Source: a virus
Taxonomy: Duplodnaviria > Caudoviricetes
Strand: one strand, 5' to 3'
Virus record (IMG/VR): IMGVR_UViG_3300017589_000011
Span: 1 to 31,916 of that record
DNA length: 31,916 nucleotides
Made by a program: the position numbers and the translations under genes. Below, piece by piece: positions 1-31,916 of this stretch. Position 1 is the first letter of the stretch; each line of letters begins with the position of its first letter. Below the pieces are notes generated by a model, which saw only the letters and a program-made list of their open reading frames with translations, was not told where the DNA came from and searched no databases.

Positions 1-114
1 ACATACTGTGGCATGCCGAAGCGGTATCTGTGCCGGGGTGGGCAAAAACGAAATTCCATGGGTTCATATTACCACAAGAAAATTATGGGATCAATAGATT
101 TTGGCAACTGTAAC

Positions 115-148
115 ATGAATGCAACAATTGGAACAATGTTGTATTCAT
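115..148. repeat. Imperfect inverted repeat
   Basis: ATGAATGCAACAATTG-gaa-CAATGTTGTATTCAT, just downstream of the recombinase-HU gene. Confidence 0.55.
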
Positions 149-185
149 TCTTATATTTGGTCTCCCTAAGCGCCATAGGTTATCG

Positions 186-1352
186 TTATATATCAGCATT
201 AAAATTCATCGCAAACAAAAGTTTTGGATATGGTATGAAAACCGGTGAGCATTCCTCTGGCACTTTTATAAATTCCAGTGTGAAAATGTTGTGTTTATAG
301 TGCTCATGAGTTGTTTTAATGTAGAACACCCCAAACCCGTCAATGCCAATGGGTTCTCCTTTTCTCAATTCGTCCGCAATCACCTTCCACATTGCGTAAT
401 AAACCATATCTGCTGTTTGTTGGTTTAGTCCTTTTCGTCTGCGCGCAGCCCAATATGCACTACTACCCTGATATAAAGCGTTAACCCCTTCGGCACTATT
501 TTCTGCCTGCTCCAGAAAATACCCAAAAGTTGAAAGAAGACTGATTGCCGAAACCCCCAAACCTTCTACCAAGAATGGCAAGTCCTTTGTTTTTATGGTT
601 TGTAGCTTTTTCAGTATATAGTTATTGCGAAGACCATTTAAATTGATAGTTTCATCCTCAATCCCACGCTTTTCTTTTGCTGCTCTAATAAGCAAAGCTA
701 TACTTGGACCTGCAAAACGGGTTTTCTTTTGGGAAGTAAAGATATATTTGTTAGCTGGTCCAGGTTTTTCTTTAATAAAACACGATAACATTTCTCGCAA
801 AGGTTCTTCAAGCCAAATACGACGTTGCTCATTGATGTAGATTAAATTGTTTTCAAAGTCAATATCTTTCAGCTTCAATGATAGAAGTTCTTCTCGAGTT
901 AAACCAGCAAACCATGCAAGGCCCATCGCAATACCTGCAAAGGTCTCCTTCTCTATTGATATAAAGCCATCTATTTCTTCAAGTGTTTCTGCGCTATATG
1001 GGCACCCATGCATCCCACTCTTCGTCTTTTGATTTATTCGAAAAGATACCTCTGCTTTGGGTAGATTTTCTCCCAAACCTTTCTCTTTGGCAAAATCAAA
1101 TATTTCTTGTAGAATTGGTTTTCCGTAGGCGACCTCACTTCGATCAAGTCTTTTTCTATACCTCTGTTCGAACATAACTTGCACAAAATAAGCATCTACC
1201 CTCTTTGCTGTAAGCATCGAAATTTCTTCATCTCCAAGGAAAGGCAGAATATATAATTCAAGAAAACTATTATAGTATGGTTTTAAATATGGAAGGATGG
1301 TTTTTTGTTTTTCTTCCCACCACTCAAGCGCTACCTCTCTCACTGTTGGCAT
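186..1352 (-). CDS. Tyrosine-recombinase-fold protein with degenerate active site, fused to a C-terminal HU/IHF-like domain
   Basis: Core-binding signature (YILPFLGDEEISMLT); box I GLTREELLSL; box II LNGLRNNY...LGVSAISLLSTFGY; C-terminus ELRKGEPIGIDGFGVF...PVFIPYPKL aligns with HU. ATG 1352 follows a GGGGGTGA RBS (track start 1364). Confidence 0.8.
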   Translation of the reverse strand: MPTVREVALEWWEEKQKTILPYLKPYYNSFLELYILPFLGDEEISMLTAKRVDAYFVQVMFEQRYRKRLDRSEVAYGKPILQEIFDFAKEKGLGENLPKAEVSFRINQKTKSGMHGCPYSAETLEEIDGFISIEKETFAGIAMGLAWFAGLTREELLSLKLKDIDFENNLIYINEQRRIWLEEPLREMLSCFIKEKPGPANKYIFTSQKKTRFAGPSIALLIRAAKEKRGIEDETINLNGLRNNYILKKLQTIKTKDLPFLVEGLGVSAISLLSTFGYFLEQAENSAEGVNALYQGSSAYWAARRRKGLNQQTADMVYYAMWKVIADELRKGEPIGIDGFGVFYIKTTHEHYKHNIFTLEFIKVPEECSPVFIPYPKLLFAMNFNADI

Positions 1353-1387
1353 TCCCAATCTCACCCCCTGCGGACATTGTTTTCCTC

Positions 1388-1416
1388 ATAATACCATGAT
1401 TTATATCTACATTCAA
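1388..1416 (-). promoter_or_regulatory. Sigma-A-type promoter of the recombinase-HU gene
   Basis: TTGAAT-17 nt-TATTAT with TG extended -10. Confidence 0.75.
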
Positions 1417-1433
1417 GAAAGGGGTGCCGCGGC

Positions 1434-1471
1434 AAAAAAAGAGGACTCCCCACCATGGAGAGCCCTCTTTT
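1434..1471 (-). terminator. Rho-independent terminator after holin
   Basis: GAGGGCTCTCCA-TGG-TGGGGAGTCCTC stem followed by a T run on the minus strand. Confidence 0.85.
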
Positions 1472-1492
1472 GTGCTAAGTAGCGTTTTTGCA

Positions 1493-1927
1493 CTATTCCT
1501 TCTCGCCCTTATCCCTTAGCGCTTCCAGGGCCTTCTTCATCGCTGGAGGATACGGCACACCCATCAAGCCAAGATTCTCTATCAGGGATATTCCTTCATT
1601 GCCGATGTAAAATAGCACCATGGCAGTTCGGATGTACGTTGCGCCGGTGGCAGCATCCAAGAGCGTTCCGATCCAGACCGCCAACAGGATCACACCCTTT
1701 TTGCAAATGCCCCTGAAGCCCGCTTTACTGCTCAGTGCGCCTGTCTCGCTCTTGTTGGAGTTCTGCCAAAAGATCGCCACCATCAGCCCGGTTATGTAGT
1801 CCACTGCCATCATGCCGACCAACAGTATCAAAGCAGCGTCCCACCCTCCGAGCTGATTGGCAGCCATCGAGCCAACTGCACCCGCGCTTGACAGGATCCC
1901 ATATCTGTTTTCGATTACATTTTTCAT
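1493..1927 (-). CDS. Holin (toxin secretion/phage lysis holin family)
   Basis: GGWD...DYITG...SSKAGFRGICKK...FYIGNEGISLIENLG motif; TM segments; GGAGG RBS before ATG 1927. Confidence 0.92.
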   Translation of the reverse strand: MKNVIENRYGILSSAGAVGSMAANQLGGWDAALILLVGMMAVDYITGLMVAIFWQNSNKSETGALSSKAGFRGICKKGVILLAVWIGTLLDAATGATYIRTAMVLFYIGNEGISLIENLGLMGVPYPPAMKKALEALRDKGEKE

Positions 1928-1928
1928 A

Positions 1929-2576
1929 TTAGCCTCCATACAGGCCAGCCCGGTCATTGATGACTAGCAGCCTTAATTCACTGTAAGTCAGGTTTAGCTC
2001 TGACCCATCACCCTTAAGAGCCCCACATTTGGTAAGCTTGTCCACCGTGGCCTTGCCCCACTCTGGGATCTCTTTCATCTCATCATACTCAACCTTCTGA
2101 GAGGCCAAGGTCTCTTGTACAATAGCTTTTACCTGTTCAGGTGTCATATCAACTTCCTCCTTATGTAGTGGCATGTTGGGGGGATACTTACCAGCCCTAA
2201 TGTCAGAGCCAGTATATCCCCCATGGTTGTCCCACTGGAAATGTGGACAGTCCACTAGCTTCTTCCAGTCTCCCCCCCATGAGAAGCCCATCATCTTTCC
2301 AATGACAGATATACCAATCCAGAATTCACGGTCAGAATATTCATGGCCTTTAACATTCTTGCAAACATCAAAAGCCAGACCAGACTTGACATTGTGGAAG
2401 GTGGAGGGTGGCTTGCTGCCATGTCCGGTTTTGAAACACTGAAGCTGAAACTCATCATCTCTCACGGTACCTGTGAGGAGGACGGGGTAACCCGCCCTCT
2501 TGCACAGATCCAGGAAGACTCTACAGTTATCAGCAACATCAGGCCTAAGTAGATTGATGTCCTTACTGTTTAACAT
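1929..2576 (-). CDS. Endolysin, M15 L-Ala-D-Glu peptidase with SLH-like C-terminus
   Basis: TFHN...GLAFD...WGGDW...DCPHFQ Zn-peptidase motifs; C-terminal IPEWGKATVDKL...GALKGDG; AAAGGAG RBS before ATG 2576. Confidence 0.88.
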   Translation of the reverse strand: MLNSKDINLLRPDVADNCRVFLDLCKRAGYPVLLTGTVRDDEFQLQCFKTGHGSKPPSTFHNVKSGLAFDVCKNVKGHEYSDREFWIGISVIGKMMGFSWGGDWKKLVDCPHFQWDNHGGYTGSDIRAGKYPPNMPLHKEEVDMTPEQVKAIVQETLASQKVEYDEMKEIPEWGKATVDKLTKCGALKGDGSELNLTYSELRLLVINDRAGLYGG

Positions 2577-2612
2577 TTGGTCTCTCCTTTCAGGCATAAA
2601 GATACCGCCCTA

Positions 2613-2750
2613 TTAGGCGGCAAGTAAAGCGGTCAGTTCCGTGTATTCTGCTTCGGTCAGTTTGTTCGCAGCGAAGAAGATATCAAGCTTCTCTGCCATG
2701 CCTGCGGTCTGTCCGTTCTGGATCATTCTTTTCAGAGTTCTGTATAGCAT
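2613..2750 (-). CDS. XkdX-like small phage protein (45 aa, not in ORF track)
   Basis: MLYRTLKRMIQNGQTAGMAEKLDIFFAANKLTEAEYTELTALLAA; LTEAEY motif; typical position before lysis genes. Confidence 0.75.
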   Translation of the reverse strand: MLYRTLKRMIQNGQTAGMAEKLDIFFAANKLTEAEYTELTALLAA

Positions 2751-3026
2751 TTAGTTCACCCCCAATTCTAGCAAAGCTGTTCTGTACGCAAGGTCTGCAA
2801 GCATAGCGTCCCGATCTTCATCGGGGGTTGGTTGCGGAACAACGGGAGGGAATTGCGGCTCAAAGTGTTTAAAGGAAACGAGGCGACCATCTCCAACCAC
2901 ACACGTTATCGGCAACAATATTTCATCATATTGTTCTTTGGTTATTTGAATTTGTCCAACCAACAACTCGTTAGCCTCTCCCTTTGCATGACATTCTGGT
3001 GAGTTTTCAATCTCAATGAAGTACAT
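2751..3026 (-). CDS. Tail-fibre-associated hypothetical protein
   Basis: GGAGG RBS; C-terminal PQPTPDEDRDAMLADLAYRTALLELG type typical before XkdX genes. Confidence 0.7.
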   Translation of the reverse strand: MYFIEIENSPECHAKGEANELLVGQIQITKEQYDEILLPITCVVGDGRLVSFKHFEPQFPPVVPQPTPDEDRDAMLADLAYRTALLELGVN

Positions 3027-3039
3027 TCTTCCGTTCCTC

Positions 3040-3687
3040 CTATCTGCAATATACTTTGTAAGTCAAAGTTAAAGCTGTTGCTCCACCAGTTAATGTTAGA
3101 GTTCTAGTTCCACTTAAACTTGCCCCAGAAAACACAGAATTCAACGCACCTGCTCCTGCTTGACTTCCCTCTGGCGCCCAACCAGAACCAAGTATTAGAT
3201 TCCCAGATACATCATCTATAATTGCCGAAAATGAACCCTTAGAATTTATGGGAGGATAAGATGCTCCACTTTTACATATCGTCAGAGAAAAAGTTGGAGA
3301 CAATCCTCCAAAAAATATACCTGCGTTACTGCCCACTGTCCCTATTATATTAGTGCATATTAAAGCTAATTGAGTTGCCCCTGATGGAATTGAAAGTGAA
3401 ATTGAAGCAGTACCTCCACCAAGCGTATACGTCCCGACAAGATTCCATTTTTTTAATGCCGATGGAATTATTGCCAGCACCTCATCTGGCACCGCATCCG
3501 CCCCAAGGCCGTAGAGTGCGGCGGTGGTGTCTTTTAGTAGGCTTGCTTTATTGAGTGGCATACCATCCTGCGTCGGCTCGTCTGCTAGCAAAATATACTC
3601 GTAACGCAAAAACACACCGGTTTCATCAAAAACCTCGTAACGTATAGCCCCATTTGGCAAAACCTTCGTCGATGTACGATCATTCAT
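3040..3687 (-). CDS. Putative receptor-binding/tail fibre protein
   Basis: ADEPTQDGMPLNKASLL N-terminal attachment motif; Gly/Ser/Thr-rich beta-type C-terminus; ATGA coupling to upstream gene. Confidence 0.7.
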   Translation of the reverse strand: MNDRTSTKVLPNGAIRYEVFDETGVFLRYEYILLADEPTQDGMPLNKASLLKDTTAALYGLGADAVPDEVLAIIPSALKKWNLVGTYTLGGGTASISLSIPSGATQLALICTNIIGTVGSNAGIFFGGLSPTFSLTICKSGASYPPINSKGSFSAIIDDVSGNLILGSGWAPEGSQAGAGALNSVFSGASLSGTRTLTLTGGATALTLTYKVYCR

Positions 3688-4097
3688 CTTATCAATCCTC
3701 CTTGTCCTGCTTGAAATGTTCCGCTGTGACAAAATGCAAACGGCATGCGATTGAGCAACCACTCTACGTCTTGTAGTATTTTCTCGATATCGTTGACTTC
3801 CTGCACTGTCAAGAATCGCATACTGTCAGGCGTTGCGGGTGTTTCTGCCATCTGCGTAATCGCTCCACGGATCGCCACAACGTTCTGCCTGTACTGCTCC
3901 ATCAACGCTTGCGCCCCAAGTTGCCCAAGGTCTGCTCTCACCCAATCTGTTTTGATGGTCAGATTCAGCGCAACCCCAAACTCGCCATTCAGACTATCGC
4001 GCAGATACACAAACGCACTCTCGACGCGGTTTAAGTCCGTGTAGTTATATTTTGCGCCTGCCGTCCGATCCGTTACCAACGTATCAATTACGCTCAT
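3684..4097 (-). CDS. Minor tail/baseplate protein
   Basis: YNYTDLNRVE motif; coupled within the tail operon. Confidence 0.7.
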   Translation of the reverse strand: MSVIDTLVTDRTAGAKYNYTDLNRVESAFVYLRDSLNGEFGVALNLTIKTDWVRADLGQLGAQALMEQYRQNVVAIRGAITQMAETPATPDSMRFLTVQEVNDIEKILQDVEWLLNRMPFAFCHSGTFQAGQGGLIR

Positions 4098-5641
4098 CCG
4101 CCCACCGCCTTCGTTTTCGCCGATAACTTCCCGTCAAAACTAAACTCCTGCGACACCACAACCGCATTCCGGTTTTCACCATAAGCGTCATAGATTTTCA
4201 GCGTATCGCCTACCTCTACAGCAGGATTGCCGCGGTTAGGCTTGTCATACTGGATGCGCTTGTTATTCTGCGCTAAGAGCCAGTTAGCTACAGCTTGACC
4301 ATTTACAGCAGCGACGCATGGGTTGCCATAGGACTTTTCTTTCGTGCCCGTTCCTGCGGTGTACTGTATTTCTGTGGAGCGCGGGTTGCCGTCTAAATCC
4401 GTGGTGTATTCGTTGCTCACACGCAGCCGCACGACTTCCACTGGCTCGGATACGCTTATCCCACCCATGGACGGCATACGGTCTGCGGTCAACTCATCGT
4501 TCGCGGTAACGGAAACCGTCAACGGCCTAATCTGTAACACGCCGGCGCGATCTACCCACACACTGCACATCGCCGCCTGCGCGAGATATCGAATTGCCTC
4601 ACGCTTCGTTGTGCCCCGCGGGATCGTCATTCCGACAACGTAGGACGGCGTTGCAAAAGATGCCGTGATACCTAACCCACTCAATATGGTATTAACAGCG
4701 GTCTGGAGTGTCGCCGTCGTGTTGCTACCTCCGCTGAATACGGATAAATCTAGCTTCGATAAAACATAATCATTCGCTGTGATTTCACCCGTGATGTCAT
4801 CGTCTCCGCTTTCGGATTTAGAAAACTCAAACGATCCCATGTCAACCACTTCACCGTTGACAGAGGTTTTCACATATAGAGCCTGACCTTGCTGTAGGTA
4901 CGCATACAGTCCGTTTGGATTGATTAAGTTATATTCCTTATTCAAATTATTAAACGAGAAAACAAGCTGCCTAGACGGCAAAGCTTCACATGCCATGTCA
5001 GCCGAGTAAACCAAATTGGCTTTCTCTACGCCGTGGCGGTCGAACTGCTGAACGATTCCGAATAGGCACTCTGCCAGTCTGATTCTGCGGTAAGGCTTTG
5101 ATGTTGCCAGAAATTCGAACTTCACCGAGTAGTAATTCTGCACTGGCATATCGAGGATGCATTTTGCCTGTGCGTTGCTGAAGGTCTGCTGTGCGATTAT
5201 CGTTGTTCCATTTGATGCGTAGCAAGTGGCACGGACGGACGAAGCATAGTTTTTCGTCAGCGCATCGAAGCAAAGTGTAAAACCAATCGTGGAAATCGCT
5301 GTGCCGCCGAACGTGAACAATAGATACGGCGCAGACGAAAACAATCCATCTACACCACTCAACGCATTGCTCCACCATCCAGTCTGAACGCCTGCCAAAC
5401 TATCAGGTAGCAGATCGCATGTCCCGTCCAGCACCCAGCAATCGTCTTCAAGTGTTGCGTACTTCGCGCTCAATTCTTCAACTGTATCGGTTAGCTGTGC
5501 AAGCTGTGAAACGTTTTCTTGTCCGCTCACGCTCGGCACCGCGTGCGTACGCGCGTTTACATCCAGCAGCTCAAAGCGCACCGTGAAGTCGATTAGGCGG
5601 TCAGTATCGTATGGCGCGAAGGAAGGTGATGTATTCTGCAT
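4094..5641 (-). CDS. Baseplate hub / tail-tip protein
   Basis: REAIRYLAQAAMCSVWVDRAGVLQI and C-terminal RGNPAVEVGDTL motifs; start MQNTSP overlaps the upstream TAA. Confidence 0.75.
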   Translation of the reverse strand: MQNTSPSFAPYDTDRLIDFTVRFELLDVNARTHAVPSVSGQENVSQLAQLTDTVEELSAKYATLEDDCWVLDGTCDLLPDSLAGVQTGWWSNALSGVDGLFSSAPYLLFTFGGTAISTIGFTLCFDALTKNYASSVRATCYASNGTTIIAQQTFSNAQAKCILDMPVQNYYSVKFEFLATSKPYRRIRLAECLFGIVQQFDRHGVEKANLVYSADMACEALPSRQLVFSFNNLNKEYNLINPNGLYAYLQQGQALYVKTSVNGEVVDMGSFEFSKSESGDDDITGEITANDYVLSKLDLSVFSGGSNTTATLQTAVNTILSGLGITASFATPSYVVGMTIPRGTTKREAIRYLAQAAMCSVWVDRAGVLQIRPLTVSVTANDELTADRMPSMGGISVSEPVEVVRLRVSNEYTTDLDGNPRSTEIQYTAGTGTKEKSYGNPCVAAVNGQAVANWLLAQNNKRIQYDKPNRGNPAVEVGDTLKIYDAYGENRNAVVVSQEFSFDGKLSAKTKAVGG

Positions 5642-6012
5642 TACACCACCCCTTGCGACTTGATCGAGAGAGAACAGCCGTGCCACATTGCGACACCATT
5701 GCGGAAGGTAAACACGCCAAAACTTGGGTAGTCGATAGAGAAAACACCTTGCTTGTCTGTTCCGTCCACATCGAAGTAATTTACCGTGAAAAAACCGCCA
5801 GTTCTCAGGAGCGTGACGAGCGCGGTTATTGTGGTTGCAGGCACATAGTCCCACTCATACTTAAAGCCTGGACGAAAGCCCTTGATGTCGCGGACACGGA
5901 GGCCGCTCGCCATGGTGGATTCCGTGAAAACGGTTTCGCCAGCTTCAGAGACCTTCTTCGTCCTCGGCATGACGATTACAGTCGGTCCACTTGTTATGGT
6001 GATCTGCGTCAT
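5641..6012 (-). CDS. Distal tail (Dit-like) protein
   Basis: Directly after tape measure; TMASG...RDIKG motif; small beta-rich protein. Confidence 0.65.
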   Translation of the reverse strand: MTQITITSGPTVIVMPRTKKVSEAGETVFTESTMASGLRVRDIKGFRPGFKYEWDYVPATTITALVTLLRTGGFFTVNYFDVDGTDKQGVFSIDYPSFGVFTFRNGVAMWHGCSLSIKSQGVV

Positions 6013-9000
6013 GCTAGGCTCACCCCTCTCTGCCGGGATATGTTTTTGAGTGGGTCAAACACGGACTGCGCGATTATTTTCCCATCAAGCACGGTTTGTA
6101 ATATGATCGTCTGAGTGCTCGCTTGACCGCCGAGAGCCGACATCGCGCCAATTCCGTTTATCGTATCGGCCACCGCCATACGCGGCGTGTACTGCGCCTC
6201 CACGTTGGTGGGAATGCTGCTGTTAATCTTCCGCGAAACTGAATCCATCTGACCAGCAAAGCCAACGCCCAAGCCCTCGGCCATAAACTTTCCAACCTCT
6301 GCCCACTTGCGAGAGGGAGAGTGGATTTCCATGGCTTCCTTGGCTTCTTGCAGCGCGGTTTCCAGAACGGTTTTAAAAGTGGATATGATATAGGACTTCT
6401 TAGACCAAAAACCATCAGCAAGCCCGATCGCGCTGTTCTTGCCGATACCCTCCATTTCGGTTTTTAGGCCGCTCAGCTCGGTTGGAACCTTATCAACGAA
6501 TTCGGTTTTCAGTTGGGTGAACTCGTCTGAGAAGAATTTCTTGGCTACCTCTGCGGCTGCTGTTTGTTTTTCTTCCCACAGCTTCATGTACTTGTCGTAT
6601 TCGGCGGGGGTTTTTTCGAGTAACAGTTTCGTGTAGCTCAAAGCATCGTCGATGTTCATTGATGTGATTTCGCCCATTAGGCTGTCAGAGATACCTTTGT
6701 CTTTTAGCTTTCCGAGCGCATCTCCATATAGAGTTATCTTGTCGATATCGCCCTGCAAGTCTCCAAGCTGGAGCAAATCCTTACCGTCTGTTCCTTTTAC
6801 GGACTCAAACAGCTTTCCGTAGTCCGATAGTTTGCCCGCCATGGTTTGTTGTTTCGCTTCCAGCGAAGAGAGCGCGGAATCATACCCTTTTTTGAATTCT
6901 GCCAGCGTTGCAATTTTCTCTGTTAGGGCGAGTTTTGCGGCGGTTTTTTCAGCAATTACTTGCTTGCCGTCCCAATCTGCTTGCAATTTTGAGATCTCAT
7001 CAAGGACTTTTTGCTTGTCCTTTTTCTCTGCCTTTCCAAGTTCGTCATATTTGTCTGCTATGGATTTCTTGTGCGCGGCGAGGTCTTTTTCTGCTTGGTC
7101 TGCTCTGTCCTTGGCTTCCATATCAGCTAGCTGTTTGTTTAGGTTATTTGTTTCAGCTGTGATCGCGTCTGCAAGTTTTACGGATGCCTTTCGAGCAAAT
7201 GTGATGCCGTCCGTGATACCGAGTCCAAAGCCCTCTGCAAAAAAGCTACCGATCCGCTTCATGACTTTCGACGGAGATTGCACCTCGCCAGCTTTTGCTG
7301 TAGCCTTTGACGCGGTATCACCAAGTTTCCAGCCAGCGTTCCATGTCAGGTTGAGAATATCTCTGGTGGTCATTCCACCAATAAATCCCTTTGCGTAGTT
7401 TGCGCCAATTTCGCTTGCTCCGCTTGTTTTCGACGCTGCGCCATCTGCGGCAGATTGCGCCATAACTGCGCCTGCTGTTTTTACCCCCGGCGTACCAGCG
7501 TCAACCCCTTGATTAAATAGCAACGTATACCCGTACCCTACATCCACAAGTGCAACGCCTGCCGATACTACGGTTTTTTTGCCGTTTTCGAACATTCCGT
7601 TCATAGCACCGGAAAACACGGGACTGCCCTCTGTCACGCCTTGCCCGAAATTCTCTGGGAGCTGAACGCCTCCTCGCTTTGCTTCTACAATCTGCTGGTC
7701 TAAGAGTGTCTTTTGCTCTGACACTTGATTCTTCGCTTCTCGCTGCTCTACCTCGGTCATGCCTGCCCACGCTTTGCCCGTTGCGCCAACAAGGATATCA
7801 AGGTTTGTCTTTGCGTCTACTACAGACTGTTCGAGCGCGGCTCTATTATCGCCAGTTGACTTGACTACAGTGTTAGAGAATCCTGCAATCGCACTATTTA
7901 ACTGATCCATGTTTTGAGCTGCCTGCGCTGTGTTAAAGCCGTTGATTGTGGTGCTGTAGTTTCCGAGTGAAGAATTAGCCTCATCTGTGGTCGCCTTGCT
8001 CGCGTCAAGCACCCTCTGCGCCTCTATGATTTTGGTGGTATATACATCCTCTTCGCGCCCGACGGCGGAGAGCGATTCAATACGTAGCCTATCCAGTTCG
8101 GTTTGTGCGGCTGTTTGGGTTTCCGCCGCCTCTCTGACTTTATCCAAGGCCGCGGCGCGGTTTTTCAGTGCATCCTGATATTCGACTTCCCACGCGGCGA
8201 GCAACATTTCTTTTTTCTTTGCGAACATCATAGCGTCGATGGAATCTGTGATTTTGTAATATGCATTCGCCTCGTCTGTGGAGGCACTGACAGCTCCCGG
8301 GATGAGCGTGTTAATCTGCTCTGCGAGATAAGCGGCTCTTTCTTTATACCCGTCAACAACTTTTCCGTTTGCCCCAGTCAAGCCATCCAATTCAGCCACA
8401 TACGCACTGGCCTGATTGATTTCGGTATTTACGTCGACAAGAGAGCTGGATCGCGCTGCCGCAAGATCGTTTTGCGCGGTGGTTTGCGCGTCGAGTTCCG
8501 TATTTAGCTCCTTGACTTCGTCCCGCAATGCGCTAGTTGTCGTTGTTGAATCGTTCGTCATGGCTTGGTAGACAACGAACGCTGTGGCCGCTGCACCCAC
8601 AGCAACTGCAAGCCACCCCATCGGAGAGAGTGACTGCGCTAGATTTAATGCACCCTGCGCGATTGCTCCAGCTTTAGTTGCGGCTTTGTATTCCTCCATA
8701 GCAACTGCGCCAGCTTTTGCCGCCGTAGCAAAATTCGTCAAGTCCTTGACGGCCAATGCCGCACTTAGCGCAAGCAAAGTCGTGACCGCGCCAGCGGCAA
8801 TCGAAGCGAATATTTTGAGGTTTTTTTCTACAACCTCGAAGTCAATCTTCTTTATGTCGTTTGCAAAATCGGTGAACTTTGGAGATAGCTTGCTGATTGA
8901 TTCGCCAAACTTTCCCATTACAGAGTTTTTCAGATTGTCCATTGTATCGCCAAAAGTATCAAGCCCGGAAACAGCCTCATTCGACATAACTGCGCCACTG

Positions 9001-9908
9001 TTTCTCGCCTCTTCGGTCAGCCTGTTTAGCTCGTCTCCGCCTGCTTTGATCATGGGGTTCATTTCCATAGCTGATTTGCCGAATAGCTGCATCGATAGAG
9101 CATCGCGTTCCGTTTCGTTGCCAACGCCGTTTAGTGCCGTAAACGCTTCACTCATGATCTGTTTTGAGTCTTTCAGCTGTCCGTTACTGTCCACTACAGA
9201 TATTTTGAGCGCTTCAAATGCATCCGCCTGTGCTCCAGTCCCGTCCTTTGCGGCGAACATGGACTTGGTGAGCTTCGCCTGTGCGCCCGTTATCGTGTCA
9301 AGTTCCACGCCAAGATTGTTCCCTGCGTATTGAAGTTCTTGTAGGCGCTCTGCTGTCAGCCCTGTTACATCGGCTTGACGCTGTAGCTCGTCAGCGTTTC
9401 CAAGCGCAGCGTTTGCCATTGCCGCAAAAGCTACACCAACAGCGGCGGCAGCAATTCCAGCGGCTTTGAGCCCAGTTTTGAGTTTGTCTTGTGCGGATGC
9501 AAGCTTGTCGGTTGACGCAACCATATTTTCCTGTGCTCTGTCGCCTTGTTCAATCGCAGTATTATTATCTCCGAGCTGCCGCTCCATCCTATTCAGGTCT
9601 GCCGTTGCGAGATTCACTGACTGTTGCCAACGATGCGTTCTCTCGTCGTTCTCGCCGTACTGTGCGGCAGATTCGGCGAGCTTTGTTTTTAATAGATCAA
9701 GCTTGCCACGCTGTTCGTCGATCTGTTTGTTTAGGACTTGGTTTTGCGCCGTCATTGCCGCTGCGGACTTATCGCCTTTTTCATACGCAGAGGTGACGGC
9801 TTTCATCTCCGTTCCCATTGTCTTCAAGTTCGTGTTGATGTCTTTGAGTGCGGCCTTGAATTCTTTTTCTCCTTCGAGACCAACAACAGCGCCTATGTCG
9901 TAACTCAT
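6009..9908 (-). CDS. Tail tape measure protein
   Basis: 1299 aa, Ala-rich and helical; N-terminal IGAVVGLEGEKEFK; C-terminal HSPS and LDGKIIA motifs. Confidence 0.95.
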   Translation of the reverse strand: MSYDIGAVVGLEGEKEFKAALKDINTNLKTMGTEMKAVTSAYEKGDKSAAAMTAQNQVLNKQIDEQRGKLDLLKTKLAESAAQYGENDERTHRWQQSVNLATADLNRMERQLGDNNTAIEQGDRAQENMVASTDKLASAQDKLKTGLKAAGIAAAAVGVAFAAMANAALGNADELQRQADVTGLTAERLQELQYAGNNLGVELDTITGAQAKLTKSMFAAKDGTGAQADAFEALKISVVDSNGQLKDSKQIMSEAFTALNGVGNETERDALSMQLFGKSAMEMNPMIKAGGDELNRLTEEARNSGAVMSNEAVSGLDTFGDTMDNLKNSVMGKFGESISKLSPKFTDFANDIKKIDFEVVEKNLKIFASIAAGAVTTLLALSAALAVKDLTNFATAAKAGAVAMEEYKAATKAGAIAQGALNLAQSLSPMGWLAVAVGAAATAFVVYQAMTNDSTTTTSALRDEVKELNTELDAQTTAQNDLAAARSSSLVDVNTEINQASAYVAELDGLTGANGKVVDGYKERAAYLAEQINTLIPGAVSASTDEANAYYKITDSIDAMMFAKKKEMLLAAWEVEYQDALKNRAAALDKVREAAETQTAAQTELDRLRIESLSAVGREEDVYTTKIIEAQRVLDASKATTDEANSSLGNYSTTINGFNTAQAAQNMDQLNSAIAGFSNTVVKSTGDNRAALEQSVVDAKTNLDILVGATGKAWAGMTEVEQREAKNQVSEQKTLLDQQIVEAKRGGVQLPENFGQGVTEGSPVFSGAMNGMFENGKKTVVSAGVALVDVGYGYTLLFNQGVDAGTPGVKTAGAVMAQSAADGAASKTSGASEIGANYAKGFIGGMTTRDILNLTWNAGWKLGDTASKATAKAGEVQSPSKVMKRIGSFFAEGFGLGITDGITFARKASVKLADAITAETNNLNKQLADMEAKDRADQAEKDLAAHKKSIADKYDELGKAEKKDKQKVLDEISKLQADWDGKQVIAEKTAAKLALTEKIATLAEFKKGYDSALSSLEAKQQTMAGKLSDYGKLFESVKGTDGKDLLQLGDLQGDIDKITLYGDALGKLKDKGISDSLMGEITSMNIDDALSYTKLLLEKTPAEYDKYMKLWEEKQTAAAEVAKKFFSDEFTQLKTEFVDKVPTELSGLKTEMEGIGKNSAIGLADGFWSKKSYIISTFKTVLETALQEAKEAMEIHSPSRKWAEVGKFMAEGLGVGFAGQMDSVSRKINSSIPTNVEAQYTPRMAVADTINGIGAMSALGGQASTQTIILQTVLDGKIIAQSVFDPLKNISRQRGVSLA

Positions 9909-9936
9909 ATTATTCCTCCTTCCTCTTTAAATCGGA

Positions 9937-10136
9937 TCACATGTATTCTGGTATCAGGTCGTTAATTGTTTCTTGTTCCTTGTATGTTCCGTTAAACTTT
10001 TGGTAATCCTCCCACAGGCAAATAAACTTCCGTAGCGTCATGCGCAATATCTCACGCTCTGTATACCCCATAGCGCGACCTTTGGTTATGCAGCGAACAA
10101 TAGGAAACGGCTCTACTGTTCGCTCTTCGTAGGGTC
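9937..10136 (-). CDS. Frameshifted C-terminal extension of the tail assembly chaperone (gpT-like, -1 frame)
   Basis: Open -1 frame ...EPFPIVRCITKGRAMGYTEREILRMTLRKFICLWEDY...PEYM* fills the gap between chaperone and tape measure; no clear RBS of its own. Confidence 0.7.
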
Positions 10137-10484
10137 TGCGTCGTCGCCCTCATCGTCTGCGTCTGGGATACTGCCCGTTAACGCTTCGAAGATGCTCCCC
10201 GTCATCAGAGCGATGTCAGATGCCGCGATCTTTCTGCCAACGAAAGCCTCTGTAACGTGCGGTTCTCCGCTCTCGGAATCATCTATGGCCTCGTTGACAA
10301 GGATGGTAACAATTACCTTAATAGCCTTATATACTTTTCTTTCGCTTGACATCAGCTCGTCAAATTCGGAAATTGGAATGTCGAAACGATCTTGAATCTC
10401 GTCGATGGCGTTAAGATTAAACAGCATCCCGTATTCCTTGCCGCCGAGATTGATTTTTGTATGTTTAGGTTTTAAGTCGCTCAT
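10113..10484 (-). CDS. Tail assembly chaperone (gpG-like)
   Basis: Between major tail and tape measure genes; INLGGKEY..FNLNAIDEIQD motif; acidic C-terminus. Confidence 0.85.
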   Translation of the reverse strand: MSDLKPKHTKINLGGKEYGMLFNLNAIDEIQDRFDIPISEFDELMSSERKVYKAIKVIVTILVNEAIDDSESGEPHVTEAFVGRKIAASDIALMTGSIFEALTGSIPDADDEGDDADPTKSEQ

Positions 10485-10503
10485 ATTTTCCTCCTACAAG
10501 ATA

Positions 10504-10529
10504 TGGGGCGAGGGTCTCCCCTCGCCCCA
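10504..10529 (-). terminator. GC-rich hairpin after major tail gene (weak terminator or mRNA stabiliser)
   Basis: TGGGGCGAGGG-GAGA-CCCTCGCCCCA, perfect 11-bp stem with GNRA loop and poor U-tract. Confidence 0.65.
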
Positions 10530-10535
10530 ATAAAA

Positions 10536-11375
10536 TTAAACCGTCTTTACAACCACGATTTCGGTTGTCTGAGATTCTTTACCGTTCTCGTACGCAACAA
10601 GCTTGATCTTCTTTGTTCCGATTGCAGCCATTGCAACAGCATTTGAGGCAGACCCGCTTGTTAGCTTCTGCGTGAACACGTCATTTACGTACATCTCGAT
10701 TACGTGGTTTGCGGCCGTGGCAGTAACAGTGAAGTTTGTGCCAGTCAAGCCACCAAACGTGTAGTAACGCACCGCAGCTCCGAACGCGGGAGATATCGTT
10801 CCTCCTGTTCCAGTAAGAACAAGAGCGGACAAACCAGTTGACGGAGTGCTAGAAATTCCAACCTTACCATTAAGCCATGCAATAGCATCCGCTTCTAGGC
10901 TGAACTCCTCGACGAAAATCCAGTCGTTGTCATCGTCCGTCATGATCGTTCCTTCTAGGACAGGCGTTTTGTATTCAACCGTTTTCTGCTTTGTCGCCAT
11001 TTCGTCTGCTGGCTCACCGAACTGCACTTTTGGGTAAAAGATCGCTACGAACTTTCCGCCTGTTTTAGCGCCGTAGTAACCAACGCCAACGTAGGGCGCA
11101 TCGTCCGCTACGTTGCCGGAGAAGCCACCAGCAGTAGTTGCGTGCCCAAGCAGTTTTGCACGCGTTGCTAGTGTCATTCCAAACACTCCAACGGTAAGCT
11201 TGCCAGATACAAACGATTTGTCCGTTTCTTTTACAACGTCATCCGCTCTTAATTCTGCGTCAGAATATTCGTATGTAGCGCCAGCTGTCATTGCATTTCC
11301 GAGAACTGCTCCATCCGTGTATGCGCTGTTTGCATAAACCCCGAATACCGGATATTTTAAACCTTTTGTCGCCAT
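10536..11375 (-). CDS. Major tail protein with C-terminal cadherin-like/Ig domain
   Basis: GLKYP...LRADD...APYVGVGY...FYPKVQF major-tail motifs; C-terminal LSAL...ISPAF...YY beta-sandwich. Confidence 0.9.
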   Translation of the reverse strand: MATKGLKYPVFGVYANSAYTDGAVLGNAMTAGATYEYSDAELRADDVVKETDKSFVSGKLTVGVFGMTLATRAKLLGHATTAGGFSGNVADDAPYVGVGYYGAKTGGKFVAIFYPKVQFGEPADEMATKQKTVEYKTPVLEGTIMTDDDNDWIFVEEFSLEADAIAWLNGKVGISSTPSTGLSALVLTGTGGTISPAFGAAVRYYTFGGLTGTNFTVTATAANHVIEMYVNDVFTQKLTSGSASNAVAMAAIGTKKIKLVAYENGKESQTTEIVVVKTV

Positions 11376-11379
11376 ATAA

Positions 11380-11802
11380 TTATCCTCCTGTTATTTTCCT
11401 AATTTCTTCGTCTATGACTTCTGCCATAGCGGCCTGTGCTTTTTTCTTCGTTGCGTTTACAGCGGGACGAACAAACGGGTGTTTGTGCTGCTTGCTTGTT
11501 CCGCTTTCTATAGCCCTTGCTTTTATTTGATTCGGCGTGCCGTTCGCGTCATAGCCATCAAAGCCGATCTTTGCATTCCAATTTCCGTCATCATCTTGCG
11601 TGATCGGAGTAACGCCAAACGATGCCACAAGATCACCTGTTGCCTCCGACGAAAGAATGCCTTGCAAATTATCCTTGATCTTGTCTGCCACGATGTTTGC
11701 CGCCGCGTAGATTGCCTTTTTAGCGATCTCGTCAGAGCCAGCAGAGAGGCGAGACAGTTTCAAGGCGTAATCATCGCCAGCTTTAAATGCCATTCTAGCC
11801 AT
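11380..11802 (-). CDS. HK97 gp10-like tail completion protein
   Basis: TGDLVAS...AIESGTSKQHKHPFVRPA motif; start MARMAF after GAGGTGG. Confidence 0.88.
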   Translation of the reverse strand: MARMAFKAGDDYALKLSRLSAGSDEIAKKAIYAAANIVADKIKDNLQGILSSEATGDLVASFGVTPITQDDDGNWNAKIGFDGYDANGTPNQIKARAIESGTSKQHKHPFVRPAVNATKKKAQAAMAEVIDEEIRKITGG

Positions 11803-12121
11803 AGCTTTCCACCTCGAAGAGCCATTCATAATGGATGTACCCAGTGTCATCCTCATACTGGATCGAATTGAGCCGCCATGAAAATCCAGTGTTTAGCGCG
11901 TCTTGAATTTTCTGCACGTTCGGGTCAAATTCCGTCTTTGTGAAATAGTCCACCGTTCCCTGAATTGATTGCTCTTGCATCTCCCCGTCTGCCCACACAG
12001 AGTCGGATTGGTTTTCCTCTGCCCACACAATGTATGAGCCTGTCACGGTCTGTGGTGGTGTGTAGTGATACACCTTCGCTGTGACAGTCAGCAATGCAGT
12101 TTTTACATCAGTCAGTATCAT
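11795..12121 (-). CDS. Putative tail terminator protein
   Basis: YIVWAE...VDYFTK...YEDDTGYIHY motif; neck position. Confidence 0.7.
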   Translation of the reverse strand: MILTDVKTALLTVTAKVYHYTPPQTVTGSYIVWAEENQSDSVWADGEMQEQSIQGTVDYFTKTEFDPNVQKIQDALNTGFSWRLNSIQYEDDTGYIHYEWLFEVESYG

Positions 12122-12470
12122 CCTGCACCAACCTTTCAAGCGACAAGTCCGTGATTTGTTCGCCGTTATCATCGTCAATTCCGTGGTAGGCCCTGACTAC
12201 GTTGTACTTTGGCGCATCGTCAGGAGGCGGTAAGGCGGTAGACAAAACCGCAACATCGTGATTAGTGACGTTGCGGTTTTGCACTACCCTGATTTTGTTT
12301 GATACAACAACGCCCTCTTGCGCGCCAATGTTTACGGGGGCGGTTTCAAAGTTCAACTCGCCATACCATGACTGATATTTCAGCTCCAGTCCTTCTTCGA
12401 CTGGCATATCACCAGGAGCGGCAACGTTGCTAACCTCGTAGATACTGCAATACCCTTTATCAAGAATCAT
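12108..12470 (-). CDS. Head-tail adaptor/stopper
   Basis: Neck position; MILDKG...ITDLSLERL. Confidence 0.7.
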   Translation of the reverse strand: MILDKGYCSIYEVSNVAAPGDMPVEEGLELKYQSWYGELNFETAPVNIGAQEGVVVSNKIRVVQNRNVTNHDVAVLSTALPPPDDAPKYNVVRAYHGIDDDNGEQITDLSLERLVQDDTD

Positions 12471-12753
12471 CCACAACCACCCGCTCTCTAAGCCAGCGCT
12501 CGCGCCGGGCTCGCCGCAACCACTCAGGCATGCCGCTCGGGTTATCGCGGTTGCTGTATTGCCATACAACCACATCAGCAAGCAACACGGTATCCCTCAC
12601 ATCGTCAATCGTGAGCTTTATACCGTTCCCGGTTAACTCTCCGTCAGCCGCGGCTATTCTCGCCTTCAGGTATTCGTCCAAGGAGGTGTCAGAGGCTAGG
12701 CGGTTAAGCCTAGCCTTGACAATCCCCAGCACAGTAGATTCCGTGTATGCCAT
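12460..12753 (-). CDS. Head-tail connector (gp6-like)
   Basis: VKARL...DEYLKARIAAA...MPEWLR; follows capsid. Confidence 0.8.
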   Translation of the reverse strand: MAYTESTVLGIVKARLNRLASDTSLDEYLKARIAAADGELTGNGIKLTIDDVRDTVLLADVVVWQYSNRDNPSGMPEWLRRARRERWLRERVVVDDS

Positions 12754-12756
12754 AAC

Positions 12757-14451
12757 TTATGCCTTGGGTACAGCGATAACCTTGCCAGACTTAATAACTT
12801 TGCTGTTTCCGTCCAACTCGACCACAGTAATCATCTTGCCAGCGGTGGCAGTGATCTGGGTAGTACCGGAAGTCAACGCGGTGTATCCAGTTACGGTCTG
12901 GCCAGTGGTCACGGTCAGGTCGCCGATCTTATACTTAAGCGTGGTGCCAGAGGATTCAGCGCCAGTAACTGTCAGAACGGTATCGCCGGATGCAGTGCCA
13001 GCCGCGGCGGTCACGCCAAGAACGCCCAACTCTGTGTTGGCATAGTCCTCGGGGAAGGTGCTGGTGGTGACAGCATCGGTGTTGTCGAAGGAAACGGCCA
13101 CAAAAGCCTCGCCGAATACGGGCATGCCGTCGTAGCGAGCATAGCCGCGGAATCCGGTCAGCATTTCCTTGAACTTAGCGTGCTCAGAGCTGTCAACCTT
13201 TGCCCCTGCACGCTCTGCCAACATGTACACAGAGCCGTAGCCACCGACAATCTCGTTGTCACCAACCATCTCCAGCTCCTCGATGTTTCCGCCAATAATA
13301 GGCATCTGGTTGTTTACGCCCGCAACGAGAGCAGCGGCAGCGTCGAAGGCCAACGCCTTTGTCATCAGCTTGATGTGCGTCTTGCGATTCATCGCCCAGA
13401 ACGCCTGGCCGTTTGAATAGTTTGGCTTGGCCACGCCTAAAGCGGCAATCAGCGAGGCGTAGAAAGCTGCCCCGGTGCTTCCGTCAATGTTCAGCTTCAA
13501 CACGTTGCTGGAGTGCAAGTCAGTCCATGCGGGTGCATAAGTGCCCCAAGTAGACGGCGCAGAGGTCTGTGCCAGTCTGGTCATGATTCCAACAGGCGTT
13601 TTGGTTCCAGGGCCATACAGGATGCCGCGATCAACGCCTTTGCCGATAGCCTGGCCAAGCTGTGTCATAACCTCAGCTCCAAGAGCCATGTCGCTGTCTT
13701 CGAGCAAAGTGTTTGGCACCCAGATGATTCCGCCGACCATGTACCCATCAACCTCAATCTGATTAAACGCCATGTCCAGCTCGTTGAGTGCGCCAGCGGC
13801 CTCCATCCAGACACCCTCAGGCACTGCGCCGATGATGTTCTGGCGTGCGGTGCCGCCCACCTTCTTGACATTTACGTACTTGACAAGTTTGGAATACTGC
13901 TCCATGTTGTCACGCAGAACTTCCATCATAATGTCAGGGATGGTCAGGCCGCCGTTGGTAACGCCGCGAGTCTTGATGGAGCGGACCTCGTTGATAAAGC
14001 CCTTCACTTCATCGCGGGCAAAAAAGGTGCTGCGCTCCTCCTTGTTCATACCGAAAAACTTCACTCTGGTTTCCATTGTATTGATTCCCTTCCTTTCGTC
14101 TTTGCGGGCCTCTGCGGGAGGCGTGGCCCCTTTCTTGTTGATTTGGTCCAGTTCGTCGGACAGTTTCTGAATCTCTGCTTCTAGGGCAGTCTTTGCTCCG
14201 TCGTTCTCTGTCTGCTCGCCACTAAGCGCTTCTGTGTCTGCGTCGAACGCCGCCACAGCTTCATCCACAACAGCCTTTTCCTCGTCTGTGGTGTCTGCTG
14301 TGACTTCGTTTACCGCAACTTCCAGCTCTGCCTCGCGGGTTTTCAACTCCGCCTTGCGGGTTTCAAAATCAGCATCCTTGGTCCGAAGAGCTTCCAACTT
14401 GCTCCTGATGCCTTCGATCTGCTTGGTAAGTACCAATTGTTTTAGTGCCAC
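12757..14451 (-). CDS. HK97-fold major capsid protein with N-terminal coiled-coil delta domain and C-terminal Ig-like domain
   Basis: GGLTIP, VWMEA, AIGKGVDRGILYGPG, GYARYDG motifs; GTG start overlapping the protease end. Confidence 0.93.
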   Translation of the reverse strand: MALKQLVLTKQIEGIRSKLEALRTKDADFETRKAELKTREAELEVAVNEVTADTTDEEKAVVDEAVAAFDADTEALSGEQTENDGAKTALEAEIQKLSDELDQINKKGATPPAEARKDERKGINTMETRVKFFGMNKEERSTFFARDEVKGFINEVRSIKTRGVTNGGLTIPDIMMEVLRDNMEQYSKLVKYVNVKKVGGTARQNIIGAVPEGVWMEAAGALNELDMAFNQIEVDGYMVGGIIWVPNTLLEDSDMALGAEVMTQLGQAIGKGVDRGILYGPGTKTPVGIMTRLAQTSAPSTWGTYAPAWTDLHSSNVLKLNIDGSTGAAFYASLIAALGVAKPNYSNGQAFWAMNRKTHIKLMTKALAFDAAAALVAGVNNQMPIIGGNIEELEMVGDNEIVGGYGSVYMLAERAGAKVDSSEHAKFKEMLTGFRGYARYDGMPVFGEAFVAVSFDNTDAVTTSTFPEDYANTELGVLGVTAAAGTASGDTVLTVTGAESSGTTLKYKIGDLTVTTGQTVTGYTALTSGTTQITATAGKMITVVELDGNSKVIKSGKVIAVPKA

Positions 14452-15020
14452 TTTGCTAACCTCTCTTTCGTTCTTAATTTCCACTCCTGCGTCTTGCGTT
14501 CTTGGATCAGCTTAAAATCCTTTTTTCTCGCGGATACCGAGGTGTCCTCGTATGCGGGGAAGGTGACGACAGAAACCTCATATAACTTGACCTTTTTGAT
14601 TGTCCAGTGGACGGTACCATCGTCGTTGTACTGCGTCTCCTCATCCAGGATTTCAAATCCAAAGGAACACTGGTTTACATCTCCGCGCTGCACTCTTGCA
14701 TACAGATTCATCGCGTCTTGGTCTGCCTCGTTTATTTCGATGCGACCCCATAGTCCACGACTGTCAACCTTCAGTTCGAGCGTACCGGCTTTGTTGCGTC
14801 CAAGGACAAGTCTTGTCTCGTGGTCAATCAGTGCCCGCACATCGTCAGTCAGTGCACCGTCAAAAGCCGCCGGATCTACACTTTCTGTCGCCCCTGGCCA
14901 AAGTTCGTACATGCCGCCGAACACCGAAAAATAACCTTCGATATACTTTTTGCCGTCTGTCTCAGCCGCCCTAAACTCTGTTGCCTGACTTCGCATCTGC
15001 CTGTTCGTTCGATCACTCAC
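14442..15020 (-). CDS. HK97-family prohead protease
   Basis: IEGYFSVF, ALIDH, GDVNQCSFGF, LYEVSVVTFPAY motifs. Confidence 0.93.
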   Translation of the reverse strand: MSDRTNRQMRSQATEFRAAETDGKKYIEGYFSVFGGMYELWPGATESVDPAAFDGALTDDVRALIDHETRLVLGRNKAGTLELKVDSRGLWGRIEINEADQDAMNLYARVQRGDVNQCSFGFEILDEETQYNDDGTVHWTIKKVKLYEVSVVTFPAYEDTSVSARKKDFKLIQERKTQEWKLRTKERLAKWH

Positions 15021-16206
15021 CACTATCACCTCCGATCAGTTTCTTTTGGTCGCCAATTCTCCCGGCCGGCAAGTAGTTTTCAAGGATGAGCAACTCCTCC
15101 ATGTCTGGATCTGGCGTCATCCCTACCCACGATCTCCACTCGTTGCGCCTCATTGCCGCGCAATCTACCATTTCTTTTCCGATTTCCTTCACTTCTGTGA
15201 GGGAATAGCTGTACAAACTGCGAGGATTAAGCCACCAGTACAAATCAGGAGAAAGCAGAAGGCAGCGGGTAAGCTCCTGCTGGATCACCTGAGACATGGA
15301 TAGAATCTTTGTCCCGACGAAGTTGTTGTACTCCTCCTTGTTGAATTCTCCGACACCAACTAAAAAAGGCGGCACGCCGAAGATTCCAGCAACCGTCCTT
15401 TTGTCGAGTTCGAGATTTACTTTTAATGCAAGGTCATTGAGTGTCAACGGCTTGATCTGCTGCACATCAAACGTCTCTGCCGGGATAAACCATGGCCTAC
15501 CATTTTCCGAAGAATCAAGATACTGTTTCCCAAGTGTCTTCCTACCCTCAAGGCTTGCAAATTCCTCCGTCAGTCCGTCTACCTTCACGATGATGGATGG
15601 CGAAGGACTCTCTAACAGCGCTTGCTTTGTCGCTCCAGCCTGTTTGATCCCTTTGATAATGTCCCGCAACACCGCCCTATAACCGGTGCCGATCCACGGG
15701 CGCTCTGGGTCTGGGTTAATAACGAAATGCAGCACCTCATCTGGTGCGAACGTTTTGTCTCCGTATCGGATGATGTATCCGTCTGGAGTGTCTTGGAACT
15801 GTACCCTGGAAGGTTTCATCGGTACCAAGTCCTCAAGCAGTCCATCAGCAGAATACCGCGGATATGTCACCTGGTTCCCGTCGCCCGGGAGCATCAGCGT
15901 CCAGACGGTGTTGTAGATAAACGCCTTCCGCGTTTTCATCATGCGATTTGGCCCAACGTCTATCTTCTTAGAAAGCGTGTTTTTTACTCGCACATCTCCT
16001 TTGTCGGTGTTCTGCATGAGATAGATTGTCATGTTGGAGATTAGGTCCGCGTAAGCGTGTACGCACATTTTTACTTCCGGGCAATCCGACAGGCGAGTAT
16101 AGCTTCCTGTGGTCAAGACGTTGAATGCCTCAGGGGAACAAAGCCACGAGGTGCTTCTTACTTCGGGGGCATCCCGGCTCTGCGGGGATCGTTTCTTTTT
16201 ATTCAT
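15013..16206 (-). CDS. HK97-family portal protein
   Basis: DEVLHF, VAGIFGVPPFLVG, NEWR motifs; follows terminase. Confidence 0.93.
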   Translation of the reverse strand: MNKKKRSPQSRDAPEVRSTSWLCSPEAFNVLTTGSYTRLSDCPEVKMCVHAYADLISNMTIYLMQNTDKGDVRVKNTLSKKIDVGPNRMMKTRKAFIYNTVWTLMLPGDGNQVTYPRYSADGLLEDLVPMKPSRVQFQDTPDGYIIRYGDKTFAPDEVLHFVINPDPERPWIGTGYRAVLRDIIKGIKQAGATKQALLESPSPSIIVKVDGLTEEFASLEGRKTLGKQYLDSSENGRPWFIPAETFDVQQIKPLTLNDLALKVNLELDKRTVAGIFGVPPFLVGVGEFNKEEYNNFVGTKILSMSQVIQQELTRCLLLSPDLYWWLNPRSLYSYSLTEVKEIGKEMVDCAAMRRNEWRSWVGMTPDPDMEELLILENYLPAGRIGDQKKLIGGDSGE

Positions 16207-16210
16207 TCAA

Positions 16211-17980
16211 TCACTCCATCCATTTTTTAGCGTTGCCGGACTTTTCAAGGTTTTCAAGCATCCGGCAGCTTGCGAATACCGACGAGTCAAAAACGTCAAT
16301 GCGGTGTTCGGGCTCAACCTTTTCGTACTGAATCATATCGTCTGTCTTTTCGATTGCCCGAACGTTTGAAACACAATACTCAAACGGCTCTGCGCCGAGA
16401 TAGCAAAGCATACCGTCTTTTGCTTTTACTTCGATTCTTCGGAAACCCTCTGACTTTCGCCAGAAATATTGCGGCTGGTCGATTATTGAGAAGCCGGCTT
16501 GCTTCATGCCAATAAAATACTCTCGGCAAAATTTACGGTCATGGCCTACTTGAAATATTTTGAACCCTGTCGACTTCATTTTCTTAAACCAGTTGATGAC
16601 TTCGGCGTGATTAACCGTGGGGTTATTGGACATATCAAGCCAGCCGTCATCTTTCCACCCGAATAACGGAATGTTATCTTCGTCGGCCTTTTGATAGGCA
16701 GCGACGATTGGAAACCAACAATGTGGGACGATGATGTCCATATCCTTGTAAGTGCCATAAAGCGAAGATGCCGTTAGATCGTGAAGCTTTGATAAGTCGG
16801 AGCCGCCGAACCATTTGATAGGCAGCTTTGCAATAACGGCAATCTTTTCTTGGGGAGATAGCCCCGTTATACCTAAGCGTTCTTCACACTTCTTGTTTGA
16901 TACTTGGAACTCATTCAGATTGAAATATGCTTTCAACGCCGAGGTGTAAATATTCAGAGACTTTGCGAAAAAGTCTTTTCTCTGTTGCGGGTCATTCTGC
17001 GCTTGCATCGCGTCGTTCATAATGTCGGCGGGTCTGATGGTTACGCCATAGGATGGATTGGCTTTTTCGTGCTCAATTGAATTTGTGTAATCGACGTTGC
17101 CGTCCTCGTCCTCGTCTGCTTTGCAGATAAAAACAAAATAGGCGTCGTCAGTGACGAGCCCATTAAGAATCTTCTGGCAATATTTAAGTCGTTGGTAACA
17201 AAAGGAGGTTGTGTCATCTCCGGCCGTCGTAATGCCAATGACTAATTTATTGGTGTATGCCTTGGTAGCTTCCTTGAGGATGTTGTATTGCTTCGGCGAT
17301 TTGTAGGCGTGGATTTCATCGGCGATAATGATGTTTGCATTGAACGAGTCTTGAGAGTCAGGGTTCCCGGCAAGAGCTTCGAGATGTAAGGACCCGCCGT
17401 CTAAATCGTTATTGGATATGCTGTGTTCCATGTTGTTGTCAAGAATTCTCCACCCGTCCGATTGAGCAGTTGCTTTGTCGGGGTATAAAACCGAGTTGAG
17501 GTTATAGTCCCAATTTTCGTATGACTTCATGGCTTCTTTTAAGACTGCGCCAACAACATAAACCGTAGACCCGCTCATTCGTTCGAGAATCCCCAGCGCC
17601 CAGGCGATAGCAGAAACGAAAATTGTTTTGCCGTTTTTTCTTGGGACAAAGACAAAAGCTTCTTTGACTCGGCGCTCAATTGTTCCGGGTATGTAAAAAA
17701 TCAAGATCCCGTAAACCACGAATTTTTCCCACGGCTCAAGAAGTAAAGGCTTTCCCCTTAACGGAGTACCGTCGAGGGTTTGTCCTTGCCGGTGCCGGAA
17801 CGTCTTCTCAATGATTCCAATTACAAAGTCGGCGTCTTTTGTGCGGATCTCCCACTTCCCAGAATTGACATCGTTCAAAAATCTGTTGCATCCTTTTATT
17901 CTGTCAGACCCAGCAACTATCTCTCCGCTTACTACGCCTTCCACATACTCCATAACCTCCGCAGCGCACTTCCCTATCAT
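16211..17980 (-). CDS. terL: Terminase large subunit
   Basis: Walker A VPRKNGKT, Walker B IIIADEIH, coupling ITTAG, nuclease GSDLS...DLTA and RID. Confidence 0.96.
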
Positions 17981-18330
17981 TCCGTCTGCGCTGCCTTTAA
18001 TGCCTGCGCGAACGCGCTGACCTTTTTTTTGCGAAATGCGGATTCGTCGGTTTTTAGCAGACCTTGCGGAGTTAGCCCGAGTTGTGTGGCATAGGATAAA
18101 ATATCCTTGCGGAGAGATTCGAGCGTGGTAACAATCGGGGCCTTTTTAGAACCTTGCATCGTTTCTTCTGAGTACTCATATCCGGAATCTTTGAACTGTT
18201 TTGTCAGCACTTCGTACTGATCGCGCAGCTGAGAATAAATTTCAATAAGCGGCTCAAATTCCGGCTTATAAGTACCGAGTTTTTTCATGTCCTCGCGTGC
18301 GCGGTTTATTTGTAATTTTTTTCGAGACAC
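17977..18330 (-). CDS. terS: Terminase small subunit (P27 family)
   Basis: LGLTP motif; directly upstream of terL. Confidence 0.9.
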
Positions 18331-18367
18331 ACCTATTTTTCCCCTTTCATAAAATTTTCACGATATC

Positions 18368-18400
18368 GCTGGAGAGGGAAAGACTTACCCTACCCAGTTA
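18368..18400. other. Candidate cos region
   Basis: Intergenic between HNH and terS, with G-rich TGGGTAGGGTAAGTCTTTCCCTCTCC downstream of a C run, the usual location in HNH/P27 cos phages; exact cut not determinable. Confidence 0.4.
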
Positions 18401-18436
18401 TGAGGTATTATATTTTCACCGTCAGCGGTGGGGGGG

Positions 18437-18676
18437 CTACCCCTTTCCCCGCTCGCCTTTCTCTGGGTGCATCTTGTTATGGCAAGCAGCGCACAATGAT
18501 CGCCCGTTGCTCACAACGTACTGTAACTCCGGAAAATCCTCTCGAAACTTTACGTGATGCGCATGTGTCGCTGGCGTTTTCTTTCCATACCTCAAGCACT
18601 CTTTGCAAAGATACTTGTCTCGCCTTAACACTTTCTCGCGCCATGCTTTGTGCTTAGGTGATTGATAGTAGTTCAT
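18437..18676 (-). CDS. HNH endonuclease (packaging cofactor, HK97 gp74-like)
   Basis: RDKYLCKEC...HH...N...LCAACHNKMH adjacent to terS. Confidence 0.92.
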   Translation of the reverse strand: MNYYQSPKHKAWREKVLRRDKYLCKECLRYGKKTPATHAHHVKFREDFPELQYVVSNGRSLCAACHNKMHPEKGERGKG

Positions 18677-18863
18677 GAAATCACTTCTTTCACGCTCTGG
18701 CCTCCACCCCTAGCCATCAGTCGTAACTGAGTGAAGCATACTCCCGCGCATACCCATTAGGAAGAGAGCGCCCGGTTATCCAAGCGCCCTCATATCCACA
18801 CGTATTCATGGTACCAGTGTAAACCCGAAATTCGCACTTGTCAGTCTTGTACTTTTCAGATAG

Positions 18864-19319
18864 CTATAAGCCCTGCAGGTGTGCCAATATTGCACCACGT
18901 ACCAGAATAGTCAAACGGTAGTTGTAGAATGTCTGCCTGCTTATATGTAATTTTTCGCAGATCTCACATTCCTTCTCACCGTCTCGGAACGCCATATGTA
19001 TGATCTTGATTGCTACTGGCTCCCGGTCGCATTGTTTGATGAGATCATCGACCACTCTATCCCATAATGCTGCGTCTTCATATCTGCTTACTATTGTTTC
19101 GATCTGATGCTCTGTCGGCCTTGTGACGCCGCCTCCCGAAACGTGCGGTTTTTTAACATCTGGAACAATGCTGTCACTTGGCATTGGTGCAGGCCCGCTC
19201 ACAAAATCGATCAATGCTTTTGCATCCTCGAACGTCATTTTCTTTTTTTCTTTTCTCTTGAAGTATTCTCCAAGTTGCTCAGCTATATTGTCAGTCGTTT
19301 CCCTTGGGAAGACCTGCAT
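18864..19319 (-). CDS. RinA/ArpU-like late transcription activator
   Basis: C-terminal HTH ICEKLHISRQTFYNYR; last early gene before packaging module. Confidence 0.7.
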   Translation of the reverse strand: MQVFPRETTDNIAEQLGEYFKRKEKKKMTFEDAKALIDFVSGPAPMPSDSIVPDVKKPHVSGGGVTRPTEHQIETIVSRYEDAALWDRVVDDLIKQCDREPVAIKIIHMAFRDGEKECEICEKLHISRQTFYNYRLTILVRGAILAHLQGL

Positions 19320-19332
19320 TTAATGCACCTCC

Positions 19333-19863
19333 CTACACTTCGATAATATCAATTCCAAAACGTTCCTTTAGCATTTTCCGTTTTATGGCGTACTCTTTGG
19401 TGCGTGTGGGCTTGCTCTTTACGTCCTCCACCACCAATTTCCAAGGCGTTCCCTCTTGATCGGCCCAGTAAGCGGCATGGCTTCCTAGTCCTGCAGCGTC
19501 TGGTGGTCGGTAGTATGTAAAATCGGCCTTGTATCTGATGGCCCTGACACGTCGCCCCGCGGTGTCTGTATATGCTTCCTGCAAAGTGAAATCAACCTGG
19601 AGGCGTAAATCCCGTATTTGCCCAGACTGTAATTTTCTGATCAGGCTGTCATACTGGTGCGCCTCTTTTTGGCTGTCGAAGTGTACCACAGTTCCGTTCT
19701 CTGTGATCCGCTCGGTGGGTATGTTGTGATACTTTGATGGCTTGACCGTTCCCTTGGCAGGTGTGGCTGATTCCGCTCGTCCCCGGCACTGTTCCTGCTC
19801 CATGTACTTTTTCAAGGCCTGCGCCTGATATTTCGGTGGCAGGTCAGAGACTTCAATGGCCAT
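19333..19863 (-). CDS. DUF1064-family endonuclease
   Basis: SKYHN...FDSQKEA...LRLQ..F.L...YKADF...VVEDVK. Confidence 0.85.
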   Translation of the reverse strand: MAIEVSDLPPKYQAQALKKYMEQEQCRGRAESATPAKGTVKPSKYHNIPTERITENGTVVHFDSQKEAHQYDSLIRKLQSGQIRDLRLQVDFTLQEAYTDTAGRRVRAIRYKADFTYYRPPDAAGLGSHAAYWADQEGTPWKLVVEDVKSKPTRTKEYAIKRKMLKERFGIDIIEV

Positions 19864-20237
19864 TATTCCAGCACCTCGCAATATTGCCAGCTTTGTGGAG
19901 GTCGCCTGATCCCCAGCTGCGTCAGTGTCTTTTTCTGAGGGTATAACATCGGGGACGCAATATCCCACCCACAGATCTCTTTCCCCTTGCCGTATTTGTA
20001 GAGGTCAGACAGTGAAACGCAGGACCTCGGGTGGAACTGCCGGTAGCGGTTGGTTTTTTGATATCCAAAGCAAAGAAACTCACCCACCACAGCACTGACC
20101 GGCGCGGTCAAATAAACAAGCACGCGCACCGGCCATTCACAGTTGCTCGGTGCTGTTTTTCTGATCTCCACGGTTTTGCGTCCCGCTAGGATCAGATCCC
20201 ACCATTCCGGGTGTAGACTCAAAAGCACGGCTTTCAT
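19863..20237 (-). CDS. ASCH/PUA-like domain protein
   Basis: LLSLHPEW..LILAGRKTVEIRK...PPQSWQY. Confidence 0.85.
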   Translation of the reverse strand: MKAVLLSLHPEWWDLILAGRKTVEIRKTAPSNCEWPVRVLVYLTAPVSAVVGEFLCFGYQKTNRYRQFHPRSCVSLSDLYKYGKGKEICGWDIASPMLYPQKKTLTQLGIRRPPQSWQYCEVLE

Positions 20238-20238
20238 A

Positions 20239-20388
20239 TTACCCTCCTATTTTCGTCTGCTCTTCCTGAATTTCAGTTACGCTTACCACCTGCACATCAC
20301 CGTATTTCTCCAAGTCCATGGCGATGGATTCCTTGATGCCGATGGCTTGGCCGGGTGGAGCGTTGACGTAGATTATTATTTTAAGCAT
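20239..20388 (-). CDS. Small hypothetical phage protein (49 aa, not in ORF track)
   Basis: MLKIIIYVNAPPGQAIGIKESIAMDLEKYGDVQVVSVTE...; TGATG coupling. Confidence 0.7.
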   Translation of the reverse strand: MLKIIIYVNAPPGQAIGIKESIAMDLEKYGDVQVVSVTEIQEEQTKIGG

Positions 20389-20558
20389 CAGTTACACCCC
20401 ATAATTTCTCCATAGAGTTCTTCTGTGCGTTCTCCGCTGTCAAGCCTACATTTAAGCGGCAGAAGCGTTGCTATTAGTCCAAACCGACCGCATGGGCCAA
20501 GTGCCACATACTCCGCAATTAGCGTGTTTAGGTAATTTCTTACTTCTTCCCAGTTCAT
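20388..20558 (-). CDS. Small hypothetical phage protein (56 aa, not in ORF track)
   Basis: MNWEEVRNYLNTLIAEY...GERTEELYGEIMGCN; GGGGAG RBS; tiles the operon. Confidence 0.7.
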   Translation of the reverse strand: MNWEEVRNYLNTLIAEYVALGPCGRFGLIATLLPLKCRLDSGERTEELYGEIMGCN

Positions 20559-20563
20559 CTGTT

Positions 20564-20770
20564 TTACTCCCCATCCATCCCCCGCAGCTCATCAAGCGCG
20601 AGCGGAGCGTTTTCCGTGGCGGTGATTCCGATATCTGGTTCTGCCCTCGCAAGCTTCTCTTGCAGGGCGTTGATGGCAATAGCCAAGGCTACCCAGCCAA
20701 CCGTCCCTTCCCCGTACTGTTCCTTCATTCCCTCCAAGATTTCAATCGGGCTAAATCGTTCTTCACTCAT
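20564..20770 (-). CDS. Hypothetical phage protein
   Basis: AAAGGAG RBS; tiles the operon. Confidence 0.65.
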   Translation of the reverse strand: MSEERFSPIEILEGMKEQYGEGTVGWVALAIAINALQEKLARAEPDIGITATENAPLALDELRGMDGE

Positions 20771-20790
20771 GCTCTACTCCTTTCTTGCAG

Positions 20791-20818
20791 CACAGTTCAT
20801 CATCTCTCGACATATCCT
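20791..20818 (+). promoter_or_regulatory. Sigma-K-type (mother-cell sporulation) promoter
   Basis: CACA-16 nt-CATATCCT matches the mACA-16-CATAnnnT consensus. Confidence 0.6.
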
Positions 20819-20850
20819 GTGGCATAGCACATCAAAAAGGGGTGGTACCT

Positions 20851-21063
20851 ATGACCATGCAAGCTATCGTAATCAAAGTTCGTCGCGGTGATTTACTCGT
20901 CTTTGATGAGTCAATGTCGCAGACTGTGGTTGTCCACACACCAAATGCGTGCCGTTTTCGTGTCGGTAATTGCGTGAGTATTTTTTATAGCGGAATAATG
21001 ACGGCGAGCATACCGCCGCAAATTTCCGCAATCAGAATTTCTAGGATTCCTTGCTTTTGGTAA
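20851..21063 (+). CDS. Small YobA-like beta protein (moron), 70 aa
   Basis: AAGGGGTGG RBS; VSIFYSGIMTASIPPQISA motif; own promoter and terminator. Confidence 0.7.
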   Translation: MTMQAIVIKVRRGDLLVFDESMSQTVVVHTPNACRFRVGNCVSIFYSGIMTASIPPQISAIRISRIPCFW

Positions 21064-21081
21064 CGCAACCCGGATTTATAT

Positions 21082-21110
21082 GCCGCCTCTTTTTAGGGGC
21101 GGCTTTATTT
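21082..21110 (+). terminator. Rho-independent terminator of the moron
   Basis: GCCGCCTCT-TTTT-AGGGGCGGC followed by TTTATTT. Confidence 0.8.
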
Positions 21111-21140
21111 GTTTGGGTGCTTCATCTACCGCATCTCCCC

Positions 21141-21896
21141 CTATTCTCGTTTCGGTGTGAATATTTCGAAATACTCTTGGTATGGGTATCCGCTGACCTC
21201 ATGCCACCCGCTGCGGGCAGTCTTGCCATCGTCGAACTTATAAAGCACAGCACCCTTGTGTGGCTTCGGCTCATCTCTCCACGTTGATGCCTGAACATTT
21301 TCATAGCGCAGGACAGGTGCATCTAAATTCTGGCTGCTGCTGTACCGCTTTCCACTCCGCCCAGCTTCTTTGTACCGTTCCATTGTTGCCTTGGCTTCCT
21401 TGATCAAATAGGCGGCCAGTTTGGCATGGTTCCCACGCTTGTCCATGAGCCTGAAGCTGATTCCTCCAGTCCCCTCGATTCCCTCCCATGCTTCTGCAAT
21501 GATTTCCGCGTCCATCCGGTTAATCACGACATGGTGATGAATATTTGTCATTCTCTTAGTTTCCGTCACTGCTATGTATTTCAGAGTGATCCCTTTTGCC
21601 TTGCATATCCTGCGAAGGCGTTTTAAGAATAAGGCCAGATCATCCCGGCATTGGTCCAAGCTCCGTTCCTTGTCGAAGTAATGGAGGACAGCATGTAGAT
21701 CCAGATAACCAAAATTGGTATTCAGCTTCCATCTGAGTTTTTCCTCTGCGATCCGCTCGTTTACCTTTTCCTGTGCTAACGTTGTGTTCCCCATATTCTT
21801 GGATCGTTCTATCCCCTTAGTGTGAATCCTGGAGGAATGCATTTTTCTATGTTCGACAACTTGTCCAGCTATAACCGTCCTATGAACGTAAGGCAT
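21141..21896 (-). CDS. HUH-superfamily rolling-circle replication initiator
   Basis: Motif I-like HAVLHY, HUH motif IHHHVVIN, catalytic LAAYLIKE, RYSSSQNL; GGAGG RBS before MPYVHR. Confidence 0.8.
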   Translation of the reverse strand: MPYVHRTVIAGQVVEHRKMHSSRIHTKGIERSKNMGNTTLAQEKVNERIAEEKLRWKLNTNFGYLDLHAVLHYFDKERSLDQCRDDLALFLKRLRRICKAKGITLKYIAVTETKRMTNIHHHVVINRMDAEIIAEAWEGIEGTGGISFRLMDKRGNHAKLAAYLIKEAKATMERYKEAGRSGKRYSSSQNLDAPVLRYENVQASTWRDEPKPHKGAVLYKFDDGKTARSGWHEVSGYPYQEYFEIFTPKRE

Positions 21897-21983
21897 TGCT
21901 CCCCCTCCTATAGACTTGCTGGTCACTTTGCTAATAGCTCTTACCGGTGCTTTACAGAGCCATTGCTCCGTTCATTTTTCGGC

Positions 21984-22012
21984 TTGCAATCCATCCAGAT
22001 ACACATTATAAT
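21984..22012 (+). promoter_or_regulatory. Strong sigma-A promoter, antisense to the early operon
   Basis: TTGCAA-17 nt-TATAAT. Confidence 0.8.
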
Positions 22013-22018
22013 AATGTA

Positions 22019-22100
22019 TAGAGCCGGACGGTTTACTGCCGTCTCGTATAGATCCACCTGCGCCGTGTTGTCAGCACCGGGCGCAGGTGGATTTCTTTTT
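22019..22100 (+). ncRNA. Putative ~80-nt antisense (countertranscript) RNA upstream of rep
   Basis: Promoter, then hairpin GACGG-tttactg-CCGTC, then 13-bp perfect stem ATCCACCTGCGCC/GGCGCAGGTGGAT with TTCTTTTT tail; no ORF. Confidence 0.65.
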
Positions 22101-22166
22101 CCCTTTAAGCGTTTCTGCTCCTTGCCTTTTCCTTGAAACCTGAGCTTTCGCGTGATATAACTCAAC

Positions 22167-22194
22167 CAGATGCCCATCCTGTCAAGGGGAGCTC
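22167..22194. repeat. Left arm of 28-bp inverted repeat
   Basis: CAGATGCCCATCCTGTCAAGGGGAGCTC; 27/28 match to reverse complement of 22476-22503. Confidence 0.92.
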
Positions 22195-22260
22195 CTTTCG
22201 AGCATAGATAGGGGGTGACGTGTCTTCTTCTTTTTCTTCTTTAACGAGTTTTCGGAGCGT

Positions 22261-22452
22261 ATGTTATCCGCCATGCGTCTCCGCAACCTAAATTCAAAGC
22301 AATTGTCATACCAGCTTGGAAAGCCGTCCAAAACTGTTCAAAGCTGGGTGCTCGGCAAACATAAGCCAAGAATGGACAATCTAACAGCACTCGGGGTTGC
22401 ACTAGGTGTCTCTATGGATTATTTACATGGAGTATCAGGCGATCTCATCTAA
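22261..22452 (+). CDS. XRE/Cro-type HTH protein (start uncertain, possibly 5'-frameshifted)
   Basis: KQLSYQLG...TVQSWVLGKHKP...LGVSMDYL. Confidence 0.75.
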   Translation: MLSAMRLRNLNSKQLSYQLGKPSKTVQSWVLGKHKPRMDNLTALGVALGVSMDYLHGVSGDLI

Positions 22453-22475
22453 CCTGATTTTATAGCACTTGTTAT

Positions 22476-22503
22476 GAGCTCCCCTTGACAGGATTGGCAT
22501 CTG
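22476..22503. repeat. Right arm of 28-bp inverted repeat
   Basis: GAGCTCCCCTTGACAGGATTGGCATCTG. Confidence 0.92.
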
Positions 22504-22526
22504 AAAATCTGGTTCTATCCGCTCGG

Positions 22527-23108
22527 CTATTCTTCTCGCCGGTGCAGATCGACGCTTTCCAAGGCTGCCCACGCTTTCTGCTCCCATTCTTTTGCCCAGT
22601 AGGCCGCCGTTGGTCGACTGGTGGACACAACCACCATTTCACCATCGTGCTGCCATCCCATACGGCTTTCGCTCATAACCATACCGTCTTTGTACTCTGC
22701 CACGGTTCGCTCTACAATGCCTAACGAAATTGGATCTACACCGTAGCACTTGCCGCCTTCGTCAAGCTGATAGAGGCTAAGACCTTTAAACGTGACAGGT
22801 ACCATGGTAACCCGCTCGTCTGTGTTCCCGTTTACCCAGCAGGCCACTTCCTGCCCCACTATCTCAGGCATGATAACCTGTGGCTCTTCTTTTGCCACTA
22901 CTGTCAAAGCGTCCGAACTGGGCGGCACCATGCCCAGATGTTCCACAATGGTTGCCAATGCTTTGCGGGGGAATTTGCCCCAGTCACAGCGCAAGTACCA
23001 ACCATCCGTATAAATTGCCACCTGATTGCCTAGGTTCATAACGTTGTATCCGTCGGCCTTATAGGCTCTCTTAATGGCCTTGACCAGACCTTTCTCGTCT
23101 ATCAGCAT
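22527..23108 (-). CDS. Hypothetical early phage protein
   Basis: 193-aa ORF, GGGGTG RBS, overlaps upstream stop. Confidence 0.75.
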   Translation of the reverse strand: MLIDEKGLVKAIKRAYKADGYNVMNLGNQVAIYTDGWYLRCDWGKFPRKALATIVEHLGMVPPSSDALTVVAKEEPQVIMPEIVGQEVACWVNGNTDERVTMVPVTFKGLSLYQLDEGGKCYGVDPISLGIVERTVAEYKDGMVMSESRMGWQHDGEMVVVSTSRPTAAYWAKEWEQKAWAALESVDLHRREE

Positions 23109-23392
23109 TTTTTCACCCCAAAAACTTCTGCCCCACTGATGGCGGTTAAGCTACATTTCCAAACATCGCAAGCGCAGAGTAGCGCTGATAGGTTTGACCC
23201 ATGCGGCACAGTGACCTCTCCATACTTCGGATGTACCACGCGGACGCGGTTGGGAGCTTTCCACCTGTGCTTCTTGCTCCGCACGGCTGCTTCACATCGT
23301 CTGTCCACTTGACTTTTCAAACTCTCTTCATCATGTTTAAAGGATCGATGCCCAGTATTTCGCACGTTCCAAGACTTGCTGGCTGTACTCAC
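23102..23392 (-). CDS. Hypothetical early phage protein
   Basis: AAAGGAG RBS before GTG; tiles the operon. Confidence 0.65.
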   Translation of the reverse strand: MSTASKSWNVRNTGHRSFKHDEESLKSQVDRRCEAAVRSKKHRWKAPNRVRVVHPKYGEVTVPHGSNLSALLCACDVWKCSLTAISGAEVFGVKKC

Positions 23393-24131
23393 TTTGGCTC
23401 ACTCCTTTCTCCCATAGCTTGGAGGCTCCAGTGGGTCCCATGTTGTATGCCATGAGAGCCTTTCCCATATCATCGAACTTCTCTAGGTTTTCAGCCAGAT
23501 AGTCACAGGCCACACGGAAATTACCAGAAGAATCCCACAGGTCGGTTACACCCAAGCGATCCATGCGGTCGCGGTGCAGGTGTTCGCGTACCTGCATATA
23601 GCCGATTGCGGACCCACCGTCACCTGCTACGTTCCGGAAGTTGCTTTCCCGCTCGATCATTGCTAAGCCAATGGCGTATGGAATATCAAATTCCCGGCAG
23701 GCAGACCACAGCTTGTCCTGTTCTTCATAAGTAAGAGGGCTTTTGCCTTTTAAATAAGTTAAGTTCGCGATCAGTGGGCCATGTTCCTCAGCTGCGTTCC
23801 CAATCGTAATAGCTTGTGGCGCTGCGCTTGTAGATTCTGCCGCTTTGCAATTGATAATGCCCCAACCAGCCAAGCCGATCAGTAAGGCAGCCACTAAAGC
23901 AATGGAAACTTTCTGCATCCTGCGGGTACGCAATCTGCGTTCTGCGCGGCTGATGCGCATCTCATGCTTGTACCACTGGGCCGACATATCGGTTTCGGCC
24001 ACATGCCCTCGCATCATTCGCATGTCCCGATCCATAAACTCCACCTTATTCATAAGGTAGTCCACATCTCTGGCTATTCCGTCGTACTGTGTCAGCGTCC
24101 GGCGCAGGTACTTTTCCTTTCTCTGGCTCAC
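23337..24131 (-). CDS. Membrane-anchored lytic transglycosylase (SLT domain)
   Basis: AMIERESNF, AIGYMQV, ALMAYNMG SLT motifs after one TM helix. Confidence 0.88.
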   Translation of the reverse strand: MSQRKEKYLRRTLTQYDGIARDVDYLMNKVEFMDRDMRMMRGHVAETDMSAQWYKHEMRISRAERRLRTRRMQKVSIALVAALLIGLAGWGIINCKAAESTSAAPQAITIGNAAEEHGPLIANLTYLKGKSPLTYEEQDKLWSACREFDIPYAIGLAMIERESNFRNVAGDGGSAIGYMQVREHLHRDRMDRLGVTDLWDSSGNFRVACDYLAENLEKFDDMGKALMAYNMGPTGASKLWEKGVSQSEYSQQVLERAKYWASIL

Positions 24132-24409
24132 GGCTTGTCCTCCTCTATCAACTTTTCAAGCGCTGAAATCTGTTTCAGAACCTCGACGCGGTTCCCCTGA
24201 TTGTACAAATCCAAGACATCGCTGCGCAGGCGATCAATCGTTCCCTTTAAATTCGCGCCGGTGTCATACTTGCGGAGCCAAATACCGCCACCATCAGTGA
24301 ATATTTCAAGCGGATCGCTTTCCTTGATTCCAAGGGTACGGCGCAACTCAATCGGCAGAACAATGCGCCCCAGTTGATCCACTTTACGAACAATTCCTGT
24401 TGCTTTCAT
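24128..24409 (-). CDS. AbrB-family transition-state regulator homologue
   Basis: MKATGIVRKVDQLGRIVLPIELRRTLGI, close to the AbrB N-terminal domain. Confidence 0.9.
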   Translation of the reverse strand: MKATGIVRKVDQLGRIVLPIELRRTLGIKESDPLEIFTDGGGIWLRKYDTGANLKGTIDRLRSDVLDLYNQGNRVEVLKQISALEKLIEEDKP

Positions 24410-24425
24410 TTGACACTCCTCTTCT

Positions 24426-25487
24426 TTAGCCATTCGTAATCTTCAAAAACTGGTCTGCCATAGCAACAGAGGCCTTCCTTAAGTTTCCCGCTACACCGCT
24501 TTCCTTTTCCTCCATGCGCTGTAAGGTTTGCATCATCTTAGAAAAGCTCTCCTGCACCTGCTCGAACAAAAGCTTAAACTTCTGCGCATCCGGATCCGCC
24601 AGGGCAACTTGCTTTTCAAGGTCGTGTAAACGCTGAATGTTGTCCGCAGACTCCGATTGGCCTTCCGCCTTGGCTAGCTCCAATGCTTGCTCATGCTCAA
24701 CTTTCTGCGCTTCCAGCTGCTGTTTCAGCGTCTCAACCTCTGCCTTGGCTTTTTCCTCTTTTTCCTTTGCCTTCCGCAGTTTTTCCTTTGCGGAGGTTTC
24801 CGCCTTGGCGACAGCTTCATCCACGGCTTTCTGATCCACGACAGTCGCCACATCAACCTCAATAGGCGTCTCCCGTAGCGCGGTCAATTCCTGCTCCAGT
24901 AATTTTCGTGCCTCTTCGGCCGTCTCGGCATCTGCATTGAGCTGTTCTAGCCGACTGTTGGCCTCCTGCATTTCTTCCGCCATTTTGGAACGTGCAGATT
25001 CTGCAATTTGCCGATCTTGCTCTTTCCGCTCGGCCTCTGCCTTTGCTTCATCGCGCTCGCGGATGAGTCGATCCAATTCACGAGAGGAAAGGTCCTCCAC
25101 CTTGTTGGTCTCGGCGAATTCCTCACGCTCATCCTCAGGGATTGCGAGCAGCGCCAAAGCCTTTGTATACGGCAAATTCCCAAGCGTTTGCGAATTTGAT
25201 TCGCCTCCAAACAAGCTGATTTGAAGTGCCCCGTATTCCTCAAAAATACGCATGAAGTTGTTGGCTGTGGACTGAGAAAATTCCACCTCTGCTTTTAACC
25301 ATCCACCCCACGACCCATGGGGAAGTTGTTCCTTTGCCTCACGGAGGCGACGCCCAATCTCAATGGCGTAGCCCAGCACCACTTGCTGTGCCTGCCTGTG
25401 CAATGTCTTGATCTCCAGGGTAATAACATGAATATCACGACTCTCGGCCGGATTGACCCCTGCCAAAGCTGTCTCATTTTCACTCAT
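24426..25487 (-). CDS. DUF3102-domain coiled-coil protein
   Basis: IEIGRRLREAKEQLPHGSWGGWL...STANNFMRIFEEYG. Confidence 0.85.
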   Translation of the reverse strand: MSENETALAGVNPAESRDIHVITLEIKTLHRQAQQVVLGYAIEIGRRLREAKEQLPHGSWGGWLKAEVEFSQSTANNFMRIFEEYGALQISLFGGESNSQTLGNLPYTKALALLAIPEDEREEFAETNKVEDLSSRELDRLIRERDEAKAEAERKEQDRQIAESARSKMAEEMQEANSRLEQLNADAETAEEARKLLEQELTALRETPIEVDVATVVDQKAVDEAVAKAETSAKEKLRKAKEKEEKAKAEVETLKQQLEAQKVEHEQALELAKAEGQSESADNIQRLHDLEKQVALADPDAQKFKLLFEQVQESFSKMMQTLQRMEEKESGVAGNLRKASVAMADQFLKITNG

Positions 25488-27220
25488 GCCGTCTGAACCT
25501 CCTTCTTAACTTCCGCAGCGGGAATCATTGGGTTTTTATTTTTGTCCCGCTTACTACCTTCCTGGACCCATCTCAGCCACGGTCCCATGAAAAAGCCGTA
25601 AACCTCCAAGGGATTCTGTGCTATACGTTTTCCGTTCTCTCGTTCGTTCTTAAACCCGTGTATTTGCACCAGCCCTTTTCCGTCCATTTCTATGGTACAG
25701 AGTGGTTTCTCTGGATCGTCCACACGACGTAGGAATAGAATTGTCAAAGTCCCATTCATGTGACGCTCGGCGTATCCGGCCACACAATGTTGCAATGCTT
25801 GTCCCTCGGCTATGATCTCTTCCCCGTCTTTTGGTACCCGAATGAACAGCCCATTGGAGATCATGGAATATTTCTTTTGGAGCTTTTCTCGGCGCTGTTT
25901 ATAGGTCATTTGCTTCAGTTCCAGCTCCGCTCGAAGTGTTGCGTCTCGCTCCGCTTCCTGCCGATCCTTCTCTGCCTTCAGGCGCCTACGGTGCTCTGCC
26001 GTTGCTATGTCATGCGATTCCTGCAGGTCTCTAGGCATGGCCACTCTCTCCTGCGTTACGTCATACCCGATAGCTTTTGCAGCATCCATGTAATCTGACC
26101 AGTGGCGCAGGATATCATGGATTGACCGATAGCCGCCTGCATGGCAGCCCCCTGTGTATTGATCTAAGTAGGTAATGACCTTTTGTGGACGAAGGCCGGC
26201 AAGCAAGCATCGCTGCACCAGCGTTCCCACCACACCAAAATCAAGCTGTCGGTACAGCTTTTCCATTTCAGTAATGCTTTGCCGAATCCCATGCTTTCGT
26301 AGCTTCTTTACCAAGTGCAACACATTCGGCACCTTGCTCCCGGATAAAAACTCTTTGATTTCCGCTTTTGTAAGACCAAAGGCCTTAACCGGATTTTCCT
26401 GCTCCCAACAGAAGACATAAGCATTTTTCCTCCTGTAGTAAAGGAACTCTTCAACAAACTTCTGTGCTCCAGCCTTCATGAGCATTTCCACCTGCTTTGG
26501 ATAGACACAATACAGGGTCATATACTTGATGAAATCGCTGTGCTTGCTGCTGTAGTGATATGTCCCCCAGCGGCTATACTGGCAGTACCGAAGGCTGCTT
26601 TCCTTCAGCTTATCCATGCCTATAACAAAGTACGATTCATGGCCTGACATCATACAGCCCCGTTGGAATGGCTCACAGATCTTCATCCTAGAAATACGGG
26701 CTTGCTCCGTTTGGCAATACCAATTACTATATGACCGACTGAACATACGAGCCTTACCAAGCTGAAACTGGTATAGCGTGTCCAGAGAATACCCTGCGTC
26801 TCCATCAAGCCTGTGCTCGTAATCTTTCCTGACCCAGTAAGCCTGGGCAAAGAGCGAATCACCCTCTGCATTCACAAAGACAACGTGGTGTTGATCGCTC
26901 AAACTTCTCCTTTTCCCGCTCTTACCTATGTTCTTCAGAGTAGCTGCTTTCCCACAATACGGGCACTCCACCGAATCGTTGTGACTGGAACACATGAAGT
27001 TATGATGGTTGGAATCCGAAAGCATTCTGAAGCCTTCATACCGCGCCTCATGCTTGTGACAACAACTCGTGTCTATGATGCGGTCACCGTTCTTTTCGGT
27101 GCGATAGAATATGTAATGCTGGAACAGGTCATTGGCTTGATCCAAGTCCTCTTGACTTAGCTCGGGGAAATTCTTCACAACGTCCGTTTCCTCTTTGGTC
27201 AGGTGTTGATACTCACTCAT
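25484..27220 (-). CDS. PcfJ-domain protein
   Basis: DYMD...PRDLQESHD...EGQALQHCVAGY...ILFLR...TIE...QIHGFKN; start MSEYQH after GAGGTGG. Confidence 0.88.
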   Translation of the reverse strand: MSEYQHLTKEETDVVKNFPELSQEDLDQANDLFQHYIFYRTEKNGDRIIDTSCCHKHEARYEGFRMLSDSNHHNFMCSSHNDSVECPYCGKAATLKNIGKSGKRRSLSDQHHVVFVNAEGDSLFAQAYWVRKDYEHRLDGDAGYSLDTLYQFQLGKARMFSRSYSNWYCQTEQARISRMKICEPFQRGCMMSGHESYFVIGMDKLKESSLRYCQYSRWGTYHYSSKHSDFIKYMTLYCVYPKQVEMLMKAGAQKFVEEFLYYRRKNAYVFCWEQENPVKAFGLTKAEIKEFLSGSKVPNVLHLVKKLRKHGIRQSITEMEKLYRQLDFGVVGTLVQRCLLAGLRPQKVITYLDQYTGGCHAGGYRSIHDILRHWSDYMDAAKAIGYDVTQERVAMPRDLQESHDIATAEHRRRLKAEKDRQEAERDATLRAELELKQMTYKQRREKLQKKYSMISNGLFIRVPKDGEEIIAEGQALQHCVAGYAERHMNGTLTILFLRRVDDPEKPLCTIEMDGKGLVQIHGFKNERENGKRIAQNPLEVYGFFMGPWLRWVQEGSKRDKNKNPMIPAAEVKKEVQTA

Positions 27221-27230
27221 GGGAGCCACC

Positions 27231-27605
27231 TCACAGGAAGGAGGACAGGTCCAACAAAATGCTGCTGGCCTTTTTTGGTACCGGTGCGGCTTCTTCGGGC
27301 ACCTGATCCGCTTGCCCGACAAGATCAATGGACATACTCAACCGGATCCCTGCACCGGGGAAATAGAACTGCACCGCCTTGCGATAAATCTCAACATCTG
27401 GCGTGTGATTCTGTACCCCATATACGGCGACAGCAAGACAATTATCAAAGGATCCACCCTGCACTACAGCCTGGGCAAATTCAGCATCCTGCCGGCAGAA
27501 ATCGCAGAGCACATCACACAGCGGCTTCTTGACCACATTTCCGAATTTATCTGATCGAGCAGCCTTATATTCCTGCTCCAGTTTTGCAACTGCTTTCTGT
27601 TGCAT
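27231..27605 (-). CDS. PcfK-like protein
   Basis: FAQAV...SFDNC...DVEIYRKAVQFYF pattern; adjacent to PcfJ. Confidence 0.65.
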   Translation of the reverse strand: MQQKAVAKLEQEYKAARSDKFGNVVKKPLCDVLCDFCRQDAEFAQAVVQGGSFDNCLAVAVYGVQNHTPDVEIYRKAVQFYFPGAGIRLSMSIDLVGQADQVPEEAAPVPKKASSILLDLSSFL

Positions 27606-27606
27606 C

Positions 27607-27635
27607 TTGACATTTCCTTTCGAATCCCTGATAAT
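27607..27635 (+). promoter_or_regulatory. Sigma-A promoter, antisense to the early operon
   Basis: TTGACA-17 nt-GATAAT, overlapping the RBS of the PcfK-like gene on the other strand. Confidence 0.7.
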
Positions 27636-27641
27636 CAGGGT

Positions 27642-27695
27642 GTATTAGTTTTTCTTTGCCACCCTTGGGATTGCAGTCCTGGGGGTGGTTTTCTT
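27642..27695 (+). ncRNA. Putative ~55-nt small RNA
   Basis: Promoter followed by stem GCCACCCTTGGGA-TTGCAG-TCCTGGGGGTGGT (G-U pairs work only on +) and T tail. Confidence 0.5.
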
Positions 27696-27698
27696 GCG

Positions 27699-27836
27699 TC
27701 AAATTTTTCCGCATTTTACGTTCATCCGACGCAACGCAACCTCTCCGTACTTTTCAACTTGGTATCTGTACCACGCATATCTGATCTTGTTGGTCCCCAT
27801 CTCTCGCTTCATTGCAAGTCTTCGGCACTCTCTCAT
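27699..27836 (-). CDS. Small basic hypothetical protein (45 aa, not in ORF track)
   Basis: GGAGG RBS; MRECRRLAMKREMGTNKIRYAWYRYQVEKYG... Confidence 0.6.
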   Translation of the reverse strand: MRECRRLAMKREMGTNKIRYAWYRYQVEKYGEVALRRMNVKCGKI

Positions 27837-28033
27837 GATAATTTCCTCCAATATTATTTTTTATCTCGCACTCAATCGAATCCCCTGTCACCGTGAAAAC
27901 GAACTCCTCGCCTCTGGCTGTCGTGATCGCTGTGCCGGTCCTACCGAACGTGACGATCAGAACCGAGCCGTCATAGCTGAACTTGATTCCGTTGGTGCCG
28001 CGGCACTCCTCGGCCTGATCATCCTTTCTTTTC

Positions 28034-28062
28034 TTGATATCTTTTGTCGAACGTGGTAAGAT
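28034..28062 (+). promoter_or_regulatory. Sigma-A promoter of the membrane-protein moron
   Basis: TTGATA-17 nt-TAAGAT with TG extension. Confidence 0.7.
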
Positions 28063-28083
28063 TTGGATTAGAGGTGACGTAAA

Positions 28084-28626
28084 ATGAAAAGCTTTTTATT
28101 GATATTTTTGTTCTTGTTTTTATACAAGTTGGTATCAAACGCATCCTTCTATTTCATGTCAAAGTTCTACGAAACGGCTCACTTCAATTATTTGTTCGTA
28201 GAGGGCAAATGTTCAGACATCCATCAGTACCAGCACGGTATGAAGAAGCTTGTCAAACGAGCCGGGTTGGTGGCTACATCGGTTCCAGTTGTACACAATA
28301 TGGGGTATGGACAACTTGCATCTTACTCAGCTGATGCAATGGATAATGTTGCATGTAGGCAGGAAGATATTGCGTTGGTAGTTGCTCAGTCCATTCGTTC
28401 AGCCCGCGGGGTATTCAGAACAAGGGTCATTGAATGCTTCTCGCCGATTTACTGGATTGAGTTGGTTATTTTCATGCCCAAAAATATATTCACCTATCTT
28501 GGTCTTGGTGGAGATTCTTTCTTCTTGAAATTATTTCAGTTACTGTGGTGGATCGGAGCACCAGCCGCCATCATTTGCAGGGATAAACTTTACGTTTGGA
28601 TTACTGCAATTTTGGCACATTTCTAA
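28084..28626 (+). CDS. Membrane protein of unknown function (moron)
   Basis: GAGGTGA RBS; hydrophobic N- and C-terminal segments; AT-rich; opposite strand to early genes. Confidence 0.75.
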   Translation: MKSFLLIFLFLFLYKLVSNASFYFMSKFYETAHFNYLFVEGKCSDIHQYQHGMKKLVKRAGLVATSVPVVHNMGYGQLASYSADAMDNVACRQEDIALVVAQSIRSARGVFRTRVIECFSPIYWIELVIFMPKNIFTYLGLGGDSFFLKLFQLLWWIGAPAAIICRDKLYVWITAILAHF

Positions 28627-28776
28627 CACACGCTCTGTGATTTCAATAACTTCTGCGAAATTTTCAATCTTTGATGTTTCGCAGATTTTTTTGTGCGCCT
28701 TTACGAGATTTTTCAAGATTAGTCTTTTTTCTTTACTCGCCATAACGTTGCTGCAAGGAACGATAATACCGTCCAT
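28540..28776 (-). CDS. Hypothetical early phage protein
   Basis: GAGGAGG RBS; convergent 87-nt overlap with the moron. Confidence 0.55.
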   Translation of the reverse strand: MDGIIVPCSNVMASKEKRLILKNLVKAHKKICETSKIENFAEVIEITERVLEMCQNCSNPNVKFIPANDGGWCSDPPQ

Positions 28777-28961
28777 ACTTTTCCTCCTCTTGCGACTCTC
28801 GCGGTGGTGTGTTGTTGTCCGTGGCCCTTTTAATCAAGAATACCTTTCACCGCATCTAGCTTGTCCTCGCTGATTTTCCTGACCACAATAAGGCTGTGGC
28901 TGATGTTCGCTTTAATAAAAGCGTCGTCGGCTATGGCCTTTATTTCTTTTAGTTCACTATT

Positions 28962-29204
28962 CTATTGTTGGCATTCCTTTGGTTCGTAAGATGCATCGTA
29001 GTGGCCCACGATCCTGTCCTGCACCCACTTCTCGAAATCAGCTTCGTAAATTTCAAACCAGCGCTTCTGCTTCCCTTTGATGCAGATCCCAAACGGGTAT
29101 CTTCCTTGTTCGATACAATCACCAAGCTTACTAGAGGTTGTCTTGATTCCGAGTTCGCGCAATCTCTTTAAAGTCTGATTTATCGTCATGGTTCTAATTT
29201 CCAT
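28962..29204 (-). CDS. Excisionase/Cro-like DNA-binding protein
   Basis: MTINQTLKRL...IEQGRYPFG...IYEADFEKW winged-helix pattern; first early gene; AAGGAGG RBS. Confidence 0.7.
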   Translation of the reverse strand: MEIRTMTINQTLKRLRELGIKTTSSKLGDCIEQGRYPFGICIKGKQKRWFEIYEADFEKWVQDRIVGHYDASYEPKECQQ

Positions 29205-29277
29205 ATTTACATTGCCTCCTTTTTTGTGATACTATAAGTAATCGATAGTTAATTTGTGTTTGCTTGTCTCTGTGTGT

Positions 29278-29306
29278 ATCATACTAGCAGTTTTCGCAAG
29301 TTTCAA
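29278..29306 (-). promoter_or_regulatory. Early lytic promoter
   Basis: TTGAAA-17 nt-TATGAT. Confidence 0.75.
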
Positions 29307-29333
29307 TCACTATCTGTCAGTTATTGCAAGTTT
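29288..29333. promoter_or_regulatory. Two candidate operator direct repeats
   Basis: CAGTTTTCGCAAGTTT (29288-29303) and CAGTTATTGCAAGTTT (29318-29333); the first overlaps the early promoter. Confidence 0.65.
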
Positions 29334-29364
29334 TGTATGTTTGCCCAAATGGAGGTAGTTTAAA

Positions 29365-29706
29365 TTGGATACTTTTGACAACGTATCTCGGATAATGAAA
29401 GAAAAGCGTATATCACAAAGAGATCTAGCAGAATATTTGCACGTGACAGAATTCAGAGTTTCGCACTGGAAGAACGGGCGTTCAGAATCCTATATGAAAT
29501 ACATGCCACAAATCGCTGAATTCCTGGGCGTTCAGGTCGGTGAGATATTTGCTGGAGAACAAAAAGATCCCGTCATCAGTTTCGATGACGGGAAAGCGAA
29601 AATATTATACGATAAGCTTTTGAATGCCGGGATTGATGTGTGCGAATTATCCGTCACGCAGATCGACAGGATCGTCGCACTCGCCAAGGCTGGACTTGAC
29701 AAGTAA
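29365..29706 (+). CDS. CI-like XRE repressor without S24 autopeptidase domain
   Basis: SQRDLAEYLHV...VSHWKNGR...IAEFLGV HTH; divergent from early operon; GGAGG RBS, TTG start. Confidence 0.88.
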   Translation: MDTFDNVSRIMKEKRISQRDLAEYLHVTEFRVSHWKNGRSESYMKYMPQIAEFLGVQVGEIFAGEQKDPVISFDDGKAKILYDKLLNAGIDVCELSVTQIDRIVALAKAGLDK

Positions 29707-29790
29707 GACAACTCGATCCATTTCGTCTGTTGATAAACCTCCAACTCCGAGTGCATTGCAGATCGTTTCGTAGAATTCTAATTCGTCCAT
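29647..29790 (-). CDS. Putative SOS-induced antirepressor (47 aa, not in ORF track)
   Basis: MDELEFYETICNALGVGGLSTDEMDRVVLLVKSSLGECDDPVDLRDG; AGGGG RBS; own promoter with LexA box; similar to the CI C-terminus. Confidence 0.7.
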   Translation of the reverse strand: MDELEFYETICNALGVGGLSTDEMDRVVLLVKSSLGECDDPVDLRDG

Positions 29791-29815
29791 TCATACATCC
29801 CCTTGTTTTTATTTA

Positions 29816-29827
29816 GAACGTTTGTTC
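29816..29827. promoter_or_regulatory. LexA/SOS (Cheo) box
   Basis: GAAC-gttt-GTTC, the Gram-positive LexA consensus, covering the predicted +1. Confidence 0.75.
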
Positions 29828-29828
29828 C

Positions 29829-29857
29829 ATATTATCAGAGCCGTATACAATTTGCAA
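29829..29857 (-). promoter_or_regulatory. Sigma-A promoter of the putative antirepressor
   Basis: TTGCAA-17 nt-TAATAT with TG extension. Confidence 0.7.
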
Positions 29858-29984
29858 CTGAAAAAAGGATTTCCTTGAATATATTACCATCAAGATGCAC
29901 AACGTGCAATGACCCAATGGGCACCAGTCTCGAATAATAACACAATAGTATCATTTCGTTACTATCGTGTTGCTGTTGCAACAC

Positions 29985-30013
29985 TAGACCGATCATTGCT
30001 GCAGTTGTAAAAT
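29985..30013 (+). promoter_or_regulatory. Promoter of the RHH-integrase operon
   Basis: TAGACC-17 nt-TAAAAT. Confidence 0.55.
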
Positions 30014-30038
30014 AGTACCACAACAGGAGTGTGGTATT

Positions 30039-30200
30039 ATGAAGTTATCAACACAAATTAGGATAGAAGAGGACGCTTACGAAAAGGTAAAAATAATTGC
30101 AGAGTTGGAGCACAGGTCTGCGAACGCGCAAATGGAATACTTTATCGATAAGTGCATTCAAAAATACATTGAGGAAAATGGTCCATTGCCAGGTGATTAA
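30039..30200 (+). CDS. Arc-like ribbon-helix-helix regulator (53 aa, not in ORF track)
   Basis: MKLSTQIRIEEDAYEKVKIIAELEHRSANAQMEYFI...ENG; AGGAG RBS. Confidence 0.82.
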   Translation: MKLSTQIRIEEDAYEKVKIIAELEHRSANAQMEYFIDKCIQKYIEENGPLPGD

Positions 30201-30202
30201 AT

Positions 30203-31294
30203 GTGACTTGTGTTAAATGCAAAAAGGAAATACCGGACGGCAGCTTGTTCTGCAGTTTCTGTGGAAAAAAGCAAACAGCAGAACAAAGAAAGACACTCAA
30301 GCGCCCAAACGGAGCCGGGACGGTATACAAGCTGTCTGGTCGACGTAGAAAGCCGTGGGTTGCTGCGAAGAACAAAGCCATACTTGGATACTACGAAACA
30401 AAAACAGCGGCCTTAGAATCTTTGGAGGCGTTTGCAAAGCGAGATATCACAGAACTGTTCAACATGACGCTATGCGGTATCTATGTAGAGTGGTCAAAGG
30501 AACACCTTGGCGGGCTTTCGTCGCATGGTAAAGAAAGTTACGAGAATAGTTGGAAACACTTGTCTACGCTCGGAGATAGAAAAATGCGCTCACTCAGGAC
30601 GGATGACTACCAAGCTGTCATCAACTCCATGATTGAGGCAAATAAAAAGAGAGCGACAACCGTTAAGGTTCGCTCTCTAATGACTCAGCTTAATAAATGG
30701 GCTATGCGCGAGGATATTGTGGAGAAAGATTTTTCTTCGTTCGTTCGACTGCCTAAAGACGATAGCGAAGAAAAGAAAATATTCACACAAAAACAAATTG
30801 ATAAGCTATTTGAAAAGGCTACGGATCCATGCGTGAGGGTTATATTGATTCTTATATACTCAGGTCTTCGTATCGGTGAATTGATGGCAATAACAAAAGA
30901 GAATGTCCACTTAGACGAAGACTATATGATCGGTGGCATAAAATCTGAAGCAGGGAAAAATCGTATAGTTCCCATCAATCCAAAGATAAAAATGTTTATA
31001 TCGGAATTATATCATAATGCTCCAAGCGGCGGTAAATTGATGCATGGATACGACGGCAATCGTAGCCCCGCAAATTTCCGCAAACGAGAATTTGTTCCAA
31101 CATTAGAAAGTCTAGGAATGTTTGGCTTTACTCCCCACTCGACAAGGCATACATGCGCGAGCTTAATGGTGGCTGCTGGGATACCAAGGGAACTAATTCA
31201 GAAGATTCTAGGACATGCTCAATATTCTACAACGGCTGACTATTACGTCCATAAGAACGCGGAAGAACTCGTGGCCGCGATAAAGAGCATCTGA
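30203..31294 (+). CDS. int: Prophage tyrosine integrase with N-terminal zinc ribbon
   Basis: CVKC...CSFCG; RPNGAGTVYK arm-binding segment; intact SGLRIGE, IKS, PHSTRH, LGH...YY. Confidence 0.95.
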   Translation: MTCVKCKKEIPDGSLFCSFCGKKQTAEQRKTLKRPNGAGTVYKLSGRRRKPWVAAKNKAILGYYETKTAALESLEAFAKRDITELFNMTLCGIYVEWSKEHLGGLSSHGKESYENSWKHLSTLGDRKMRSLRTDDYQAVINSMIEANKKRATTVKVRSLMTQLNKWAMREDIVEKDFSSFVRLPKDDSEEKKIFTQKQIDKLFEKATDPCVRVILILIYSGLRIGELMAITKENVHLDEDYMIGGIKSEAGKNRIVPINPKIKMFISELYHNAPSGGKLMHGYDGNRSPANFRKREFVPTLESLGMFGFTPHSTRHTCASLMVAAGIPRELIQKILGHAQYSTTADYYVHKNAEELVAAIKSI

Positions 31295-31330
31295 CATTAC
31301 AGTCTGGTTACTAACAAATTATAAATAGGC

Positions 31331-31370
31331 AAAAAATAAACCCTGTAACCGTTGAGGCTACAGGGTTTAT

Positions 31371-31371
<1 letters not shown>
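31331..31371 (-). terminator. Terminator downstream of tRNA-Thr (possibly bidirectional)
   Basis: AATAAACCCTGTAACC-gttga-GGCTACAGGGTTTATT with T run on the minus strand. Confidence 0.8.
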
Positions 31372-31446
<75 letters not shown>

Positions 31447-31527
31447 ACAGAGACCGCTCAAGAAGACCACAAACGCAGGAGTGAGAAATGGTTCAGAGGG
31501 AAGACAAGCTTCCCTCCTTACAACTGA

Positions 31528-31604
31528 TGGCGACGCCGATGGGACTTGAACCCACGATCTCCGGCGTGACAGGCCGGCGCGATAACCGACTTCGCTACGG
31601 CGCC
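31528..31604 (-). tRNA. tRNA-Asp(GTC)
   Basis: GGCGCCG...CCTGTCACG...GTTCAAGTC...CGGCGTCGCCA. Confidence 0.96.
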
Positions 31605-31620
31605 ACGAAGTTTTTGAACC

Positions 31621-31696
31621 TGGCAGGGGCAGAAGGATTCGAACCCTCGGCACGCGGTTTTGGAGACCGCTGCTCTACCAGCTGAGCTATGCCCCT
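31621..31696 (-). tRNA. tRNA-Trp(CCA)
   Basis: AGGGGCA...TCTCCAAAA...GTTCGAATC...TGCCCCTGCCA. Confidence 0.96.
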
Positions 31697-31699
31697 ATA

Positions 31700-31776
31700 T
31701 GGTGGGCCTTCACGGACTCGAACCGTGGACCGACCGGTTATGAGCCGGTTGCTCTAACCAACTGAGCTAAAGGCCC
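31700..31776 (-). tRNA. tRNA with CAT anticodon, most likely Ile2 (lysidine-modified)
   Basis: GGGCCTTTAGCTCAGTTGGTTAGAGC...GGCTCATAACC...ACCA; resembles Firmicute tRNA-Ile2; lacks initiator features. Confidence 0.9.
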
Positions 31777-31836
31777 ATTACTTGTTCAATTACGTTGTTT
31801 TCACCGCAGGTGGGTCGAGTATTAGGGGGACGAAAA

Positions 31837-31912
31837 TGGCGCCTCCTGTTGGACTCGAACCAACGACCCTGCGGTTAACAGCCGCATGCTCTACCAACTG
31901 AGCTAAGGAGGC
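31837..31912 (-). tRNA. tRNA-Asn(GTT)
   Basis: GCCTCCT...GCTGTTAAC...GTTCGAGTC...AGGAGGCGCCA. Confidence 0.95.
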
Positions 31913-31916
31913 ATTG

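Follow-up and report, generated by a model that had tools for sequence, protein, structure and literature searches.

The analysed window, a viral stretch of 31,916 nucleotides, carries near one end a gene for a protein that has the fold of the tyrosine-recombinase superfamily without its cutting residues and that ends in an HU/IHF domain (Table 1). We propose, at about even odds of being right, that this protein acts as a DNA clamp and transcription regulator for an accessory S-layer cassette and likely helps to choose between S-layer genes. Judged by sequence comparison, it belongs to a separate lineage, set apart by a different pattern of catalytic losses, by the recombinase–HU architecture and by a recurring link to S-layer genes in the Oscillospiraceae, an abundant family of anaerobes. 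This S-layer link is the main clue to the function and was overlooked when an earlier, sequence-only reading considered the context of the gene; furthermore, a literature search, mostly outside subscription journals and at title and abstract level, found neither the architecture nor the link reported.

Table 1. Features of the gene, its surroundings and the visible prophage junction (window coordinates).
Feature	Position	Strand	Basis
S-layer leader hairpin, 5' part, palindromic GGCATGCC loop, cut by the contig end	1..38	-	Leader alignment; genus leaders nearly identical
Downstream promoter-like site of the putative S-layer gene, TTGATC-17-TAATAT with TG	66..94	-	Aligned with S-layer promoters; under scan threshold
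TGTTGC-N5-TGTTACA direct-repeat box before the downstream promoter; also before S-layer genes without a dead recombinase	109..126	-	Alignment of leader loci
CDS, dead tyrosine recombinase (core-binding + catalytic fold) fused to HU/IHF domain, 388 aa	186..1352	-	ORF, Pfam, homologues, model
HU/IHF-fold domain, residues 298-383; arm tip N-I-F-T replaces N-P-x-T; neutral to acidic	204..461	-	Pfam, VIA, Foldseek, pI
Catalytic-fold domain, residues 112-288	489..1019	-	Alignment; VIA match XerA 5hxy
Phe276 codon at the nucleophilic Tyr position	525..527	-	Phe in 14/14 close-family sequences
Core-binding (SAM-like) domain, residues about 1-105	1038..1352	-	Weak Pfam Phage_int_M/SAM_3; VIA match 3lys
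Own sigma-70-type promoter-like site, TTGAAT-17-TATTAT with TG (extended -10)	1388..1416	-	Promoter scan
Terminator of the lysis cassette (stem-loop, T run), immediately ahead of the gene's promoter	about 1434-1468	-	By eye; absent from scan list
Prophage endolysin (M15 peptidase) and holin, directly upstream of the gene	1493..2597	-	Pfam
Prophage integrase (30203-31294, +), arm-like GGTTACTAACA at 31306, inverted repeat, tRNA-Thr(ggt) 31371-31446(-)	30203..31446	.	Pfam, tRNA, repeats

Counted from GTG, the open reading frame (186..1364, minus strand) encodes 392 aa; the start at ATG 1352 gives 388 aa and agrees with the database call and with the Met-Pro start of 13 of the 14 close-family proteins, and residues are numbered here by this 388-aa form. 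An HMM scan, which the sequence-only reading had suggested as a check, placed both domains past their Pfam cut-offs (Phage_integrase, 35.6 bits against 27.1; Bac_DNA_binding, 43.5 bits against 22.4), while matches to core-binding domains (Phage_int_M/SAM_3) were weak and under the cut-off and the protein lay far under every NCBIfam cut-off. The fusion described in that reading is real, as homologues share it and the structure model agrees, and the three motifs it quoted occur in the sequence as written. The AT-richness it remarked on is borne out by a GC of 0.383, the lowest among 27 open reading frames measured. The extended -10 promoter named there corresponds to a promoter-like site at 1416..1388(-), but the scan of the window, with six sites against 3.9 ± 2.4 in shuffles, is weak taken alone; a comparable arrangement was recognized by eye ahead of the orthologue in [Clostridium] viride. 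The lysis terminator that it placed ahead of the gene is likewise visible by eye but missing from the list of the scan; the distance from it to the promoter of the gene is only about 15 bp. Two DNA sequencing runs with a small share of this sequence gave three short contigs inside the gene at 93–99% identity, none of which reached its ends; among RNA runs, none was listed as containing it.

The loss of catalytic residues was evaluated in a close family of 14 sequences, namely the window protein and 13 relatives, 43–64% identical, from homologue searches. In a structure model built from 31 sequences (pLDDT 81.5, pTM 0.68), which superseded an earlier 8-sequence model (pLDDT 53), the core-binding domain matched the integrase N-terminal domain 3lys (VIA Z 11.1, rmsd 2.1 over 96 residues) and the catalytic-fold domain matched XerA 5hxy (VIA Z 16.2, rmsd 3.1 over 168 residues); the model also matched SroF (Z 12.3) and MrpR (Z 11.8). 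The nucleophilic tyrosine is replaced by Phe276 in all 14 sequences, His-II by Asn239 (N, T or K across the 14) and the His/Trp residue by Val267 (V, A, I or M across the 14). Furthermore, the loop between β2 and β3 that bears the catalytic lysine carries a five-residue deletion relative to XerA in the window protein, a further loss that had escaped the earlier description; the replacing loop is five residues long in the close family and contains a lysine in one of the 14 members. Arg242 of the H-x-x-R motif and Glu155 are invariant in the 14 sequences, and the first catalytic arginine of G-L-R-x-x-E is invariant in the family as Arg153, one position later than canonical. The proposal of a dead recombinase was thus supported, with the tyrosine, the lysine loop and both histidines lost and these losses fixed over the close family. 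The idea that a tyrosine two residues after Phe276 might serve as a displaced nucleophile, was rejected because Tyr278 occurs in only one of the 14 sequences. As the same catalytic losses are found in all 14 sequences, the family represents an enzyme that is dead but conserved, not one in decay. Its open reading frames are intact at 43–64% identity, and where the window and C. viride share a residue with a degenerate codon, the codon is a different one in 78 of 128 cases, consistent with long purifying selection.

The topology of the C-terminal domain is complete in the model (helix-helix-strand-arm-strand-helix), and its match to HU 3rhi (VIA Z 8.0, rmsd 2.7 over 86 residues), a Foldseek TMt of 0.69 and the Pfam score uphold its assignment to the HU fold. 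The domain is complete in six of the 14 close-family sequences, is cut within in one and is preceded by the end of the protein in seven, and it also occurs on the fragment P0033 and on the 25%-identical protein P0025; the fusion is therefore conserved and neither a one-off nor an assembly artefact, and the domain is at the same time dispensable in the family, eight of the 14 sequences being without all or most of it. The domain is 21–30% identical to seven host HUs. The change of the basic arm and of its intercalating proline, noticed earlier in the window protein, extends to the other fused domains, with the arm proline missing from 8/8 of them and present in 7/7 host HUs, the R-N-P arm missing, and a pI of 4.6–8.0 (eight sequences) compared with 9.2–10.1 (seven host HUs). 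The loss of basic charge weakens the idea of built-in DNA bending, so that of the earlier suggestion of a repurposed clamp with a bending domain the regulator remains the most plausible part and the bending the weakened one. We infer that the HU domain serves dimerisation more than general DNA binding.

At E up to 0.001, a profile search returned 1267 proteins; the list was headed by degenerate catalytic-fold proteins in several architectures, including tandem catalytic-fold domains with winged helices (hereafter the tandem form). The canonical G-x-R-x-x-E is kept in 23 of 281 family domains, and in a tree of 51 domains, from which the fragment P0033 was excluded and whose root is not established, a branch with 99/98 support separates the family from 10 canonical integrases. 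What ties the tandem forms to the close family are the profile matches and this one tree. More dead-recombinase architectures were seen among P0023, P0024, P0030, P0036, P0065, P0069 and P0107, namely proteins with three catalytic-fold domains in tandem and winged helices, proteins in which the core-binding domain is doubled, and one of 1006 aa with numerous HTH repeats. Of 401 family genomes, 12 have the tandem form, with 13 places in all; members of the close family turned up in 1/401 family, 1/40 genus and 1/401 order genomes, the same genome each time. Searches for close relatives gave no confirmed locus in metagenome contigs, only distant integrases in viral contigs and no close relative in 50,697 phage records; phage and plasmid records held only partial matches, 22–33% identical. 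PADLOC returned 0 families at E up to 0.01 for P0003, P0018 and P0025.

The contig ends 185 bp downstream of the gene, inside a promoter and RNA leader typical of Oscillospiraceae S-layer genes, and these last 185 bp resemble the intergenic region between the C. viride orthologue and its SLH gene. A leader profile from 16 other loci matched the window at 129..1 with E 1.2e-10 (next match, 0.21), for a training set chosen with a pattern partly taken from the window hairpin; the upstream box, the -35 and the -10 align too. The leader hairpin of Oscillospiraceae S-layer genes (window 1-38(-), L010:11060-11140, L020, L022, L024, L025, L027, L056-L065 and L078-L102) has a self-complementary loop, GGCTAGCC or GGCATGCC, and comprises 13 pairs with 91% of cells paired and 6 pairs changed on both sides, a covariation score reached by 0 of 500 shuffles. 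The leader usually occurs as one copy per genome, and Rfam at gathering thresholds contained no family for it. At all leader loci a TTAC-N5-TTACA direct repeat lies about 15–20 bp upstream of the -35; this box, which we take to resemble an OmpR/WalR-type box, is probably the site of a host regulator. It was considered as the operator of the dead recombinase and rejected, since it occurs without that gene: in 24 of 25 genus genomes the box stands before S-layer genes with no dead recombinase adjacent. A comparison of five promoter regions revealed no operator, only shared words of 8–10 bases.

The orthologue of C. viride DSM 6836, which is HU-less, is the sole close relative found in a genome and hence the sole one whose context could be read. 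It lies about 0.9 kb after tRNA-Thr(cgt), directly before the gene for a 1050-aa SLH protein and a resolvase-domain gene. Among 401 order genomes, the tRNA cluster of the window has its best matches in C. viride (83%) and two other members of that genus, so the host is probably a close relative of C. viride. Within this genus, 25 of 40 genomes have one exact-pattern leader, some of them one base off that of the window, and the leaders precede an S-layer-type open reading frame wherever readable. Given the S-layer-type promoter and leader downstream of the dead recombinase, as in the C. viride arrangement, the gene beyond the contig end is presumably an S-layer gene. The tandem form has a similar neighbourhood: at the 11 resolved of its 13 places, which are not independent although their upstream genes differ, the next gene was an S-layer gene at seven (six by Pfam SLH, one by its N-terminus) and another gene at four, while SLH genes make up roughly 0.5–1.5% of genes in five tandem-form genomes. 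Three near-identical viral contigs carry the tandem form, and two of them run on into the leader, the third stopping at the stop codon. As relatives mostly lie directly before S-layer genes, the dead recombinase likely controls the choice of surface coat.

Viral contigs gave 12 pattern matches for the leader, of which four were dropped as lying inside a phage coding region; the order lysis, recombinase, S-layer was shown by no viral leader match. In six viral contigs (L056, L058, L060, L061, L062 and L065), a terminase/portal/head-type cluster, with gene names judged from the sequences only, stands head-to-head with the S-layer promoter, and this may be a domesticated prophage or a gene-transfer-agent-like cluster. 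By eye, the region that follows one tandem dead recombinase (L026:1-450(-)) shows two tandem copies of a promoter plus a small divergent unit, reminiscent of type I toxin-antitoxin repeats.

The copy numbers of S-layer genes were then compared among genomes. In this genus the usual neighbour ahead of the S-layer gene is gapA, and a dead recombinase precedes the leader only in C. viride (1/25); there, the gapA-linked S-layer gene is kept with intact box, promoter and leader, and the recombinase-linked gene is a second copy, 65% identical to it. Among genomes in which a covariance model of the leader gave a match, two leader loci were present in 4 of the 11 that bear the recombinase and in 0 of the 31 that do not (Fisher P=0.003), a value that overstates the case because the genomes are related and incomplete and 7 of 14 training leaders are recombinase-linked. 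Two genomes (G099 and G264) have variant recombinase-linked leaders missed by the covariance model, plus a standard leader elsewhere; in G011 the promoter of a second S-layer gene gives a weak match, G310 has only one full-length S-layer gene of this type, and G266, one of the four with two leaders, has a recombinase that is not beside an S-layer gene. Several S-layer-type genes without a recombinase are common, with at least two matches in 14 of 39 genus genomes, some of them to shorter proteins. Five genomes (G405, G416, G419, G427 and G430) show 5–13 S-layer-type matches but a single leader, which suggests a single expression site and silent copies, a pattern known from antigenic variation.

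The remainder of the window is temperate phage DNA, with capsid, portal, terminase, a Cro/CI-type HTH regulator and an intact integrase, and the region 30203..31446 forms its one visible junction. In relatives of this integrase, 39–48% identical, the gene is followed by an arm-like motif, an inverted repeat and the 3' half of a tRNA, and the right junction of the window has the same form. In three of three prophage-free relatives, tRNA-Thr(ggt) is followed by other genes; in one of them (L076 of G041) a duplicated tRNA-Thr 3' end, an integration scar, lies about 170 bp after the tRNA, indicating that tRNA-Thr(ggt) is an insertion site. A second copy of the tRNA end or of the arm motif was found neither near the dead recombinase nor elsewhere in the window; this, the 15-bp gap and the different genes of the three relatives speak for a gene that lies within the prophage or within stacked mobile DNA. 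Counting against this, no phage record has a close relative, no viral leader match has the gene order given above, and the C. viride copy lies in no visible prophage, so that we regard a location inside the prophage as about as probable as one outside it. The gene is arranged like a prophage moron, following the lysis genes and having a promoter and a distinct GC of its own; a search for relatives of the window endolysin found none. The 9-mer GGCAAAAAA, at 1431 and 31328, was dismissed as an att core because each copy is the T run of a terminator, and the integrases related to this one rely on tRNA 3' halves. The nearness of a tRNA-Thr in both readable cases was likewise dismissed as conserved synteny proving a host locus, as the anticodons differ (ggt and cgt) and the three relatives have other genes there. 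Elsewhere in the prophage, the major capsid protein (12757-14484(-)) carries an SbsC-like (Ig-like) S-layer domain at its C-terminus. The early region has genes for a REP_ORF2-G2P-domain protein (21141-21926(-)), a domain more typical of rolling-circle elements, a lytic transglycosylase (SLT; 23337-24131(-)) and a PcfJ-like protein (25484-27328(-)), and it contains a 28-nt inverted repeat (96% complementary; 22167-22194 and 22476-22503) that encloses 281 bp and is possibly a small non-autonomous insertion element.

In the mechanism that we propose, the core-binding and catalytic domains would encircle a specific operator, as SroF of phi3T does, and the HU domain would mainly dimerise two clamps and thereby bridge or loop two sites, with Ile and Phe at the arm tip perhaps replacing the intercalating proline; relatives would use tandem catalytic-fold domains and winged helices in place of the HU domain. 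The target would be the transcription of S-layer genes, in the simplest case by repression of the resident gene in favour of the cassette copy, as FljA and FlkB do for flagellin, with an S-layer gene past the contig end and the window cassette at its moron-like position behind the prophage lysis terminator. If this holds, the gene would be a candidate regulator of S-layer choice in a poorly studied family, accompanied by a conserved leader RNA, a question testable in cultured C. viride DSM 6836, which holds both the resident and the cassette S-layer genes. A bolder version, which we consider doubtful, is that the temperate phage carries an S-layer conversion cassette consisting of a second S-layer gene and a recombinase–HU repressor that silences the resident one; lysogeny would then swap the surface coat, and hence phage receptors and the immune-visible surface, and a regulator family in several architectures would run S-layer switching across the Oscillospiraceae.

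Other explanations were weighed against the same data. The protein could be a non-catalytic scaffold or directionality factor that binds and bends sites at the S-layer locus while an active recombinase in trans swaps, inverts or excises S-layer genes. Cassette switching predicts the many genus genomes with several S-layer-type genes and one leader (13 matches and 1 leader in G405), in G099 the gene immediately upstream is an intact tyrosine recombinase, in C. viride the gene after the S-layer gene has a resolvase domain, and HU/IHF serve in intasomes; we nevertheless hold this to be unlikely, since the multi-copy genomes lack the close dead recombinase (1/40 in the genus has it), an active partner within about 1.5 kb upstream was seen at only 1 of 13 tandem loci, and the winged-helix fusions point to transcription control. 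It is rather unlikely that the protein serves the phage in a way unrelated to the S-layer, be it as an SroF-like prophage repressor, as an exclusion or defence protein, or as an acidic HU-like subunit poisoning host HU by heterodimerising. The place right behind the lysis terminator, the own promoter and low GC and the pI of the HU domain (4.6–8.0, against 9.2–10.1 in host HUs) would suit such a role, as would the precedent of SroF and MrpR, which are prophage repressors, but the absence of close relatives from viral contigs and from the 50,697 phage records, the chromosomal neighbours of the C. viride orthologue, the Cro/CI-type HTH gene that the prophage already has, and the eight of 14 close sequences without most or all of the HU domain speak against it. 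Two roles envisaged by the sequence-only reading find no support here, defence as PADLOC gave no match for the protein, and action against rival integrases as BLASTP detects no likeness between the protein and the integrase of the window (E 0.31).

That the gene is the functionless leftover integrase of an element which once delivered an S-layer gene appears quite improbable: its patchy occurrence, in 1/401 family, 1/40 genus and 1/401 order genomes and always in the same one, and a tRNA-Thr nearby in both readable cases would agree with a relic, whereas the same substitutions fixed in 14/14 sequences at 43–64% identity with intact reading frames, the diverged synonymous sites and the newly added DNA-binding domains would not. 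A still-active recombinase or topoisomerase with shifted or borrowed residues is very improbable. Arg153 (shifted by one), Glu155 and Arg242 are invariant and the distant relatives P0025 and P0026 keep a tyrosine near the nucleophile position, but Phe276 is found in 14/14 sequences, Tyr278 in 1/14, and the lysine loop is deleted; moreover, exchange of Tyr for Phe abolishes the activity of Cre, XerH and lambda Int, and MrpR with 3 of 7 catalytic residues kept gave no recombination (PMC10516654).

Dead tyrosine recombinases that act as regulators are already known from repressors of SPbeta-like phages. The master repressors MrpR (YopR) and SroF (PDB 8a0a and 9rd5) share the core-binding and catalytic fold and have lost most catalytic residues; they are DNA-encircling regulators, SroF being a monomer that encircles its operator (bioRxiv 2025.11.27.690993), and this precedent of integrase-fold repressors underlies our reading of the window protein as an integrase-fold regulator. 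The losses differ, since MrpR keeps the tyrosine and lysine and loses arginine and histidine residues whereas the window family keeps the arginines and loses the tyrosine, lysine and histidines, and SroF is without the HU domain to which the window protein is fused. Structural identity to MrpR and SroF is only 14–15%, a phmmer search of the PDB with E up to 1 gave 13 matches that included neither of them, and the neighbourhood is one of S-layer genes, not a lysogeny switch, which together point to a regulator of the integrase-fold type outside the MrpR/SroF family. Active phage integrases and Xer proteins, such as XerA 5hxy, the best structural match, and the window's own integrase, have the same fold and domain order, but the window protein is without their nucleophile, lysine, histidine residues and arm-binding domain. 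With HU/IHF (PF00216) the C-terminal domain shares the complete topology and differs by its fusion behind a recombinase fold and by having neither the R-N-P arm nor the basic charge. The fljBA and flkAB flagellin cassettes of Salmonella and E. coli H3/H47, in which an islet couples an accessory flagellin gene to a regulator while the resident gene stays at another place (PMC3378880), offer a functional analogy only, with no homology implied.
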